Shown here one piece after another: positions 1-64,000 of a stretch of DNA of 64,000 nt. The stretch's first letter is position 1, and the number at the start of each line of letters is the position of its first letter. The notes under the pieces are model-generated. The model worked only from the letters and a program-made list of their open reading frames with translations, did not search any database and was not told the origin of the DNA. The stretch spans positions 1 through 64,000 of the forward strand of contig CAZUDQ010000006.1 in the NCBI GenBank assembly GCA_964619365.1. The letters are read 5' to 3'. This DNA comes from an uncultured archaeon. Its GTDB lineage: Archaea > Altiarchaeota > Altiarchaeia > JAFGQM01. The position numbers and the translations under genes are program-made.

Positions 1-39
1 AGCACTCTTTTTATAGGCTTTGCCCTCCAAAATAAGACG

Positions 40-2277
40 ATGGCATCTCATCCCCTGCTTAAGGAAGGTCCCCCTTTACGGGAATACCAGGAAGCCTCCT
101 TAGCTGTTGCCCTTGAAAAGGATACTCTTGTTGTTCTTCCAACAGGACTTGGGAAAACGATGATTGCAACGCACCTTGCCGCCTACAGGCTTGGGAGCCT
201 TAAAGATTCTAAGGCGCTAATTCTCGCCCCGACTAAACCCTTATGCCAGCAGCACGAAGAAACCTTCCGCAAGGCTCTTAACTTGGGAGAAAAAGAATTT
301 GCGCTTATCACAGGAAGCATTAACGCAGAGAAAAGAAAGATTGCTTGGAAGACTGCAAGACTTGTTATTGCAACGCCTCAAACCATTGAAAACGACGTCA
401 TCTCGGGAAATATCCACTTAAAAGACGTCTCCTTAGTCGTCTTTGACGAGGCGCACCGGGCAGTTGGCGACTATTCTTACACTTTCCTTGCAAAGAAGTA
501 TGAAGAGCAGGCTAGAAACAAGCGCACTCTTGCCTTAACTGCCTCCCCGGGAAGTGACAGGGAAAAGATTGATGAAGTTATTAAGAATCTTTGTGTTACT
601 GAAGTTGAGATAAGGACAGAAGCCGACCGCGACGTAAAAGGCCATGTACAACGCAGAGAAGTCGAGTGGGTAAAGATTCCCTTCCCGGAGAATTTCATGC
701 GTCTAAGGAAGCTCGTTGAAGGCGCCATAGGAAATTATGTTAAAACACTTAGAACGCAAGGCTACCTTCCCGGAGTCGGCATAAAGACCCTTAGGAAAAA
801 AGATATCCTAAGCCTGCAATCAGAACTCAGGCAAGCAATGGCAAAGGGCGAACCTGTGGGTGAAGACATCTCGGCAACAGCAGCACTTTTAAAACTATAT
901 CACGCTGAAGAGCTTCTCGAAACTCAAGGCCTTTTCCCACTTAAGGAATATTGGGGTAGACTCCGAAAACAAAAAAGCAGGGCGGTTTTTGGAATCCTTT
1001 CTCGCAAAGATATCAGAAACGCTATTGGCTTAACTGAACTTTTATGCAGCCAGAACGTCGAGCACCCAAAACTTGAAAAGCTAAGGGAAATCTGCCACGG
1101 GCAAATAGAGGCAAGCCCAAACTCAAAGATAATTGTTTTTAGCCAGTACCGAGACAGCGTTGATAACATACTTAAATCACTAGAATCTCTTGATAATGTT
1201 CTTGCAAAAAAGTTGATTGGCCAGGCAAGGACTGATAAAACCGCGGGGATGAGCCAAAAGGCGCAAAAAGAGACCTTGGCAGAATTCAACTTGGGCGTCT
1301 TTAACACTCTTGTTGCAACCTCAGTTGGAGAAGAAGGACTTGACGTTGATGAAGTTGATTTAGTAGTTTTCTATGAACCGGTTCCAAGTGAGATAAGGAC
1401 TATTCAAAGACGGGGACGAACTGCAAGGAAAAAAGAGGGCAAACAAGTTGTCCTTGTCACTCAAAACACGCGCGATGAGGCGTTTTACTGGTCTGCGTTC
1501 CATAAAGAGCGCCGTATGAAAAGTGCAATATCAGACTTAAAGGACGAGCTTTCAGGGGTCAAAAAAGAGGAAGGCGACCCGAAGCAAAAAAACCTTTCAG
1601 GATTTATCCCGGAAGAAAAATCAGGCAAGGGTCTTGAAGTAATTGTCGACCAAAGGGAACGCGCTTCAGGCATCGCAAGAAAACTAAGTGAACTTGGAGC
1701 AAGTGTTAAAATCGAGCAGCTTCCTGTTGCTGACTTTATAGTAAGTGAGCGTGTTGCAATCGAAAGAAAGGAAATTGATGATTTTTTAGAGTCGCTAATT
1801 GACGGGCGCCTCCTTAGGCAAGCAAAAGACTTAAGCGCTAATTTTGCGCGCCCGGTAATCATAATCGAAGGGGACGCATCAACCTTATACTCAAGAAGAA
1901 ATATTCACCCTGAAGCAATAAGAGGAGCTTTATGCGCCCTTGCAACAGGCTTTGAGATTCCAATACTCCACAGCAAAGACGAAGAGGACACAGCAAGACT
2001 TATCCTTTCCTTAGGAAGAAGAGAAAGAGAACGGGGAGAGTCTAAGGAGTTTTCACTCAGAGGGGATAAGCACGCTATGAGCGACTCTGAACACAGGCGC
2101 TACATAATAGAATCGTTGCCTGACGTATCAAGTGTCCTTGCAAAACGCCTTATTGATAACTTTGCTTCTGTGGAATCAGTCATCTGCGCAAGTGAAACTG
2201 AACTATGCCTGGTGGATGGAATTGGAAAGAAGACTGCAAAAAAGATTCGGGACCTTGTTTCCTCACAAGAAAAGTAG
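40..2277 (+). CDS. hef: Hef/FANCM-like DEAH helicase fused to ERCC4/XPF nuclease
   Basis: Walker A LPTGLGKT, DEAH box (VFDEAHRA), TAS motif III, QRRGRTAR motif VI; C-terminal ERCC4 domain (VADF..ERK) and HhH (GIGKKTA). Confidence 0.95.
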   Translation: MASHPLLKEGPPLREYQEASLAVALEKDTLVVLPTGLGKTMIATHLAAYRLGSLKDSKALILAPTKPLCQQHEETFRKALNLGEKEFALITGSINAEKRKIAWKTARLVIATPQTIENDVISGNIHLKDVSLVVFDEAHRAVGDYSYTFLAKKYEEQARNKRTLALTASPGSDREKIDEVIKNLCVTEVEIRTEADRDVKGHVQRREVEWVKIPFPENFMRLRKLVEGAIGNYVKTLRTQGYLPGVGIKTLRKKDILSLQSELRQAMAKGEPVGEDISATAALLKLYHAEELLETQGLFPLKEYWGRLRKQKSRAVFGILSRKDIRNAIGLTELLCSQNVEHPKLEKLREICHGQIEASPNSKIIVFSQYRDSVDNILKSLESLDNVLAKKLIGQARTDKTAGMSQKAQKETLAEFNLGVFNTLVATSVGEEGLDVDEVDLVVFYEPVPSEIRTIQRRGRTARKKEGKQVVLVTQNTRDEAFYWSAFHKERRMKSAISDLKDELSGVKKEEGDPKQKNLSGFIPEEKSGKGLEVIVDQRERASGIARKLSELGASVKIEQLPVADFIVSERVAIERKEIDDFLESLIDGRLLRQAKDLSANFARPVIIIEGDASTLYSRRNIHPEAIRGALCALATGFEIPILHSKDEEDTARLILSLGRRERERGESKEFSLRGDKHAMSDSEHRRYIIESLPDVSSVLAKRLIDNFASVESVICASETELCLVDGIGKKTAKKIRDLVSSQEK

Positions 2278-2373
2278 AGTTTACGTTTTTCTTAGGGGTC
2301 TCTTAAATTAAACCAGATAGCAAAAAACCCAAGTTAGACAGCCATTTGAGATATAGAGTTCATACTGGAAAAA

Positions 2374-4152
2374 ATGGAAACAAGAATAAATAAGGAAGGC
2401 GACAACGTCCTTCACATTCACGATAATATAGCAGTCCTTTGGACACAAGGCTCATTGCCAAACGACTCGCAAGAACTTCTTGAAAGTACGATATTTTGTG
2501 CGATTACAAAAGAGTATGTAAATAGCCTTGAAGAAAAAGATTCTCCCATCTTTGAAGTCTTTCCAAAAGGAATAAAAATAGATAAGGCCGCAGAGCTTGC
2601 AACAAGCTTCATTTGTACGCTTGGAAAAAAGAAAGTAACTGAACTTTCCGGAAACGAGGACTTTTATCCTATGTTAAAGGATCTTACTCTTGCAGATGCT
2701 TTTGTCAAGGGACTCTTCAATTACTGGCGCTCTTTTGAGCGTTTCCTCGTCCTCCGCTCGCCTGCCGCATCAAACTATGACGGTCAGCCTTACCGCGCAT
2801 TTAACGCAACAATCGAGGAATTAAACCATCAGGTAAGAAAGGCATTTCGCGAGATTCGCGAGAACATTACCGGTGCGCATCCAAGGATTTACCGTCAGAC
2901 TGCAGCAGGCTTTGAAATCGGAGTTATTGCCGCGCGAAAAGATATTCCAATGCCTAAGGATTATGATTATCTCAATGAAATCCCCGTAATAAGGCAGCTT
3001 CTTATTGAACCGCCCCTTATACTTGACCCCCCCATGAACAAACGGCGCGGGATGTTTACTAGAGTGGATGAAAATCCATTAGAGGGTGTTGATTTTTCAG
3101 ATGGAGAATGGCTTTGTTATCCTGCCAAGGTGGGCGACCTTATAATCCACACCTATTTTCACAATAAATTCACACCCTTAGGATGCTCCCTTGCAAACCT
3201 ATTTGACTTGGCGTGGACTGAAGACCTCGCAAAAAAGCCTGATGCAATTTATGCTTATGGTGTCCCGGCAAAAAAGCTTGAGCGCTTTGGAGATCTCCCT
3301 ACAGTGTTCTACGACGATGAGAAAAACGGCATGCTTGTCGGCGTTGTCCCAGAAGGCGATGAATATGGATATTTTGGCTATCTAAAAAAGATGATACTTA
3401 CTCTTCATAATATTATTATGATGAAGCGTGGGCGCATGCCAATTCACGGCGCCATGGTCAAAATAACCCTTAAGAATGGGAAAAGTGCAAATATCGTTAT
3501 TATGGGCGACTCAGGGGCTGGAAAAAGCGAAAGCCTTGAAGCCTTCCGTTACCTTGCCCGCGACAATCTAAGTGAGATGATTATCATATTCGATGATATG
3601 GGCTCATTTGAGATTGATGATAAAGGAGTCTTGCGCGCTTACGGGACTGAAAGTGGCGCCTTTATGCGACTTGACGACTTAAGCCCTGGTTTTGCCTTTG
3701 ATAATCTTGACCGCTCGATAATCATGAGTCCGCAGAAGCTAAACGCTCGTGCTCTTATCCCGGTTACAACAATAGAAGAAATCCTAAGGGGATACAAAGT
3801 AGACTACTTCCTCTATGCGAACAATTATGAGCCTGTTGAGGATGGGCGCCCACACATAACGCGATTTAATTCCCCTCGGGATGCAATGGATGTTTTCTCT
3901 AAGGGTATGCGGATGTCAAAAGGAACAACTGATACATCAGGTGTAGTCTCAACATATTATGGAAACCTCTTTGGTCCGGCTCAGTACAAAGCACTTCATG
4001 AAGATATAGCCAAAAGATATTTCAAAACTCTCTTTGATAATGGCACATATGTCGGTGAGCTAAAGACGCTTCTTGGGGTAAAAGGCTTTGAGAAAAAGGG
4101 TCCGCAGCTTGCAGCAAAAGCGCTTCTTGAGGCAATCTCAAAAAAGAGCTGA
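2374..4152 (+). CDS. Phosphoenolpyruvate carboxykinase-like P-loop protein
   Basis: PIHGAM, P-loop GDSGAGKSE and IIIFDD motifs of the PEPCK/HPrK nucleotide-binding fold. Confidence 0.7.
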   Translation: METRINKEGDNVLHIHDNIAVLWTQGSLPNDSQELLESTIFCAITKEYVNSLEEKDSPIFEVFPKGIKIDKAAELATSFICTLGKKKVTELSGNEDFYPMLKDLTLADAFVKGLFNYWRSFERFLVLRSPAASNYDGQPYRAFNATIEELNHQVRKAFREIRENITGAHPRIYRQTAAGFEIGVIAARKDIPMPKDYDYLNEIPVIRQLLIEPPLILDPPMNKRRGMFTRVDENPLEGVDFSDGEWLCYPAKVGDLIIHTYFHNKFTPLGCSLANLFDLAWTEDLAKKPDAIYAYGVPAKKLERFGDLPTVFYDDEKNGMLVGVVPEGDEYGYFGYLKKMILTLHNIIMMKRGRMPIHGAMVKITLKNGKSANIVIMGDSGAGKSESLEAFRYLARDNLSEMIIIFDDMGSFEIDDKGVLRAYGTESGAFMRLDDLSPGFAFDNLDRSIIMSPQKLNARALIPVTTIEEILRGYKVDYFLYANNYEPVEDGRPHITRFNSPRDAMDVFSKGMRMSKGTTDTSGVVSTYYGNLFGPAQYKALHEDIAKRYFKTLFDNGTYVGELKTLLGVKGFEKKGPQLAAKALLEAISKKS

Positions 4153-5211
4153 AAAGGAAGGGAACTCTTTTGTCCTCAGGCCACAATTTGTAAAATGTGT
4201 GGGTATGCCAGAACATGCGTTTATGGCATCAATCGTCTTTGGTGATGGGACATCGGCCTTGTCTGAAAAGTGGTGTATGTCATAAAACGGAACTGCTATC
4301 TCCTGCTCTGCAGAAACAGTTTTAATCAGTTTTTCCACTTTTGGGTTCTCTGACTCCACAGTTTTGCAAAAGTCCGGGTCTGCAAAGGCGCCAGTCCAAA
4401 GAGGACCAGCCCACGATAATTGTGAGGAGCAATTTGGGCAGGAATCGTTAAACCTATCGACATCCACATAATCCCGCCATCCACAGGAATAGCAATGTTG
4501 TAAATAGTTTATCTTCTTCACTGATTCGTTGGCTGCAGTTATCCCGCGCTTTGCCCTTAGAAAAAGCCTGAAATAATGTCTGCCGGAATATGAAAAGACA
4601 GGTTCAAGGGTCGAGTCATATCTTGCCATGGCGCGAATTGATGCTCCAATCAGGATTCTAAGGCCTATTTCTTTAGCATATGGCGTCTTAAGGGGGCGTG
4701 CCCCGTATCTCCTTAGACTGGTCTTAACTGAGACTCCACACAGAGGTGCAGTATCTGTTGAGGTAACACAAATCAAACCATTTTTACGGTTTATTGCCCG
4801 CACAGAAGAGTCCATTGCTCCAATAAAGGGACCGAATGGGTCAAGGTCTATTACATCAATCTTTTCGCATTTATTCTGCCTAAGAAGCTCGTTTACATCA
4901 AGACAATGGATTTCACCCTCTACTGCATTTAGTTTCAGGTTCTTTTTAAGAAGCTTTGTGGCGTCTGGAGAGAGATCATTAAAGATTGCGCGGGAGAAGC
5001 CTGCCTCCTTTATCGCGCGAAGCCCGCGGATGCCTGAAGCGCACATGCCGTCAAGATAACTCATCCCCCCGTTTGCCTTTGTTATTGCAACGGTGAGGTC
5101 TCGGTCAAACTCCATAAAAGGATTATAAAATACTGGGAGCTTTTTTGAAACCTGCTCGGAACCGGCGTCAGCCGCATAGAATTTGACTTGTCCTTCGCTA
5201 AATAGCTTCAT
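4138..5211 (-). CDS. trm1: tRNA (guanine-26-N2)-dimethyltransferase
   Basis: VFYNP, ASGIRGLR, DLDPFG, TSTD, EIGLRIL, C-terminal Zn-finger CxxC..CxxC and GPLW. Confidence 0.93.
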   Translation of the reverse strand: MKLFSEGQVKFYAADAGSEQVSKKLPVFYNPFMEFDRDLTVAITKANGGMSYLDGMCASGIRGLRAIKEAGFSRAIFNDLSPDATKLLKKNLKLNAVEGEIHCLDVNELLRQNKCEKIDVIDLDPFGPFIGAMDSSVRAINRKNGLICVTSTDTAPLCGVSVKTSLRRYGARPLKTPYAKEIGLRILIGASIRAMARYDSTLEPVFSYSGRHYFRLFLRAKRGITAANESVKKINYLQHCYSCGWRDYVDVDRFNDSCPNCSSQLSWAGPLWTGAFADPDFCKTVESENPKVEKLIKTVSAEQEIAVPFYDIHHFSDKADVPSPKTIDAINACSGIPTHFTNCGLRTKEFPSFSALF

Positions 5212-5238
5212 TTCAATTTAGTTTTGAACTTAAAATGT

Positions 5239-6273
5239 TTAAAGGTCCTTAAATTCATCAGGAATTATTTCTCCCGAAACGTTCTCCCCTTCAGGGATTA
5301 TCACGTCCGGACCTATTCTTGAACCTGCCCTAATCCTTGTCTTGGGGCCGATTTTTGTCCTGTCCCCAATGACTGAAGCCTCTATTTGGACGCCTTCTCC
5401 TATGACAGAGTCCTTTCCAATAATCGAATCAGATATGGCGGCTCCAGAGTATACCTTTACTCCGGGGAAAAGCACTGAGCGCTCAATTGTGCAGTCTTCT
5501 GCGATATCGCAGGAATCTGATATGTAAGATTCCTTAAAATTGGGGCTCTCCTTGCAACCCTCGGGTGTGCGAGTCTTGCCTGAGAGGTAATGTCTTGTTG
5601 CGGCAAGGTAGTCCTCAGGACATCCGATATCCCGCCAGTACGCCTTTGTAACTGAACCTGATATCTTTTTTCCCTCACTTAGCATCTTTGGGAAAAGATC
5701 TTTTGAGAAGTCATAAAACGCGAGAGGAATCATGTCAAGAACCTCTGGCTCTAAAATATATATCCCGGCATTTGCAAGATTTGAGAAGGTCTCACTTGGC
5801 GTGGGCTTTTCCTTAAAGCGCACTATAGCGTCGCCTTCCATTTCAGCTATTCCAAAATGAGAGACTTCATCTACTTCCATTAAGCATATTGTTGCCAGGG
5901 CGCGGGCCTTTTTGTGCTCGGAGATAATCTTTTGGATCTTGATGTCGCTTACCGAGTCGCCTTGAACTACGGCAAAAGTCCCATCAATTTTCCCGGCGGC
6001 ATTTTTGACTGAGCCTGCAGTACCGAGAGCTTCTTTTTCGTTTACAACAGATATCTTAATGCCTAAATCTTTAACACCGCAGAAATAATCACAAATCTCA
6101 TCTGCTTTATAGTTTGTTGTTATTATGATTTCAGAAAAACCCTCTTTTTTTAATTTCTCAACTATTCCTTCCATTGCAGGTTTTCCTAAGAATGGGACCA
6201 TGGGCTTTGCGCGAGTGTAGGTAAGGGGCCTTAGGCGCGTGCCTTGTCCTCCTGCAAGAATTACTGCTTTCAT
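5239..6273 (-). CDS. NDP-sugar pyrophosphorylase (mannose-1-P guanylyltransferase-like) with left-handed beta-helix
   Basis: ILAGGQGTRLRPLT, LGTAGSV, FKEKP, WRDIG; C-terminal hexapeptide repeats. Confidence 0.9.
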   Translation of the reverse strand: MKAVILAGGQGTRLRPLTYTRAKPMVPFLGKPAMEGIVEKLKKEGFSEIIITTNYKADEICDYFCGVKDLGIKISVVNEKEALGTAGSVKNAAGKIDGTFAVVQGDSVSDIKIQKIISEHKKARALATICLMEVDEVSHFGIAEMEGDAIVRFKEKPTPSETFSNLANAGIYILEPEVLDMIPLAFYDFSKDLFPKMLSEGKKISGSVTKAYWRDIGCPEDYLAATRHYLSGKTRTPEGCKESPNFKESYISDSCDIAEDCTIERSVLFPGVKVYSGAAISDSIIGKDSVIGEGVQIEASVIGDRTKIGPKTRIRAGSRIGPDVIIPEGENVSGEIIPDEFKDL

Positions 6274-6311
6274 ATCTATTAGTTAGAAGCTAGATGCTAT
6301 TTATGCGCCTT

Positions 6312-7229
6312 TTACTCAAACTCTATTGTTGCCGGAGGCTTGTTTGTCAGGTCATAAAGGACTCGTGTTACTTCCCTGACTTCTGAGGTTATTCTATCAG
6401 CAATCTTTCTTTGGACCTCCCACGGGATTTCCATTGATTTTGCAGTCATGGCATCCAGACTTTCAACAGCGCGCACGGCAATCATGTAGCCGTATTCGCG
6501 TTCATCACCTTTAACTCCTGTCGCGCGACCCGGAAGTATTGCGGCTAGAGCCTGCCAGGGTTTGAGATTCGCTTTTTCCAGCTCTTCAAGGACTATGACA
6601 TCAGCCTCTTTTACTGCCACGAGACGCTCGCGGCTTATTGCTCCAAGTATTCGGACAGCAAGACCTGGGCCTGGAAAAGGCATCCTTTCTGAAATCTCAG
6701 GGGGAAGCTTAAGGGTGTGTGCAACCTTGCGCACTTCATCCTTGTATAAATCACGAAGCGGCTCGACGAGTTCTAAAATCATCCCATCGGGAAGTGTCAG
6801 GTTGTGGTGGCTTTTTATTTTGCCCCCAGTCTCAATCCAGTCCGGAGCTATTGTTCCTTGTACAAGGAACTTTGAATCTGCGATGCGAGCTTCGCGCTCA
6901 AATACTTCAATGAACTTGTGACCGATTATCTTTCTTTTCTCTTCTGGGTCCTCGATGTTTGCAAGGGCGTCAATAAACTCATCACTCGCATCAACAAGCT
7001 TGAAATTAAGTCCGTACTTGCCTTCAAAGGTCTTTTTGACAAGCTCGGGTTCGTTCTTTCTCATAAATCCTGTATCGACAAAGACTGCCGTTAAATTGGA
7101 GCCTATTGCTTTTGCAACAAGAAGTGCTGCAACAGAAGAGTCAACACCGCCTGAAAGGCCAATTATTGCGTGCCTGGCCCCCACCTGCTCCTTTATGGCA
7201 GATACAGCGTCATTTATGAATGCTTCCAT
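6312..7229 (-). CDS. guaA: GMP synthase, ATP-pyrophosphatase subunit B
   Basis: SGGVDSS, IKSHHN, PFPGPGL, KPPATIEFE; the glutaminase domain is absent (split archaeal form). Confidence 0.95.
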   Translation of the reverse strand: MEAFINDAVSAIKEQVGARHAIIGLSGGVDSSVAALLVAKAIGSNLTAVFVDTGFMRKNEPELVKKTFEGKYGLNFKLVDASDEFIDALANIEDPEEKRKIIGHKFIEVFEREARIADSKFLVQGTIAPDWIETGGKIKSHHNLTLPDGMILELVEPLRDLYKDEVRKVAHTLKLPPEISERMPFPGPGLAVRILGAISRERLVAVKEADVIVLEELEKANLKPWQALAAILPGRATGVKGDEREYGYMIAVRAVESLDAMTAKSMEIPWEVQRKIADRITSEVREVTRVLYDLTNKPPATIEFE

Positions 7230-7238
7230 TTTGAAATG

Positions 7239-7577
7239 TTAAAACTGCAAGTCGACAAAACTTCCTTCTTTTAAACCGAGGGCTTCTTTGAGATTTTTTT
7301 CTGCGATGACTTCGACTATACCTTCTTCTCTGTTTTTGCCTTTTTCTGGAAAGACTGCAAAGGCGCGCTCAAAGTTGACGGCACATGGCGCTATTTCTAC
7401 TGCGCCAAACTCCCCAAAAGCTTCAATCTCTTCAACTTCAAGAGGTGGTATAAACCCTACGTCAAGATTAAGGGTTCCGTGGAACGGCACGATTCCTGTC
7501 AGCTTCTTTATTTTCTGTGCATAAACTTCTACATACCGGGCCCCTTCACCCTTGCCCGCAACAACTTTCGCTTTCAT
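7239..7577 (-). CDS. ribK: CTP-dependent riboflavin kinase (short form)
   Basis: G.GEG..Y, PF.GTLN, VEVIA..NL...LGL.EG motifs of archaeal RibK. Confidence 0.8.
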   Translation of the reverse strand: MKAKVVAGKGEGARYVEVYAQKIKKLTGIVPFHGTLNLDVGFIPPLEVEEIEAFGEFGAVEIAPCAVNFERAFAVFPEKGKNREEGIVEVIAEKNLKEALGLKEGSFVDLQF

Positions 7578-7589
7578 CTTGATTAAAAT

Positions 7590-8291
7590 TTATAATTCGC
7601 AAACTGGTGGCATACTGCGTTTATGCCCAGTTTTTTCTATCATTAAATCTACCTTCTTATTTGAGCTTTTCCCTTTAAGAACCGAGTCAAGGTCTTCATA
7701 ACTTATTCCCAGTTCACCCTCGTCTGTTTGTCCTTCCCATAAACCTGCTGAAGGCGCCTTTTCGATTAGTTCGCTTGGAATTTTAAGAAAGCGCGCAAGT
7801 TCCCAGACCTCAGTCTTAAAGAGTCCTCCAATGGGGAGCATGTCGCATCCACCATCGCCGTACTTCGTGAAATATCCGACAGAAATCTCGCTTTTGTTTC
7901 CTGTACCAAGGACAAGATAATTAAGCCTGCGGGCTTCGTAATATAAAACTGCCATGCGCATTCTTGGAGAAAGGTTTGCAAGGGCATCTTTGTCAGCTGG
8001 AAGCTGTGAGGATATCGCTGAGACTGCGCTACCTATTTCAATTTTCTTAAAACTGATGCCAAGCCACTCTGCAAGAAGAATCGCATGAGCCTCATCTTGC
8101 GGGTTGCTGTTTTTTGAAGGCATGATTAAGCCTAATACATTCTCTTTTCCAAGGGATTGGGTCGCAAGTGTTGCGACAAGCGAGGAGTCGATACCTCCTG
8201 AAAGGCCAATGACTACACCTTTTGCGCGAGCCCCTCTTACTTGATTTAGGATAAATTCCTTGATTTTTTCTGCAGTGTCTGAATAGTCCAT
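7590..8291 (-). CDS. nadE: NH3-dependent NAD+ synthetase
   Basis: GLSGGIDSS, GTGNKSE, GYFTKYGDG, PSAGLWEGQTDE; start set at MDYSD because the ORF-track extension overlaps corA. Confidence 0.95.
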   Translation of the reverse strand: MDYSDTAEKIKEFILNQVRGARAKGVVIGLSGGIDSSLVATLATQSLGKENVLGLIMPSKNSNPQDEAHAILLAEWLGISFKKIEIGSAVSAISSQLPADKDALANLSPRMRMAVLYYEARRLNYLVLGTGNKSEISVGYFTKYGDGGCDMLPIGGLFKTEVWELARFLKIPSELIEKAPSAGLWEGQTDEGELGISYEDLDSVLKGKSSNKKVDLMIEKTGHKRSMPPVCEL

Positions 8292-8355
8292 TATAGAAAA
8301 TGCGCTTAATTTGGCGTTTTTATTAGAAAAAGAAGATAACAATACACAGCCCAAA

Positions 8356-9300
8356 ATGTATAAGTTTTCAAAGATAACGAGTTCCTTAGTCTCATCAGAG
8401 GATGTTGCAAGCCTGCCTAAATTCAAAAAGAAAAAAGGAGAACTTGTCTGGGTTGACGCTCTTGCCCATACGTATTCTGATATCAGCGAGCTTGAAAGCT
8501 CCTTTGGAATACATAAGCTTGTCCTTGAAGACGCGATGGGTTCTAACCAACGCCCAAAAGTCGAAGTCCATCCAGAGTACACCGTCATAATAATAAAACA
8601 TATTGAAGGGGCAAGCCCGCTTAAAATAACACAGGTAACAGCAATTGTCGGGGAGGGCTTTATCGTGACAATCCATCAGGTAAAGCTTGATGAGATAACG
8701 AGTATCCTGGACTCCTTGATTCCTAAAGATTGTGAGGGGGCGCGACTTGCTTATAAGATTCTTGATAAGGTGGTAGACGGTTATTTCCCCATTCTTGACA
8801 GTATCGAGGACGAAATAGAGCTTGTCGAAAAGATAATAACAGCCACCCCGACTGCAAAAGGCATTCCTTCTGAGATTCTTGACATAAAACGTGATTTGCT
8901 TCTTGTAAGAAAGGCAGTCTGGCCATCGCGTGATTCATTTGCGCTTCTTGCAAAAGGCGGTATGCCAGGAATAAGTGATGAATACTCGATTTACTTTAGG
9001 GACATCTATGACCACATAGTCCATGTAATCGACCTTGTTGAGACTTACAGGGACTTAATGGGAGGCATAATGGAAACATACCTTTCTGCGATATCAAACT
9101 CTACAAACGAGGTTATGAAAGTCCTGACAGTAATTGCAACAATATTCATCCCACTAACATTCATAACTGGACTTTACGGCATGAACTTCAAAATAATGCC
9201 TGAGATAACTTGGGAATATGGTTATATATTTGCGCTTCTTTTAATGTGCGTTACTGCAATAGGACTGATACTTTTCTTTAAGAAAAAGAAGTGGCTCTAA
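8356..9300 (+). CDS. corA: Magnesium/cobalt transporter CorA
   Basis: GLYGMNF signature, MPEITW loop, two C-terminal TM helices, QRPKVE. Confidence 0.95.
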   Translation: MYKFSKITSSLVSSEDVASLPKFKKKKGELVWVDALAHTYSDISELESSFGIHKLVLEDAMGSNQRPKVEVHPEYTVIIIKHIEGASPLKITQVTAIVGEGFIVTIHQVKLDEITSILDSLIPKDCEGARLAYKILDKVVDGYFPILDSIEDEIELVEKIITATPTAKGIPSEILDIKRDLLLVRKAVWPSRDSFALLAKGGMPGISDEYSIYFRDIYDHIVHVIDLVETYRDLMGGIMETYLSAISNSTNEVMKVLTVIATIFIPLTFITGLYGMNFKIMPEITWEYGYIFALLLMCVTAIGLILFFKKKKWL

Positions 9301-9307
9301 ATTCAAA

Positions 9308-9493
9308 ATGACAAAAGAATGCTCTGGCGAAGGCAATGCAAAGGAACATGGAGAACTTGAGAAAAACGTAGCTGAGATGATTGGTGCAGGATACCAGCTC
9401 TCCCAGATTTGGGATATGCTAAAGGCTGACGGCTTTACCGATGCCCAGATAAAGAGAGCTATGGCTCCTTTTGATACTGCAGAAAAAGAATAA
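9308..9493 (+). CDS. Small helical hypothetical protein
   Basis: 61 aa, AAAATG start right after corA; G.....I...L...G.....I..A pattern. Confidence 0.6.
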   Translation: MTKECSGEGNAKEHGELEKNVAEMIGAGYQLSQIWDMLKADGFTDAQIKRAMAPFDTAEKE

Positions 9494-9516
9494 TAATAAA
9501 TTTTTTCCTTTTTTTC

Positions 9517-11625
9517 TTATTTGACAAGGACGCGCACGTCAAGCGCCCTTAGTCCTTCACCTTTTTCGTATACGCGAACCGGGTTTATCTCAATATCTGT
9601 GATACTTGGACACTTACAGACTATTGTTGATAGTTTTACAAGAGCATCGACAACCGAATCTATGTCGCGCGGCGACTCGCCACGCATTCCCTCAAGAAGT
9701 TTATAAGCCTTAGTCTCCCGTATCATACGCAATATCTCTTCGCGGGAAAGCGGCGTTGCCCTGAATGAAACGTCTTTTAGGAGCTCTACATAGATTCCGC
9801 CAAGACCGCACATTAGTGTCGGTCCGAATTTCTCGTCCTGACGGGCTCCGAGGATAAGCTCTGCACCCTGTCTTGCCATCTCCGATATCTCGACGCCTTC
9901 AATTGCTGCGTTTGGTACTGCTTTTGTGCAATTCTCAATTATCGTGTTATATGCGGTCTTTGTCGCATTTTCATCTCGTATGCCAAGTATTACTCCGCCG
10001 GAGTCGCTTTTGTGGAGGATATCTTTTGAGATTACCTTCATTACAACTGGGAATCCGATTTCTGATGCTTTTTTAACTGCGTCATCTGCGTTTTTTGCAA
10101 TCGCAGAACTTGGCATTTTAATTCCAGTTATCTCCATTAGCTTTGCGCCCTCATCAGCAAGAAGTGCCTTGCGCCCATCAACTATAGCGCGGCTTGCAAT
10201 CTCGCATATTGCATGGGTATCAATGTCGGCTATTGCGTCTTCTTCCTCTGAAAGCTCTGAAACGTAATTCTCATAACTGTACAGGGCACCCATGCACGAA
10301 ACTCCTTTGTAAACGTCATCAAAGGCCGGAATCCTCTTGTGGCGGAGTTCTACAATCGCGTTTTCAATGCGCTCTCCCCCGAATATGCAAAATAGAAGCG
10401 GCTTTCCTGCTTCGCGGTATTTGTTATAGTTTTCCTCAATCATTGGGGCAAGGTTCTCGTAGTCAAAGACTGCAGTCTCGCAGTATAGTGAGATGACAGA
10501 ATCGATATTCGGATTATTAAGTGCTGCCTCAAGTGCCTCGTTGTACTCTTTTGATGTCGCGCCGCCAGTTATGTCAACCGGATTTTTTGTCGAACCAAAA
10601 GAAGGTGTTGCGGGTTCAAACGTCTTTTTGAGGTCTTCCTGATTATCATAAAGGGGAACACCATACTTTTCACACGCATCAGCTGCCATCACACCGATAC
10701 CACCTCCATTGGTGATAATCGCTGTTTTTGTGTCCTTTGGCATTGGAACACGCCCTAAGAACTTGCACCAGTCAAAAGCCTCTGCAATCGATTCAGCGCG
10801 AAGGGCACCGCACTGGCGCATGATATCATCAAAAAGCTGGTCTGACCCTGCAAGAGAACCAGTGTGGGACGCGACGGCAAGTGCACCTCTTTTTGAGCGA
10901 CCGGATTTAATCACGATAACAGGCTTTTTGGCACTCGCCTTTTTTAGCGCCTTAACAAGGTTCTTGCCTTTTCTGACGCCTTCGATATAGATAAGGATTT
11001 TTTGGGTCTGTTCTTGTTCCATTAAGTATTCAAGAAGCTCGACTTCTGTGACATCGGCTTTGTTGCCAACTGAAACTATTGCAGAAAGTCCAATGTTCTC
11101 AACTGCTGTCTTTCCAATCATCGAAAGACCAAGGGCGCCTGACTGGGTGATAATTGCAACGTGGCCGTGCTGTATCTCATCTGGTCCGAATGTGGCATTA
11201 AGGGAAGACTCTGCTGAAAAGACTCCGAATATATTCGGCCCGATTACACGCGACCCGTTTGAGGTTGCGTAATCTACTATCTTTTTTTCTTCAGTGTGAT
11301 TTCCGATTTCAGAGAATCCTGATGTGATAATCGGGAGAAATTTTACGCCGGCGTCAGTACATTCTTTTACAGCGTCAAAAACGAATTTTGCAGGAACGCA
11401 TATGTCTGCAATATCAATGGGACCGGGACAGTCGGCAACAGAAGTATAAACTTTTTTTCCTAGGATTTCCCCGCCTTTTGGGTTTATAGGATATATATCG
11501 CCTTTGTATCCACCCTTGATGATGTTCTCAAGGACTTTGTATCCAATCTTATCAGTGTTGTGTGAAGCCCCAACTACTGCCACGCCCCGAGGCTTAAAAA
11601 GGTATTCCATATCTTGTGCTGCCAT
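9517..11625 (-). CDS. acdAB: ADP-forming acetyl-CoA synthetase (fused alpha+beta)
   Basis: CoA-binding VAVVGAS, GPN, SHTGSLAG phospho-His, NPVD, ATP-grasp HKSDSGGV and EINP; start set at MAAQD. Confidence 0.93.
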   Translation of the reverse strand: MAAQDMEYLFKPRGVAVVGASHNTDKIGYKVLENIIKGGYKGDIYPINPKGGEILGKKVYTSVADCPGPIDIADICVPAKFVFDAVKECTDAGVKFLPIITSGFSEIGNHTEEKKIVDYATSNGSRVIGPNIFGVFSAESSLNATFGPDEIQHGHVAIITQSGALGLSMIGKTAVENIGLSAIVSVGNKADVTEVELLEYLMEQEQTQKILIYIEGVRKGKNLVKALKKASAKKPVIVIKSGRSKRGALAVASHTGSLAGSDQLFDDIMRQCGALRAESIAEAFDWCKFLGRVPMPKDTKTAIITNGGGIGVMAADACEKYGVPLYDNQEDLKKTFEPATPSFGSTKNPVDITGGATSKEYNEALEAALNNPNIDSVISLYCETAVFDYENLAPMIEENYNKYREAGKPLLFCIFGGERIENAIVELRHKRIPAFDDVYKGVSCMGALYSYENYVSELSEEEDAIADIDTHAICEIASRAIVDGRKALLADEGAKLMEITGIKMPSSAIAKNADDAVKKASEIGFPVVMKVISKDILHKSDSGGVILGIRDENATKTAYNTIIENCTKAVPNAAIEGVEISEMARQGAELILGARQDEKFGPTLMCGLGGIYVELLKDVSFRATPLSREEILRMIRETKAYKLLEGMRGESPRDIDSVVDALVKLSTIVCKCPSITDIEINPVRVYEKGEGLRALDVRVLVK

Positions 11626-11826
11626 TTTTCCAATACTTGCATGTTTTGCAACCTGGATTTTTCTCCTTCTACTAAATCGGTCCTGGATCACAAGTCCGAC
11701 GAAGGTTAAAATAAAGTTACCGTGAAAGATGAACTATGAGTACCTAAAAACTAGGAGTTTTAAGGCGCTATATTTTAAGTTGCTTATTAAAAAGCTTACG
11801 CTTAGAAACTAGGTTTTTTGGTAAGC

Positions 11827-12624
11827 CTAAAAAGCCTTTGTGTGGCCTGAATCTATTATCGTAAGTTCGGCGACTGAAAACAACTCTAAAGGACAGTTTG
11901 CAACAGAACCGCTCTCGCGCATGACCTCACCAAACTTTGAATCATAAAAACCTGTGTTTTTCGTGACGATTGTCTCAAAGTCCTTAAAGCCTCCAAAATC
12001 CCCCATGAGAGTTACCTGTCCATCATAACGGATGGCGTCATTAAGGTCTGCTGCCGGGTCCCCAAGACCAAATTTTGCGGTGACATTACTTGTCGCCTTT
12101 GTTATCTTGAATTCATTGAATTTGTCCTCTGCAAGAAACATAAGGCGGAATATTGCTGTTTCTATTGCGCGTGCCGGAACATTGATATACTGGGCAAGAG
12201 AATCTTCTTGCGTTCGTATTATCTCTGCGCTTTCGATGCCTGCCTCCCTTAATTCTGAGATGACTTGAGAGTCTGATGCGTCGCCTTCAACACATATCAC
12301 GGGTGCTGGGTTATTTACTGCAAAGTCAAGCTTGTCAAAAATCCATGATGGCTTTTTTGCAATCAAGCGAAGCGAACCGCTCATGATAGTTTCAGAACCT
12401 ACGCTCCAACCGCCAAGCTGACAGCCAAGGGTCGCAAGAACAGGATGTTTCGTAACAGTTTTTACAACTATGTCATCATCACGTTTGTTATACTCAACGT
12501 TTCCAAAAAACCCCATGGAAGCTTCAGCAAATACCTGACCTGAAGCAAGATCTTCTGCCCACCAGACAGGAAATGAAGAATCTCCACCGCTGGGTTCCCC
12601 CATGCGCTTTTTGATTTCGCCCAT
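11827..12624 (-). CDS. mch: Methenyl-H4MPT cyclohydrolase-like protein (divergent, short)
   Basis: HP..A.LGCQLGGW, MSGS.R.IAKKP, ARAIET..FRL and NDAI.Y.G.V resemble Mch conserved blocks. Confidence 0.65.
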   Translation of the reverse strand: MGEIKKRMGEPSGGDSSFPVWWAEDLASGQVFAEASMGFFGNVEYNKRDDDIVVKTVTKHPVLATLGCQLGGWSVGSETIMSGSLRLIAKKPSWIFDKLDFAVNNPAPVICVEGDASDSQVISELREAGIESAEIIRTQEDSLAQYINVPARAIETAIFRLMFLAEDKFNEFKITKATSNVTAKFGLGDPAADLNDAIRYDGQVTLMGDFGGFKDFETIVTKNTGFYDSKFGEVMRESGSVANCPLELFSVAELTIIDSGHTKAF

Positions 12625-12656
12625 AGGATATTTACAAATAGTTTAATAAAACCGCC

Positions 12657-13814
12657 TTACTTTCTTAAGGCAAAAAAGAACAAAACAACAAAGATTGCGC
12701 CAAGTGCGCCCAGAACGAGCCATTCAATACTTAATGTCATGTTGCCTGCGACAAATGCTCCTGAAGGCGAATTACTTATATTCTCTGAAGAACTGGATGC
12801 TGCTGCGTTGCATGAGCTAAAGCATGTTGACGGGCAGTCTGCTGCGCCTGAAACTACTTCTTCGCCCCCATTTGCACAACACGTACCTCCACGCTGCTCA
12901 CAGGTATAAACAGTTGCCGGAACCTCATAAACAGGACACGAGCCACAGTCTAAGGAACATGACGAGCATGATTCACCAGCTTCACATATGCCGTCTCCAC
13001 AATATGCAATATTACAAGGTCCACAGTCAGCCGGACATGACGAGCATGACTCATCAGAAGAACAAATTCCGTTGCCACAATAACTCTGAGCACTACAATC
13101 TGAAGGACATGTGTAATAGGTTTCAGGATACTCACAACGCCCATCACCGCAATACGCTGTCGGCTTGAAATACTCGCTTACAAATATGCGCGTCTCGCGC
13201 TCTTCTGTTTCTCCGTCATCACCATAAACACGAACCTTGTACTCATGGTAACCTGGAACATTTTCGACTATTCCAAACTCTGCGGTGCAGCGTGTCGAGC
13301 CGCCACAATCCACGTAATCCTCATAATTGCGGTCAACATAAAGTCGTATTTTCTCAATGCCATCGTCATACTTAGCCTGCGTCTGAATCTCAAAATATGT
13401 GTTGGCATTAGGATTGTTTGGGACTGCATAGAAATATGTTATCTCAAGATTCTCGGGTTCATAATCTTCGCGAATCTGTATTCTTAGTTCTTTAGTCTCA
13501 TAATCACCGTCATCGTTATAGACCTTGACTTCATAATAGTAAAACCCATAATCGCGCTCATAGCTTTCAAATTCGACGTCACAGTGCTTGTCACCGTCAC
13601 AATACTTTGTTCCGATAAGGTCGCTGTCATCATCGTAAAGCTTTATTCTGTCAATACCATCTGAGTCATAAGCCTCGATAATGACGTCAAAATCTTCACC
13701 TTCATAAGGCTTTGAAGGATTTGTGTAGAACTCTTCTATGTCCGGGTCAGAACATAAAGCGACGCCTGGAATAAGAAGTAGTGCCAATGCGAATACTGCT
13801 ATAATCTTTTTCAT
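12657..13814 (-). CDS. Secreted/surface protein: two Ig-like repeats, Cys-rich CGDG.C...E....C..DC repeats, C-terminal anchor
   Basis: Signal peptide; duplicated A.YD.DGI..I.LY...Y.VKVY.DDG units; three CG(D/N)G repeats; SGAF followed by a TM helix and RK. Confidence 0.8.
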   Translation of the reverse strand: MKKIIAVFALALLLIPGVALCSDPDIEEFYTNPSKPYEGEDFDVIIEAYDSDGIDRIKLYDDDSDLIGTKYCDGDKHCDVEFESYERDYGFYYYEVKVYNDDGDYETKELRIQIREDYEPENLEITYFYAVPNNPNANTYFEIQTQAKYDDGIEKIRLYVDRNYEDYVDCGGSTRCTAEFGIVENVPGYHEYKVRVYGDDGETEERETRIFVSEYFKPTAYCGDGRCEYPETYYTCPSDCSAQSYCGNGICSSDESCSSCPADCGPCNIAYCGDGICEAGESCSSCSLDCGSCPVYEVPATVYTCEQRGGTCCANGGEEVVSGAADCPSTCFSSCNAAASSSSENISNSPSGAFVAGNMTLSIEWLVLGALGAIFVVLFFFALRK

Positions 13815-13879
13815 ATTGCCTTTTAATACATAGAAAAAGCATAAAAAGTATAGAAAGAGCTGATTTATCGCAATTGTCC

Positions 13880-14248
13880 TTATACGCCTAAGAATTCGGG
13901 AGATAATGAAAGCTTAAGGACCTTTCCTTTTTGTCGTGTTTCTATAAACCCTTTTTTCTTGAGCTTGCCTGTTGTTACTAAAAGCTCCTTTTTTGGTGCC
14001 GTAAGCCACTGCCTGATGTCGTCAAAAAACGCTTGACCACCCGCCTCAAGAAGCGCGTGCATAACAGAAAGCTCCCAACCATCAAGCTCGTCAAGCTTCT
14101 TTTTCATTTCAGGAGTCGGGTGAATCTTCTCTAGCTTAATCGGTTCTTTGTGGTGCGTCATTTTCATAATGACATAAAGTATGAGGAGGAATATTCCAAG
14201 AGCTAAAAAAAGCGCCGATACTGGAAAAGCGTCAAATCCGTTTGTCAT
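13880..14248 (-). CDS. Membrane-anchored winged-helix protein
   Basis: N-terminal TM helix; C-terminal L...E..V...L...GG...L.KKGFI...KG wHTH pattern. Confidence 0.65.
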   Translation of the reverse strand: MTNGFDAFPVSALFLALGIFLLILYVIMKMTHHKEPIKLEKIHPTPEMKKKLDELDGWELSVMHALLEAGGQAFFDDIRQWLTAPKKELLVTTGKLKKKGFIETRQKGKVLKLSLSPEFLGV

Positions 14249-15240
14249 TTCCTGCGTGCCCTCCTTTGTTTCTTCCTTGCCTTTTTTTGTTTGAGTTTTT
14301 CCTGTTCTCTTGCCCCTTTTTGTTTGAATTCCCCATGCAACTTGTCTATTCCCTTTTGTGAAGTGAGTGATTCAAGCTCTTTTAAGTTCTTGTCGCGCCG
14401 GGCTTCAAACTTGCTTCTTTTTCTTTTGGACATGCCTTCTAAGTTTGAAACTTGAACATCAGGTATTACTACGCGACCCTTTCTAATGTCAATTCCCATA
14501 TCTTCAACCCCCAAATTGGCACTTATTCCAGGGTGCTCCCTTTCAAGTTGTCTTAACTTACTCGTTATAGCCAGCATTTGGTTTTGAATTGGGTGTGAAC
14601 TTAAGTATTCAGGTTGATGTCTGACTAAATCACCCATTGGCATAAAATATTGTCGGCCGAGTACGCCCATTTCATTATTGGGTGGTATTGGATACAATCT
14701 TTTTTGTATTGTTACTGCAAGTGGAACTCCATTGAAGGTTCTTACGCCCTCGTGACTTTTGACAAGATGCTCTGATCCAAGGTAACGCGTCATAAGGTCG
14801 CGGTCGGCTTTTAGCCTGTTTGAGTATACCCATTCTGTATACGCTTTCTTGCCCATCTTGCGTCCTGCTCTCTTTGCACGCCATAAGGCAAAGTTTCTGC
14901 CCAGTTTTGTCGCATATGCCCCCGTTACCACGCGGTTTACTTGAGCTGCTTCATGCTGGTTTATGAATTCGTTTCTTTTTTCAATGTTCCCAGGGCGCTT
15001 GGAATCGATAAGGAGTACTCTTGAATTTGCTTTATTTGGCGAGTGGGAAGTCTTAATTATGTAAAGGTCGTTGGCATACTCATGTGCTGACTGGAATTCC
15101 CCGTTGCCCAAAAAACTCCCTATGGGGTATTTTAACGGTTTTACAGAAGCCTTGAGTCCTGCTACTGATGCGTTTTTTGATTGGCTCCTGTAATGTTTTC
15201 GGAAACTACTAACATCAATCTTTTGGGTTTTGGCTTCCAT
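14245..15240 (-). CDS. Highly basic orphan protein, possible (pseudo)kinase fold
   Basis: 331 aa, K/R-rich termini; FLGNGEF...YIIK and ANLGVED...VVIPD resemble degenerate kinase motifs. Confidence 0.6.
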   Translation of the reverse strand: MEAKTQKIDVSSFRKHYRSQSKNASVAGLKASVKPLKYPIGSFLGNGEFQSAHEYANDLYIIKTSHSPNKANSRVLLIDSKRPGNIEKRNEFINQHEAAQVNRVVTGAYATKLGRNFALWRAKRAGRKMGKKAYTEWVYSNRLKADRDLMTRYLGSEHLVKSHEGVRTFNGVPLAVTIQKRLYPIPPNNEMGVLGRQYFMPMGDLVRHQPEYLSSHPIQNQMLAITSKLRQLEREHPGISANLGVEDMGIDIRKGRVVIPDVQVSNLEGMSKRKRSKFEARRDKNLKELESLTSQKGIDKLHGEFKQKGAREQEKLKQKKARKKQRRARRK

Positions 15241-15277
15241 TTAGGGGTAATAAGATTTAAGGTAAAAGGGATATAAA

Positions 15278-15883
15278 TCACAGCGCGCGGGCAATTATTG
15301 CTTTTGCAACATCATCTTTTGAGCCTAAAAACGCCTCTTTTTTCTTGTCTGAAAATATCATGACACTCGTGTCATCAGAGCCAAATTCATTCTTTCTGAT
15401 ATCGTTTGCGACCAAGAAATCCAGTCCTTTTTTACTCCTGTAAGAATCAAACGCGTCTAAGGAAGTTCCCCACTCTGCCTTAAAACCCACGATTTTTAGC
15501 TCAGGAAATTCCGCCCTTACTGAATCAATTATTTTTGGGGTTGGCAAAAGATCTATAGTAAGTGCAGTTCCGCTTTTTATCTTGCCGTCTTTTTTTGCAG
15601 GGGAGAAGTCTGCAACTGCGGCACTTGAGATAAAACAGTCATAGTCGCCTGAACTAAGCTCGCTTAAAACAGCATCCCGCATCTCATTTGCTGTTGTGAC
15701 ATTAATCGTTTTGCAGTCAGGAAGTGATATTGAAACGGGTCCTGCAATTATTGTCGTTTCATTCCCAGAATCGATTACGGCTTTTGCAAGGGCAGTACCC
15801 ATCTTGCCGGAACTTGCGTTTGTGATGAACCTGACATCATCAATGGGTTCTCGCGTCGGCCCAAGGGTTATTAGGAATTTCAT
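15278..15883 (-). CDS. coaB: Phosphopantothenate--cysteine ligase (stand-alone CoaB)
   Basis: GPTREPIDDVRFITNASSGKMG, AAVADF, VGFKAE, VAND. Confidence 0.93.
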   Translation of the reverse strand: MKFLITLGPTREPIDDVRFITNASSGKMGTALAKAVIDSGNETTIIAGPVSISLPDCKTINVTTANEMRDAVLSELSSGDYDCFISSAAVADFSPAKKDGKIKSGTALTIDLLPTPKIIDSVRAEFPELKIVGFKAEWGTSLDAFDSYRSKKGLDFLVANDIRKNEFGSDDTSVMIFSDKKKEAFLGSKDDVAKAIIARAL

Positions 15884-15887
15884 TTCC

Positions 15888-16469
15888 TTAGAAAAGATTT
15901 AGAACTAAATCACATACTAAATTATAATCGAGCTTTTCCTTTCCTTCCTCGCTTTTTGGTTCGATTATAGTAACGCCCGCTTCCCTTAGCTTCCTTAGAT
16001 TCTCTGCGACAAATGGATTTTTTGCCATTGACGCGTGCATTGCAGGAGCAATAGCGACTTTCATGCCTGAACCAAGGGCTGTTGTTGCAAATGTCGTCAC
16101 AGACGTATCATCAACGCCAGTTGCAATCTTTGAAATCGTGTTTGCAGTCGCGGGACATACTAGAAGAAGGTCTGCACGGCCGCTCCAGTCGCCACAATAA
16201 GAAACGTGCTCGCAAGCGCCCCCAATCTCGGTTATCGTCTTTTTGCCTGTGATGCATTCAAGGGCCCACGGGTGAATTATGTTTTGAGCCGCGTTTGACA
16301 TGACACACGTCACATCGGCACCATGGCGCATGAGTTCGCGTGCTATCTTTGGCGTCTCGATTGCAGCGATGCTTCCAGTTACTGCCAGGACTACTTTTTT
16401 CCCTGAAAGCTTATTAGACTTCGCACATGAAATTGTCTCCTGATGACAGGAAGGAAGCATCTTTTCCAT
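15888..16469 (-). CDS. coaC: Phosphopantothenoylcysteine decarboxylase (stand-alone CoaC flavoprotein)
   Basis: VTGSIAA, EHV, PATANTISK..G..D, APAMH. Confidence 0.9.
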   Translation of the reverse strand: MEKMLPSCHQETISCAKSNKLSGKKVVLAVTGSIAAIETPKIARELMRHGADVTCVMSNAAQNIIHPWALECITGKKTITEIGGACEHVSYCGDWSGRADLLLVCPATANTISKIATGVDDTSVTTFATTALGSGMKVAIAPAMHASMAKNPFVAENLRKLREAGVTIIEPKSEEGKEKLDYNLVCDLVLNLF

Positions 16470-16546
16470 TTCTTCCTTTTTGAAGGCTCTAGTATTAAAG
16501 CTTTATAGCATAAGTCTTCAAAATAAGAAAATCATACTAAGCCAGA

Positions 16547-18010
16547 ATGGAAGTAAAAATACTTGATACCACTCTAAGGGACGGCGAACAGACGCCAGGC
16601 GTCTCACTTTCGCCTAAGGACAAGCTGGATTTGGCTAAGGCCATAGACTCCCTTGGTATCGACTTCATGGAGGCGGGATCTGCCTGCACAAGTCCGGGGG
16701 AAGCAAAGAGTATAAAACTCATTGCAAACGAAGGTCTTTCCTGTAAGGTGTTTTCATTCTCAAGAGTTACTGAAAAAGATGTTGACCTCTGTCGTTCCTG
16801 TGATGTAGATGGTCTCTTTCTTGTCGCACCGACAAGTGAGGAGCACATAAAATACAAGCTTAAGAGTACGCCTGAGGATTTCCTTGCCCACTTAGATAAA
16901 ACGGTTGATTACGCGCGGGACTATGGTCTTTACATCGACCTCTGTTGTGAGGACGGCTCACGGACCGAAATAGACTACATGAAAAAGATAATTGACGTTC
17001 TTGGAGACAGAATAGATCGCTTTACAATAGCTGACACGGTAGGTGCCTCAACGCCGGAAAAAATGGCAGGTTTTTTCACTGAACTCTGCGCGTACAAAAA
17101 GATGAGCTACGGCGTGCACTGCCACGATGATGTCGGGATGGCTGTGGCAAACACAGTTGCCTCAATAAGAGCAGGAGCAGATACTGCTGATGTTACGATA
17201 AACGGACTTGGGGAGCGTGCCGGAAACGCGCCGATTGAGGAGGTAGTGGCAAGCCTTGAATTACTTTATGGCTACAAAACTAACATAAACACTGAAAAGA
17301 TTTATGAGGTCTCGCGCCTTGTTGAAGATTTGATGGGGGTTCCCGTGCAGCCAAATAAGGCACTTGTCGGGAAAAACAGCTTCCGCCATGAGTCAGGAAT
17401 ACACGTTGACGGACTCCTTAAACACGCCGGGACTTATGAATTTGTCAAACCTGAATACGTGGGACGAAAGAAGATATTTGGTTTTGGAAAGCATGTGGGT
17501 GGAAAAGGCTTAAAGGCTATACTTGATGCCCTGAAGATTGAAGTGACTGAGGAAGAGTTCATGGCGGTATTTAACGAGATAAAACGCATGGGCGACTCAG
17601 GAAAGTCTGTGACTGACGCAGACCTCCTTGCAATAGTGCGCACTGTAAAAGGCGCCGGTGGAAACGAGTTCCTTAAACTTAAGGACTTAAAGATAAGTTC
17701 CGGGACAAACGTAAAGCCTTCGGCAACAGTCGTTGTCGAGATAAACGGCAAAGAGGCAACAGAAAGTGCTGAAGGCAATGGCCCAGTAAATGCGGCGATA
17801 TCAGCGATAATGAACGCTGTGGGAGATAAAACAATAAGCCTTGAGGAGTACCATGTCGATGCGATAACCGGCGGCACGGACGCTAATGTCTCGGTGACAG
17901 TTCGCATGAAATCTGAAGATAAAGTGATAACGGCTTCTGGAGTGGACTGTGATATAATAACGGCATCAGTTGAGGCTATAATCTCTGGGATCAATGGCCT
18001 TAAAAGCTAA
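16547..18010 (+). CDS. 2-isopropylmalate/citramalate synthase family (LeuA/CimA)
   Basis: [33 protein letters not shown]-terminal LeuA allosteric domain (GNGPVNA). Confidence 0.9.
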
Positions 18011-18011
18011 A

Positions 18012-18452
18012 ATGGCGTCAAGATCAAGCAAGCCGCTCAGTAATCAAACAATAAGAAGAAGGCTCAGTATATGCCACAATGTTGTCCCAAAAGGTATGTA
18101 CCACGTTGAGGGAAGCGCGGAGGCTATGAGGCGGGGATTTCTTACAAAAAAGCAACTGGAAGATCTTGGGAGACTTGGCCTTTTTGATGGCAAAATAAAT
18201 CCCAGATTTCAAAAGAATCCAGAATTGTTTAAAAAGGCCAAAGTAAAAGCCTATAATGACTTCCTAAAACGATATAAGAGATTTATAGTCCCGGTTGAAG
18301 AAGGCTTCAGGCAAGGGATAGATGAAGGAAACCATAAGGTGTTGCCAAAGGGCGTCAACCAAGAAAGATTAGGTCAATTTAAGTCTCAACTAAATAATTG
18401 GGCTATGTCACAGAGTTATAAAATTGATGCGCACAAGCTAAATAAGACTTAG
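18012..18452 (+). CDS. Basic orphan protein
   Basis: AAAATG start (MASRSSKP) just after the synthase stop; K/R-rich, no recognisable motif. Confidence 0.55.
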   Translation: MASRSSKPLSNQTIRRRLSICHNVVPKGMYHVEGSAEAMRRGFLTKKQLEDLGRLGLFDGKINPRFQKNPELFKKAKVKAYNDFLKRYKRFIVPVEEGFRQGIDEGNHKVLPKGVNQERLGQFKSQLNNWAMSQSYKIDAHKLNKT

Positions 18453-18686
18453 ATTGCAAGAACCTCGTCGTTAGAGTAAAGTTGTTTTTTGGCAATAAGA
18501 TTGAGAACACGGCAAGTATTAAATTCATTATTATTATTGCAAGAATCGAAGTCTTAAGCGCGTCTGCCATCGAACTGTCTGCTATTCTTTCAAGCTCGTC
18601 GTAAAATGCTTGCGGGTCTTTTAAATTATCTGTATAAACAATCAGGCCGCCCACCAGACATCTTTTTTTGAGGAGTCTTTTGCCAT
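18403..18686 (-). pseudogene. Possible frameshifted small membrane-protein remnant
   Basis: ATG at 18686 (MAKDSSKK) runs into an A7 tract; an alternative frame continues into the 83-aa ORF with a TM helix. Confidence 0.3.
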
Positions 18687-18768
18687 GTTTTACAGAGATA
18701 TTAAGTCTCTAATGTTAAAAATATCTCTTTGCTATTTTTATTTATCCCCCCGTTCTCTTAAAAGAAAA

Positions 18769-20169
18769 ATGGCGTCCAAATCAAAAACACTCAAAAAGAT
18801 AAAGGGGAAAGTCGGTGAGGATACTTTTGAGCCGACTTACGGCAGAAGATATTTTGATTCGACCGTTCCAAGAAACGAGATTCCGGAAGGAGATATGTCG
18901 CCTGATGCTGCTTATCAGATAATAAGCGACGAACTCAATCTTGACGGCAACACCACCCTTAACCTTGCCAGTTTCGTTACGACTTGGATGGACCCTCAGG
19001 CCAGACAACTCTATCTGGATACGTTAAATAAGAATTTTATAGACTTTGACGAATACCCTCAGACTGAAACTATCCATAACCGCGTTGTCGAGATGACCTG
19101 GAAACTCCTTAACGGGCCCAAAGGATGCATTCCGACAGGGACTGCAACAATAGGCTCATCTGAAGCCATAATGCTCGGACTTCTTGCCCACAAGTGGAAG
19201 TGGAAAGAGCACATGAAGGCAAAAGGAAAAGACTGCTCAAAACCAAATATTGTAATGGGTGCTGACGTTCACACCTGTTGGGAGAAATTTGCCAAGTACT
19301 TTGATGTTGAGATGAAGCTTATTCCAATGGAAGTGGGACGCTATGTTATAGGACCAAAAGAAGTGGCACCCCTGCTTGATGAAAACACGATTGCAGTTGG
19401 CGCAATACTTGGAACAACATTTACAGGACAAATAGATGATATTGCAGGAATCAACAAGCTCCTTCTTAAAGTCAAAAAGGAAAAAGGCTGGGACATCCCG
19501 ATTCACGTTGACGGGGCAAGCGGTGGATTTATCGCGCCCTTTGTGTATCCAGAAGTGAAATGGGACTTCCGTTTAGAACAGGTAAAATCGATAAATGTCT
19601 CAAACCATAAATTTGGTCTTGTTTATCCCGGGATGGGAACAGTTGTCTTCCGCGATAAGGTCGATTTGCCTGAAGAACTTATCTTTAAGATAAACTATCT
19701 CGGAGGTGAGATGGAGAATTACAGCCTAAACTTCTCACGAGGAGCGAGTACGGTACTTTTACAATACTACAACTACCTAAGGCTCGGAAAGAAAGGATAT
19801 CGTGATATAATGAATAATATCATGGAGAACGCGAAATATCTTGAAGCTGCACTTGTTAAAACAAAACACTTTAAGATTTTAAACGCTGCCAAATACCTGC
19901 CTGTTGTTGCTGTGACACTTACCGGTAAAAGAGATTATACTGTCTTTGATGTTTCCGAAAAGCTAAGAGAGCGCGGGTGGATAGTCCCGGCTTACACACT
20001 TCCTGCAAACGCAGAAAAAATCGCAGTGTTGCGCATGGTCGTTAAGGAGAACTTCAGTCGGGACATGGGAGAACTCCTGATTGCAGACATAAAAAGAGCC
20101 ATCGCAAAGCTTGAAGGAACTTATGAGAGGAAGCCTCTACATAATAGGAATAAACGGCGAGCCTGTTAA
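18769..20169 (+). CDS. gadB: Glutamate decarboxylase (GadA/B type, PLP)
   Basis: [45 protein letters not shown]. Confidence 0.95.
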
Positions 20170-20198
20170 AAAAATTAACAAAACTATATAAAACTAAA

Positions 20199-21704
20199 AT
20201 GGCAACTGCTGTAAATGTGGAAAAGAAGAAGAGCATAAGCCCTGTCATAAAAAATAAAAAGGTGATTTCTGTCTTTACTTTGGCTTTGTTAAACGTAGCT
20301 TTGGTTGTTTCACTACGTTCGCTCCCAATGATGGCAGAAGACGGGATGTCCTTAATCTTTTTCTATGTATTTGGCGCACTGATATTCCTCATCCCTTCAG
20401 CACTTATTTCAGCTGAACTTGCAACAGGATGGGACGATGGGAAGGGGGTATTTACCTGGGTAAAAGAAGCCTTTGGTGAAAAATTCGGATTTGCCGCGAT
20501 GTTTTTACAATGGGTTCAAAATATAGCGTTTTACCCCATAGTTCTTATATTCGGCGCCGGCGCTTTTGCATTTATTGTAACCCCTGAACTTGCCCAAAAT
20601 AAGTTTTATATGCTAGCTGTCATCCTTGGTGTGTACTGGATATCAACACTTATAAACCTTAGGGGAGTAGGTCTTGCAAGCAAGATAAGCAGCATTGGTG
20701 TGGTTCTCGGTACGTTAATACCGGCGGCAGTAATTATACTCCTTGGAGTTGCATGGTTTCTTGGAGGCAATCCTTCGGCAATACCTATGGATGCAAGAAA
20801 TATAATTCCTGAGTTTAGCGATCTTCCAAAACTTGCTCTTCTTGTGGGGGCACTTTTGACATTTGCTGGAATGGAAGTAAACGCAGTCCATGCTAAGGAA
20901 ACAAAAGACCCACAAAAATCCTTCCCAAAAGCGATGCTATTATCAAGCGTAATGATACTGGTAGTATTTATTTTAGGGTCACTGGCAGTTGCTTTGATAT
21001 ATAATCCCTCTTCTCCTGAGGCAATAGCGGCAGGGGGCCAGGAGATGGTAGCTGGAATGATGGTTGCCTTTGAGCAGTACTTTGACCATTATGGCATTGG
21101 ATTCTTAACACCCATTTTTGCAATACTTTTGACAATAGGTGTTGTCGCAGGAGTCCTTGCATGGGTTGCAGGTCCTTCAAAGGGACTCTTTAAAGCGGGG
21201 CGAGAAGGTCTTCTTCCGCCTGTTTTACAAAAAGCAAATAAGAATGGAGTACAGGTCAATATACTTTTGATTCAAGGAGCTATTGTAACGGCATTTGCTC
21301 TCTTTATGCTAATACTGCCAAGTATCCAAGACGCTTATTGGATATTTACAGCACTTACAATACAGCTCTATTTAATCATGTATATTTTGATGTATGCCTC
21401 AGCCCTAAAACTTCGTTACAAAAGGCCTGATGTAAAGCGAGCATACACAATACCTGGTGGTAATTTGGGCATGTGGATAATAGCTGGTATTGGTATTACG
21501 GGTGCAATTCTTGGGATTGTACTGGGTTTTATTCCGGCAAATACTGAGTATTATGAAAATGCATTAAAAGATCCCATGATGTTTGTCTCGTATGCTCTAA
21601 TGCTATTTATCGGCATATCAGTCTTTGTACTTGCGCCTTTTGTCATCCACAGGTTCAAAAAGCCTAGCTGGAAAAAGGAGTATACCGAAGCAGAAATGAG
21701 CTGA
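20199..21704 (+). CDS. gadC: Glutamate:GABA antiporter / APC family
   Basis: ~12 TM helices, AELATGW, FAGMEV, WVAGPSKG; directly after gadB. Confidence 0.85.
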   Translation: MATAVNVEKKKSISPVIKNKKVISVFTLALLNVALVVSLRSLPMMAEDGMSLIFFYVFGALIFLIPSALISAELATGWDDGKGVFTWVKEAFGEKFGFAAMFLQWVQNIAFYPIVLIFGAGAFAFIVTPELAQNKFYMLAVILGVYWISTLINLRGVGLASKISSIGVVLGTLIPAAVIILLGVAWFLGGNPSAIPMDARNIIPEFSDLPKLALLVGALLTFAGMEVNAVHAKETKDPQKSFPKAMLLSSVMILVVFILGSLAVALIYNPSSPEAIAAGGQEMVAGMMVAFEQYFDHYGIGFLTPIFAILLTIGVVAGVLAWVAGPSKGLFKAGREGLLPPVLQKANKNGVQVNILLIQGAIVTAFALFMLILPSIQDAYWIFTALTIQLYLIMYILMYASALKLRYKRPDVKRAYTIPGGNLGMWIIAGIGITGAILGIVLGFIPANTEYYENALKDPMMFVSYALMLFIGISVFVLAPFVIHRFKKPSWKKEYTEAEMS

Positions 21705-21710
21705 CCCTTT

Positions 21711-21770
21711 AGACTCGGACACCCGAGTCTTGAAGGCTAAGCTCTTTTTATCTTTTATTTTTATTCTTGG
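21711..21770 (+). terminator. Hairpin plus T-tract after gadC
   Basis: AGACTCGG-ACAC-CCGAGTCT (21711-21730) followed by a T-rich run. Confidence 0.6.
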
Positions 21771-21791
21771 TTTTTGGAAAAATAGGGCAAA

Positions 21792-22178
21792 ATGAGAAAG
21801 CCTGTTAAAATCGATATGAGAGGTTTTTTGTCCTTTTATATTCTTTGGATACTTAAGCAAAGACACATGTGTGGGGAAGAGCTTATTCGCGAAATTGGGC
21901 GCAGACGTGATGATGCCCCATCTCCCGGAACACTTTATCCCTGCCTTAATAAACTAAAGGAAAAGGGACTAGTTTCAAAGGAAAGGGATGATAAGCGCGT
22001 TGTGTATTCCTTAACTCCTGCCGGCATAAAGGAGCTTGACTTGGCAATAGATTACTTTAAGGCAGTTTACGGTGAGATAATCCTCAGGGGTGATATTGTG
22101 AGCTCGCGAAGCCATAGTTATATGCCCACCAAAAAGACTGCAAGCCAAAAAGACGAGCTTGATATAGATTATATCTAA
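21792..22178 (+). CDS. PadR-family transcriptional regulator
   Basis: GEEL...SPGTLYP.L..L...GLV...YSLT..G. Confidence 0.9.
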   Translation: MRKPVKIDMRGFLSFYILWILKQRHMCGEELIREIGRRRDDAPSPGTLYPCLNKLKEKGLVSKERDDKRVVYSLTPAGIKELDLAIDYFKAVYGEIILRGDIVSSRSHSYMPTKKTASQKDELDIDYI

Positions 22179-22190
22179 ACTTAAAATCTG

Positions 22191-22808
22191 ATGATTGGGG
22201 TTGTTCTTGGTAATATTATTTTAGGCTTTGTTGCAGGAGTGCCGTTTGGGCCTGGAAATGTCGAACTAGTAAGGCAGGGTACAACAAAGGGGACCTCGCA
22301 TGCCATCATGGCACTTTTAGGCATTATGCTCGCCGACCTTGTCTATATCTCCCTTGTCTCCTTAGGTGGAGCCGTTGCATTATCAAATCCCACAGTACTT
22401 CTCACCCTGACTGCGGTAGGTGTAAGTGTTCTTACTTTCTTTGGCTTAACTGAGATTAGGGTTTATTTCAGAAAGGATACGCCTAAGGAAAAGAAATTAA
22501 GTTCCTTAAGTAAAAACCCTTTTTTGCGGGGGTTTGTAATTGTTATAACAAGTCCTTACACCATCCTTTTTTGGGCTGGAGTCGCTGGCCCCCTTGCAAT
22601 TCTTTCTGGGGGAGTAATTGATGCATTCATCACATGTATTGCAATAGAAATTGGTTGTATCCTTGCAGGCTGCGTATACATAATGTTGTCTCACGCAGGA
22701 AAAAGATTTATGACGGAATCAAGAAAGCGCACGATATCCCTTATCTCTGGATTATGTCTTTTGGGCTTTGCAGTATACTTATTTATACGCGGACTTTCGT
22801 TCCTTTAA
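22191..22808 (+). CDS. LysE/RhtB-family exporter
   Basis: PFGPGN...G, GIMLAD, F..GF......PY..LFW; ~6 TM helices. Confidence 0.85.
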   Translation: MIGVVLGNIILGFVAGVPFGPGNVELVRQGTTKGTSHAIMALLGIMLADLVYISLVSLGGAVALSNPTVLLTLTAVGVSVLTFFGLTEIRVYFRKDTPKEKKLSSLSKNPFLRGFVIVITSPYTILFWAGVAGPLAILSGGVIDAFITCIAIEIGCILAGCVYIMLSHAGKRFMTESRKRTISLISGLCLLGFAVYLFIRGLSFL

Positions 22809-22941
22809 ATAGAATCTAGATGTTATTTTGCTGGTATAACTGCTTGATTTTGTGCTTTTTGGACAGAAGAAGCCTTTTTCTTTAAATACCCTCAAAATAT
22901 ACATAACTGGGGGATATGTTCGTTCTAATCTTAAAATAAAA

Positions 22942-23397
22942 ATGGCTCTAAAAAAAGCAATCATAGGGGGAACCTTTGATAATTTCCACAAGGGGCACGA
23001 AAGGCTCCTTAGAACTGCATTTGATGTAAGTGACTTTGTTGCAATAGGTATTAGCAGCGATCAATTCGCGCAGAGGTTTCGTACGGGAGAAGTAGAAAGC
23101 TATAAGATGCGTTGTGATGTCATAACTCATTTTTGCCAACAATTCGGAAAAGAATTCAGGACTTTTGAGTTAAATGACTTCTATGGACCTGCAACAACGG
23201 ATCCAGAGATAACAACAATCGTTGTTTCTGAAGAGACTTCCCTTCGCGCAAAAGAAATAAATGCTGTAAGAGTGAAAAAGGCTATTCCTAAGCTCATAAT
23301 TGTTGAGGTCCCATTTGAACTTGCAGATGATGGAAACCCAATAAGCAGTGAGCGCATAAGGCTAGGAACTATTGACAAGGACGGCAATCTCGCATAA
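22942..23397 (+). CDS. coaD: Archaeal phosphopantetheine adenylyltransferase
   Basis: GGTFDNFHKGH, D.YGP, IVVSEET, ISSERIR. Confidence 0.92.
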   Translation: MALKKAIIGGTFDNFHKGHERLLRTAFDVSDFVAIGISSDQFAQRFRTGEVESYKMRCDVITHFCQQFGKEFRTFELNDFYGPATTDPEITTIVVSEETSLRAKEINAVRVKKAIPKLIIVEVPFELADDGNPISSERIRLGTIDKDGNLA

Positions 23398-23417
23398 GAC
23401 CGTTTCTTAACAGGGGA

Positions 23418-24101
23418 ATGAAACCACTAAAAATCTTAGCATTCTCCGACATGCATGGGGAGCGTCGGGCTGTTGATATGGCTCGGGCTCTACTTGAAAA
23501 GGGCGACTACGATCTTGTTGTTTACCTTGGCGATTTCTCAAAGGCAATAGGGGACACTGCAGCAAACTCTGCTGATGCCGCATATTTGTTTGACAAATTA
23601 GAGCCTTACGCTGAGGTATCAAGCCTCTTTGGAAACTGTGATTCTGAAGAGTTTGCAAAAAGTCTTGAAAAAGAAGGGAAATCCCTGCATGGAAAACTTA
23701 TCTTTAAAGGCAATACTGCAATTATTGGCTGGGGGGGCTCGCATCCGACGCCGTTTCACACTCCAATGGAACCAAGCGAAACTGAAATAGAAGAAGGTCT
23801 TGAAAAACTCATTAAGGAGGCCGCCAGTACTGGTGCAGAAAAGTTAATCCTGTTTACACATGACGCTCCAGCAAGAACAAAAGCAGACCTTATACCATCG
23901 GGACACGTTGGAAGTGAGGCAATACGTACTATAATCGAGCAACATCAACCTAATATTGCCATTTGCGGCCATATACACGAGGCAAAGTCTAAGGATAAAG
24001 TGGGGACAACGGATGTCTTTAATGTCGGACCGGCCTCGGAAGGGAATTTCCTTGAGATAACAGTTGGAGAGGACTTAAGTGCAAAAGAGATAAAAGTATA
24101 G
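23418..24101 (+). CDS. Calcineurin-like metallophosphoesterase
   Basis: SDMHG, GD, GNCD, THDAP, CGHIHE. Confidence 0.9.
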   Translation: MKPLKILAFSDMHGERRAVDMARALLEKGDYDLVVYLGDFSKAIGDTAANSADAAYLFDKLEPYAEVSSLFGNCDSEEFAKSLEKEGKSLHGKLIFKGNTAIIGWGGSHPTPFHTPMEPSETEIEEGLEKLIKEAASTGAEKLILFTHDAPARTKADLIPSGHVGSEAIRTIIEQHQPNIAICGHIHEAKSKDKVGTTDVFNVGPASEGNFLEITVGEDLSAKEIKV

Positions 24102-24107
24102 GACAAA

Positions 24108-25022
24108 ATGATTCATATCAAGGATAAAGAGGGTGAAGACGTACCTTTCGTGCGTGAAGTCCTTGTCGAAAGCCTGACAAAAGCCGGGATGAAACCCTGG
24201 CAGGCCCACAGCTTTTCACGTGAGATTGAAACAGAACTCATCGCAAAGGCAGCTCAGGAAATAGATCGTGAGGACTTTATTGAGATTGTCCATAGCAGAC
24301 TTACTAATGTCAATTCTAAAGTCGCCGAGCGCTTTCGTGCCTGGCGTGAGATAAAGGGTAAAGACCGCGAGCCAATCATCGTTCTTATTGGCGGGGGGAC
24401 TGGCGTTGGCACAACAACTGTTGGAACAGAACTCGCTTACCGCATGGGCATCAAAAATACAATCTCAACCGATTCAATCCGTGAAATAATGCGAAAAACC
24501 GTCTCTGAAAAGTTGCTTCCGGTTCTTCACGTCTCATCATATGAGGCCTATAAACAAATGAAGGTTGATGTCGGCAAGAAGAAGGGTGCGAGCGAGGCGA
24601 TAATCGCAGGATTTAAGCTTCAGGCATCAGAAGTCAGTGTTGGTGTGGAGGCAATCATAGAAAGAGCATTAAAGGAGGGGACACCCACCTTAATTGAAGG
24701 TCTGCACATCGTTCCTGGCATGATAAACGAGGAAATAATGAAAAAACCCAATGTCATGATGTTTATCCTGCACCTAAAAAACGAAAAGGAGCACAAAGAC
24801 AGATTGTATTCCCGCGCTTTTGAAACAAAGTTCAGAAGGTCTGTTGAGAATTATGTTGATAATTTTAAGGGCATCAGGGAAATCCAGAAATTCATAACAA
24901 AAGAGGCAGAAAACAACAAGGTAGAATTACTTGAAAACAAGAACTTTGAATTGAGTATCACCGAGATTATGGACGACGTCATTTCAAACATTGTAAAGCA
25001 GCAGAAGAAAGATGATGCCTAA
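24108..25022 (+). CDS. 2-phosphoglycerate kinase-like protein with ATP-cone
   Basis: N-terminal ATP-cone (PF.RE.L..SL..AG), GGGTGVGTT, STDSIREIMR, LHVSSY, IEGLH..PG; the P-loop has T in place of the usual K. Confidence 0.8.
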   Translation: MIHIKDKEGEDVPFVREVLVESLTKAGMKPWQAHSFSREIETELIAKAAQEIDREDFIEIVHSRLTNVNSKVAERFRAWREIKGKDREPIIVLIGGGTGVGTTTVGTELAYRMGIKNTISTDSIREIMRKTVSEKLLPVLHVSSYEAYKQMKVDVGKKKGASEAIIAGFKLQASEVSVGVEAIIERALKEGTPTLIEGLHIVPGMINEEIMKKPNVMMFILHLKNEKEHKDRLYSRAFETKFRRSVENYVDNFKGIREIQKFITKEAENNKVELLENKNFELSITEIMDDVISNIVKQQKKDDA

Positions 25023-25050
25023 GCAATAGCGTTTATATTTTACAAGAAAA

Positions 25051-25617
25051 GTGCCTGCAAAAAAGTCTCTTATAAAATCGCTACGAAGCGACACTGTCCC
25101 TGTAATGCTATCTGGGGATCGCATTATCATATTTGATAAAAAACTTGTATCAAGGCTTGCAGGAAGACAATTTGGGGAAAATACAAAAGAGGGTCTTGTC
25201 CTGACTCTCTATGAGGCTTGTTTCCTACTTAAAGAAGGAAAGATTCCCGAGCCTTTTTGTTCTGGTTCAGAAGGGAAAGCATTATCACTTAAAGAACTCT
25301 TATGCATTGGGGAAGACTTAACGCCTGCTTTTTTGATGAAATTCCAGGTCTTTTGCGACCTGAGAAAGAAACGCGGCTTTGTCGTTAAGTCAGGAATCAA
25401 GTTTGGATGTGATTTTGCGTGTTATGATAAAGGAACAAAAATCGGTGCCAGCCACTCCAAGTGGCTTATTCGTATAATCCCTGAGACTGCAAAAATAGAT
25501 TATTCTGAGATAACAGGAGCTGCAAGAATGGCTCAGGCCGTAAAAAAGAGGCTTCTTTTGGCTTCGGCAACAGAACGTGGCCCGGTTTATTACGAGATAA
25601 ATCACTCGCGCCCCTAA
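25051..25617 (+). CDS. endA: tRNA-intron endonuclease, catalytic subunit
   Basis: GFVVKSGIKFGCDF..Y.......HS and AVKK: catalytic Y/H/K triad pattern. Confidence 0.88.
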   Translation: MPAKKSLIKSLRSDTVPVMLSGDRIIIFDKKLVSRLAGRQFGENTKEGLVLTLYEACFLLKEGKIPEPFCSGSEGKALSLKELLCIGEDLTPAFLMKFQVFCDLRKKRGFVVKSGIKFGCDFACYDKGTKIGASHSKWLIRIIPETAKIDYSEITGAARMAQAVKKRLLLASATERGPVYYEINHSRP

Positions 25618-25726
25618 CTTTTTGAGAAACTCATATTAAATTTTTATCGAAAGAAATTTTTAGTTTCTTTTTAGAACTATTCTTTTTTATTTTTGACCTG
25701 TCTATAATTCTATAGTCCTAGTGAAA

Positions 25727-25987
25727 ATGGAATCGAAAAACGAGTCATTTGATGAATGCGATTTAGATGATCTTGGGAAAGATGACCACAAAAAGAAGTC
25801 CAAAGATAAAAAGGATATCGTGGACGAGCTTTTTGGCGATGATAAGGACGAGGATGATCCTAAATTGCGCAAGAAATGCAAGATAAAGGATGAGTTTGAC
25901 GAACTATACGAGCAAAGCTTAGGTGACGGCGAGGACATATATGCATCTGGCGATTTTGCAACCTATGACGACGGCGTGCCCAAATAG
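25727..25987 (+). CDS. Small acidic low-complexity protein
   Basis: D/E/K-rich ORF with AAAATG start, filling an intergenic gap. Confidence 0.55.
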   Translation: MESKNESFDECDLDDLGKDDHKKKSKDKKDIVDELFGDDKDEDDPKLRKKCKIKDEFDELYEQSLGDGEDIYASGDFATYDDGVPK

Positions 25988-26001
25988 CTTATTATTTTAG
26001 T

Positions 26002-26292
26002 TTACCTTCTTTGTCTAAGCTGGTCTAATACCAAATCAAATTCGATTCCCTTAGCGGCGCAAAGTACCATTAAGTGGTAAAGAAAATCCGCACATTCCCA
26101 TTCTAAGGAATCTTTCCCGCCGCCGCAACAACCCTCTTTTGCAGACTGCTCTATTTCTCCCAACTCTTCTTCAAGCTTGCTAAAGATTAGCGCCTCGTCT
26201 GAAAGAAGTTTGTTTGTATATGAATCCTCTTTGGGGTTCTCACGCCGGTCTTTTATGACCTCCCAAAGCTCGTTTAGTATCTCTGCGTCCAT
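26002..26292 (-). CDS. hisE: Phosphoribosyl-ATP pyrophosphatase
   Basis: L...I.DR...P.EDSYT.KL, K..EE..E, E.ADFLYHLMVL. Confidence 0.9.
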   Translation of the reverse strand: MDAEILNELWEVIKDRRENPKEDSYTNKLLSDEALIFSKLEEELGEIEQSAKEGCCGGGKDSLEWECADFLYHLMVLCAAKGIEFDLVLDQLRQRR

Positions 26293-26331
26293 CCTGTATA
26301 TTGTTAAAGTTGAATCACACAAAAGAAAAAA

Positions 26332-28353
26332 TCATAAAATCCTGGAAATCCCGTCTTTTTTATCAAATCGCAAAACATTCTCTACAAAGTTCTCGACTTT
26401 TTGGTCGTGTGAGACGATTATGACCTGCTTGCATGCAAGCTCGTTTAATATGTCTCTTACTGAGTCTATCTGCTCGCCTGAAAAGCCGTCTGTGGGCTCA
26501 TCAAGTATCAAAAGGTCTTTTGTCCTGATGTGTTCTGTCAGGGTGTTTATCGCGCGGTTTAAAGCCAGCCTGTAAGCAAGAGCTATTGCAGTACGCTCGC
26601 CCCCTGAAAGAAACTCATACTGGGTGTCAAAACCGTCCTGAGTTATAACGACTGAGAAGGTCTCGTCAACCCTTGCCGAGAGTGAATCGTCTTCAACAAG
26701 CATAGAAAACCACTTTGAGAAAAGTAATCCGAACTCCTGGGATATCGTAGCCATGGCATGCTTCTCGATTGTTGCCATAAGGGGGGCAAAGAAGTTGCCA
26801 GTCCATTGCGCCATTCTCTGGCAATCCTCCATCTCTTTTTTCTTTTCCTTTTTCTTTCCTATTTCTGCCCCATACAGTTTAAGCTGAGAATCTAGTGACT
26901 CTATCTTTGTAGTTATGGCTGACTTTGCAATCTCAGACTTTCTTAACCCTGCTGCTGCCGCGTCGTATGCGCCAGAAAGTTCTTTTTGTCGTTTGGGCAC
27001 ATCACTTGAATTTATCTTTGATGCTATAACATTTATTTTTTCTGCCAGCTCCTTTTGTCCCAGTAAAAGTTCTTTTGACTCAGCTTCTGCGATTTGAAGA
27101 TTCTTGCTCAAATCTTTTTTCTGGAGTGCCAATGTTTCAAGCTCGCTTTTTGCAAGAGCATATCTTCCGACAAGCAATCGTTCACGCTCAAGTCCGGCCA
27201 GTGATATTTTTATCTCTTCGCGCTTTTTTTCTGCGAGTTTGATTTGCTCTCGCATCAACTCAATTCCTTCTCTGAATGTTTTTGGGTCTGAAACGCTTTG
27301 GCCGCAAGTGCCGCACTGTCCGTTATCAAGTATGCGCATCAGAGGGTCGATTTTTGTCTTTAGGGAAGATGTCTCAGAAAGAAGTGAATTATCGGTCTTT
27401 AGAAGCTCCCTTATATGTTCAGATGCTTCTTTTTCTCCCGTTTTGGGTGCTGGGACTTTTCCCAGTTCAAGTTCTTTTGCTAAAAGAGCCTTAATCTGCT
27501 CTTTTGAACGCGCAACTTCGCTTTTTGCCCGCAAGCCTGCTGATTTCTTATAATCAAAATCTGTTTTTAGCGATGCGTATTCCTCTTTTAATACAGATAC
27601 ACCCTGTGCCTCTTTTGCCAGCTCATCAAGTGCTTTTTTTCTTTTGAGGAGAAGCTCTCTTGCGCTTTTCTCTTCGTCGTTAATTCTACTAAGTTCGCTT
27701 TTGGCAAGCTCGCTTTCCTTTGTTATCTCTTCTTTTCTCTTTTCTTTTTCAGGCAGGTCTGAGACCGTTCCCAAAAGCTCTCGCGCACGCCCTCTAAGCT
27801 CAAGAGCGTAAGTTGATGCATTATCTGCAATGCGTGCATACCTGTCCATCGCAAAAAGACGCCTTATGAGTTCAAGTCTTTCTGTTTCTTTTGCCTCAAT
27901 AACAGAGCGCATTTGTTCTTGTGGCGTATAAACTGTATATCTATAAAGCAATGCAGAATCCTTTTTTAGGGCTTCGGCGGGATACCCCAATAAGTCTAGG
28001 ATGTATGCTCGTGATTCCTGGGCGCTAAGGTCTTTTTGCACTCCATCTGAAATGATAAAGCCTGTTTTTTGCCCAACCCCTCTTTTTGATCGTTTAAGGG
28101 TGCGCTTTATTGTAAATTCCTTGCCTTCAAGCTCAAAATCAAGCTCTACATCGCCTTCATCTGTGCCATGCCTAAGGAGAGCGGCACCTGTAAGTTCATT
28201 TTGGAGGCCGAATAGAGCAAAGTCTATTGCAAGAAGGGCTGAGCTTTTTCCTGCTCCGATATCTCCGGAAAGAATCACTGAACCTTCCGGAAAGACTATC
28301 TCTCCTTTTTCATAACTACGTATATTAGAAAGTCTAAGTCTCCTTATAATCAT
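26332..28353 (-). CDS. rad50: Rad50/SbcC ATPase (short coiled coil)
   Basis: Walker A GDIGAGKSS, Q-loop, zinc-hook CGTCG, LSGGE, LILDEPT, VSHD. Confidence 0.92.
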   Translation of the reverse strand: MIIRRLRLSNIRSYEKGEIVFPEGSVILSGDIGAGKSSALLAIDFALFGLQNELTGAALLRHGTDEGDVELDFELEGKEFTIKRTLKRSKRGVGQKTGFIISDGVQKDLSAQESRAYILDLLGYPAEALKKDSALLYRYTVYTPQEQMRSVIEAKETERLELIRRLFAMDRYARIADNASTYALELRGRARELLGTVSDLPEKEKRKEEITKESELAKSELSRINDEEKSARELLLKRKKALDELAKEAQGVSVLKEEYASLKTDFDYKKSAGLRAKSEVARSKEQIKALLAKELELGKVPAPKTGEKEASEHIRELLKTDNSLLSETSSLKTKIDPLMRILDNGQCGTCGQSVSDPKTFREGIELMREQIKLAEKKREEIKISLAGLERERLLVGRYALAKSELETLALQKKDLSKNLQIAEAESKELLLGQKELAEKINVIASKINSSDVPKRQKELSGAYDAAAAGLRKSEIAKSAITTKIESLDSQLKLYGAEIGKKKEKKKEMEDCQRMAQWTGNFFAPLMATIEKHAMATISQEFGLLFSKWFSMLVEDDSLSARVDETFSVVITQDGFDTQYEFLSGGERTAIALAYRLALNRAINTLTEHIRTKDLLILDEPTDGFSGEQIDSVRDILNELACKQVIIVSHDQKVENFVENVLRFDKKDGISRIL

Positions 28354-28358
28354 TGGAT

Positions 28359-29021
28359 TTATTGGGTGGAATTCTCAGTTATTGTCTCCATTACCAGTTC
28401 AGAGTAGCTCATAAGGCCGTCAAGAAGCAAGTCGCATTCTGCTGAACAGAAATCAGACGGTTTTGAGGCAGAGCATGTTATGAAATCACGCCAGTTATCT
28501 TCTGTGAGATTATATCCCTGTTTCATGGCATCAAGTGCGATACTTAGCTTAAGTTCCCCACAATAGTTAACCTGAGACGCCTCGGTGCGCCCTTTGACAT
28601 CTAGAGTACATACAGTTCCGCCGTTGGCATCATACTCCTTTGGTCCCTGCAGGAAATATGTTATATTGTCTGTGCTAAGCGCGCTGTTTCCTTTCATGAA
28701 TATGTAACACTCGTTTAGTACCTCGGCCTCAACAGGTACATTGAAACTGTTTCTAATCCAGCCCTCATCGGCAATAACCTTGCGGTCCGGGTAAAGGATA
28801 CCGGTTCCACCCCATTTAGCGTTTGCATCCTCTGCAAGCTTTGTTCCAAATGGCATTTTTGTCATAACTATCTCTTTTACTGGAGCTTCTGTGACGTTCT
28901 CAGTGATATTCCCAATAGGTTTTGTTGTGGTCGGCTCAGAGGGTCTTGCCATAATCATTATTGCCCCGACAAAAACTATAAGTATCACACCTAATATGAA
29001 TAATTGCTGTGTTTTTTCCAT
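28359..29021 (-). CDS. Membrane-anchored extracellular hypothetical protein
   Basis: N-terminal TM helix, P/T linker, several Cys. Confidence 0.7.
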   Translation of the reverse strand: MEKTQQLFILGVILIVFVGAIMIMARPSEPTTTKPIGNITENVTEAPVKEIVMTKMPFGTKLAEDANAKWGGTGILYPDRKVIADEGWIRNSFNVPVEAEVLNECYIFMKGNSALSTDNITYFLQGPKEYDANGGTVCTLDVKGRTEASQVNYCGELKLSIALDAMKQGYNLTEDNWRDFITCSASKPSDFCSAECDLLLDGLMSYSELVMETITENSTQ

Positions 29022-29126
29022 TTTGACAAATTGAAATTAAGCTAAGAAAAATCGAAACAAAAAAAGCCATCGCCCATCGCCCATAAGGCAGGGTCAACAC
29101 TTTTTATACCCCCCTGCTATTTTACA

Positions 29127-29238
29127 TTGTGGGACGCCGCCCCGTACGAATATTTAACACGCGCAAAAGACAGAGCCACAAGCGCCGTTCGAAACATAAC
29201 AGTGCGGGGACGCGGGGGCAAAAAAGCCCCACCCACAA
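29127..29238 (+). ncRNA. Candidate structured RNA / leader (unassigned)
   Basis: TTGTGGG(29127-33)/CCCACAA(29232-38) closing stem, CCCCGTAC/GTGCGGGG stem with a G-U pair, GGGGC-A6-GCCCC hairpin; TATA-like TTTTTATA at 29101-29108. Confidence 0.5.
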
Positions 29239-29252
29239 AAACAAAAAAGAAA

Positions 29253-29348
29253 ATGGAAACTGGAGGAAATTTAGGAATATCTGCATCTGACATCATAGCT
29301 ATTGCAAATAGGATTGACGACCCGTTTAAGGGCATACTGCGCATTTAG
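29253..29348 (+). CDS. Tiny ORF (31 aa, METGGNLGISASDIIAIANRIDDPFKGILRI)
   Basis: AAAATGG start context as in host genes; lies right after the structured element. Confidence 0.35.
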   Translation: METGGNLGISASDIIAIANRIDDPFKGILRI

Positions 29349-29448
29349 GATGGACGCGTTATTCGATAAAATCGCAGGAGCCTTTATTCCTGATAAGATA
29401 TTTCACTAGAATCAAGCTATTTCTATTCTTTAATTGGGACAAAATCAT

Positions 29449-29480
29449 CGGGCCCCTTAATTGGGGTCCGCTATTTCTCT
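29449..29480 (+). terminator. Hairpin CGGGCCCC-TTAATT-GGGGTCCG plus CTATTTCTCT
   Basis: The stem has a G-U pair only on the + strand. Confidence 0.5.
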
Positions 29481-30685
29481 TACTTTCGAGATTTTTTCTT
29501 TCTTGGTGCAGGGGCACGATTTTTACGAAGATTTTTTGCCCTTGGCATTCCTTTTTTCTTTGGAACGTCCTTAGGCTTTCGCATATTAAGATAGGATATT
29601 CCAAGAATTGCCACTATAACAATTACAAGGATTACTATAATCCATGGGGCGGACTGACTCTTTTGTTCAACAACAGGTATTTTTTCTACAATGAGCTGTT
29701 CGTCCTTCTTTAGTTCTTCAGGGAGTTTCTCGGGAGTTTCTTCTTCTTTTGTCCCGTCTGCTGAATCATTCACGACCTCAGTTGCGTTTTCTTTTGATGG
29801 TTCTACCTGCTCTTTATCGTCAGCTATTATTGGGATCTCCACGCCCTCTTTTGCCGCAACATAAATCGAGTGTAAAACATCAACTTCATAATTGATTATA
29901 TTGTTGAAATTGCGCCCTGCGCACTTAATCCACTCTGGGTTGGTGTAGTCATAGTTTACATCCATCCAGATTGCAGAACAGTTACCATTCTCGCCTTCAT
30001 AAGTCTCGCGTCCAAGCTTTGTTACAGCGTCATAGGGTGACATCTCGTCAAGTGAACCGTCAAATTCTATGAACTCCCCGTATGTATCCATAAATTTCTG
30101 TGGGGGATACGACTTTGCGGAGGGGGAAATTGTCTGTAGTGTAGTATAATCTGTGAATTTTGCGCCGTTTGCGGCGTTGCTTATGACTCTTGAAAAAAGT
30201 CCTGCGTCAGAAACATAGGAGAGTATTATACCTATCTCTTTTGACGCGTATCCGTTTGCCGCCTTGCTAAGCTGGTTTACTGCCCCGTCCCATTTCCTCT
30301 GTGCGATTTTGGCAAGGTTTGCATCAGTAAGTTCGCCTTGCGAATCAAACCTGATGTACTGTCCAACGCTGTCACAAATGCTCTCTTTTTTAAAACAGCT
30401 GTCAGGCAATTCCGTACCATAATAAAGAGATTTTTCTATTATCCACTCAGCCTCTTCTGGAGCGACTTCCTTTAGCATATCCCAAGCTTGGTCTGCCAAG
30501 AAATCATGAGTCGCATACATCGTGTCGCGCTTCCACTCATCAATACTATTAGCAAGGCGTGGGTCTTTTGAAGGAGTGCCGTAAAGCGGGTCGTAATAAG
30601 GAGAATATCCGTTGCCCCAAGCTAGCGCGCCAGGAATAATAAGACAGATTATTGCAAAAAGCATAATCGGGGTTTTTGCGTCCAT
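29480..30685 (-). CDS. Secreted, membrane-anchored Zn-dependent phospholipase C / S1-P1 nuclease-like protein (degenerate)
   Basis: Signal peptide then AW.., THD, G.ELPD; C-terminal TM helix and basic tail; later His ligands apparently missing (GIILSYVSD). Confidence 0.55.
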   Translation of the reverse strand: MDAKTPIMLFAIICLIIPGALAWGNGYSPYYDPLYGTPSKDPRLANSIDEWKRDTMYATHDFLADQAWDMLKEVAPEEAEWIIEKSLYYGTELPDSCFKKESICDSVGQYIRFDSQGELTDANLAKIAQRKWDGAVNQLSKAANGYASKEIGIILSYVSDAGLFSRVISNAANGAKFTDYTTLQTISPSAKSYPPQKFMDTYGEFIEFDGSLDEMSPYDAVTKLGRETYEGENGNCSAIWMDVNYDYTNPEWIKCAGRNFNNIINYEVDVLHSIYVAAKEGVEIPIIADDKEQVEPSKENATEVVNDSADGTKEEETPEKLPEELKKDEQLIVEKIPVVEQKSQSAPWIIVILVIVIVAILGISYLNMRKPKDVPKKKGMPRAKNLRKNRAPAPRKKKSRK

Positions 30686-30727
30686 TTTGAATCGGGCTAT
30701 TCTGCTAAGATTATAGGTTCAGGTTAT

Positions 30728-31954
30728 TTAAACCCCAGTTGTAGCCTTTGCTTCGGCAATCGTACGTTCCTTAAACGCCTGCACACCCTCTCCATCAAGT
30801 TTCTCAATGTCAAGGGCTGCCATAAGTCCTGGTATTAAGACTGTTTCTGTTTCTTTTGGAAGACTTGATTTTCCAATACTCTCAGAAATTATGTTTCGCT
30901 CCATTTCCTCGATACCTTCAGTTTTTACAGATACCTCAGAGTAAGATATCGCCCCAAGGGCGCTTATATTTCTCCTTATTGCGATAGCTCCGTTTTCTGC
31001 CGCAAACTCTGTTATGTGTCTAAAATTTATGTCGGAGGGTGCGCCTTCCTTAAGCGTTCCTTTGAGCCTGATTAAAAGAATGAATCCTTCAGAATCCAGT
31101 TCTGATATCTCCCCTTCTATCCTTGCCTGGAGTTCAGACGGACTAAGGCCCTCTGCATTAACAGTTATCGTTTCTATTTCACAAACCTTAAGTTCCTTAA
31201 ATTCAATATCGGCTTTGCCATTTTCTACCGATACAATATAGAACCCACCTTTCCCAAAACGCTCAAGTTCTGCAAAATTGGCTGGAAAAAGCGCTCCTGG
31301 GAACGCGACTGTCCCACCCTCGAAGTCATGCAAAGAGGGATGGTGTATGTGCCCTGTAGCATAATAATCGAATCCTTTGGGGAGAAGAGAAAGAGGCATG
31401 GCATCAACCTCTTTTAAGTATCCTGGCAAAAATTCCTTTATTCCAGCATGGAATGCGAGTATCTTAAAATCGCTTGGAGCATTTAGTCTTTCTGAAAGTT
31501 CTTTTTTGTCAAGGGCAATAAAAGTGTTCTCATCAAGAGCAGCCTTCCTTCCAGATATTCCGCATATGAGAGTTCCGTCAGGCGTCCTTATCGCATCTTT
31601 GCCAGCTTCTTTTGGGTCATCTTCACTCGCACGCCCGACATTGACTAGAAGTCCTGCGGACTCAAGAACACGAAGAAAAGTCTTTCCAGAAGGTGAGAAG
31701 TCGTGCGAACCTGCAACTGAGTAAACCGGAATCCCTTTTGCCTTTAATTTTGAGAGTTCTATTGTTATGAAATCAAGAACCTCAAAGGAAGGCATTGCCG
31801 TGTCAAAAAAGTCCCCTGCAATTATTATGAAATCTACCTTTTCATTTATGCACATGGCTGTTGCTTGTTTGAATGCTTCTTCAGAGAATGCTTCTATTTC
31901 CGGGTCGCGCCAGCCACCCAGATGCAAGTCTGCTAAATGTGCGAATCTTACCAC
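30728..31954 (-). CDS. mre11: Mre11/SbcD nuclease
   Basis: ADLHLG, AGDFFD, GSHD, YYATGHIH, FPG. Confidence 0.92.
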   Translation of the reverse strand: MVRFAHLADLHLGGWRDPEIEAFSEEAFKQATAMCINEKVDFIIIAGDFFDTAMPSFEVLDFITIELSKLKAKGIPVYSVAGSHDFSPSGKTFLRVLESAGLLVNVGRASEDDPKEAGKDAIRTPDGTLICGISGRKAALDENTFIALDKKELSERLNAPSDFKILAFHAGIKEFLPGYLKEVDAMPLSLLPKGFDYYATGHIHHPSLHDFEGGTVAFPGALFPANFAELERFGKGGFYIVSVENGKADIEFKELKVCEIETITVNAEGLSPSELQARIEGEISELDSEGFILLIRLKGTLKEGAPSDINFRHITEFAAENGAIAIRRNISALGAISYSEVSVKTEGIEEMERNIISESIGKSSLPKETETVLIPGLMAALDIEKLDGEGVQAFKERTIAEAKATTGV

Positions 31955-31955
31955 C

Positions 31956-32876
31956 TTAGAAATGTTCCTGTGAGAGCACCTGACCGTCTACAGCTGAGAA
32001 AAGAAGGTATTTCTGCTGGTTTGATTTAAGGTTTGTTATAAGCGCCTTGTACTTGGGATAGTATATCGTTTCAATCTTTAATGTCACAGTCTCTGAGACT
32101 TTTTTGTTGGCGTTTGGAACGCGCCGTATTAGGCTTTGGGTTACAAGTTCGTCTTCTGCAAGCTTTGGCGTATACGCATTTGCAATGACTTCGGTCCTTG
32201 GGCCTGCTTTTTGCGGGTCAAAAGACTCCAACTTCTTGCCTTTGACATATATTTCAAGAGCAGGTTTTGGCACGCCTTTTGCATCATAATACTTGCCGGC
32301 TTCGTTCTTTTTGACAATTGTCTGAAGGCCTGTTAGTTTTAGGCCTGAGCCTCCCGAACCAAATAACCCTCCGCCACCGGTGCTTGACTTTATGTCATAA
32401 GAATCTGAACCTATCTTGACCTTAACTGTATCCTGGTCAAGAGCCAGGTCAAACTCGCGGTTAAGCTCAAATTTCCCTTTGTACTCTGCTACTGCGCGGT
32501 TTATGGGCTCATAAACAAGAGTAATAGAATCGACTCGGACTTCTGAAGGACTGGGGCTGCTAAAAACACTTGAGAATGCTTTGCATTTAAGGGACTCTGA
32601 CTCGAGTTTGCGCTCGGCTCCTGTAAAGTCAAACTCCACTTGGACTGAAAGTACGTCTGGCTCTTTTCGCTTTATGTCCTTTGGGTCAATTACCTGGACT
32701 GGAGCGGGTGCTGGAGCAGGTGCTGGAGCAGGTGCTGGAGCGTGCGCAGGTTCTTTTGGTGTCTTTTGAACCTCTTTTTTTGTAGCTTCAGGGGCAGTCC
32801 CGTCGATTTTACTTCCACATTTAGAACAGAATTTATGGCCGTCTTTTATTTCGGCTCCGCAATTTGGACAAAACAT
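31956..32876 (-). CDS. Zinc-ribbon domain protein with PA-repeat linker
   Basis: FCPNCG...FCSKCG N-terminus; (PA)n low-complexity linker. Confidence 0.75.
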   Translation of the reverse strand: MFCPNCGAEIKDGHKFCSKCGSKIDGTAPEATKKEVQKTPKEPAHAPAPAPAPAPAPAPVQVIDPKDIKRKEPDVLSVQVEFDFTGAERKLESESLKCKAFSSVFSSPSPSEVRVDSITLVYEPINRAVAEYKGKFELNREFDLALDQDTVKVKIGSDSYDIKSSTGGGGLFGSGGSGLKLTGLQTIVKKNEAGKYYDAKGVPKPALEIYVKGKKLESFDPQKAGPRTEVIANAYTPKLAEDELVTQSLIRRVPNANKKVSETVTLKIETIYYPKYKALITNLKSNQQKYLLFSAVDGQVLSQEHF

Positions 32877-32933
32877 TTTAATCAAAGATTTAATTTTCTT
32901 TTATTTTGACTTACGAGAAAAAAAACCAACTAG

Positions 32934-33374
<441 letters not shown>

Positions 33375-33379
33375 AACAA

Positions 33380-34042
33380 ATGGATACTATCTTTATTCCT
33401 TGCAAAGCATCAATTGATGCAAAGGCTATCGCAAAGACTGTTTCAAAAAATATTTCTGAAAAAAGAATCGGTTTGATAAGTACTGCCCAGTTTTGTTCAA
33501 ATTTAAGAGAGCTTAAGGATCTTTTAGAACAAACTGGAACTTCTGTTACAATGGGGCAAGGCAGGCCGAACGTTGGACAAGTCCTTGGCTGTGACGCACT
33601 TGCAGCAAGAAACTGCGGGGATGTTGAGGCGTTTGTGTACATTGGAACTGGCGTCTTTCATCCCCAAAGGGCTGCTGTTGAGACTGGCAAGAAAGTTTAT
33701 TCTGTTTATCCCGACGGGAAAATGGGTGAGATTATTGATGAAGAATACGTCAAGCTCTTTAACAAGAAAAAAATGGCGCGCATCTTTAAGTTCCAGGAAG
33801 CCATGAATATTGGAATCCTGGTATCAACAAAACCTGGTCAAAACAAGATAAATGAGGCATTAAAGTTAAAGGAAACTCTTGAAAAGGAAGGCAAGAGCGC
33901 AGTTATAATCGCGGCCTCAGAACTAAGTCCGACAAACCTTCTGGGGTACAAAGTGGATTGTTTTGTCTCAACTGCTTGCCCAAGGCTCGTTGAAGATAAG
34001 TTTGGCGCGCCGTGTGTTGATATTTCTGAGATACTTAGCTAA
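33380..34042 (+). CDS. dph2: Diphthamide synthesis Dph2, C-terminal portion (split or truncated)
   Basis: STAQF, GQVLGCD, G.FH, STKPGQ, TACPR; 220 aa, lacking the N-terminal domain. Confidence 0.8.
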   Translation: MDTIFIPCKASIDAKAIAKTVSKNISEKRIGLISTAQFCSNLRELKDLLEQTGTSVTMGQGRPNVGQVLGCDALAARNCGDVEAFVYIGTGVFHPQRAAVETGKKVYSVYPDGKMGEIIDEEYVKLFNKKKMARIFKFQEAMNIGILVSTKPGQNKINEALKLKETLEKEGKSAVIIAASELSPTNLLGYKVDCFVSTACPRLVEDKFGAPCVDISEILS

Positions 34043-34070
34043 TTTATATAGTTTTGGGGATTAAGTAAGT

Positions 34071-35180
34071 ATGTCACCCCCTAATTCATCAAAACCTAAA
34101 GAAATAAAAAAGGCATACTTACTCGTGCATCCTTTCTACGGTTACTATGGGGGTGGGCAATTGGCCAGGGACAAAAAAACCCAGAAGTATACTGGATACT
34201 TACCAGTTGACCCGAATACTCGATTTTATAGAGAACGTTTAGAGCTTGAGTGGGCAAAACAAGGACCAGAAAGAACTCTTAGTCAGGAAGAAATAAATGC
34301 AAAAAAAAGCGAGCTAACTGCGGGTTTGGTAAGTTTTGATGGATTAAGTCCTGAAGCTAGAAAAGGTTTTGAAGAAAGATTTGGAGCAGGGAGCGCCAGG
34401 CCAATTTATGATGGAATGCTAAGACATCAACAAGGGGACGCCGACTTGAAATTTAAAAAATGGTTCTATGATAAATCCTACAAACATCCTAGTGCCAAAG
34501 ACATTGAAATTTATGCGCGAAAAGCTAAGAAACTCTATAAAGGTGCAATCAATGAGGCCTCAAAAAGGAAGGACTCTGTTTTTGTCACAGTGAGTACGCC
34601 CTCTGTAAAAATAACTGCATTGCCAATAAAACATAGCCAACAGCTAACAAAGAGAACGCATGAGTACGGGCTCCTGAAATATTCCAAAGATAAATTAGGA
34701 AAGCGCTCGATTGTACTGCAGGAACACTTTTCCCCGACAACGTTGTTTAAAGTCCTAAACGCGCGGGGATACAAACTCTCGCCGAATGTTGAAGTTGAAG
34801 GTTTTGGGGAAGTGGGGACGCCCTTAGAAGGATATGAACAGATAGGATGCGTCCCTGATGCTATGATAAGGTTAGGTGAGTCTCTTCCAGAAATGCGAAA
34901 GAGTGTTGAGACTGGAAGCATAAGGACTAAGAAAAAGGAACCTCCTCCTGAAGGTGGCTTTGACAGTAGAGACTTGTTTACGGCACCTAAGGCAGTGGAT
35001 CCTTATGGGGAGATGCCGAATTGGCTCAACTTTGCAGACAAAACACCAAAAAAGAACGGGAAAGATTTATTCTGGATAAATCTATCAAGAAACGGAATTC
35101 CTCTTAAGAATATCGAAAGGTTCTCCAGAAAAGTAAGACACAGAAAACCTGGTCGTACTAAAAGAGTCAGGAAGAAATAA
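34071..35180 (+). CDS. Basic orphan protein with LVHPFY...GFGE...GCV motifs
   Basis: 369-aa ORF, K/R-rich termini, upstream TTTATATA. Confidence 0.65.
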   Translation: MSPPNSSKPKEIKKAYLLVHPFYGYYGGGQLARDKKTQKYTGYLPVDPNTRFYRERLELEWAKQGPERTLSQEEINAKKSELTAGLVSFDGLSPEARKGFEERFGAGSARPIYDGMLRHQQGDADLKFKKWFYDKSYKHPSAKDIEIYARKAKKLYKGAINEASKRKDSVFVTVSTPSVKITALPIKHSQQLTKRTHEYGLLKYSKDKLGKRSIVLQEHFSPTTLFKVLNARGYKLSPNVEVEGFGEVGTPLEGYEQIGCVPDAMIRLGESLPEMRKSVETGSIRTKKKEPPPEGGFDSRDLFTAPKAVDPYGEMPNWLNFADKTPKKNGKDLFWINLSRNGIPLKNIERFSRKVRHRKPGRTKRVRKK

Positions 35181-35274
35181 GGGACCTGTGTACCAGGGAT
35201 GCTACCGCCAACTTCTAAAAAATTTGAATCAATAGAACTTTCTCTAGCTGTCATGATTAATTAAGGGTTAAAAG

Positions 35275-35527
35275 AGAAATAGAGGCCCAGGTGCCAGGCA
35301 TTCCCGACACCAGGTTGGGCAGATTTCTATGGGGGTGGTAAGTAAATCCCGATTGCTCGGGAGTTAGCATTATTTTCCATATCTACTTGTGATTGTGAGA
35401 CGCCTGATACGGGTTCAGGGCTTTTCTCTGTACCCGCTTTTTGGGTTGCCAAACAAGCGGGGATTGGCCTAATGTACTCCCGCACGTGTTTGCCCATTGA
35501 CAAATGTGCGGGGGCTTTAAAATGGCC
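35275..35527 (-). ncRNA. Candidate ~250-nt multi-hairpin structured RNA (unassigned)
   Basis: Five stem-loops at 35479-35512, 35433-35461, 35402-35421, 35347-35362 (GCAA tetraloop) and 35285-35320; G-U pairs close on the minus strand. Confidence 0.6.
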
Positions 35528-35564
35528 TATTTTGGGTTGTGGCTTGGGTTTTTAGCAAAACAGT

Positions 35565-36074
35565 TTACTTGGGTTCCTGGGTTGTTGGGGGCTTGGGAGC
35601 TTTGTAGTAAACAGTCCTGCCAGAGTGAATTTTTGATAATGCTCCAACTGAATAGAGCTTGTGGAGTCGTGATGATGCCGCGTTCTTTCCTTTGTATCCA
35701 AGTTTTTTCTGGACGTCTTCTGCCGTGACTTCAGCTCGAGTCATGACAAAATCTAATATCTCGTGATCCTTCTTTGAAAGACCGATCTCTGGGGTTGTTT
35801 GGCTTGGAATGTCTGTTTCAAGCGAGTTAAGTCGCTTGTCGATTTCGGTCAATCGTATATTGAGATCAACAAGAAGTGAGTTGAAATTCTCCATTGCGGC
35901 CTTAAGGCCAAGGAAGATTTGTGAGAAGAGGAATGGGTTTTCGGAGATTGCTTTGTATTTTTCTGTGACTTCATTCAACTCCGTCATCTGGTCTGCCAGG
36001 TTAAGAGTATATTTTTGAGGTGAGAATTGTGGGGGCATTTCCTCATCTCCAGTACTTGTCATAGTTCTCTCCAT
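35565..36074 (-). CDS. Coiled-coil plus winged-helix DNA-binding protein
   Basis: Heptad region LNIRLTEIDKRLNSLE; wHTH LSKKD.EIL...TAEDV...GYKGKNAASSRL.KL...G...GRTVYY. Confidence 0.8.
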   Translation of the reverse strand: MERTMTSTGDEEMPPQFSPQKYTLNLADQMTELNEVTEKYKAISENPFLFSQIFLGLKAAMENFNSLLVDLNIRLTEIDKRLNSLETDIPSQTTPEIGLSKKDHEILDFVMTRAEVTAEDVQKKLGYKGKNAASSRLHKLYSVGALSKIHSGRTVYYKAPKPPTTQEPK

Positions 36075-36079
36075 TTAAA

Positions 36080-36136
36080 TCGTGACTATATCACGACACA
36101 GTCTATATAAATGCGTGCTTTTTTCGTGACACTATA
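36080..36136. promoter_or_regulatory. Inverted-repeat operator candidate and TATA in a divergent promoter
   Basis: TCGTGA-CTATA-TCACGA (36080-96), minus-strand TTTATATAG (36103-11), extra half-site TCGTGAC (36124-30). Confidence 0.5.
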
Positions 36137-36234
36137 ATAATTATTATGTTATAAAACGCATGCTTTCAATCATAATAAAAAAGCTCCAAAAGCATTAGCC
36201 TTTTTATAGTTTGTGTCATTATATACCGGGGGAA

Positions 36235-37338
36235 ATGACAGAGAGTTTTGCTCTTAAAGGGGCAGCAAGATACTTGCGGGAAAATCATGACGGAAACGAG
36301 ATAGATGATGTCTTGCTTATCTGTCACAATCTTGCAGATTCGTTATCTAAAGAGAAGGGGTATCTCCATCCGCGCGCGCTTGCTGCGGCGTCATCACATA
36401 TATATTTAACTGGCCAAGGTGTCTCTGTGACTCTTGAGAAGGTCTCAGCCACCTTTAAAATATCTTCTGCAACACTTCGTGAGTATCTAAAAACATCCCC
36501 AGGTACAAGTGCTGAGGATGCATGCGAGAAGATGCTTGAAAAAAATCTTTATGGATACAGTCTTCGTGAAGCACTTAAAGCGCGTGACTTGCTTCTCCCT
36601 TCAATAAAACAAAAAAAGAACACTGTAAACTCTGCAGCCCTTGCCGCAGCTTCAGTTTATGTGTCCCTCTACAAAGGAGGGCAGGAAGTCTCTTTAAGTG
36701 ATATAGCGCGTGATTACTCAATTTCCGCATCCACTCTTCGTGATTATGTCTCATGTTATGAAAAAGGTGTGGATCCAAAAGAACGCGCAATGAAGCTTCT
36801 TTTGAGCCATGCTCCTAATATCGATGAAAGGCAGGCTCTTCGTATCTTAGAATCCGCAGCAGAAAATACAGGTATCAATACAGCCCGAATTCTGGCTGCA
36901 ATAACTTTTTATCTTTATACTGTCGACAAGCAGGAATATGCGACAGTCGAACGTGTCGCACGTGATTTTAATGTCTCAATTCCTGCACTCAGATCATATC
37001 TGGAGCCGTATATGCCTTCGATTGCAGGAACTTACCTGCTCTTTAAGAAGGGGGGCGGCAGTGCAAGAGTATCACTTTCCCAGCTAAATGATTCTGAAAC
37101 GGCTCTTCTTAAAAGTGCTTATGGGAAGTTCGGGACAAATATTTTTGAAACGTCTGAGTTATTTCTTCTTGGTAATGCGCCAAGGGGGCGTTGGCAATTG
37201 CTTTTAAGAAAACTCGGAAAACTTGGGTTAATCGATATTTACAAAAGACCTCTTGACCCGCGACAATATTGCTCAATTAGCCAAAGTGTTGTTGATGTGC
37301 TTTCGACTGCAGAAAGACTTGAGAAATGGGTAGGCTAA
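36235..37338 (+). CDS. TFB/TFIIB-like protein with three cyclin-fold repeats and a C-terminal wHTH-like domain
   Basis: Three copies of (L)AA(A)...Y.....(T/S)...(V/I)(A/S)..(F/Y).(I/V)S..(T/A)LR.Y; no Zn-ribbon. Confidence 0.65.
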   Translation: MTESFALKGAARYLRENHDGNEIDDVLLICHNLADSLSKEKGYLHPRALAAASSHIYLTGQGVSVTLEKVSATFKISSATLREYLKTSPGTSAEDACEKMLEKNLYGYSLREALKARDLLLPSIKQKKNTVNSAALAAASVYVSLYKGGQEVSLSDIARDYSISASTLRDYVSCYEKGVDPKERAMKLLLSHAPNIDERQALRILESAAENTGINTARILAAITFYLYTVDKQEYATVERVARDFNVSIPALRSYLEPYMPSIAGTYLLFKKGGGSARVSLSQLNDSETALLKSAYGKFGTNIFETSELFLLGNAPRGRWQLLLRKLGKLGLIDIYKRPLDPRQYCSISQSVVDVLSTAERLEKWVG

Positions 37339-37361
37339 AAATAAAATTCCTAAAGCGTATT

Positions 37362-38555
37362 CTAGTCTATTTCACAGTACCCGATAAGACGCCATTTCAT
37401 CTCAATCCTCTTTGAGATAGCTATCCTGTCGCCTTTCTGTGCAACAATTGGGATTTTAAGGGCCATTGTTGCAGAGTCTGCCTTTATTTTTTGGACAACA
37501 CCTACTGTGACCGCAGTACCAATTGAAAGCATCAGGGGCTCTCCTGGAAGAATCTCAAAGCCTACGTCAATAAGCTCCCTTTCTATCATATGGATTGTAC
37601 AATCTATAGTTTTTAGGGGTTCGGGTAAAGTTCCTTTTAGACCTAGTACGTTTCCTGATAAAGAATCTGATTTTGTAAGATATGGGTCAAGCTCTGTTTT
37701 AAGTGCGATTAGGCCTCCGGGAACTGCTGACTGTGCAATCTCCTCACCATAATTAATTTCTGTTATTTTTGTGGTGACGGGTTCCCAGACATCCTGATTA
37801 TGTTTCTGTGTCTTAATTCCAGGCTTTATTTCAATCTCGTCGCCGACCTTAAGCTTCCCTGAAACAAGACTGCCTCCAAGAACGCCTCCATTTATGTCTT
37901 CAATTGGAGTTCCCGGTTTATTTATGTCAAAAGAACGGGCAATAAACATCTTAACGTCCTCCTGACCCCTGTTTTTCGGCGTTGGGATGAATTCTTCTAT
38001 TGCCGCGAGAAGAACATCAAGATTTGCCGCTTCGTTTGCAGCTAAGGGTATTATTGGAGCCTCAATCCCTACTTTTTTGAGGAATGCTTTTATCTGCTCG
38101 TAGTTATTCTTTGCGTCCTCAGGGGTTACGACATCAATTTTATTCTGAACGACAATAATATTTTTTAGACCCATTAGCTTTAGAGCCAATAAATGCTCTT
38201 TTGTCTGTGGTTGAGGGCACTCCTCATCTGCAGCAATAACAAGTATTACGCCGTCCATTAAGGCTGAACCAGAAAGCATTGTTGCAATAAGTGTCTCGTG
38301 ACCTGGCGCATCAACAAAAGATACTTTGCGCAGTAATTTTCCGCCAGACTTATCATCAGCGCTAAATGATTCAAAACCGTCTTTTCCAGTAATGGAATAT
38401 AAAGAGCAGTCAGCGTAACCCAGCCTTATTGATATTCCACGCCTAATCTCTTCGCTGTGGCGGTCTGTCCAAACACCTGAAAGTGCCTTTGTAAGTGTAG
38501 TCTTCCCGTGATCAACGTGCCCTACAAGACCTATATTGGCTTCTGCTTGTGTCAT
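37362..38555 (-). CDS. eif2g: Translation initiation factor aIF2 gamma
   Basis: [42 protein letters not shown]. Confidence 0.95.
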
Positions 38556-38580
38556 AAAAATAATTGAAGGATTATACCCT

Positions 38581-39015
38581 TTATTGGGTGGTTTCTCCTT
38601 CTGCCGGTGCTTCTGTAGCCTCACCCTCTGGGGGCTTTTCCAGACCAAGAAGCTTTGGGATTGAATCTTTTCCAGATTTTAGAACTACTGTGTTTATCTG
38701 CGATATGCTTTCGTCTATTACGTCGCCAACAACAGTCTTTCTCATCCTTATGCCGTGTCCGTCTGGGTTATATCCTTGGGTTCTTGTTGAAAGAAGAGCT
38801 TTTCCGCGCCCGGCTTTATGCATATCTTTTCTCATGGGGAATCCCTGTTTATCGGATCCACCACTTATCTTCACCTCATATCCTTTGAGGCCAAGTGGGG
38901 TAACATTTACCGTGTCCCCGATGTGCTTACCGAGGAAAACAGCAGCCCCCTCGTCTTTTGCTTCGAGGTTGTAGGACTTTCCGTCCTTTGTTCCAACAAC
39001 TATTTTCGCTTCCAT
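38581..39015 (-). CDS. rps6e: 30S ribosomal protein S6e
   Basis: [22 protein letters not shown]. Confidence 0.95.
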
Positions 39016-39199
39016 TTTATATTTCTGATTAGTGGCTTTCTGTTCTTGAGGAGAAAGCGGTTTATTTGAAGCTAAGGGTATTAAAGGATTAAAAATACTC
39101 AAAACACGTTTATTCTTATCCAAGAAGATGGAATACGCTTAATGAGCTAATCAAAAGGGAATAAAAATAGGCAATTTAAAGGACAGAAAAGGATAAGAC

Positions 39200-40960
39200 T
39201 TATTTGGCCTTCCTTACAATCTGTGCAATATTCTTTAGAAGCTCCTCGTCCTCCCCGTTTAAGAACTTTTTGCCTTTGTTTAAAATCTCTTCGTACTGGT
39301 TAAATGTTATGTAAGTAAGGAAGTGATCGCCTTCATCAATGTTTCGGCCGACTGTTGCCCCTTCAATCGAACATGCGACCTCCATTCCCTTTGTTGCTTC
39401 TTCTACCTTCTCTTTTTTTTCCTGTAAGCCCTCTATGCGACCGATTCTTGTCCCATCGGGCTTCATAAGTGGATACCCTGGCCTTACTCTGCCTTTTAGA
39501 ACTGCAATGCCGATAACTGATGGTGATGAGCGCCTAAATGTACAATTTTCAAGATAGCGAATCTCTGCTGGGAACGGGACTGAATCAAAAAGAGCCATTT
39601 CCTGCTCGCGTTTTACATCCTTCATCCATTCACCATAATCCCCAATAATCTTATAGATTACTTTGTCTGCAAGTATGCGCACTTTTGCATTTTTTGCAAA
39701 GTTTTCCATGTCTTCTGGAACCTCTGTATTAAACGCCATGATAAGACCAAACTCGGGGTTCTTTTTCCTGACGGATTCTGCCTCAATCATATCGGTTTTT
39801 GTAACTGCCCCTATATCGGCTTTTCTGACAGGAATTTTTAGTTTCTTTAGCATGCCAAGTATTGCCTCAAGACTGCCTAATGTGTCTGCGCGAACAATTA
39901 TTCCCTCATCATCGTGGTCGAACTTGACAGACTCAAGCTCTGTTGTTATCTTCTCTTTTAGTTCTTTGATTGTTTCAGGACTTGTTACATATACCTGTCC
40001 GCCGGGAAGAGCATCTTCAATATCCGGGGCGACAAGTTTTACGCCTGATGCGGCATGGACTGAAGGTATGTTATCAAAGCGGTCTTTTGGGTCGCGCATC
40101 TCATCAAGGGGTTTTGGTTTAAGGAGCGCCCTCACTTTGCTTACTATGGGGCCGTTTTTACCAGAGATGACAACGGAGTCATTTCTTGATATTGTCCCGT
40201 CATAAAGTATTAAATCCAGACTAAGTCCCAGGCCCTTTGTCTCCTTGACTTCAAGAATGCTCGCCTTGCCAGGTCCTGATACTTCAATCTGCAGGTTCTT
40301 CTCAAGATACTTTTGGGAAAGCCCTGAAAGAAGCATAAGGGCCTCGCCCATGCCTTCCCCTGTTTTGGCTGAAATCGGAATTATTGAAACCTGTTTTGTG
40401 AAATCATCAACTCGGTCGAATCTCTCTGCATACACATTCATTTCAGAAAGCTTTCCGATAAGTTCATAAATCTTTTTGTCAAGTTCTTTCTTTACAAAAT
40501 CCTGTTGTTCCTTAATAGACTTTCCAAAAGAATATTGACCTGTGTTTTTCCATCCCATAAGAAGGTCGCATTTGTTTGCACATATTATAAATGGTGTTTT
40601 GTAGTTCTTAAGAATCTCTAGAGCTTCAATTGTCTGAGGCTTAAATCCATCGCGAATATCAATTACAAGAACGGCCATATCAGCGATACTGCCCCCTCTT
40701 TTCCTTAGATTTGTAAACGCCTCGTGCCCTGGCGTGTCAACAAAAAGGAGACCGGGAATCTTCATAGTAACACCCATTGACTTAAGAAGCGGACCACATA
40801 CCTTTTCTACGGTATCTAATGGGATTTCAGTAGCACCAATGTGCTGGGTTATACCTCCAGCTTCCCTTGCCGCAACAGAGCCTTCCCTGACTTTGTCAAG
40901 AAAACTCGTCTTCCCGTGGTCGACGTGACCCAAGACTGAGATTATCGGCTGGCGTATCAT
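39200..40960 (-). CDS. infB: Translation initiation factor aIF5B (IF2)
   Basis: [40 protein letters not shown]. Confidence 0.96.
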   Translation of the reverse strand: MIRQPIISVLGHVDHGKTSFLDKVREGSVAAREAGGITQHIGATEIPLDTVEKVCGPLLKSMGVTMKIPGLLFVDTPGHEAFTNLRKRGGSIADMAVLVIDIRDGFKPQTIEALEILKNYKTPFIICANKCDLLMGWKNTGQYSFGKSIKEQQDFVKKELDKKIYELIGKLSEMNVYAERFDRVDDFTKQVSIIPISAKTGEGMGEALMLLSGLSQKYLEKNLQIEVSGPGKASILEVKETKGLGLSLDLILYDGTISRNDSVVISGKNGPIVSKVRALLKPKPLDEMRDPKDRFDNIPSVHAASGVKLVAPDIEDALPGGQVYVTSPETIKELKEKITTELESVKFDHDDEGIIVRADTLGSLEAILGMLKKLKIPVRKADIGAVTKTDMIEAESVRKKNPEFGLIMAFNTEVPEDMENFAKNAKVRILADKVIYKIIGDYGEWMKDVKREQEMALFDSVPFPAEIRYLENCTFRRSSPSVIGIAVLKGRVRPGYPLMKPDGTRIGRIEGLQEKKEKVEEATKGMEVACSIEGATVGRNIDEGDHFLTYITFNQYEEILNKGKKFLNGEDEELLKNIAQIVRKAK

Positions 40961-41045
40961 TTTCCTCGCATATTTGAAAGACTCTGCAAAAAAAGTATTA
41001 ATGGGGTATTTTTAGGGACAAAACACTAAACTAAAAAGAAAACGA

Positions 41046-41747
41046 ATGGATAAAGGTAAACTCATAGAACATATGATAAAGGAGGGCGAGCTAAAAAGTA
41101 TCGCTGTCGAAAAGGCATTCATGAATGTTGAGCGAGGGAATTTTATCCCCGATGACCAAAAACTAATGACCTATTTTGATGTTCCCCTCTCAATATCATG
41201 CGGACAGACAATATCCGCACCATCTGCAATAGCAAAAATGCTTGAACTTGCCGAACTAAAAAAGGGATTAAAGGTTCTTGAGATTGGGACTGGCTCAGGT
41301 TATAATACTGCGCTCATCTGTGAGATTATCGGCGAGGAAAATGTAACAACTATAGAGCGTTACCCCGACCTTGCAAAATTCGCAAAAGAAAACCTAAGGA
41401 AAAACGGTTATTCCAAAATAGAAATCATTTGCGGGGACGGTAGCTTAGGATTTCCAGATAACGCCCCTTATGACCGGATAATTTCAACAGCGGCCTCACC
41501 TCAGATACCGTTCACCTGGATAGATCAAATAAAGAACATGGGACTTATCATCGCCCCGATAGGTGGCCATCACCTTTACCAAGAACTAATGACCGCAAGA
41601 AAAAGCAGTAACGGGAAAATCAATAAGCTATCGCATGGCTCATGTGTCTTTGTGCCACTAATCGGTGATTTGGGTTTTCCTGAGTACTCAGAAAATCTAC
41701 ATCCAAAAGGCTCCGGTGAGGAGAAGATAGAGGATAAAGATAAGTAA
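41046..41747 (+). CDS. pcm: Protein-L-isoaspartate O-methyltransferase
   Basis: GQTISAP, VLEIGTGSGY, APYDRI, FVPL. Confidence 0.93.
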   Translation: MDKGKLIEHMIKEGELKSIAVEKAFMNVERGNFIPDDQKLMTYFDVPLSISCGQTISAPSAIAKMLELAELKKGLKVLEIGTGSGYNTALICEIIGEENVTTIERYPDLAKFAKENLRKNGYSKIEIICGDGSLGFPDNAPYDRIISTAASPQIPFTWIDQIKNMGLIIAPIGGHHLYQELMTARKSSNGKINKLSHGSCVFVPLIGDLGFPEYSENLHPKGSGEEKIEDKDK

Positions 41748-41855
41748 GAAACCCATAATCGTTATTGCGGCAACACGTGGCGAGAACTCATGCTTTATCT
41801 CTTCTTCAAATGAGTCGTCATTGATTACTACTTCTTTCTTTTTTGTTCTTGCCAT
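41697..41855 (-). CDS. Small membrane protein (52 aa; below the ORF-track cutoff)
   Basis: MARTKKKEVVINDDSFEEEIKHEFSPRVAAITIMGFLLIFILYLLLTGAFWM; AAAAATG start; C-terminal TM helix; overlaps the pcm 3' end. Confidence 0.55.
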   Translation of the reverse strand: MARTKKKEVVINDDSFEEEIKHEFSPRVAAITIMGFLLIFILYLLLTGAFWM

Positions 41856-41873
41856 TTTTCCTTTAGATTTGAG

Positions 41874-42431
41874 TTATAATATCTCTGTTGCGCATCGCCA
41901 TGCCGCAAAATGTGCGTCGCGGGGACATTTGCCATTGCCAACGGCTATTGCGTCACCTTCTTCTGGTTTAAATATTGAGTCTATTAACTTAAAATCTCGT
42001 AATGAGTTTTGGGAAAGACTAAGCTTGCCTTCATTTGGGGCAAGTAAATCCCCATTTTCAAAAGTCAAAAAGATTGCTGAATTTTGCTTTCTTTCGGTAA
42101 GTTTTGAGGCTTTTTTCGCAGCACCTTTTATAGATATTGCATAAGCAAAATTCCCTTCACAAAAATCTAGCTTGACATCCTTGCAACGAAGAAGTTTTTT
42201 CATCCGAGCATATGTCTTTTTACCGCGGGAGTTAAGCTTCCTCCCTTCGGGACAAGACTCAACGAGATTCAGCTCTGCAAGCCTTTGAAGTATCGTTCGT
42301 ATGCTGCCTTCGCCAAGTCCTGTTTCAACAACAAGTGCCTTTCGTCCTATCGGCTCCTTTCTTGAGATTATGTAAAAGACCCAGTTGATATGCGCTTCAC
42401 AAAACCGCTCGGGTGCTCCTGCTTTTGCCAT
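41874..42431 (-). CDS. Archaeal wHTH protein (DUF2111/DUF4443-like)
   Basis: PIGRK.L....GLGEGSIRTIL..L....LV....G..L...G. Confidence 0.7.
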   Translation of the reverse strand: MAKAGAPERFCEAHINWVFYIISRKEPIGRKALVVETGLGEGSIRTILQRLAELNLVESCPEGRKLNSRGKKTYARMKKLLRCKDVKLDFCEGNFAYAISIKGAAKKASKLTERKQNSAIFLTFENGDLLAPNEGKLSLSQNSLRDFKLIDSIFKPEEGDAIAVGNGKCPRDAHFAAWRCATEIL

Positions 42432-42495
42432 TTAACTAGTTACAAATATATTTAGTTCTTCTTTTTGCGGCAAAGTAAAGTAAAAGGAAATAGGA

Positions 42496-42535
42496 TTTTT
42501 GCGCGAAGGAAACTCCTGATTTCCGCGCGCAAAAA
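42496..42535 (-). terminator. Hairpin downstream of glnA
   Basis: TTTTTGCGCG..GGAAA-loop-TTTCC.CGCGCAAAAA. Confidence 0.6.
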
Positions 42536-42556
42536 ACTAGTCAAAAATAAGAAGTC

Positions 42557-43906
42557 TTAGTACTTCTCAAGGTATGTGTTTACTTCCCAGTCTGTTACTG
42601 CAAGACGGAAAGACTCCCACTCCGCATTCTTTGCAGCCAAATACTGCTCGAATGAATGTTCACCCAAGCATTCCCTCATAAGACTACTGCCTGAAAGCTC
42701 ATCTATAGCATCACCAAGTGAGGCGGGAAGTGTGTTTATACCCATTGCGACTAAGTCTGATGGGGTCTTTTCATACATATCGTCTTCAATTGGTGTTGGC
42801 GCATCAAGACCTTCTTTTATCCCTGCAAGACCAGCTTTTAGCATTACAGCAAAAGCAAGATATGGGTTTGCTGTCGGGTCTGGACAGCGAAGTTCACAAC
42901 GAGTGGCTTTCTCCCTACCGACAGAGTATCTTGGAACCCTGATAAGAGCGCTTCTATTCTTCTGTCCCCAACAGAGGTAAACCGGCGCCTCATAACCTGG
43001 AACAAGCCTTTTATAAGAATTTACTGTGGGTGCAAGTATTGCAGACATCTCCTTAACATACTTTAGTTGGCCTGCAACAAATTTTCTTGCAATATCTGAA
43101 AGCTTCATTGGGTCGTTTGCATCAAAGAAAACATTCTCGCCATCTTTATTAAAGAAACTCTGGTGTACGTGCATCCCAGAACCGTTTATTCTGCCAATCG
43201 GTTTTGGCATGAATGTCGCATAAGTGCCATGCATCGTTGCAATCGCCTTAAAGGCGTATTTCATAGTAAGGGTGTTATCTGCCTGTGTTAAAGCAGGACC
43301 ATACCTGAAGTCTATTTCATGTTGACCTTCTGCAACTTCGTGGTGGCTCATCTCAACAGTGACCCCCATTTGTTCAACAGCATTTATCATGTCACGGCGA
43401 ACGCCATATGCAAGATCCATTGAAAGGTCAAAATAACCTCCATTGTCATGAGGTGCTTGAACAATTTTACCGTCTGCATCTCGTGCAAATAAGAAGAATT
43501 CAAGCTCTGGTCCAACATTATATGTAAGACCCATCTCTTCAGCCTCTTTCATAACTTTCTTTAATATGTATCGTGGGTCGCCTTCAAAGGGCTTGCCATC
43601 AGGCATATATACGTCACAAATAAGGCGCGCAGAATTTCCTGATTCTGAAATTTTCCATGGAATTACACTATAAGTACTAGGGTCTGGCTTAAGGTACATG
43701 TCGCTCTCACAGATTCTTGTAAATCCTTCAATTGAAGAGCCGTCAAACCATGTTCCTTTCTCCAATGATTCTGCAAGATGGGTTGCGGGGATAGTCACAC
43801 TCTTGACAGTTCCAAAAAGATCTGTAAACTGCAAATCCACAAACTTTACGTTATCATTCCTTGTTTTTTCTAATACGGCTTGCGCCTCTGCACTTAAGCT
43901 ATCCAT
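42557..43906 (-). CDS. glnA: Glutamine synthetase type I
   Basis: FDGSSIEGF, GPELEFF, HHEVA.GQHEI, NGSGMHVH, NSYKRLVPGYEAP, ELRCPDP. Confidence 0.97.
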   Translation of the reverse strand: MDSLSAEAQAVLEKTRNDNVKFVDLQFTDLFGTVKSVTIPATHLAESLEKGTWFDGSSIEGFTRICESDMYLKPDPSTYSVIPWKISESGNSARLICDVYMPDGKPFEGDPRYILKKVMKEAEEMGLTYNVGPELEFFLFARDADGKIVQAPHDNGGYFDLSMDLAYGVRRDMINAVEQMGVTVEMSHHEVAEGQHEIDFRYGPALTQADNTLTMKYAFKAIATMHGTYATFMPKPIGRINGSGMHVHQSFFNKDGENVFFDANDPMKLSDIARKFVAGQLKYVKEMSAILAPTVNSYKRLVPGYEAPVYLCWGQKNRSALIRVPRYSVGREKATRCELRCPDPTANPYLAFAVMLKAGLAGIKEGLDAPTPIEDDMYEKTPSDLVAMGINTLPASLGDAIDELSGSSLMRECLGEHSFEQYLAAKNAEWESFRLAVTDWEVNTYLEKY

Positions 43907-43990
43907 TTTATTAAAAAATCTTTATTTTTATTCCCAAGAGGGTAAACTTACCGCTATATTAGTAGTGTAACAAATAAAAAGGTTTCGTTT

Positions 43991-44039
43991 TTTTGAACAT
44001 CATTTCAAAATAGATAGACAATATTGAGAATATCCTCAA
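43991..44039. promoter_or_regulatory. Two TTGAR-N6-YTCAA palindromes between glnA and lrp
   Basis: TTTTGAA-CATCAT-TTCAAAA (43991-44010) and TTGAG-AATATC-CTCAA (44024-44039). Confidence 0.55.
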
Positions 44040-44040
44040 A

Positions 44041-44493
44041 ATGGGCACAAAAATAGAGAATCTGGACCTAAAGATCCTAAAGGAGCTTCAACGAGACGGG
44101 CGCGTGAGCTTTCGTGACATAGCAGAAAAGCTGGGTGTTGCTGAAGGAACCATATACAACCACGTCTCAAAGCTTGAAGAGAAAGGAATCATAAAACGGT
44201 TTATGGCTGATATAGATTTTACTAAACTTGGTTATGATCTCATTGTCGCAATAGGTGTCATGGTTGAGGGTGGAAGCCTGCCCCAGATTGAAGAGAATAT
44301 CGGAAAATCGCCAAATGTCACTGCAGTATATGATGTTACAGGAGAGTATGATGCGATTGTCATAGCACGCTTCTCTGAACGCTCAGAACTTAATGATTTT
44401 GTAAAGGGTCTTCTTTCGATTGCCGGAGTCAAAAGGACTAATACCATGATGATTCTTAATGTCATGAAAGATACACACGGCGTCGAACTTTAA
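44041..44493 (+). CDS. Lrp/AsnC-family regulator
   Basis: LD.KIL..LQ.DGR.SF..IA..LGV, VYDVTGEYD, GV.RT.T. Confidence 0.93.
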   Translation: MGTKIENLDLKILKELQRDGRVSFRDIAEKLGVAEGTIYNHVSKLEEKGIIKRFMADIDFTKLGYDLIVAIGVMVEGGSLPQIEENIGKSPNVTAVYDVTGEYDAIVIARFSERSELNDFVKGLLSIAGVKRTNTMMILNVMKDTHGVEL

Positions 44494-44542
44494 AGATAAA
44501 AAAATTGGGTGACAAAGATTTGTTGCGCACCCTTTTAATAAA

Positions 44543-44737
44543 TTATTTCTTGGATTTTGTCTTCTTTGCGGGTGCTGCTGGAACTGCCTTCTTTTTTACT
44601 CCCATAAATGTCAGGAGTCCAAGACACCACGCAGCTGCAAGCGCGTTAATGATATTAAGTGCGCCAGACACTCCAGTCGAGGGATTTGCAAATCCGCCAG
44701 CTGCAAGAAGCGCGGGGGCTCGCGTGAATTCGAGTCG
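44543..44737 (-). pseudogene. Start-less 3' fragment of a membrane protein gene
   Basis: Open frame ...ALLAAGGFANPSTGVSGALNIINALAAAWCLGLLTFMGVKKKAVPAAPAKKTKSKK*, bounded upstream by an in-frame TGA; no ATG before the hydrophobic segment. Confidence 0.4.
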
Positions 44738-44874
44738 TCAGAGAAAACTGGTGAGCAAAAAAGGAAAAAACGTTAGATTGTTTATTTTGCTTGGTTTTGG
44801 AAGCCTTTTTGGCTTCCTCTTTTTTCTTTTTACTTTTATTTTGTTACTCTTTCTAAACTTTCAGATTAATCAAT

Positions 44875-45672
44875 ATGGAAATTGATATTTTTGAGGTATT
44901 TGCTGCGATATCTGAAAATCCGCCTTTGGTGCATCACATAACAAACTGGGTGACGATTTATGACTGCGCGCAAATCTGCCGCTGCGCAGGCGCACTTCCA
45001 GTTATGGCTCACGCAAAAGAAGAAGCAGGGGACATGACAAACGTTGCAAACGCAATTGTTCTTAACATTGGAACGCTTACCCCGGAGCTTGTTGATGCCA
45101 TGATACTTGCAGGAGAAGTTGCAAACAAAAATGGCATCCCTGTTGTTCTTGATGCAGTCGGTGCGGGCGCAACGCCATTAAGGACAGATTCCTGCAGAAA
45201 GATTCTTGATAAAATTAAGGTGGATGTAATTAAGGGTAATCTTGGTGAAATCGCAACACTTAGCGGTCTTGGTGGAAAAGTAAGGGGTGTTGAGAGTGTG
45301 GGTGCTGATGCGAAGGGAACTACAATTGCAGAATCGCTTGCAAAAAAGGAAAATGCCACCGTAGTCATAACAGGGGGGGTGGATGTAATCTCTGATGGAA
45401 AAAGAACTTTTGAAGTTGCTAATGGAACTCCTATGATGTCAAAAGTCGTTGGTACTGGATGCATGGCAGGAACCCTTATCGGAGCATTTTGTGCTGTTGA
45501 AAAAGACTACACGAAAGCTGCAACTTGCGCTCTTTCATGTTATGGTATCGCAGGAGAACTCGCAGCAAGAAAAAGCTCGTCTCCCATGGAATTTAAAACA
45601 CAGCTTTTTGACTCGCTTTTTTCACTTAACAAAGATTGTGGTATTGAGCCAAAAATAAAACAGGTCAGATGA
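44875..45672 (+). CDS. thiM: Hydroxyethylthiazole kinase
   Basis: PLVHHITNWV, GALPVMA, LNIGTL, KGN.GEI, VGTGC. Confidence 0.95.
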   Translation: MEIDIFEVFAAISENPPLVHHITNWVTIYDCAQICRCAGALPVMAHAKEEAGDMTNVANAIVLNIGTLTPELVDAMILAGEVANKNGIPVVLDAVGAGATPLRTDSCRKILDKIKVDVIKGNLGEIATLSGLGGKVRGVESVGADAKGTTIAESLAKKENATVVITGGVDVISDGKRTFEVANGTPMMSKVVGTGCMAGTLIGAFCAVEKDYTKAATCALSCYGIAGELAARKSSSPMEFKTQLFDSLFSLNKDCGIEPKIKQVR

Positions 45673-46292
45673 AAAAAATAGCTGGATTTTATTTTATAAC
45701 GGACTCGGAATTGAGTAAAACCGGCATTGAAAATGACGTTAGGGGCGCAATAGATGGCGGAGCATCTTGTGTCCAATACCGTGAGAAGAATAAGCCATAT
45801 AACGAAATGCTTAAGGAAGTCCTTGTCCTAAAAGAAATCTGCAGGGGTAAAGTTCCCTTGATTATAAATGACAACCTTTCCCTCGCAAAAGAAACTGATG
45901 TGGATGGAATTCACCTTGGGCAAGATGACAACGATATCTATCATGCACGAAAAGCGCTCGACGATGACAAAATAATTGGCATCAGCACCCACTCTGTAAA
46001 AGAGGCTTTGGCGGCAGAAAAAGCTGGGGCAAATTACATCGGTTTTGGCCCTGTGTTTCAAACTTCAACAAAAGCTGATGCGGGAACTCCGTTAGGACTT
46101 GGCGCACTACGGGAAGTTTGCGAGGCTGTAAATATCCCGGTTGCTGCAATTGGCGGGATAAATCCTGACAACGCAGAATCTGTTATAATCACGGGAGCAG
46201 ACTGCCTTTGTGCAATCTCTGCAAGTATTGGCAATGACACAAAACTCCGCGTAATAAACCTAGTTCGTCTCTTTTATCCAAAGAGAAGATAA
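45669..46292 (+). CDS. thiE: Thiamine-phosphate synthase
   Basis: VQYREK, IIND, GIHLGQDD, GPVF.TSTK, AIGGI. Confidence 0.95.
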   Translation: MKKIAGFYFITDSELSKTGIENDVRGAIDGGASCVQYREKNKPYNEMLKEVLVLKEICRGKVPLIINDNLSLAKETDVDGIHLGQDDNDIYHARKALDDDKIIGISTHSVKEALAAEKAGANYIGFGPVFQTSTKADAGTPLGLGALREVCEAVNIPVAAIGGINPDNAESVIITGADCLCAISASIGNDTKLRVINLVRLFYPKRR

Positions 46293-46304
46293 TTTCATAA
46301 AGAA

Positions 46305-46496
46305 ATGGCACGTGTAGTTGACGAGACTTTTGAGGCGCTTTTTGCGATAACCGATATCAGGCAGCTCCTTAGGGAGACAAAACCAGATTACTCCTTAAAC
46401 AAGGAGCAAATGGCTCTTTTAGAGAAAAAACTTGAACGCGCAAGAGTGGCTCTTGAAAGAATCGAAGAGGACTTTAGGGAGACAAGTAAGAAATGA
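46305..46496 (+). CDS. Small helical protein preceding SepCysS (SepCysSn-like)
   Basis: 63 aa, FEALF....IR..LRET.P helical pattern; overlaps the pscS start (ATGA). Confidence 0.65.
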   Translation: MARVVDETFEALFAITDIRQLLRETKPDYSLNKEQMALLEKKLERARVALERIEEDFRETSKK

Positions 46497-47671
46497 ACCC
46501 GATAGGCACACTTCCCGTAAGAGAACGGGAAGAGGAAGCCATAAATCTTCAGCCGATTCAGGCGGCAGGAAGACTCACATCCGATGCCATGAAAGCACTC
46601 ATTGCTTATGGTGACGGATATTCTGCATGTGACTTGTGCCTTAAGCCGTTTCGTCTTGATACTATTAAAAAACCTGATATCGCTCAGTTCCACACCGATG
46701 TAGCAGACTGGTTGGGCGTCGACCAGATAAGAATAATGCCTGGAGCGCGCAGGGCTTTTCAGGCAGTATGTTTAAGCCTCCTTTCAAAAGGGGACACCGC
46801 ACTTATTACCCAGTTTGGGCATTACACAATAGGTCTTTCAGTTGAGCAGGCAGGAGCCACCTGGCGCGAGATACCTGCTGATGAAACAAATCACATCACG
46901 CCTGATGCTACAGCAGAGAAAATAGAGCTTGTAAAAAAGGAGACTGGTTCCGTCCCAAAGCTCATAAACGTTGCGCATTTTGACTACCAACTGGCTAACG
47001 AACATGATATAAAAGGGATCATCAAGGTCGCTCACGAATACGATGTTCCAGTACTTTATAATGGTGCTTACACAATTGGTGTCATGCCAGTAAACCACAA
47101 GGATTTTGGCGCGGATTTCTATGTCGCCTCAGGCCACAAGTCTATGGCGGCTCCAGCCCCAACTGGCGTTCTTGGAATGAATGATGAATGGGCAGAAAAA
47201 GTCTTTAGGACGACTGACGCGACCGGGGACGTTACCGGACGAAAGTTTGGAGTAAAGGAAGTCCAGCTTTTAGGCTGCACAGTCATGGGCGGCCCGCTTT
47301 TTGCTATGATGGCGTCTTTCCCCCACGTCAAGGAACGTGTTAAACACTGGGACACTGAACTTGAAAACGCTCGCTGGTTTGTTGACCAAATGTTAAAAAT
47401 TGAAGGGACTTCAGTTGTTTCTGAGATGCCAAGAAAGCACACGATAACAAAGATAAAGACTGACGGCTTTAACAAGATTGCAGATACGCACAAGAAAAGG
47501 GGGTTTTTCCTGACTAAAGCACTCTCATCGCGTAAGATAACGGGGCCGTTTCCCGGCGCAACGCGCGAGTGGAAGTTCTCAACTTACGGCCTAACACGAA
47601 AACAGGTAGAATACACCGCTAACGCGTTTAAGGAAATTGCTCTTGAGAACGGGCTTAATGTTTCTGACTAA
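46493..47671 (+). CDS. pscS: O-phosphoseryl-tRNA:Cys-tRNA synthase (SepCysS)
   Basis: NLQPIQAAGRL, GDGYS.CD.C, GARRAF, PLP lysine SGHKSMA, LLGCT, K.STYG. Confidence 0.93.
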   Translation: MNPIGTLPVREREEEAINLQPIQAAGRLTSDAMKALIAYGDGYSACDLCLKPFRLDTIKKPDIAQFHTDVADWLGVDQIRIMPGARRAFQAVCLSLLSKGDTALITQFGHYTIGLSVEQAGATWREIPADETNHITPDATAEKIELVKKETGSVPKLINVAHFDYQLANEHDIKGIIKVAHEYDVPVLYNGAYTIGVMPVNHKDFGADFYVASGHKSMAAPAPTGVLGMNDEWAEKVFRTTDATGDVTGRKFGVKEVQLLGCTVMGGPLFAMMASFPHVKERVKHWDTELENARWFVDQMLKIEGTSVVSEMPRKHTITKIKTDGFNKIADTHKKRGFFLTKALSSRKITGPFPGATREWKFSTYGLTRKQVEYTANAFKEIALENGLNVSD

Positions 47672-47687
47672 ATTTTTAGGAAAGAGC

Positions 47688-48461
47688 TTACTTTTTATGT
47701 TGCCGTCTTTTTGCTTTTCTCTCAGCAGAAATCTTTTTTAGCTTCTTTGCTTTACCGCCGTCTTTCCTTAGGGTTTTTCTGAGTTTAGCACCCTTTGCAC
47801 GCCAGACTATGACATTTTCCAGATTTGCCGCTTCATCGTGGGCCAGCTTTTCTGTATGGACAACGGAGCGCTTGATTGCTTCGTATTTACGTACGTCCTG
47901 TAAGGTTCGCGGGTTCTGTTCTTTAAAGCTTTGAGACTCTTTTGCCTTGGCTATTTTTGCATCTAACCAGTCGGCATGCGATTGATTTCCTCTAGATTGG
48001 TTTGCTTGATGTTTTTGAAGTCTGCGCAATTCTTTTAAGGGGACTCCGTCCACTTCGGTTTTTGGACCGATTCCTAATTCTTTTGCAGGCTTAAACTTTT
48101 TTGGGTTTCTTTGGCGTTTTCTCTCGGCAGAAATATTTTTTAATTTCTCGGCCTTTTTACCTCCAGCCTTCAGATCTGCACGCAATTTGCTTGCTCTTGT
48201 GCGCCAAACCCTGACCTGGCCGACAACTTCATTTAATGCTCCAGCTTCATTTCTGGCCCCCCTGGCAAGTCTGTTCGCATCCCTTGCAAGTGATGTATTC
48301 TCCCGGTAGTTCCCAACTCCTGCCGCCAGTTCATAATTCAAACCCTTTTGTTGATGTTTTTGTGCTTCTTTTCTTTTGGACTTGATTAAGCGATGTATTT
48401 GCTTAACTGAGATATCGGTGATATCTATTTCTGGGCCAAGGTTTGGTTTTTTGCTAGGCAT
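47688..48461 (-). CDS. Basic WRTRG-motif paralog 1 (two motif copies)
   Basis: VWRTRASKLRADLKAGG..KLKNISAERK and VWRAKGAKLRKTLRKDGG..KLKKISAERK; start set at MPSKK. Confidence 0.75.
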   Translation of the reverse strand: MPSKKPNLGPEIDITDISVKQIHRLIKSKRKEAQKHQQKGLNYELAAGVGNYRENTSLARDANRLARGARNEAGALNEVVGQVRVWRTRASKLRADLKAGGKKAEKLKNISAERKRQRNPKKFKPAKELGIGPKTEVDGVPLKELRRLQKHQANQSRGNQSHADWLDAKIAKAKESQSFKEQNPRTLQDVRKYEAIKRSVVHTEKLAHDEAANLENVIVWRAKGAKLRKTLRKDGGKAKKLKKISAERKAKRRQHKK

Positions 48462-48566
48462 CTTAATTGCTGAAAAGTTGTATATGATAATTAATTTCAA
48501 AAGAATAAAAACACTAAAGGTAAAACGCTCGCTCTTGATTTATTATTAATGAAAAGTAAGAAAATC

Positions 48567-49289
48567 TTACTTTCTTTTCTTGGAGATTGCCTTTAAGCGG
48601 TCCGCCTCAAAACCACCCTCGCGTAAAGTTTGCCTCAATGGAGCCCCCCTTGTACGCCACATAACTTTATGTCCTGCTTCTGCTGCCCTATTAGAAAACT
48701 TTTTTACTTGACCGCGCGCTGTCCACATTGTATTTATGTGCCGATTATACTCCGTGCGCGCACCATAATCGCTGCCCCCTTCTATTACGGCATTCACTCC
48801 TTTTTTCTTAACCATCCGATAAGCTTTTTCATCAGCTACATTAGCTAGACGTTCATGCTCCTTGGCTAATTTAAGGTTACGTTTTTGAACTCTGCTTAGT
48901 TGATTTACTTTTAATCGTTCTACTTTTACCTTAGACCCACCGTCTCGCAAAAATTGTCTAGTGGGTGCTCCGTATGTGCGCCAAGTGTGTGCCCAGTTAT
49001 ACTTAGCGGCTTCATCTGCAGAGAAATTCCGGTTCTTAGTTTCTACTGTTACTAAATCATTATATTTGACATAATCAGGATGTTCCTTGTTTATACGCGC
49101 AATATTGCGGGCGTTCTTATATGCTTCAATCCTTTGTTCAGCAACACCTGTGCGCTTAATAAAATGTTTTTTAGCAGTTGTTAACTGTTTGGCAGACATA
49201 TCCTTAAGCTCTGTATGCAAATTGACTCCTTTGGGTTTTGTTGGAAACTTCGCAAGTTTTGGGTGATATCCTCTGGGTCTTGTGGGCAT
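48567..49289 (-). CDS. Basic WRTRG-motif paralog 2 (two motif copies)
   Basis: TWRTYGAPTRQFLRDGG and MWRTRGAPLRQTLREGG..RLKAISKKRK. Confidence 0.75.
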   Translation of the reverse strand: MPTRPRGYHPKLAKFPTKPKGVNLHTELKDMSAKQLTTAKKHFIKRTGVAEQRIEAYKNARNIARINKEHPDYVKYNDLVTVETKNRNFSADEAAKYNWAHTWRTYGAPTRQFLRDGGSKVKVERLKVNQLSRVQKRNLKLAKEHERLANVADEKAYRMVKKKGVNAVIEGGSDYGARTEYNRHINTMWTARGQVKKFSNRAAEAGHKVMWRTRGAPLRQTLREGGFEADRLKAISKKRK

Positions 49290-49349
49290 TTTAAGTTGTA
49301 ATCTAAGATTTGGTCTAAAAAGATAAAAATGCCAGAAAGTAAGAAAATC

Positions 49350-50036
49350 TTACTTTTTGTTTTTAGAAATGATGCGTTTTGCTTTTCTTTTCTGCGAGAT
49401 TTTATTTAGTTTCTCCGATTTGGGGCCACCGTCTTTTATTGCTTGCTTTATGTCTGCCCCTTTAGTGCGCCACATGAGTTTAAATCTTACTTTTGCGAGC
49501 TCTTCGGTATGAATATTTTGAGCTTTTTTGGTTGCGATAAAGTTGATTTTGTGTGCACGATAAACTTCCTTGGTTGTTGTTTTAGCTTTCCCAGAGGGCA
49601 TTTGTATGTATTTTTTAAAAAGTGCTATTGCAACATCTTTATGTGTCTTTTTAGGTTCCTGACATGCAACAAGCCATTTCTTGCGTTTTTTTTCGTTTTT
49701 GCGCAGTTCATTCAACTCTTTTTTTAGGTCTTTTGCCCTCTTATTATATTCTAATGATTTATCAGCATGTACGTTTTTAGCCTCTGTGCTTATTTGCAAC
49801 GAATCAACATAGCTATTATAATTTTTGTCACCTTCTTTCGTGCTTTTGATTGCTTTTTTGAGTGCAACTAGATTCTTTTGATGTGCTTTACTAAGGCCCA
49901 TGTAATATTTTCTGCCGGCAATGGCCTGTTTTACTGAAATTGTAGAATTAACATTAGTAGCAGCGTTAAACCCCTTTGGTTTCTTTGCCAAGTTGGTGAA
50001 TTTTTCTCTAGGCTTTTTTACTGATTTTGAAACCAT
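49350..50036 (-). CDS. Basic WRTRG-motif paralog 3
   Basis: MWRTKGADIKQAIKDGGPKSEKLNKISQKRK. Confidence 0.75.
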   Translation of the reverse strand: MVSKSVKKPREKFTNLAKKPKGFNAATNVNSTISVKQAIAGRKYYMGLSKAHQKNLVALKKAIKSTKEGDKNYNSYVDSLQISTEAKNVHADKSLEYNKRAKDLKKELNELRKNEKKRKKWLVACQEPKKTHKDVAIALFKKYIQMPSGKAKTTTKEVYRAHKINFIATKKAQNIHTEELAKVRFKLMWRTKGADIKQAIKDGGPKSEKLNKISQKRKAKRIISKNKK

Positions 50037-50098
50037 TTTTAATTAGCATGCCTGACTAGGATAAGCAATAGACTTAAGAGTAAAGAGATAAAAATCCT

Positions 50099-50285
50099 AA
50101 AAAGTAAGAAAATCTTACTTTCTCGGAAATACCCGAGGAGTATTGTCGGGTTACTTTGTAACCCAACGTAATAGAAATTTAAAAAGTAAGAAAATCTTAC
50201 TTTATCGGAAATACCCGATGAGTATGGTCGGGTTACTTTGTAACCCAACATAATAGAAATTTAAAAGGTAAGAAAATCTTACTTT
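50099..50285. repeat. 82-bp tandem repeat (2 units plus a third palindrome), three hairpins per unit
   Basis: Period 82 (50099, 50181, 50263); 4 substitutions between units 1 and 2. Confidence 0.92.
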
Positions 50286-50809
50286 TTCGTTCTCCTTGAT
50301 TTTTTTCTCATATTTGAAATAAGTTTTAGTCTAAATGCCCCAATCCCACCTTTTTTCATTTTAGTCTTAAGCTTAGATCCGCGCGTGCGCCAGATAATTG
50401 CAGTCTCGTAATCTGCCCTTCTATTATTGAGGTATTTAGTGTAGGCTCCCTTTGATTGCTTGATTTGTCCGTCATAATCTTTTCTTCTGTACTTTAGCTC
50501 GCTTAAATTCAGCTTGTTAACATCAAGACCCTCTCTTAACTTTACTAATTCGGATTCTGCAAGCCGCCGTCCCTGTTTACCCTCTTTTATGTCTGCCCGA
50601 GATGATCTAAGTTCTTCCTGCTTACTGGCAATTTTCCGAAGTTCCTCGACATGTTTTATTCTACTACGAACCTCAGCTTCTGGCATTCCATTAATCTCTT
50701 CTTTTCTCAAGTCACCAAGAGGTGCAATTTGGAGTTGGTATGGTTCTCTGTGAGGTGGGCGTTTGATTTTAAACCATCCCAAAGAGGGCTTTTCCTGTTT
50801 TGTGGGCAT
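50279..50809 (-). CDS. Basic WRTRG-motif paralog 4
   Basis: IWRTRGSKLKTKMKKGG...RLKLISNMRK. Confidence 0.75.
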   Translation of the reverse strand: MPTKQEKPSLGWFKIKRPPHREPYQLQIAPLGDLRKEEINGMPEAEVRSRIKHVEELRKIASKQEELRSSRADIKEGKQGRRLAESELVKLREGLDVNKLNLSELKYRRKDYDGQIKQSKGAYTKYLNNRRADYETAIIWRTRGSKLKTKMKKGGIGAFRLKLISNMRKKSRRTKK

Positions 50810-50908
50810 TTAGTTATAATCGATAGGGGTTAAGGCTAAAGGAATAAAAAATTCAAAAGTAAGAATTTCTTACTTATTTCTTTAGGTTCCTGGAAAAGTA
50901 AGAAAATC

Positions 50909-51490
50909 TTACTTTTTGTTTTTAGAAATGAGGACCGTGCGTTTTGCTTTTCTTTTCTGCGAGATTTTATTTAGTTTCTCCGATTTGGGGCCGCCGTCTT
51001 TTATTGCTTGCTTTATGTCAGCTCCGCGAGTACGCCACATGAATGCATGATTAAATTTCGCCGCTTCTCCAGCAGCTTTTTTCGCTTCGTCTTGTCCTGC
51101 CGTCCTCAACTGGCTATATCTAGTAAACAAAGGACCCTCCTTGCGTGCATCAGCTACATTACGAGCTTTCTCATATGCATTGACCCTCTTTATATTTGCT
51201 TTGTTAAGTGCGTTGTAATAGTTTCTAGCCAGTTTTACTTGTCTTGTGGACATATCCTTAAGTTTAGCATCCGGATTAACTCCAATTGGTTGTTCCGGCA
51301 ACTTGATGGATTTTGGTCTGTAGCTATTACGTCCCCCTCGCTTGCCCACACCAGTACCCTGATGACTAAACTCCATTGCACCTCGTGGGCGCGACCTTGA
51401 CGTTCTGCCTGGAACAAACTCAAACTGGATTCCATATTGACTCGCAGCAGTAGACTTAATTTCTCCGTGCGATCTCGTAGGTCTTGGCAT
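50909..51490 (-). CDS. Basic WRTRG-motif paralog 5
   Basis: MWRTRGADIKQAIKDGGPKSEKLNKISQKRK. Confidence 0.75.
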   Translation of the reverse strand: MPRPTRSHGEIKSTAASQYGIQFEFVPGRTSRSRPRGAMEFSHQGTGVGKRGGRNSYRPKSIKLPEQPIGVNPDAKLKDMSTRQVKLARNYYNALNKANIKRVNAYEKARNVADARKEGPLFTRYSQLRTAGQDEAKKAAGEAAKFNHAFMWRTRGADIKQAIKDGGPKSEKLNKISQKRKAKRTVLISKNKK

Positions 51491-51540
51491 TTTAAGTTAT
51501 ATACTAGAATTCATTCTAAAAAGATAAAAATAAAGAAAAA

Positions 51541-51556
51541 TGGGGATTTCTCCCCA
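51541..51556 (-). terminator. GNRA hairpin after Cys-rich gene 1
   Basis: Minus strand TGGGGA-GAAA-TCCCCA followed by a T-tract. Confidence 0.6.
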
Positions 51557-51563
51557 GTTAGTC

Positions 51564-52382
51564 CTAGACGCAACACGCCCCACATGAACTGTGTCCACAG
51601 GTGCTTGCCGAAAGGTCTGTACTTATCCAACAAACGCCAGTGCAGGTGCTTGTCGTAGACTTTGCGACATAACAGGTTCCTCCAAGAAGTCCAGCTTCCG
51701 TTGGACACCCTTCCTCAGATACTGTAGAGTCACTGCCATCCATCGAATATGTGCAACCACAGTTTTTCATCTTTTGGATTGCCTGTTCCTCTGGCGTGGG
51801 GCTTGGTGGGTTTGGCATTGTGCACATCTCGTTTGAGTCGTGCCCGCAACCCGTTCCATCAGATTCTACCCAGCACTTGCCGTCGCATGATTCTTTTGTC
51901 ATTACCCATTGGCTGCCCTGCTTTTCTGTGTAAACGTCACTTGCTTCCGAGTCATACCAGCAGCCACAGTTTTCCATAGCGTCATTTGCTTCAGACTTTG
52001 TAAGCTCTGTTGGCTCAGGAGGTTCTGGGGGGTTTGGCATTGTGCACATCTCGTTTGAGTCGTGCCCGCAACCAGTATCATCAGTTCCTACCCAGCATTT
52101 TCCGCCGCATGATTCTTTTGTCATTACCCACTGGCTGCCCTGCTTTTCTGTGTATACTCCGTTGGCATACGGGTCATACCAGCAGCCGCAGTCTTTCATT
52201 GCGGCATTTGCCTGGGATTCGGTCAGGTCTGTTGTCGGTGTGGGTGTCGGGGTTGGAGTGGGTGTTGGCGTCGGAGTCGGTGCGGGGGCTGGAGAACCAC
52301 CCATAAGGACTACGGCCGCTATTATCGCAAGCACTATCACTACAACGCCAATAATTACTAATTGTTGTGTATCTAATGTCAT
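51564..52382 (-). CDS. Membrane-anchored Cys-rich repeat surface protein (3 repeats, PT linker)
   Basis: N-terminal TM helix, (PT)n, repeats LT.S.A..AM..CGCWYD...QWVMTKESC.GKCWV...GCGHDSNEMCTMP. Confidence 0.85.
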   Translation of the reverse strand: MTLDTQQLVIIGVVVIVLAIIAAVVLMGGSPAPAPTPTPTPTPTPTPTPTTDLTESQANAAMKDCGCWYDPYANGVYTEKQGSQWVMTKESCGGKCWVGTDDTGCGHDSNEMCTMPNPPEPPEPTELTKSEANDAMENCGCWYDSEASDVYTEKQGSQWVMTKESCDGKCWVESDGTGCGHDSNEMCTMPNPPSPTPEEQAIQKMKNCGCTYSMDGSDSTVSEEGCPTEAGLLGGTCYVAKSTTSTCTGVCWISTDLSASTCGHSSCGACCV

Positions 52383-52499
52383 TTTTGATTTGCTTAAAAG
52401 CATAAAATCTTATGGCAGATTTGATTTAAATGAGAATGCCTAAGGAAGAATAAGATAATTGCAATAAGAAAAAGAATAAAATAAAAAAAGAAAATATTT

Positions 52500-52515
52500 G
52501 GGGAGTCACCTCCCC
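52500..52515 (-). terminator. GNRA hairpin after Cys-rich gene 2
   Basis: Minus strand GGGGAG-GTGA-CTCCCC followed by a T-rich tract. Confidence 0.6.
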
Positions 52516-52523
52516 TTAGCTAC

Positions 52524-54041
52524 TTAGAGACAACACGCCCCACATGAACTATGTCCGCAAGTGCTTGACGAAAGGTCAGTGCTTACCCAGCAGACGCCTG
52601 AACATGTGCTTGATGTAGACTCTGCAACCCAGCACTCGCCACCAAGAAGTTTTGCTTCAGTTGGACAACTCTTCTTTGAAACTGTTGAGTCGCTTCCAGT
52701 CATAGAATAGCTGCAACCGCAGTTCTTCATCATCTCGATTGCTTTTTCCTTGTCTGTTGGCTCAGGTGGATCTGGCATTGTGCACATCTCGTTTGAGTCG
52801 TGTCCGCAGTTGTAAGCATCTGTGTCTATCCAACACTTTCCGCCACAATTCTCTTTGGTCATAACCCACTGGTTGCTCTTCTTCTTTGTAGACACATCAC
52901 TTGCACTTGGATCATACCAGCAACCGCAGTTTACCATTCTCCTATCTGCTTCATCCTGGTCAATTGTGCAATCAGCCTTTGTGATATGCGTCTTTCCAGA
53001 GTATAGGTTTATTCTACATTCACCCTTACAACTGTCATGCGTTATAACAAGGTCGTCGCCATCATATCTTGTGTGGCTTTTACTGCTACCTGCATCAAAC
53101 GGGCATCCATTGTCTTCAAGGCGCCTGACAGCCGTACTCTTTGACATCTTACACTGTGGGTCGCCTGGAATCTGTGTGTCACCAGTGTTCACATTGATTT
53201 TACACTGTTCCTGGCAATTCTCCTCTTTCATAATATAGTAGTCTCCACTGCGGTAGACGTCAACATCACTGTCTGAAGGGTCAAATGGACAACCTGCAGC
53301 TTCCATTTTTGAAACCGCCTGGCTTCTTGTTAATGGGCCTTCTTTACATGCTGGACCGCCTGCATCAACGTGGACATATCCTGTGTTCTTGTTACAGGTA
53401 CACTGTCCATTACAGCCTGTCTTTTGCATGACATACTGGTCAGCACTCCATGTTACTGAGACACCAGTGTCGCCGTAATTATAGAAACATCCGCCGGATT
53501 TCATCTTATCGATACATTCCTGCTGTGTGAGCCCTGGAGTTAGTCCCGTGCACATCTCGTTAACATCATGTCCGCAACCCGAACCGTCAAGATTTACCCA
53601 GCATTTTCCACCACATCCGGATTTCGAGATAATCCATTGGTTACCTTCTTGGGCTATCGACTCGTCTGGGTCTGATAAATCATACCAGCAACCACATGCC
53701 ACCATTGCCGATGTTGCTTCAGACTTTGTTAAGTCCTGTGTCGGAGTTGGCGTTGAACCGCAGTCTGCAGTTATATCAATGTTGCCTGACTTTTCGTTGA
53801 TTGCACATGAACCGGTGCAACCTTCTTTTGTCATCGTCAATACGTCACCTGAAATCGAGACTGAGACGCCTTCCTCACTTTGTGAGTATGGGCATGTTGA
53901 ACTTTCAAGTCTAGATATCGCTTCACTTGGTGTCAGTTCGCTACTTGATGAACCGCCGCTTAGTAAAACAACTGCTGCGATTACAACAACTAGGACTACT
54001 ACCACTAAAATCACTATTTGTTTAGAATTGTTTGAATCCAT
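52524..54041 (-). CDS. Membrane-anchored Cys-rich repeat surface protein (~7 repeats)
   Basis: N-terminal TM helix; seven ~60-75 aa units; same C-terminal unit as 51564 (TCGHSSCGACC). Confidence 0.85.
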   Translation of the reverse strand: MDSNNSKQIVILVVVVLVVVIAAVVLLSGGSSSSELTPSEAISRLESSTCPYSQSEEGVSVSISGDVLTMTKEGCTGSCAINEKSGNIDITADCGSTPTPTQDLTKSEATSAMVACGCWYDLSDPDESIAQEGNQWIISKSGCGGKCWVNLDGSGCGHDVNEMCTGLTPGLTQQECIDKMKSGGCFYNYGDTGVSVTWSADQYVMQKTGCNGQCTCNKNTGYVHVDAGGPACKEGPLTRSQAVSKMEAAGCPFDPSDSDVDVYRSGDYYIMKEENCQEQCKINVNTGDTQIPGDPQCKMSKSTAVRRLEDNGCPFDAGSSKSHTRYDGDDLVITHDSCKGECRINLYSGKTHITKADCTIDQDEADRRMVNCGCWYDPSASDVSTKKKSNQWVMTKENCGGKCWIDTDAYNCGHDSNEMCTMPDPPEPTDKEKAIEMMKNCGCSYSMTGSDSTVSKKSCPTEAKLLGGECWVAESTSSTCSGVCWVSTDLSSSTCGHSSCGACCL

Positions 54042-54117
54042 TTTGGATTGATTAATAATATCCCCGATAATAGTTATGGAATTTCTTATTTAAATGCAAA
54101 TAATCAAAGTAAAGGCA

Positions 54118-54870
54118 ATGCTTGAGATAAAGAATTTGTCTGTCGGTATTGAAGATAAAAAGATACTGGAGGACATTAACATCAAGGTAGGTTCGGGCGA
54201 GACTTATATGATATTTGGCCCCAACGGCAGCGGCAAGACTACATTATTAAGGGCTATTCTCGGCTATCCAAAATATGATGTGCTCAATGGAAAAATAGAA
54301 CTTAATGGAAAAGAACTTACAACGTTACCAATAGACAAAAGAGTAAAACTTGGTCTTGGAATGGGGTTCCAGCATCCCCCTGAGATAAAGGGGATAACGC
54401 TTCTTGATATGCTTAAGATTTGCGAAGGTAAAGGTCCTGAAGACGATTTATCAAACGATGCAAAAAACCTGATAAAAAAATTAAATATGTCAGATTTCCT
54501 TGAAAGGGATGTCAATCGAGGTTTTTCCGGAGGGGAAAGGAAGCGCTCAGAAGTCCTTCAACTGCTTCTTATGAAACCGCACCTGATGCTTCTTGACGAG
54601 CCGGACTCAGGCGTTGATGTAGAAAGCCTTGCACTAATCGGAAAGACTATAAATGATTACATCAAAAAAGAAGATGCCTCGGCGATGATAGTCACTCATC
54701 AGGGAAAAGTCATGGATTATATTGCGGCAAGCCACGCATGCGTCCTTATCGGTGGAAAGTCTTATTGTTACAAAGGACCAAAGGGCATAATGAAGGATAT
54801 CGAAGAGCGTGGATATCGTGCATGCGTCAACTGCCCTTTGCGAAAGGAGGATGATAACTGTGGAACGTAA
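54118..54870 (+). CDS. sufC: Fe-S assembly ATPase SufC (SmsC-like)
   Basis: GPNGSGKT, FQHPP, N.GFSGGE.KR.E, DEPDSGVD, C-terminal CxxC. Confidence 0.92.
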   Translation: MLEIKNLSVGIEDKKILEDINIKVGSGETYMIFGPNGSGKTTLLRAILGYPKYDVLNGKIELNGKELTTLPIDKRVKLGLGMGFQHPPEIKGITLLDMLKICEGKGPEDDLSNDAKNLIKKLNMSDFLERDVNRGFSGGERKRSEVLQLLLMKPHLMLLDEPDSGVDVESLALIGKTINDYIKKEDASAMIVTHQGKVMDYIAASHACVLIGGKSYCYKGPKGIMKDIEERGYRACVNCPLRKEDDNCGT

Positions 54871-55996
54871 AGACAAGTCGTCAGACATCCTCTCAGACCT
54901 TCCAGAGGAGATATTAAAGGCGGCGGCAAAGGTCGGTGTGACTAGAGAAGATAAGTCAAATGATAGGGCCGGGACCTACTTCCAGCTTGATGAAAACAGG
55001 ATAGATGCTGCAATAAACAAACGCATGGAAGGTCTCATTGAGATAATGCCTATTGAAGAGGCTCTCAAAAAATACGCCTGGCTTAAAGATTATTCCTGGA
55101 ATCTTGTTCCAAAGGATAAAGACGAATTCACAAAAGAGGTCGCAAAAAACGGCAAAGGCGGTTACTTCATGAGAATACTAAAAGACGCTGATGTGACATT
55201 TCCCCTACAATCATGCCTTATGGTTTCTGACGGTGAACGCCAGCGCGTCCATAATATAATAATAGCTGAGGAGGGTTCTAACTCGCGAATAATCACCGGT
55301 TGTGCCAAACATCCGCACGCGCAAAATGGCGAACATCTTGGAATCTCGGAATTATATGTCAAAAAGGGCGCAAAACTTCATTTTACTATGATTCATGACT
55401 GGGCACAAGGGACAAAAGTCCGCCCAAGAAGCGTGACAAATATTGAAGATGGTGGGGAATTCATTTCAGACTATATATCTCTTGCACCTGTAGCAGACAT
55501 ACAGATGTACCCAAAAGCCGTCTGTAAGGGAAAAGGATCGCGCGCTGCACTCAATTCCATACTTCTTGCAAAAGGCAAAAGCAATCTTGATATTGGAAGC
55601 GAGATTGTGCTTTCTGGAAAGGGCTCGCAAGGTGAAATAGTATCACGCTCAATTGCAAAAGATGAGGCTACACTTATTGTCAGGGGGCGCCTAGTTGGCA
55701 AGTCTAAAGAATGCACGGGGCATTTGGAGTGTCAGAGCCTTAACCTGGGGGAAGCAAATATCCATGCTATCCCTGAGCTAAAGGTTGTTACAGAAGGTGC
55801 AGAACTTTCACACGAGGCCGCAGTTGGCAAGATATCTGATGTCGAACTTGTCTACCTCATGTCGCGCGGCTTAAGCGAAGATGAAGCAACGGCAACAATT
55901 GCACGAGGTTTTTTAGATGCAAAAATACTTGGTCTTCCAGAAGAACTTGAGGCGAGAATTAAAAAACTGGTCGACGAGGCGGCTATTGGAAACTAG
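54851..55996 (+). CDS. sufB: Fe-S assembly scaffold SufB/D (SmsB-like)
   Basis: PLQSC, HNIIIAEEGS, GHLEC, IPEL, LSHEAAVGKI, YLMSRGL. Confidence 0.92.
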   Translation: MITVERKDKSSDILSDLPEEILKAAAKVGVTREDKSNDRAGTYFQLDENRIDAAINKRMEGLIEIMPIEEALKKYAWLKDYSWNLVPKDKDEFTKEVAKNGKGGYFMRILKDADVTFPLQSCLMVSDGERQRVHNIIIAEEGSNSRIITGCAKHPHAQNGEHLGISELYVKKGAKLHFTMIHDWAQGTKVRPRSVTNIEDGGEFISDYISLAPVADIQMYPKAVCKGKGSRAALNSILLAKGKSNLDIGSEIVLSGKGSQGEIVSRSIAKDEATLIVRGRLVGKSKECTGHLECQSLNLGEANIHAIPELKVVTEGAELSHEAAVGKISDVELVYLMSRGLSEDEATATIARGFLDAKILGLPEELEARIKKLVDEAAIGN

Positions 55997-56001
55997 ACCG
56001 G

Positions 56002-56373
56002 CTAGTTCTTATCTCTTGGAAACAAGTTTTTTACTTCCAAAGGCATGAGTTCTTTGTGTTTATCCACAGGTATTTTTCTAGGGGAAATTGGCTCTCCATA
56101 GGTACCCATGTGTCTCCGTGACATTTTAGATCCAGAAATCACTATGTCTGACCCCTCATGTTTAAAAGTTATGCTTCGTATGAGTTGTTCTCGGGGCAAC
56201 CATTGTTCATGACTTATTTTCATCCCTGTGGGTGATTTTCTCCAGGTGAGCTTGTCTCCTGCAGGCATCGATTTTTTATATTCCCGTAGCATCTGCCTTA
56301 AATTAGGCATGAAGGGATGTTCCTTGTTCGTAGAACTCTTTCTAACTGGATTTTTCCTGGCGGGCATTGCCAT
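56002..56373 (-). CDS. Small basic orphan protein
   Basis: M(AM)PARKNPVRK start; upstream motif like that of the paralog array; antisense between sufB and porC. Confidence 0.6.
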   Translation of the reverse strand: MAMPARKNPVRKSSTNKEHPFMPNLRQMLREYKKSMPAGDKLTWRKSPTGMKISHEQWLPREQLIRSITFKHEGSDIVISGSKMSRRHMGTYGEPISPRKIPVDKHKELMPLEVKNLFPRDKN

Positions 56374-56511
56374 ATACTTACCCTTAAAAAGATAAAAGTT
56401 GCGGCCTAAAAAAGAATCGCCCTTTTATTCTCGTATGGGTAATATATTCCTTCTTTTTGTTAGGCCAAAAGCCAACGCAAAAGATACTTCAAATATAACC
56501 TTCACCACAAA

Positions 56512-57084
56512 ATGGATAAAGGCATCTTTGAGGTGCGCATTCACGGAAGAGGCGGACAAGGTGGAAAAACCGCTGCACAATTCATTGCAGAATCGGCAAT
56601 GGATGAAGATAAGTTTGTGCAGGCATTTCCCGAGTATGGCCCTGAACGTAGTGGAGCACCTGTAACTGCATATGCGCGTATATCGGACGAAAAAATCCGT
56701 TTATACCAGCCAGTCCGCAACCCGGACGTAGTGCTTGTGATTGATCCGACACTTATCGGTCCGATAAGTGTCAGCGATGGAATGGATGAAAACGGGATTC
56801 TTATTATAAATTCACCAAAGAGTCCTGACGAGATGAAAAAAGAGACTGGCTTTAAAGGTAAGGTTTACACCGTTGATGCCACAAAAATCTCCCTTGAAGC
56901 TACAGGCGCCAATAAGCCCAATTTACCAATACTTGGAGCCCTAGTCAAAGCAACAGGAATCATCTCTATTGAGGCTCTTGAAGAAAAGACACGTCAGAAA
57001 TTCGAAAAGAAGCTGGGCAAAGAAAAAACCCAGGCGACAGTCGATGCCATAAAAAGTGCTTATGACGGGGTAAAAGGAAACTGA
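56512..57084 (+). CDS. porC: Pyruvate:ferredoxin oxidoreductase gamma
   Basis: EVRIHGRGGQG, FPEYGPERSGAPV. Confidence 0.93.
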   Translation: MDKGIFEVRIHGRGGQGGKTAAQFIAESAMDEDKFVQAFPEYGPERSGAPVTAYARISDEKIRLYQPVRNPDVVLVIDPTLIGPISVSDGMDENGILIINSPKSPDEMKKETGFKGKVYTVDATKISLEATGANKPNLPILGALVKATGIISIEALEEKTRQKFEKKLGKEKTQATVDAIKSAYDGVKGN

Positions 57085-57090
57085 TTAACA

Positions 57091-57384
57091 ATGGCTGAGA
57101 AAAAAGGTTGGAAAGATATCCCAATCGGGGGTATAATCGATAAGCCGCCTACATCTGTAAACAATAAAACAGGGGCATGGCGCGCGTTTAGGCCAGTTTG
57201 GGATGAAGAAAAATGCATTAACTGTATGATGTGTGTTGCATTATGTCCAGACATGGCAATTCCGGTTAAAGACGGGAAAAGAAAGGAGACGGATTTTGAT
57301 TACTGCAAAGGCTGTGGTATATGTAAGGCGATTTGCCCGGTAAAGTGTATCAAAATGGAAGAAGAAAGTAAGTTTAGAAAATGA
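57091..57384 (+). CDS. porD: Pyruvate:ferredoxin oxidoreductase delta
   Basis: TGAWR..RP, two CxxCxxCxxxCP motifs. Confidence 0.93.
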   Translation: MAEKKGWKDIPIGGIIDKPPTSVNNKTGAWRAFRPVWDEEKCINCMMCVALCPDMAIPVKDGKRKETDFDYCKGCGICKAICPVKCIKMEEESKFRK

Positions 57385-58547
57385 ACAAGGCAAAACCACT
57401 TACAGGTGCAGGCGCTGTCGCGCAGGCAATGAGGCAGATTAACCCTGATGTTGTTGCGGCATACCCAATAACACCCCAGACTCCGATTGTCGAAGGCTTT
57501 GCAAAGTTTGTTGCAGATGGGATTGTTAAAACAGAGATGATAAGGGTGGAATCAGAACATTCTGCTCTTTCTGCTGTTGTTGGTTCAGCATTTGCAGGAG
57601 CAAGAACGATGACTGCGACATCTTCGGCTGGTCTTGCTTTGATGTATGAGATTTTAGGTGTTGCTTCAGGTCTTAGAGCGCCAATTGTCATGCCAATAGC
57701 AAACAGAGCTCTTTCTTCGCCACTTAATATTCACTGTGACCATTCGGACACCATGGGTTGTAGGGACATGGGCTGGCTGCAGATTTATGCTGAAGACGCT
57801 CAGGAGTCTTATGAGAACACGCTTCTTGCGATGCGTCTTGCTGAGCATCCGGATATCCTAACACCGATAATGCCTTGTATGGACGGCTTTATCACAAGCC
57901 ACGGTGTTGAGAACGTTATTATACATAGTGACGAAGCAGTAAGAGATTTTATTGGGGAATATAAGTTCCCCTACAACCTCCTTGATGTTGAGCATCCAAT
58001 AACTGTCGGTGCAATTGAACTCACGGATTATCTCTTTGAGACAAAACGTCAGCAGGTGGAATCAATCAGCAAAGTGCCTGATGTCTTGCCAAAGATAGCT
58101 TGCGAGCTTGCGAGAATAACTGAAAACGAGTTTGACGTCGTTGAGGAGTATCACACAGATGATGCAGATGCGATAATTGTTGTTATGAGTTCGGCTGCTG
58201 GAACGACAAAGACTGTTGTTGATAAAATGAGAAAAGAAGGCAAAAAGGTTGGCCTCCTAAAACTCAGGATGTTTAGACCATTTCCTTACGAGCGCATTGC
58301 AAAAGGACTTGTGGGAGCAAAGGCGGTTGCTGTTCTTGATCGTGCGGCAAGCTACGGAGCTGACGCACCAATATTTACAGACGTTAAGTGTTCGCTTTAT
58401 GCGAGCTCAGAAAAGCCAAAAATCCAAAGTTATGTCTTTGGTATCGGCGGCCGCGAGCTTTATGACGACCACATAGAAAAAGTGTTTGACGACCTCCTTG
58501 CGGGAAAAGTTACCGGTAAGGAAGAATACATCAACTTAAGAGAATGA
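57381..58547 (+). CDS. porA: Pyruvate:ferredoxin oxidoreductase alpha
   Basis: AYPITPQT, VESEHSA, TATSS.GL, RPFP. Confidence 0.94.
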   Translation: MNKAKPLTGAGAVAQAMRQINPDVVAAYPITPQTPIVEGFAKFVADGIVKTEMIRVESEHSALSAVVGSAFAGARTMTATSSAGLALMYEILGVASGLRAPIVMPIANRALSSPLNIHCDHSDTMGCRDMGWLQIYAEDAQESYENTLLAMRLAEHPDILTPIMPCMDGFITSHGVENVIIHSDEAVRDFIGEYKFPYNLLDVEHPITVGAIELTDYLFETKRQQVESISKVPDVLPKIACELARITENEFDVVEEYHTDDADAIIVVMSSAAGTTKTVVDKMRKEGKKVGLLKLRMFRPFPYERIAKGLVGAKAVAVLDRAASYGADAPIFTDVKCSLYASSEKPKIQSYVFGIGGRELYDDHIEKVFDDLLAGKVTGKEEYINLRE

Positions 58548-59467
58548 ACTACAAAGAATTTGCAGCTAAGGAATGTAGGCTAGCACCTGGTCACAGGCTC
58601 TGTGGAGGTTGTGTCGCGCCAGTTGTTGTAAAAACGGTACTTGGGGCAACAGACAAGCCAGTTGTTGCAGCAAACGCAACAGGATGTCTTGAAGTTTCAA
58701 CGACAATCTATCCTGACTCTGCATGGAAGATACCATGGATACACAGCGCCTTTGAAAACGCCTCAGCAACAATATCTGGAGTTGAGACTGCTTACCGCTC
58801 GCTTAAAAAGCAGGGTAAGATTGATAAGGACATAAAGTTTGTGTGTTTTGGTGGTGACGGCGGGACCTATGATATTGGACTTCAGTCGCTTTCAGGAGCT
58901 CTTGAGCGTGGACACGACTTCCTTTATGTGTGTTACGACAACGAAGCTTACATGAACACAGGAAACCAGCGTTCCAGTTCAACGCCATTTGGTGCATCTA
59001 CGACAACAGCACCGGCCGGCAAAGTGATTCAGGGTAAAACAGAATGGAAAAAGGATCTTCTTAAGATTGCTGTTGCCCACCACATACCGTATGCTGCGAG
59101 TGCTGCTGTTGGAAACTGGCTTGATTTTGTGAATAAGGCTGAGAAGGCATTTACAATAGAAGGGCCAAAGGTGCTTCTTGTAAATTCGCCATGTACAACA
59201 CTTTGGGGCTTTGCAAATGATAGTGCAATAGACTTATCAAAGTTGCTTGTAGAAACTGGCGCATGGCCGCTTTATGAAGTCGTTGACGGCAAGTACAAGC
59301 TTACGTACAAGCCTAAGGAGAGAAAGCCTATTCTTGAGTACTTAAAGACCCAGGCACGCTTTAAGCACCTCCTTAAGCCGGAAAACGCGCACATTGTCGA
59401 GAAGATTCAAAAGCATGTTGATTCTGACTGGGCAGAGATGCTCAGGCTTTGTGGCGAGAGCGAGTAA
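58544..59467 (+). CDS. porB: Pyruvate:ferredoxin oxidoreductase beta
   Basis: GHRLCGGC, TGCLE, GGDGG..DIG, DNEAYMNTG.QRS. Confidence 0.94.
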   Translation: MNYKEFAAKECRLAPGHRLCGGCVAPVVVKTVLGATDKPVVAANATGCLEVSTTIYPDSAWKIPWIHSAFENASATISGVETAYRSLKKQGKIDKDIKFVCFGGDGGTYDIGLQSLSGALERGHDFLYVCYDNEAYMNTGNQRSSSTPFGASTTTAPAGKVIQGKTEWKKDLLKIAVAHHIPYAASAAVGNWLDFVNKAEKAFTIEGPKVLLVNSPCTTLWGFANDSAIDLSKLLVETGAWPLYEVVDGKYKLTYKPKERKPILEYLKTQARFKHLLKPENAHIVEKIQKHVDSDWAEMLRLCGESE

Positions 59468-59510
59468 TTTTACTCGCTTCTTATTTTCTTTTTATTTTTT
59501 AATATTTTTT
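59459..59510 (+). terminator. Stop-codon-overlapping hairpin plus T-tract after porB
   Basis: AGCGAGTA-ATTT-TACTCGCT (59459-59478) then a long T-rich run. Confidence 0.6.
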
Positions 59511-59616
59511 ATTCTTCTAGCTTTGGCTCGCTAAAACAGAACACTAAAAAAATAATGCAGATAATTCTACCCTTACGCTAAGAATAAAAAGAGGCTTAAT
59601 GGGACTTAATATGGAT

Positions 59617-59928
59617 TTAACAACTTTTTACGTCGTGAAACCCTTGTGCGACAAGAGTGTCATAATCGATTGAACCCTTCTCTGTTAGAGTCGCACGTAC
59701 AGGCTTTATCTCTGCAAGAATCTTTTTTGTCGCAACTGACGGATCAGAAACAATCACTTTTAGCTTCTTTTGCGGGAAGCTGATGTTTGCCCTCACGACC
59801 TCAGGTATAAGCAGTACTTTATACTGTAAGAAGGCGGCATGCGACGCGCTTTCAAGACCATTTAATGAAAACTCCTCTATTGTAACCTTCTCAAAAGGCT
59901 CAGTCCCGTATCTTCCCTTGTGAGTCAT
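59617..59928 (-). CDS. HMA/ferredoxin-like fold small protein lacking CxxC
   Basis: F.L.GL.S.SHA......L...PEV..A.IS.....L.V pattern; directly downstream of tes. Confidence 0.55.
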   Translation of the reverse strand: MTHKGRYGTEPFEKVTIEEFSLNGLESASHAAFLQYKVLLIPEVVRANISFPQKKLKVIVSDPSVATKKILAEIKPVRATLTEKGSIDYDTLVAQGFHDVKSC

Positions 59929-59929
59929 T

Positions 59930-61558
59930 TTATAGTTTAAAGTTGTCTTTTATGTCAAGGTAGGCCTTCTTATAAACATCACCTGCTTCAAGAGGTGCTG
60001 GCTTGCGCTTATACTTTCCATCGAGTATCTTCTTTCCTGTTTGTTTCTCCCATTCCTCAGCGGGGATGGCATATTGAGCCTGTACTTTATCCCTATATAT
60101 CTCGGGAAGCACGTTAAACGCACAGAAAGGGATTATTCTCCCGTCAGGCATCGCATAGTGGATGCAACAACGCTCAACGCGCTCAACATCATAATTATAC
60201 GGATCCTGGAAGTGCATCATGCCAATAAACATCGACTTGCGATGAAGCTCTCCAATTGCATGATAATTGTGCTTGACAAGGGCATTGAAAAGTAGCTTAT
60301 TAAGTGAGAAGCCTTCTGGCTGCTTGTCCTTTTCTATGAACTTTCCCAGGTTGCGATATACTTTGATTCCAGTCCACACTTTACTTTTGCCACGACGTTC
60401 TTCTGCCATCTCTTCAAGATATTCTAAAAGACCGTCAACATCTACAAAACTGGGCAATGTGACGAGTTTGCCGTCATCGCCTTTTATTATGTAGGTTGCC
60501 ATACCACATGCAAAGTGAGTTGAAAGTGTATACTGGGGTTTTCCAGTTATTGCTTCAACAAAATCGGTTATTGGTGCCACTGAAGGGACTGGGAAGAAAT
60601 CATCTTTTGTGATAACTCCATTTGTTTGCTCTTCAATATTTGCGATGACTTTTGGTATAGTTATTCTTTGTGCATCACGCTCTTTTTGTGGCATCCTTCC
60701 GACTAAAGAGACTGGCTGGAAGTTTATTCCCTTGATGACATCAAGGTTGTTTAAGCCGAAATTGACTATGTCTCCCGTTTCATGGTCGTTTATGCCTTTA
60801 ATCATTGTCGGGACAAGTACAATTCCCATGCCGCATTTTCTACAGTTTTCAATCGCATAAGGGGCTTCCCAGTGGTTTTTGGGGTTTGACTTCTTACTTA
60901 CTCCGTCAAAACTCATATATACGGTGTTTGAGCCAGCTTCGCGAAGCGCTGCGGGGAGTTCTGGTTTAAATGCGAAATTTATGGCATCAGTGTTTATCTG
61001 AACGTGGTCGATGCCTTCTTCTTTCATTATCTTGACCATGTCAACAAGGTCTTCTCTCATAGTGGGCTCGCCACCCGTTATCTGAACTGCCTTACATGGA
61101 ACGGGCTTTTCTGAGGCAAGGTTCTTTGCCATAGCGCGTATCTGTTCAAGAGTCGGTTCATATACGGGTTGGCCTTCTTTAGCGTAAAAGAAGCAGTACC
61201 AGCAGGAAAGGTCGCATCTGTTTGTCGCGACAATATTAGCTAATGCCGTGTGGCTTTTATGTCGTGTGCATATACCGCAATCATATGGGCAATTTGCGCC
61301 GGTAGACTCTAAATTTGGGTTCTTTTGAAATACGGGTGATGACGCATACTTGCGAGCTCTTTCATAAAGCTCAACGTCCTCCCAGTATTTTTCGACATAC
61401 TCCCCATGTTCCGGGCAGGTCTTTTTCATCCAGACAATACCGTCTTTTGCAAAAACGTGAGCTTCTATTGGACGTTTGCACTCAGGGCAAAGCGAAGTTG
61501 TTGTGTGTGGCAGGGAATCGCCATATTTTTTTGATTCCGTTTTCTGTGATTTTGTCAT
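59930..61558 (-). CDS. tes: Tetraether lipid synthase family radical SAM (MJ0619/Tes)
   Basis: N-terminal SLCPEC...KTCPEHG, CPYDCGIC..H, TNRCDLSCWYCF, NFQPV, H.ACG, RCCIHY, IPFC.FN; GAGGTGA SD-like site upstream. Confidence 0.85.
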   Translation of the reverse strand: MTKSQKTESKKYGDSLPHTTTSLCPECKRPIEAHVFAKDGIVWMKKTCPEHGEYVEKYWEDVELYERARKYASSPVFQKNPNLESTGANCPYDCGICTRHKSHTALANIVATNRCDLSCWYCFFYAKEGQPVYEPTLEQIRAMAKNLASEKPVPCKAVQITGGEPTMREDLVDMVKIMKEEGIDHVQINTDAINFAFKPELPAALREAGSNTVYMSFDGVSKKSNPKNHWEAPYAIENCRKCGMGIVLVPTMIKGINDHETGDIVNFGLNNLDVIKGINFQPVSLVGRMPQKERDAQRITIPKVIANIEEQTNGVITKDDFFPVPSVAPITDFVEAITGKPQYTLSTHFACGMATYIIKGDDGKLVTLPSFVDVDGLLEYLEEMAEERRGKSKVWTGIKVYRNLGKFIEKDKQPEGFSLNKLLFNALVKHNYHAIGELHRKSMFIGMMHFQDPYNYDVERVERCCIHYAMPDGRIIPFCAFNVLPEIYRDKVQAQYAIPAEEWEKQTGKKILDGKYKRKPAPLEAGDVYKKAYLDIKDNFKL

Positions 61559-61643
61559 GATTATTGTCACCTCATAAACATTTAATGATTATTAAAAGTT
61601 GTAAATTTATATGCTTGAAGTATATAAACTTAGTGGTTTTGAT

Positions 61644-62138
61644 ATGGTTAAAAAATCATCTGAAGATGCTGTGGGTAAGATAGAAGAAAGGATTCTTGAG
61701 AGTTTTGCCGCCGTAGCAGAAACCATAGGTTACTCGCCACTCCATGGCAAGATAATCGCAGTCCTCCTCATACGCAATGCCCCAACAAGCTTAAACGATG
61801 TCGCGCTTGAAACGGGTTATTCGAGTTCCATGATATCCCTCTCCTTTGACTTCTTGGAAATAATGGAGGTCATAACAAAAATAAAGAAGCCTGGCGACCG
61901 TAAATTGTATGTAAAGCTCAATGGAGATCTTCTTGGGATATTAAAAAAGGCAATAGTGATTAGAGTAAAAAAGGCACTTTCAAGTTCCCTTGAGGAATTC
62001 GGAGAAAGTAAAGAATCGCTGTGCGAGATTAACGATGAGGATAAGATTCGCCTTGAGCAGGCCATAAACACAATGGAACATGAAATCGGCAGGCTCAGTT
62101 ATTATGTCGCTATGCTTGATAAGATAGAACTGCCGTAA
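61644..62138 (+). CDS. GbsR/MarR-family regulator
   Basis: GYSPLHGKI...L, SL..VA..TGYS.S.IS, KPGDRK.Y, C-terminal helices; divergent from tes. Confidence 0.85.
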   Translation: MVKKSSEDAVGKIEERILESFAAVAETIGYSPLHGKIIAVLLIRNAPTSLNDVALETGYSSSMISLSFDFLEIMEVITKIKKPGDRKLYVKLNGDLLGILKKAIVIRVKKALSSSLEEFGESKESLCEINDEDKIRLEQAINTMEHEIGRLSYYVAMLDKIELP

Positions 62139-62202
62139 TCAAGCTAATTCTTGGAAAAAGCTGCTTGCAAAGGCTAATTTTTAATAAAATAAGAAAAAGC
62201 GT

Positions 62203-62226
62203 TAGCCCGAGTAAAGTCTCGGGCTA
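62203..62226. terminator. Hairpin between convergent genes
   Basis: TAGCCCGAG-TAAAGT-CTCGGGCTA. Confidence 0.6.
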
Positions 62227-62254
62227 TTTGTTTAATAAAATAAAAAAAGCGACC

Positions 62255-63442
62255 TTATTGGGTCGCCGCGTCACTGATTAATTGCTCGATTACTGCTCTG
62301 AAATCTGCTTCTTCAGCCGCAAGGTCATTTTTCGACTCGTAAGCGGATCCAACACGGTAATACTTGCAACCAAAGACGAATGTCGGAATTGAGCCTCTGT
62401 CGTTGAATTGCTTAAACACTGCAAGTTCTGATTCAGGGACTTCTGTTTCGACTTCTTCTGTTATACTATCGTCCCCGGTGTCAACTTCCCAGTGGTGAGC
62501 AACAATCTTGCCTGCATCAACATATTCAGACATAACCTCATCAAAGGTCTCTTTTATCCAAGAGCAATGTGGGCACCATGTGGTCGTATAAAGTCTCATT
62601 ACAGGCTTTTCACCTTCTACACAGACCGCATAATCAAATGCCTTAAACGAACCTATTCCTTCAACCTGCTTTGGAGGCATTGTACCTGCAAGAACTTTTG
62701 CTATTGCATCTTCAAATGTCTCATAAGGCTGTGCTCCTGAAATGAACCATCCATCCTTACCACCAACAAAGATTGCCGGAGTTCCTGAAACGCCAAGTTC
62801 TGCTGCGAGTGTTATATCTTCCTGGACTTCGTCTTCTTTGGAGTTTGACTTCAGACATGTTGAGAACTCATCTACATTAAGTCCTTCAATTGTTGCCGCC
62901 ATCTTTTGAATGTCTTCGACTGAAAGGCTTGTTTGGTTGTCAAACATCAAGTCGTGAAGCTCCCAGAACTTGCCCTGATCTTCGGCGCATTCTCCAGCTT
63001 CTGCTGCGTCCTGTGCCTTCTCGTGGAATGACAATGGATAATTGATGTATTCAAACGAAATCTTATCGCCATAGTTCTTCTCAAGCTCATCCATAGTATC
63101 GGCAAACCTTCTGCTGTATCCACACTCAAAATCGCTAAAGACCATTATATTTACTTTGTCATCTTCTGCAGTCTCATTTTTAACAGGAATTACAATGGGC
63201 TCCTGTGTGGAATCATTCACTACGGGCGTTACCTTTTTTACAGCCTCGCTTGGCGCACTAAGTAGTACAATTGCTGCGACCAGAACTAAGACGCAAACAA
63301 GCGCTGCGACCAAAAAGACTGGATTTGAGCATGCCTTGACTGGGCATTCTGTCTTTTTGGGAGTTTCTTCGATTTTTGTCTTAGAAACTTTTTGAGTATC
63401 TACACTCCTCTTGGGTGCAGATTTCTTCTTTTTTGTAACCAT
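62255..63442 (-). CDS. Membrane-anchored DsbA-like plus thioredoxin-like two-domain protein
   Basis: TM helix; FSDFECGYS..., AAEA.ECA..QGKFW..HD, GTP; second domain WCPHC and SIPTF. Confidence 0.88.
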   Translation of the reverse strand: MVTKKKKSAPKRSVDTQKVSKTKIEETPKKTECPVKACSNPVFLVAALVCVLVLVAAIVLLSAPSEAVKKVTPVVNDSTQEPIVIPVKNETAEDDKVNIMVFSDFECGYSRRFADTMDELEKNYGDKISFEYINYPLSFHEKAQDAAEAGECAEDQGKFWELHDLMFDNQTSLSVEDIQKMAATIEGLNVDEFSTCLKSNSKEDEVQEDITLAAELGVSGTPAIFVGGKDGWFISGAQPYETFEDAIAKVLAGTMPPKQVEGIGSFKAFDYAVCVEGEKPVMRLYTTTWCPHCSWIKETFDEVMSEYVDAGKIVAHHWEVDTGDDSITEEVETEVPESELAVFKQFNDRGSIPTFVFGCKYYRVGSAYESKNDLAAEEADFRAVIEQLISDAATQ

Positions 63443-63487
63443 TTTACTTATAACTTATTATATTGTTTTTGAGTGTTAGGGGAGATT

Positions 63488-64000
63488 TTATTCTCCCGAT
63501 GTTATTTCAACAAGTTTTTTACAAGTTTCATCATCACCCACGCAATAGTATTCGACGCTTAATGAATCGCCAAACAGCTTATCAAGCTCTTCGACAAGCG
63601 CCCTTTGTGCAAGTGAAGCCTCCGAATCCGGGGAGTAGAAAGCTTGGAGCACACTTGTATTATCAGATGGGACACATGACATCTCGCCAGTCTTATACAA
63701 GTTTGATATTATGTATTCATTTGGTATCTGTGCTCCAACAACAGTTCCATCCTCCGCCCGAGTTATGCCAAGTGATTGGCAAATCTCTTTTGGCTCGGCA
63801 TTGTTGTAAAGGCAAGTCAATGTTACAAGAACCTGGAACTCTGTTCCAGATGGCACTTCACCCCGTAACTCTGCAAGGGCAAGAGTCTTTCTTATGCCAG
63901 CTTGGCAATTCCAGATAAGTCTTGGTACTGTTGTCACATTATATGACAATGCAAGCTCTGTATCATACGCATCAAACTTCATCTGACTCTCTTCTGCAAG
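63488..64000 (-). CDS. Thioredoxin-fold protein, 5' end beyond the window
   Basis: Y.VTTVPRL cis-Pro loop; second domain FYSPDSEAS without CxxC; frame open to the window edge. Confidence 0.6.
   Translation of the reverse strand, partial: LAEESQMKFDAYDTELALSYNVTTVPRLIWNCQAGIRKTLALAELRGEVPSGTEFQVLVTLTCLYNNAEPKEICQSLGITRAEDGTVVGAQIPNEYIISNLYKTGEMSCVPSDNTSVLQAFYSPDSEASLAQRALVEELDKLFGDSLSVEYYCVGDDETCKKLVEITSGE

Follow-up and report, generated by a model that had tools for sequence, protein, structure and literature searches.

Five co-oriented ORFs (p1 to p5; 176-257 aa) lie on the minus strand of the 64,000-nucleotide stretch of DNA analysed here (the window), in the genome of an uncultured archaeon from a salt lake. 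They raise the question of what an array of very basic paralogs without a recognised family does in this organism. The reading we prefer, tentatively and as something short of probable, is that the array encodes a species-specific dimeric protein that would bind DNA or RNA, with an H-NS-like build without being H-NS. The family is known from one population, represented by a single MAG (85% complete, 1.2 Mb).

Layout of the array

The preliminary description had listed five basic minus-strand ORFs, four of them with MP- starts, and its coordinates agree with ours (Table 1). The pI is 10.35-10.90 in all five, with 23-27% K+R and 8-12.5% D+E; K+R exceeds the genome's 95th percentile in every paralog and the 99th in three (1073 rough genes). 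Only p3 departs from the MP- start. The p1 frame could be extended to a TTG at 48500, but this start is unlikely to be used because it lies only 2 nt after the TATA-like box.

A T5-6AT[CT] box, a putative promoter, precedes the ATG of each of the five genes at a distance of 32-50 nt, and no Shine-Dalgarno sequence was found ahead of any of them. The stop codon of p2 to p5 lies inside a hairpin followed by a terminator-like T-run. From these predicted boxes and hairpins, each gene appears to be its own transcription unit. The two repeat units between p4 and p3 are 95% identical and fold at -29.9 kcal/mol (z -5.6). The array is flanked by housekeeping genes and by two extracellular Cys-rich membrane proteins, unrelated to the paralogs and equally lineage-restricted. 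With such neighbors and apparently one transcription unit per gene, the locus gave no sign of the multi-component "system" suspected earlier.

Table 1. Positions of genes, module copies, putative promoters, hairpins and repeats in the window
Feature	Position	Strand	Remarks
p1	47688..48461	-	257 aa from its ATG; basic; two units, two module copies
p2	48567..49289	-	240 aa; basic; two units, first module copy degenerate in second half
p3	49350..50036	-	228 aa; basic; starts MVSK
p4	50279..50809	-	176 aa; basic; single unit; basis of monomer and homodimer models
p5	50909..51490	-	193 aa; basic; longer disordered Arg/Gly/Pro-rich N-terminal region
Module copy p1a	48096..48242	-	W-R-T-R-A...GG...L..IS..RK
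Module copy p1b	47694..47840	-	
Module copy p2a	48873..49019	-	second half degenerate; 2-residue insertion after GG
Module copy p2b	48570..48695	-	
Module copy p3	49362..49508	-	
Module copy p4	50282..50428	-	
Module copy p5	50927..51073	-	
TATA-like box TTTTTATTC	48503..48511	-	putative promoter, 41 nt before p1 ATG
TATA-like box ATTTTTATC	49322..49330	-	putative promoter, 32 nt before p2 ATG
TATA-like box ATTTTTATC	50087..50095	-	putative promoter, 50 nt before p3 ATG
TATA-like box TTTTTTATT	50843..50851	-	putative promoter, about 33 nt before p4 ATG
TATA-like box TTTTTATC	51523..51530	-	putative promoter, 32 nt before p5 ATG
Hairpin GTAAGATTTTCTTAC	48556..48570	-	holds p2 stop codon, then T-run; -8.4 kcal/mol, z -3.1
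Hairpin GTAAGATTTTCTTAC	49339..49353	-	holds p3 stop codon; -8.7 kcal/mol, z -3.0
Hairpin GTAAGATTTTCTTAC	50268..50282	-	holds p4 stop codon
Hairpin GTAAGATTTTCTTAC	50898..50912	-	holds p5 stop codon
Second, variant hairpin	50859-50873		just ahead of p4 TATA-like box
Hairpin GGGGAGAAATCCCC and T-run	51542-51555		ends upstream Cys-rich gene; p5 TATA-like box comes after
Genome-wide three-hairpin repeat	50098..50261	-	two tandem 82-nt units, between p4 and p3

Shared C-terminal module, divergent bodies

As the preliminary description had proposed, a C-terminal module, W-R-T-R-G...GG...L..IS..RK, is common to all five proteins and doubled in p1 (W86 and W220) and p2 (W103 and W211), while p3, p4 and p5 carry it once; all seven copies were located, and p2 has an additional half-copy, MWTARG, at residue 189. 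At seven module positions (W, R, G, G, L, R, K) the five full-length proteins agree without exception. When W-R-T-[KR]-G-[AS]..GG was searched as a degenerate DNA pattern, the window gave four matches compared to zero in each of 100 shuffles, which is more than chance. An HMM built from the seven copies was run against six-frame ORFs (20,258 in the 1.2-Mb genome) and returned these five only (E 8e-41 to 3e-21), with the next best at E 0.14. Between the modules, the aligned columns of the bodies show only 31-55% identity, in keeping with the earlier picture of a constant module on a variable body. An upstream module (KPKG.N....L.DMS.KQ / ISVKQ), claimed for all paralogs, was readily recognised in p2, p3 and p5 and less so in p1 and p4. 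Over 35 codons, the tails of p3 and p5 share 91% DNA identity, which falls to 47% directly upstream, a pattern that indicates gene conversion.

The ORFs are genes under constraint

Counted between stop codons, the five back-to-back ORFs measure 176-283 codons. Among 500 Markov-1 simulations matched in composition, none produced an ORF above 169 codons, and the mean of the longest ORF was 97, so that all five are longer than every simulation. In the module, pN was lower than pS in 19 of 21 copy pairs (pN 0.15-0.66, pS 0.34-0.88), with synonymous sites saturated between paralogs (pS 0.54-0.88). Because the ORFs exceed the expectation from composition and the module shows this excess of pS, we conclude that they are real genes under constraint. 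Four metagenome runs showed almost no variation across the array. In metagenome contigs, two single-base variants fell inside paralogs (49593 and 49596), both at third codon positions and read as synonymous, and the only indel inside a paralog was of 6 nt and in frame. The GC3 of the five genes (0.33-0.39, genome median 0.40, sd 0.04) and their codon usage are near the genome's.

The family was found in one genome only

The claims that the paralogs have no recognised family and are lineage-specific both held. No family was recognised in Pfam, NCBIfam, PHROGs, PADLOC or PDB sequences, and within everything searched the family occurred in this one genome. When 1.84 billion representatives were searched with a profile, only the five proteins themselves came back; the family was absent from all 60 other genomes of the phylum and from the syntenic site in relatives, and the family profiles matched none of the genome's other genes. 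No search detected a nucleic-acid-binding domain. For three of the five proteins PHROGs gave no match at E <= 0.1; the best match for p3 (E 0.00036) is partial, to a terminase tail region, and not convincing, and the best for p2 had E 0.008. Among the 5027 models of PADLOC-DB, no family was found at E <= 0.01 for the five proteins or for both Cys-rich neighbors.

Predicted fold and dimer

The models share one plan: a disordered Lys/Pro-rich start, a helical hairpin of ~50+50 residues and, after a GG turn, an end helix that is basic. In the p4 model (pLDDT 67), residues 1-43 are disordered and helices span 44-94, 102-153 and 156-175; the AF2 model of p1 is all-helical and repeats the p4-type plan twice over (mean pLDDT 69). 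Confidence in these models is moderate (pLDDT 67-69, pTM 0.24-0.32). Hydrophobic residues are scarce in the helices, which might be disordered when isolated or exist as single charged helices.

The structure check suggested earlier placed the proteins significantly in no well-known family. For the p1 model, Foldseek ranked CHMP1B, Vipp1, PspA and F-BAR chains highest, all non-significant (E 0.21-1.1, TM <= 0.38), the best being CHMP1B (E 0.21, TM 0.26/0.38; model pLDDT 67-69). VIA-align against 48,161 chains gave only generic single-helix coiled-coil matches (best Z 6.4, none at Z >= 8).

The p4 homodimer model reached a median ipSAE of 0.59 over three runs, compared to 0.00 for the best control. 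In the tool's calibration, the 0.59 mark was attained by 20 of 30 proteins with a solved pair structure and by 1 of 23 with a solved single-chain structure. The input was a custom 7-row alignment, and coiled coils may owe such scores to memorisation. Partner pLDDT was no lower than 66, and at least 75% of contacts were common to the runs. The interface predicted with confidence spans residues 46-130 around a two-fold axis at residue 74. The dimer is predicted, from modeling only, to pair the variable hairpins and leave the conserved module (140-176) free.

Likeness to known proteins

The plan predicted by these models, a dimerising helical coiled coil followed by a short basic C-terminal module, resembles that of the H-NS type (H-NS and StpA, with the functional analogues MvaT and Lsr2), as do the several paralogs per genome and the variable genome region. 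By eye, the array module W-R-T-R-G-A-D-IKQAIKDGGPKSEKL recalls an H-NS stretch, but without statistical similarity. The H-NS module is a beta-hairpin plus helix, whereas the array module is predicted to be helix-GG-helix; the array also differs in its archaeal host and in its whole-protein pI above 10. Homology to H-NS was tried and rejected: PF00816 (Histone_HNS) gave no match in the whole genome at E <= 10 (9 candidates scored), and hhalign of module alignment A2 with E. coli H-NS returned a probability of 0.15%, E 0.38 and one aligned column.

HBHA is a coiled-coil dimer with a lysine-rich end, and the predicted array dimer with its basic end would be alike in this respect. The resemblance to H1-like proteins and tails in general (eukaryotic H1, chlamydial Hc1/Hc2, AlgP, mycobacterial HBHA and HU tails) lies in extreme positive charge and disordered Lys/Pro-rich segments. 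The array proteins differ in that they lack low-complexity tandem peptide repeats and have instead a defined 35-aa module in which W, R, G, GG, L and R are invariant, and no sequence similarity to H1-like proteins was detected in Pfam or among the 1.84 billion representatives. Two papers concern such Lys/Pro/Ala-rich H1-like proteins and tails (PMC10665949, PMC9239181).

Proposed explanation

We propose that the array formed when an entire unit of promoter, gene and hairpin terminator was duplicated in tandem. Each protein would consist of a disordered, Lys/Arg/Pro-rich N-terminal tail; a fast-evolving hairpin of two ~50-residue helices, which would pair antiparallel with a second copy to form a four-helix dimer core; a strongly basic conserved module, with W-R-T-R-G at the end of the long helix and the GG turn after it; and a last helix bearing L..IS..RK-KR. 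A dimer would thus offer two basic modules (four in p1 and p2) and its tails to a polyanion, most likely DNA or RNA, which it would coat, bridge or condense. The H-NS-type building plan, an oligomerising coiled coil with a small basic binding module, would have been reached independently. The dimer itself is a prediction only, and we infer the binding target and role.

Nucleic-acid binding and a host-directed effector role, the two functions put forward in the preliminary description, were both suggested by composition and stay provisional. Basic helical proteins bind many polyanions and membranes, and composition alone cannot discriminate between these targets. There is also no chromatin gap to fill, because two histones (on C8), Alba (C7) and MC1 (C3) are already encoded in the genome; PF00808, PF01918 and PF05854 (histone fold, Alba, MC1) were not reported for the five proteins in the Pfam scan.

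The five paralogs belong to a set of basic orphans with MP-Lys/Pro starts that extends across the genome, and we count this context in favor of the preferred reading; further members lie at C1:195675, C3:233, C9:20835 and C13:13743. The paralogs share with this set extreme charge, restriction to the species and the lack of a Pfam family, and differ in forming a sequence family of their own and in being the sole tandem array of five seen. The genome has seven MPKPK-coding sites compared to 0-1 in each of 20 relatives; none of the five paralogs starts with exactly MPKPK.

Alternative readings

The start shared by many unrelated orphans of this set would also suit exported or contact-delivered effectors or cationic antimicrobials, with the MP-Lys/Pro start as a targeting tag, the body changing in conflict with a host, a partner or a competitor, and delivery or activity falling to the constant module. 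The fast divergence of the body beside this module, the small genome (1.2 Mb at 85% completeness) of an uncultured organism and the two adjoining lineage-restricted extracellular proteins are also consistent with such a role. Against it, neither a signal peptide nor a transmembrane segment was seen by eye, the locus has no linked secretion machinery, and a strictly Lys/Pro-rich start (at least five K/R/P in residues 2-11) is found in p1 and p2 only, with p3 lacking even MP; we consider effectors unlikely.

The orphan set also allows a bolder account, to which we give little credence. The array would be the largest family in a genome-wide burst of newborn, very basic proteins sharing an MP-Lys/Pro targeting or processing tag, and the paralogs a new class of dimeric helix-GG-helix nucleic-acid clamp without known ancestor, serving as an extra chromatin layer or handed to a partner cell.

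Binding to another polyanion or surface appears similarly doubtful. The proteins would bind polyphosphate granules or membranes (through ESCRT-III/PspA-like hairpins), or would be LEA-type hydrophilins that protect against stress in a salt lake. The highly hydrophilic, helical sequences, the saline habitat and the non-significant Foldseek rows (best E 0.21) point this way, and the array models, like the membrane remodellers ESCRT-III, PspA and Vipp1, show a long alpha1-alpha2 hairpin with shorter helices after it. ESCRT-III proteins have an acidic autoinhibitory C-terminus; the array proteins are uniformly basic and lack one, as they lack an amphipathic membrane helix, and the locus has no Vps4/CdvC-type partner. 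Neither Snf7 and PspA/IM30 nor any LEA family was listed in the Pfam scan of the five proteins at E <= 1, and the fold matches are to generic single long helices. For polyphosphate granules there is a precedent in Pseudomonas AlgP, a lysine-rich H1-like protein reported to be a granule organiser (PMC9239181).

A 6.4-kb block (47688 to 54041) is absent from the same site in three relatives with spanning contigs. This block, its two adjacent orphan families and a slightly low local GC (0.389 at 48001-50000, 0.41-0.47 elsewhere) could mark a virus or mobile-element remnant captured in a variable chromosomal site, with the basic helical proteins as nucleocapsid or genome-coating proteins and the Cys-rich neighbors as envelope. 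We regard this as quite improbable: integrase, replication and packaging genes are absent, the window holds no tRNA gene, the PHROGs matches are unconvincing, BFVD gave no fold matches at E <= 0.001, the motif pattern occurred zero times in a viral contig collection, codon usage is near the host's and the paralog divergence is old.

Finally, that the ORFs are young proto-genes of little or no function, duplicated with repeats and kept by chance on an A-rich, T-poor coding strand (38% A, 22% T) that lengthens random ORFs, would fit the lack of homologues and the interleaved genome-wide repeat, but is made very doubtful by ORF lengths beyond all simulations, a module kept at the protein level despite saturated synonymous sites, its seven invariant residues and a promoter-like box kept in all five copies.

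Significance

The practical weight of the finding is limited by the single uncultured population from which the family is known. If the preferred reading, a dimeric nucleic-acid-binding protein, is true, this archaeon would have invented an abundant-looking, charge-extreme family from scratch and expanded it via tandem duplication with gene conversion. The family would then have arrived independently at the design known from bacterial H-NS-type proteins, in which an oligomerising coiled coil is joined to a small basic module. Its tie to a wider feature of the genome, the many unrelated basic orphans with the same start type, would make gene birth, and a possible targeting tag, testable in one organism.

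Five basic paralogs share a conserved C-terminal module

The ORF listing and the sequence agreed with the preliminary description of five co-oriented minus-strand ORFs (p1–p5). As it had claimed, the proteins were K/R-rich and very basic, with pI 10.35–10.90, K+R of 23–27% and a net charge of ~ +26 to +43. In a rough genome set of 1073 ORFs (median pI 6.3, median K+R 12.4%), all five lay above the 95th percentile for K+R and three of them above the 99th. Alignment of the five proteins yielded seven copies of a module, [A..A......][IVM]-W-R-T-[RKY]-G-[AS]-x-[LI]-[KR]-x-x-[LIM]-[KR]-x-G-G-x4-[KR]-L-x-x-I-S-x-x-R-K, and confirmed that p1 and p2 each carry it twice. W, R, G, L and the R of the final R-K were invariant in all seven. 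When an HMM of the seven copies was run against this genome, a check proposed earlier, only p1–p5 matched (E 8e-41 to 3e-21); the next-best match among 20,258 six-frame ORFs had E 0.14. The window contained 4 matches to a degenerate DNA pattern for the module's first half, vs 0 in 100 shuffles.

Coordinates of the array genes, neighbouring features, repeats and other basic orphans (C, contigs of the same genome; L, corresponding loci of relatives)
Feature	Location	Strand	Length
p1	47688-48461	minus	257 aa
p2	48567-49289	minus	240 aa
p3	49350-50036	minus	228 aa
p4	50279-50809	minus	176 aa
p5	50909-51490	minus	193 aa
Cys-rich proteins	51564-52403; 52524-54041	minus	
ORF before SepCysS	46305-46496	plus	63 aa
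SepCysS to POR-gamma interval	47671-56512		
Basic ORF before POR-gamma, window	56002-56373	minus	
Basic ORF before POR-gamma, relatives	L014 11251-11892; L015 9469-10140	minus	
Hairpin/82-nt repeat sites, window	50098-50261; 48556-48570; 49339-49353; 50268-50282; 50859-50873; 50898-50912		
Hairpin repeat elsewhere in genome (examples)	C3:1-110; C4:30981-31080; C4:91332-91430; C6:82092-82190; C10:44795-44975; C11:9645-9745; C13:6307-6520		
Other basic orphans starting MP[KR]..P	C1:195675-196034; C3:233-856; C9:20835-21485; C13:13743-14084		

Other contigs of the genome encode further very basic orphans that start MP[KR]..P (see table), which fell in no Pfam family and were unrelated to p1–p5 by profile search. 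An MPKPK-coding pattern occurred at 7 sites in this genome vs 0–1 in each of 20 relatives, and its reversed control at 0 sites in this genome. The paralogs match this set loosely: four of the five start MP-, as previously described, and two pass a strict rule of at least five K/R/P within residues 2–11. The protein at C1:195675 contains ARLQAGGKTSVLKKV, loosely resembling the array module; the module profile gave no match there.

The array genes are under constraint

Random ORFs are lengthened on the coding strand of the array, because it is A-rich (38% A, 22% T). The longest random ORF in 500 Markov-1 simulations had a mean of 97 codons and a maximum of 169; the observed frames of p1–p5 span 176–283 codons from stop to stop. 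Among the module copies pS was 0.54–0.88, near saturation, but 0.34 for p3/p5, and pN was 0.15–0.66. In 19 of 21 copy pairs pN was below pS, and both exceptions include p2a, the degenerate first copy in p2. Codon usage in the array was close to that of the genome, with differences that include Leu CTT (0.25 vs 0.48), and GC3 was 0.33–0.39 vs 0.40 ± 0.04 for the genome. These five ORFs are a real orphan gene family under constraint.

Every one of the five genes has a T5-6AT[CT] box 32–50 nt upstream of its ATG, and no Shine-Dalgarno sequence was found upstream of any of them. The archaeal TATA box lies ~26 nt upstream of the transcription start; given this rule, the spacing of the box suggests that the leaders are very short or absent.

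The family is confined to one population

The paralogs belong to no recognised family, as had been stated from the sequence: no match in Pfam, NCBIfam, PHROGs or PADLOC came close to a cut-off. At E ≤ 10, isolated module copies returned three unrelated singletons from Pfam, and PDB sequences gave 0 matches to the family profile. When p5 was searched by word index against 5.8 billion clusters, only p5 and p3 were recovered among 205 candidates. An exhaustive search by profile across 1.84 billion representatives (~15 billion proteins) recovered five proteins and no others, with the lengths of the window's own five. In a search of archaeal genomes by HMM, also suggested beforehand, the full-length profile matched only the window's own genome out of 61 in the relatives set. 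The module profile, run over 61 species-level genomes of the phylum, matched this genome and gave one match in the related genome G030 (E 0.0087, 17 positions), which is at chance level across 61 genomes. Five matches to the motif pattern in genome contigs and five in metagenome contigs were likewise rejected as chance. They lay mostly in high-GC bacterial DNA, three loci had identical sequence, none extended into L..IS..RK and many had nearby stop codons; their small HMM scores come from residues that the pattern itself fixes. The ESM Atlas gave no usable match by features, and its structure matches (TM ≤ 0.37 by query) were unrelated helical proteins.

Pieces of the array were found without differences on contigs of four salt-lake metagenome runs, which may share one sampling campaign. 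Contigs from three of these four runs bridged the SepCysS-p1 junction, indicating that the linkage cannot be put down to an artefact in a single assembly. This comparison was made with contigs and speaks to presence and linkage, not expression; the array stretch was present in six sequencing runs, no RNA run among these. The family is confined to one population. Titles and abstract openings held nothing relevant on a WRTRG family or MPKPK starts, and the family was absent from those on Altiarchaeota, salt lakes, nucleoid-associated proteins and orphans. As far as this literature search goes, it is apparently undescribed. The array is unusual in its five tandem copies, each with a predicted promoter of its own, its defined and invariant module, and its lack of any relative among ~15 billion proteins.

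The array occupies a variable site

The genes on both sides of the array are housekeeping genes. One flank carries aIF5B, PCMT, GlnA, Lrp, ThiM, ThiE and SepCysS; the other carries SufC, SufBD, pyruvate:ferredoxin oxidoreductase, a radical-SAM protein and a DsbA-like protein. Relatives keep both flanks and differ from the window in the interval between SepCysS and POR-gamma (loci L014, L015 and L016). This interval is 74 nt without genes in G003, holds NifS/NifU-like genes and one unrelated ORF in G004, and these plus two further ORFs in G001; the window has SufC/SufBD and the orphan block. The kept flanks and differing content mark this site as variable within this archaeal family. Among the genomes searched, the 6.4-kb block of five paralogs and two Cys-rich membrane proteins occurred only in the window's genome. 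Searching for the locus by SepCysS alone returned no relatives.

The basic minus-strand ORF just before POR-gamma differs from genome to genome. Those of G004 and G001 are unrelated to each other and were rejected as family members; the family profile matched nothing in either genome. The two Cys-rich proteins are paralogous; both have a membrane helix at the N terminus, linkers rich in Pro/Thr and repeats of Cys-rich modules of the form CGCWYD...CGGKCW...CGHD.NEMCT. They were absent from 60 relatives searched and had one distant homologue in the protein collection (P0007, 506 aa, 34% identity), a seven-fold repeat of a ~65-aa four-Cys module. The 63-aa ORF lies directly before SepCysS and overlaps its start; with 62–72% identity in four relatives, it may encode a small conserved protein that serves SepCysS as a partner or leader. 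The host is an uncultured archaeon from a small phylum; the closest named record to its PorA is labelled Candidatus Altiarchaeota (78% identity), and no mcrA was found in its genome.

A genome-wide hairpin repeat ends four of the genes

In four of the five array genes (p2–p5) the stop codon falls within the hairpin GTAAGATTTTCTTAC, with a T-run after it; two genes unrelated to the array also have their TAA stop inside this hairpin. It has a folding energy of –8.4 to –8.7 kcal/mol (z about –3) and is repeated genome-wide in 38 copies with at most one mismatch, 7 of them within the array. A ~82-nt unit, often bracketed by the hairpin, forms three hairpins when folded (–29.9 kcal/mol, z –5.6). 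For 47000-52000 Rfam gave no match above threshold; two weaker matches to miRNA models fell on the hairpins (E 0.37 and 0.47). The repeat looks like a REP/MITE-like element or a common terminator module. We rejected the hairpin as a mobile promoter cassette for MP-start genes, as outside the array only one copy (C3:92) lies upstream of such a gene.

Probable recombination within the array

Whole-protein identity among the paralogs was 31–55% over aligned columns. The tails of p3 and p5, by contrast, share 91% DNA identity over 35 codons (four synonymous and two non-synonymous codon differences), and identity drops to 47% just upstream. This sharp edge points to a recent exchange between the two tails, by gene conversion or recombination. 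Over 46 nt the p2 and p5 promoter regions also share 83% identity, so the unit that was duplicated takes in the promoter and the terminator hairpin.

A contig of metagenome run X4 (depth 2.3) joins 49372 to 50938, omitting 1565 nt that comprise the tail of p5, p4 and the body of p3; 55 nt at the join fit both sides. A contig of run X1 has a p3 tail with the p5-type 6-nt insertion. These contigs reflect either population recombination variants across the 105-nt p3/p5 tail repeat or an assembler jump at the repeat.

Predicted structure

The AlphaFold2 model of p4 (pLDDT 67, pTM 0.24), built with a 7-row alignment of units, has disordered residues 1–43 followed by helices at 44–94, 102–153 and 156–175. 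W-R-T-R-G lies near the end of the second long helix, and GG forms the break that precedes the final basic helix. In the p1 model the same plan occurs twice (pLDDT 69). Fold comparisons were unspecific. Foldseek, another of the checks proposed, found no PDB match at E ≤ 0.001; its top row was CHMP1B (E 0.21, TM 0.26/0.38), with F-BAR, Vipp1 and PspA chains next. BFVD likewise gave 0 matches at E ≤ 0.001, and VIA-align over 48,161 chains reached Z ≤ 6.4, all with single long coiled-coil helices.

A p4 homodimer model scored 0.59 vs 0.00 for the best control and passed the tool's mark. In the tool's calibration, 20 of 30 proteins with structures solved as pairs reached this mark, as did 1 of 23 solved as single chains. 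The model is a prediction from a shallow alignment of our own, and coiled coils may score through memorisation by the predictor. The partner chains had a pLDDT of at least 66, and the runs agreed on at least 75% of contacts. The predicted interface spans residues 46–130 with a two-fold axis at residue 74, forming an antiparallel four-helix core from the variable hairpins and leaving the conserved module (140–176) outside the confident interface.

Possible role

The anatomy would comprise a variable core that is predicted to dimerise, a floppy Lys/Pro-rich start and a conserved basic module, left free, that has an invariant aromatic residue as well as glycines. Together with the net charge, this modelled arrangement fits best a polyanion binder, most simply of DNA or RNA; each dimer would make contact by two to four identical basic modules.

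We weighed four other readings. Exported effectors, the foremost of them, are unlikely; next come binders of polyphosphate or membranes, or stress protectants, for which the probability is also low. A viral remnant is quite improbable, and the motif pattern had 0 matches in viral contigs. We give equally little credence to functionless proto-genes, the five genes being under constraint.

As polyanion binders, p1–p5 may share their design logic with H-NS-type proteins. By eye the module strikingly resembles the C-terminal stretch of H-NS, but tests did not support this likeness. The Pfam H-NS model had 0 matches in the genome at E ≤ 10, and hhalign gave the module a probability of 0.15% against H-NS; we therefore suggest that the family may work like H-NS, not that it is a member of it. 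Since the host genome encodes its own histones, Alba and MC1, the family would add to the chromatin set, not replace it.

What the first reader, a model, noticed from the sequence alone, without database searches (positions are those of the whole stretch)
48553..50915. Array units are bounded by the same 21-bp palindrome containing the stop codon: cassette-like architecture
Seen: AAAGTAAG-AAAAT-CTTACTTT occurs 7 times (48553, 49336, 50101, 50183, 50265, 50856, 50895). In four paralogs the final ...AAG TAA forms one arm. Three copies (50101, 50183, 50856) end no gene and instead bound gene-less units (two of 82 bp, one of 39 bp). The array-terminal gene at 47688 keeps only the half-site CTTACTTT. 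Inference: units of [promoter-ORF-palindrome] recall integron cassettes or repeat-spacer arrays and could be recombination or RNA-processing sites. Caveat: porB and glnA also have hairpins over their stop codons, so the palindrome may simply be a co-duplicated terminator. No recombinase is present in the window.
Basis: partly seen in the sequence, partly recalled or inferred. Interest (0 to 1): 0.75.

Follow-up and report, generated by a model that had tools for sequence, protein, structure and literature searches.

The report
Antitoxin operator turned dispersed repeat
The palindrome between these five duplicated genes is not special to the array: it is a short repeat scattered through this archaeon's genome, and its sequence is the one that many unrelated microbes carry right in front of AbrB-type antitoxin genes, which suggests that a self-repression site has been reused genome-wide.

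Summary
The seven palindromes are real (5 exact), but 31 of the genome's 38 copies lie outside the array, on 10 of 17 contigs. The 'gene-less' 82-bp units are two of 11 copies of a dispersed ~103-bp element (palindrome, two hairpins, palindrome). Unrelated genes also end in the palindrome. No integrase, transposase or Cas1 was found (genome 85% complete), so the integron-like reading is unsupported. The sequence looks like an AbrB/MazE operator. Of 104 exact matches in public collections, 34 sit 2-79 nt in front of an AbrB-type gene (bacteria and archaea), and the site or its half precedes one conserved AbrB gene in 7 of 7 related genomes. Relatives keep 0-3 copies, mostly inside conserved genes; this genome has 31 by the same pattern. 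Similar expansions occur in Acidobacteriaceae and a GC-rich proteobacterium. One gene carries a 42-nt in-frame gain that duplicates the palindrome, so the site does bound local duplications. Best reading: an operator-derived, REP/REPIN-like repeat that probably doubles as a terminator hairpin. Binding and the means of spread are inferred, not shown.

The parts
48553..48573 (.). Palindrome copy 1 (exact); covers the stop codon of paralog P0002
49336..49356 (.). Palindrome copy 2 (exact); covers the stop of P0003; 6 nt before the TTTTTATC box upstream of P0002
50101..50121 (.). Palindrome copy 3 (exact); end of the tandem 103-bp elements; 6 nt before the TTTTTATC box upstream of P0003
50183..50203 (.). 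Palindrome copy 4 (exact); shared by the two head-to-tail elements
50265..50285 (.). Palindrome copy 5 (1 mismatch); covers the stop of P0004
50856..50876 (.). Palindrome copy 6 (loop ATT, one arm mismatch); directly before the T-rich box upstream of P0004
50895..50915 (.). Palindrome copy 7 (exact); covers the stop of P0005
50101..50203 (-). Dispersed ~103-bp element, copy 1: palindrome, hairpin B, hairpin A, palindrome
   Evidence: 11 units genome-wide, 88% mean column identity
50183..50285 (-). Dispersed ~103-bp element, copy 2 (95% identical to copy 1)
50877..50894 (.). 18-nt spacer of the short (39-bp) doublet; short doublets of 27-54 bp occur at five other loci
47687..47694 (.). Half-site at the end of P0001; mostly forced by the Lys-stop codons
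47688..48461 (-). Basic orphan paralog P0001 (257 aa, pI 10.7, two WR-x-x-G modules)
48567..49289 (-). Basic orphan paralog P0002 (240 aa, pI 10.6)
49350..50036 (-). Basic orphan paralog P0003 (228 aa, pI 10.4)
50279..50809 (-). Basic orphan paralog P0004 (176 aa, pI 10.5)
50909..51490 (-). Basic orphan paralog P0005 (193 aa, pI 10.9)
49336..49477 (.). Tract shared with 50895-51042 (148 columns, 91%), ending at the palindrome's outer edge: recent exchange between the ends of P0003 and P0005
50895..51042 (.). Partner of the shared tract
51541..51556 (.). A different hairpin in the same slot upstream of P0005, just behind the stop codon of the preceding gene

Best explanation
The 21-mer is the binding site (operator) of an AbrB/MazE-family DNA-binding protein of the S-x-[KR]-G-Q type. 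The candidate is the 83-aa gene at G000:C13:6553-6804, which has four copies upstream. In this lineage the site has left its home promoter and multiplied into a REP/REPIN/BIME-like family: singles, short doublets and a ~103-bp composite. Most likely route (inferred): places that already read like a half-site, such as Lys-Lys-stop gene ends or Val-Arg-Lys-Ser codons, are completed from other copies, and the hairpin-prone site then bounds local duplications through ordinary repair or unequal exchange, with no dedicated recombinase. Behind stop codons the 9-bp hairpin and its T runs probably also serve as a terminator or 3'-end structure. In the array the site fills the short gap between one gene's stop and the next gene's promoter. 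It was carried along with tandem duplication and kept or homogenised while genes and flanks diverged, and two copies of the composite element sit in one gap. Shown: distribution, AbrB association, lineage-specific gain, duplication boundaries. Inferred: protein binding, terminator role, route of spread.
For: 38 copies at 19 loci, 31 of them outside the array. 11 long units, 9 outside the array. 34 of 104 exact matches in three public collections have an AbrB-like domain starting 2-79 nt downstream, and all 34 AbrB hits within 1.2 kb are so placed; the 21 from titled genomes span Bacillota, Bacteroidota, Kerfeldbacteria, Auribacterota, Acidobacteriaceae, Woesearchaeota and Helarchaeota. 7 of 7 order genomes with the ortholog carry AAGTAAGA upstream of it, as a full palindrome in G000 and G001. 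A half-site lies upstream of 9 of 11 S-x-[KR]-G-Q-type AbrB genes against 1 of 19 other types (30 of the 55 matches examined; 6 of the 9 are orthologs). AbrB-fold antitoxins bind palindromes at their own promoters (PMC3326315, PMC4333400, passages). GTAAGA-N3-TCTTAC: 31 in G000, 0-3 in each of 60 other genomes of the phylum. A 14-codon gain that duplicates the site is absent from 7 of 7 orthologs. Palindromes agree at 17-21 of 21 bases while the proteins are 24-34% identical to P0001. 12 of 19 loci lie at a stop codon against 12% for random non-coding places.
Against: No binding, expression or 3'-end data. 70 of 104 exact matches have no AbrB gene by the HMM test; 27 of these are single sites in AT-rich DNA, many at gene ends, so the hairpin can also arise or persist without an AbrB gene beside it. 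14 of the 21 titled AbrB loci are Bacillota and not independent. In 5 of 7 orthologs the home operator is a half-site plus a direct repeat, not the full palindrome. Four of 19 loci lie between convergent gene ends, where no promoter could be controlled, and the neighbouring genes share no clear function. The internal hairpins show two-sided changes (4 of 34 pairs), and the C8 doublet pairs crosswise rather than within each copy; both point to selection on a single-stranded fold, which a double-stranded operator does not need. Loci are not independent: four are the array and up to four are ends of another paralog family. None of 16 regions in G065 has an AbrB gene beside the site.
Confidence: 0.62

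Rival explanations
1. Selfish miniature element. The ~103-bp unit is a REPIN/MITE-like non-autonomous element whose ends were borrowed from the AbrB operator and which an unassembled or lost transposase spread. Singles and short doublets are its decay products, and present-day AbrB binding is incidental.
For: 15 of 19 loci hold two or more copies. The 11 long units are 88% alike and fold into a long stem with two inner hairpins and two-sided changes, as REPINs do (PMC3116915, passages). A lineage-specific burst. Y1 transposases exist in 4 of 7 relatives, and repeats often drop out of an 85%-complete assembly.
Against: No Y1, DDE or IS110 transposase in G000. The relatives' Y1 genes have their own hairpin ends; 4 of 5 loci lack the palindrome nearby, and 1 of 5 has an imperfect copy just outside the end. 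No target-site duplication was apparent by eye in the flanks. Short doublets have unrelated spacers, and the in-frame case grew on a site already present in the coding sequence. Intragenic single sites recur at the same place in several relatives.
Confidence: 0.2
2. Plain terminator hairpin, co-duplicated with the genes and reused at other gene ends; the match to AbrB promoters is a coincidence of AT-rich hairpins.
For: 12 of 19 loci at a stop codon, 4 between convergent genes. Hairpins at stops are common here: arms of 7 bp or more at 49 of 1047 genes against 8 inside genes. A different hairpin fills the same slot upstream of P0005. The RNA hairpin has -8.4 kcal/mol and T runs on both strands. 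27 of 104 public matches are single sites in AT-rich DNA.
Against: A terminator needs no fixed sequence, yet the core and the AAA/TTT loop are nearly invariant in 38 copies. Three loci lie between divergent genes and one inside a gene. It does not explain 34 of 104 matches in front of AbrB genes, several in DNA of 56-59% GC, nor the intragenic copies in relatives.
Confidence: 0.1
3. Integron-like cassette site: a site-specific recombinase excises, inserts and reorders promoter-ORF units at the palindrome.
For: Units are bounded by directly repeated sites with an asymmetric centre. TAA-N7-TTA resembles tyrosine-recombinase cores (recalled, from no call). The site is duplicated at gains. Homology between two paralog ends stops at its edge. 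One contig of run X3 joins P0005 to the P0002 upstream region.
Against: No PF00589 match in G000 (control rings in 14 of 14). Loop direction flips relative to the unit in 3 of 11 long units, which a directional site would not tolerate. 31 of 38 copies bound no such cassette. The X3 joint rests on one contig of depth 2.3 with 55 letters fitting both sides. A contig of X1 bridges the sites at 50265 and 50856 in the window's order.
Confidence: 0.05

Closest known systems
Operators of AbrB/MazE-fold (swapped-hairpin) antitoxins: E. coli mazEF 'cab', R. felis vapBC2 (PMC4333400, PMC3326315; passages read)
   Same: AT-rich palindrome directly upstream of an AbrB-fold gene, often with extra half-sites; 10 of 34 such genes are followed by an ORF that starts like a PIN domain.
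   Different: Different sequence. Here the site is copied 38 times across the genome and lies at stop codons and inside genes. The candidate protein's neighbour is a PINA-like ATPase that has lost its PIN domain in this genome, not a small toxin. Binding is untested.
REP, REPIN and BIME repeats (PMC3116915 and PMC3733652 passages; PMC2817692 listing and start of abstract)
   Same: Short palindromes, mostly extragenic, in singles, doublets and tandem mosaics; doublets fold into a long hairpin; ends can supply stop codons; a few copies are in frame inside genes; species-specific expansion.
   Different: No GTAG or CGTC tag beside the palindrome, AT-rich, only 38 copies, no RAYT/Y1 gene found, archaeal host. 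The unit is the site of a regulator family rather than a transposase end. GTAAG and CTTAC do not occur in the main text of PMC3733652.
Bacillus subtilis AbrB/Abh genome-wide binding (PMC3025583; listing and start of abstract)
   Same: An AbrB-fold protein acting at many chromosomal sites.
   Different: There hundreds of bound regions were mapped by experiment; here 38 near-identical perfect palindromes, binding unshown, and the protein is of the antitoxin-like type.
Integron gene cassettes (attC arrays; features recalled, from no call)
   Same: Tandem ORF units separated by a palindromic repeat that can overlap the stop codon.
   Different: No integrase found, site only 21 bp and without attC core boxes, genes keep their own upstream boxes, most copies are outside the array.

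Membership tests
AbrB/MazE-type operator | Palindrome directly upstream of an AbrB-fold gene | tested here: met
   34 of 104 public exact matches; four copies upstream of G000:C13:6553
AbrB/MazE-type operator | Motif conserved upstream of orthologs and tied to the protein subtype | tested here: met
   7 of 7 orthologs (half-site form in 5); 9 of 11 against 1 of 19 (6 of the 9 are orthologs)
AbrB/MazE-type operator | Specific binding and repression by the protein | not testable with these tools
   needs EMSA, footprinting or ChIP
Type II toxin-antitoxin module | Small toxin gene directly downstream of the antitoxin | tested here: not met
   In G000 the next gene is a PINA-like ATPase without its PIN domain; elsewhere 10 of 34 are followed by a PIN-like start
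REP/REPIN/BIME | Short multi-copy palindrome, mostly extragenic, species-specific abundance | tested here: met
   36 of 38 copies outside protein-coding genes or over their stop codons; 31 against 0-3 in 60 other genomes
REP/REPIN/BIME | Doublets that fold into one long hairpin; tandem mosaics | tested here: met
   15 of 19 loci with two or more copies; consensus fold pairs the two palindromes; tandem units at C6 and C10
REP/REPIN/BIME | GTAG or CGTC tag at one end | tested here: not met
   No such tag in the 38 flanks
REP/REPIN/BIME | Associated RAYT (Y1) transposase flanked by the repeat | tested here: inconclusive
   0 PF01797 matches in G000, 85% complete; relatives' Y1 genes have other ends
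MITE | Terminal inverted repeats, target-site duplication and a cognate transposase | tested here: inconclusive
   Ends are inverted repeats only because each is a palindrome; no duplication seen by eye; no DDE or IS110 transposase
Integron cassette array | Tyrosine recombinase (IntI) in the genome | tested here: not met
   0 PF00589 matches; genome 85% complete
Integron cassette array | attC core boxes and promoterless cassettes (features recalled) | tested here: not met
   The 21-mer holds no RYYYAAC/GTTRRRY boxes; each gene has a similar T-rich upstream box
Integron cassette array | Gain, loss or reordering of units with breakpoints at the site | tested here: inconclusive
   Only contigs available; one ambiguous joint in X3; no relative holds the array
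CRISPR array | Cas1 and unique spacers of similar length | tested here: not met
   0 PF01867 matches; the spacers are genes or copies of one 61-bp sequence
Intrinsic terminator hairpin | Hairpin and T run right behind a stop codon | tested here: met
   12 of 19 loci
Intrinsic terminator hairpin | Restricted to gene 3' ends | tested here: not met
   3 of 19 loci between divergent genes, 1 inside a gene
Intrinsic terminator hairpin | Transcript 3' ends at the site | not testable with these tools
   needs Term-seq

The most novel reading that the evidence does not exclude
An orphan AbrB-type antitoxin has been domesticated into a chromosome-wide DNA-binding factor, and its operator behaves as a spreading sequence: it is written into stop codons, promoters and even conserved coding sequence wherever codons allow, serves as a boundary for local duplication, and so builds gene arrays. 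The same operator has turned into a dispersed repeat independently in this archaeon, in Acidobacteriaceae and in a GC-rich proteobacterium. That would be a general route from toxin-antitoxin operators to REP-like or architecture-imparting repeats, without a transposase.
Probability: 0.3. Interest if true: 0.78.

Novelty: new variant of a known kind. Interest (0 to 1): 0.57.

Why it matters
The origin and upkeep of REP-like repeats without a RAYT transposase is an open question. Here the repeat unit can be traced to a specific regulator family, with the candidate protein in the same genome, so the question becomes testable with one 83-aa protein and a 21-bp oligonucleotide. It also gives a predicted operator for a widespread AbrB/MazE subfamily in bacteria and archaea, and it warns that cassette-like arrays in single windows can be produced by a genome-wide repeat. 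If only the terminator or decayed-element reading holds, it is a modest new repeat family in an uncultured archaeon.

Tried and rejected
Recombinase and transposase searches in G000 gave nothing over the cut-off: PF01797, PF00589, PF07282 (one hit below cut-off), PF13358, PF01609, PF02371, PF01867. Resolvases and reverse transcriptases were not searched. Paralog family: no Pfam or NCBIfam name; not found in 40 relatives; only its own members and one strain variant in two large protein searches, plus one borderline hit at E 1e-3 that I did not use; no usable Atlas hit; the shared module models as a plain helix-turn-helix hairpin of two helices, which I did not search against folds; a viral-contig search with it could not run. 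Rfam gave no family for the 82-bp unit. Viral contigs: 4 matches to the 19-mer, none before an AbrB gene, and one unrelated match to the inner hairpin. The X3 joint 49372-50938 and the 6-nt insertion seen on P0003 in X1 can both come from collapse of the 55-nt and 37-nt identical stretches, so I did not count them as rearrangement. L129 shows a truncated element behind a gene end that is 94% like G000:C15, but paralogs make a filled/empty reading unsafe. My first hand-drawn structure was misregistered in one helix and was replaced by the RNAalifold structure, which was derived from the same sequences and so leans toward itself. Helical phasing of doublet spacings (27-84 bp) was considered and dropped: too few independent values. 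said nothing on the lineage.
Full report
Setting. The window is the first 64 kb of contig C6 of a 1.21-Mb, 85%-complete genome. It is archaeal: archaeal 23S and RNase P RNA and a Sep-tRNA:Cys-tRNA synthase next to the array. The runs that hold it are labelled salt lake metagenome.

Observation. The seven sites are there (none in 100 shuffles): five exact, one with 1 mismatch, one with 2-3. The arms are 9 bp around a 3-nt loop. Four minus-strand genes end with AAG TAA in one arm. The five genes are basic orphans (pI 10.4-10.9), 24-34% identical to the first, sharing a WR-x-x-G module with no relatives outside this organism. On the coding strand each junction reads stop, palindrome, T-rich box, start; I read that box as the promoter (inference). 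Upstream of the first gene, P0005, a different hairpin fills the same slot. The half-site at the last gene is almost fully dictated by Lys-stop codons.

The palindrome is genome-wide. The core TAAGA-N3-TCTTA occurs 38 times, against 0-6 for other spacer lengths, at 19 loci on 10 of 17 contigs; 7 copies are in the array. Four loci are singles and 15 hold two to four copies. The 82-bp units are 2 of 11 copies of a ~103-bp element, the other 9 at seven loci. Its consensus fold pairs the two palindromes and holds two inner hairpins; 4 of 34 pairs show two-sided changes (copies are related and the structure comes from the same sequences). The loop reads TTT in both palindromes in 8 of 11 units, AAA in both in 2, and one of each in 1. 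Unrelated genes also end in the palindrome at the same register: hisD, a radical SAM gene and its convergent neighbour. 12 of 19 loci lie at a stop codon, against 12% of random non-coding places; the loci are not independent, since four are the array and up to four end genes of another paralog family. The other seven lie between divergent genes (3), inside a gene (1), upstream of a tRNA (1), between the 23S and RNase P genes (1), and at a contig start (1). Hairpins at stops are common in this genome (arms of 7 bp or more at 49 of 1047 genes, 8 in the control); 9 of the 15 with arms of 9 bp or more are this palindrome.

The sequence marks AbrB/MazE genes. Four copies lie upstream of an 83-aa PF04014 gene at C13:6553-6804, between an HMG-CoA-synthase-like gene (label from my reading of the sequence; Pfam gave ACP_syn_III_C) and a PINA-like ATPase. 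The ortholog was found in 7 of 8 genomes of the order, and all 7 have AAGTAAGA upstream: a full palindrome in G000 and G001, a half-site followed by TAAGAC in five. Among 30 AbrB-family genes of the order (30 of the 55 matches), a half-site lies within 120 nt upstream of 9 of 11 with an S-x-[KR]-G-Q loop and 1 of 19 others (6 of the 9 are orthologs). Only one of the four AbrB genes of G000 is of this type. Exact scans gave 55 loci in species genomes, 45 in metagenomes and 4 in viral contigs. In 34 of these 104 (21, 13 and 0) an AbrB-like domain starts 2-79 nt downstream, and no AbrB hit within 1.2 kb lies anywhere else; two more are visible by eye. The titled ones span seven phyla or groups, but 14 of 21 are Bacillota. 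Ten of the 34 are followed by a PIN-like start. Of the other 70, 19 carry two or more further half-sites, 27 are single sites in AT-rich DNA and 24 are neither. AbrB-fold antitoxins bind palindromes at their own promoters (PMC3326315, PMC4333400), and each antitoxin class has its own upstream motif (PMC3879964; its logo is a figure I could not see, so I cannot say whether it matches this one).

Low copy number in relatives, expansion here. GTAAGA-N3-TCTTAC occurs 31 times in G000, 11 times in its 7 family relatives together (control pattern 0), and 5 times in 53 other genomes of the class (control 8). Of the 11, seven are inside genes (PINA-like in G001 and G004, nadC in G001 and G006, HSP20 in G006 and G007, a UPF0004/radical SAM gene in G003), two at an HSP20 gene end, one at the AbrB promoter and one intergenic. 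In the PINA-like gene the site or a near match uses a TTA codon in four genomes where TTA is 1-3 of 41-45 leucines. G000 has lost that part of the gene. In five genomes chosen because they held a match (so not a random sample), the pattern occurs 13, 3, 3, 7 and 17 times, controls 0, 1, 0, 0, 0. In the Acidobacteriaceae genome G061 a 75-90-bp array of the same half-sites is dispersed, and 3 of its 13 sites precede an AbrB gene. In G065 (69% GC) none of 16 regions has an AbrB gene beside the site; many sites cover stop codons and have a second, looser copy nearby.

The site bounds duplications. A HAD-like gene at C4:74153 has 14 extra codons that 7 of 7 orthologs lack; the gain duplicates E-V-R-K-S-Y, whose codons are the palindrome, at a place where a relative reads Y-D-E-V-R-K-S. 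NadC of G001 is 321 aa against 299 in G006, with the extra stretch carrying the site. Long units stand head to tail sharing one palindrome at C6 and C10. In the array the ends of P0003 and P0005 share 148 columns at 91%, and the likeness stops at the palindrome's outer edge (7 of the next 30 bases agree). No recombinase or transposase was found, relatives' Y1 genes have other ends, and the loop flips direction, so I favour repair or unequal exchange at a hairpin-prone repeat over a site-specific system. Contigs of four runs could not settle gene order: one X1 contig bridges two sites in the window's order, and one shallow X3 contig gives an ambiguous joint.

How it most likely works. Shown: a dispersed family, its tie to AbrB genes, its recent expansion, and duplications that end at it. 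Inferred: the C13 protein binds it; near-matches at Lys-Lys-stop ends and in permissive codons are completed from other copies; behind stops the hairpin also ends or protects transcripts; in the array, bound protein would sit 4-6 nt from the next gene's T-rich box at three of four junctions and 41 nt away at the fourth. Against a pure operator: convergent locations, unrelated neighbours, and signs of selection on a single-stranded fold. Against a pure terminator: fixed sequence, divergent and intragenic sites, the AbrB link.

Comparison and novelty. It works like a REP/REPIN/BIME family (PMC3116915, PMC3733652) but lacks the tag and a RAYT, and like an antitoxin operator but is far from confined to one promoter. 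It is not an integron or CRISPR array by the features tested. I found no description of this sequence or of an antitoxin operator as a dispersed repeat: 0 papers, nothing relevant in the listings, and no GTAAG or CTTAC in the main text of PMC3733652. The library lacks most subscription papers, and I opened no supplements; the repeat tables of PMC3733652 and regulon databases may hold the motif. Papers seen: passages of PMC3879964, PMC3326315, PMC3733652, PMC3116915 and PMC4333400; listing and start of abstract of PMC6061704, PMC3025583 and PMC2817692. Integron and recombinase-site features are recalled.

Verdict. Observation confirmed; cassette reading only partly supported. An operator-derived dispersed repeat, a new variant of a known kind; interest 0.57, and 0.78 if binding at the dispersed copies and the parallel cases prove to be one mechanism.

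Noticed in passing
G000:C13:6764-8245 (L032): The PINA-like ATPase lacks the N-terminal PIN domain that the relatives' copies have; the lost part holds the intragenic palindrome in G001, G004, G006 and G007.
   Followed up: partly
G000 nine places, e.g. window 21712-21730, C2:148442, C9:27276: A second repeated hairpin, GACTCG-N5-6-CGAGTC, often near gene ends; its stem resembles hairpin A of the 82-bp unit.
   Followed up: no
G000:C1:10533-10557 (L170): A 25-nt piece of the 82-bp unit (2 mismatches) lies beside a different palindrome, GTGGGA...TCCCAC, upstream of another AbrB paralog; G003 has a like palindrome before its homolog.
   Followed up: partly
G000:C8:21894-21968 (L181): A doublet between the 23S rRNA 3' end and RNase P RNA whose two copies pair with each other (inner and outer arms) rather than each with itself.
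   Followed up: partly
G000:C4:31095 and C7:3843: Two loci upstream of tRNA genes share a further 31-nt hairpin segment beside the palindrome.
   Followed up: no
window 51564-54041: Two cysteine-rich, probably surface proteins built from ~70-aa repeats with a near-identical C-terminal part; no Pfam family.
   Followed up: no
L003:674-1276 (G004), L037:2454-2975 (G006), L044 (G007), L045 (G002): Unrelated orphan ORFs lie next to the conserved AbrB gene in several relatives: the locus looks like an insertion hot spot.
   Followed up: no
G000:C1:104790-106070 (L249): The match to the UPF0004/radical SAM gene holds two TAA stops; not examined.
   Followed up: no
G000 whole genome: No tyrosine recombinase of PF00589 at all, though the control rings in 14 of 14 genomes; may reflect the missing 15%.
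   Followed up: no
L085, L113 (G061): A solo AbrB gene with its operator array and ~370 bp of short tandem repeats is duplicated at two places at 94% identity.
   Followed up: partly
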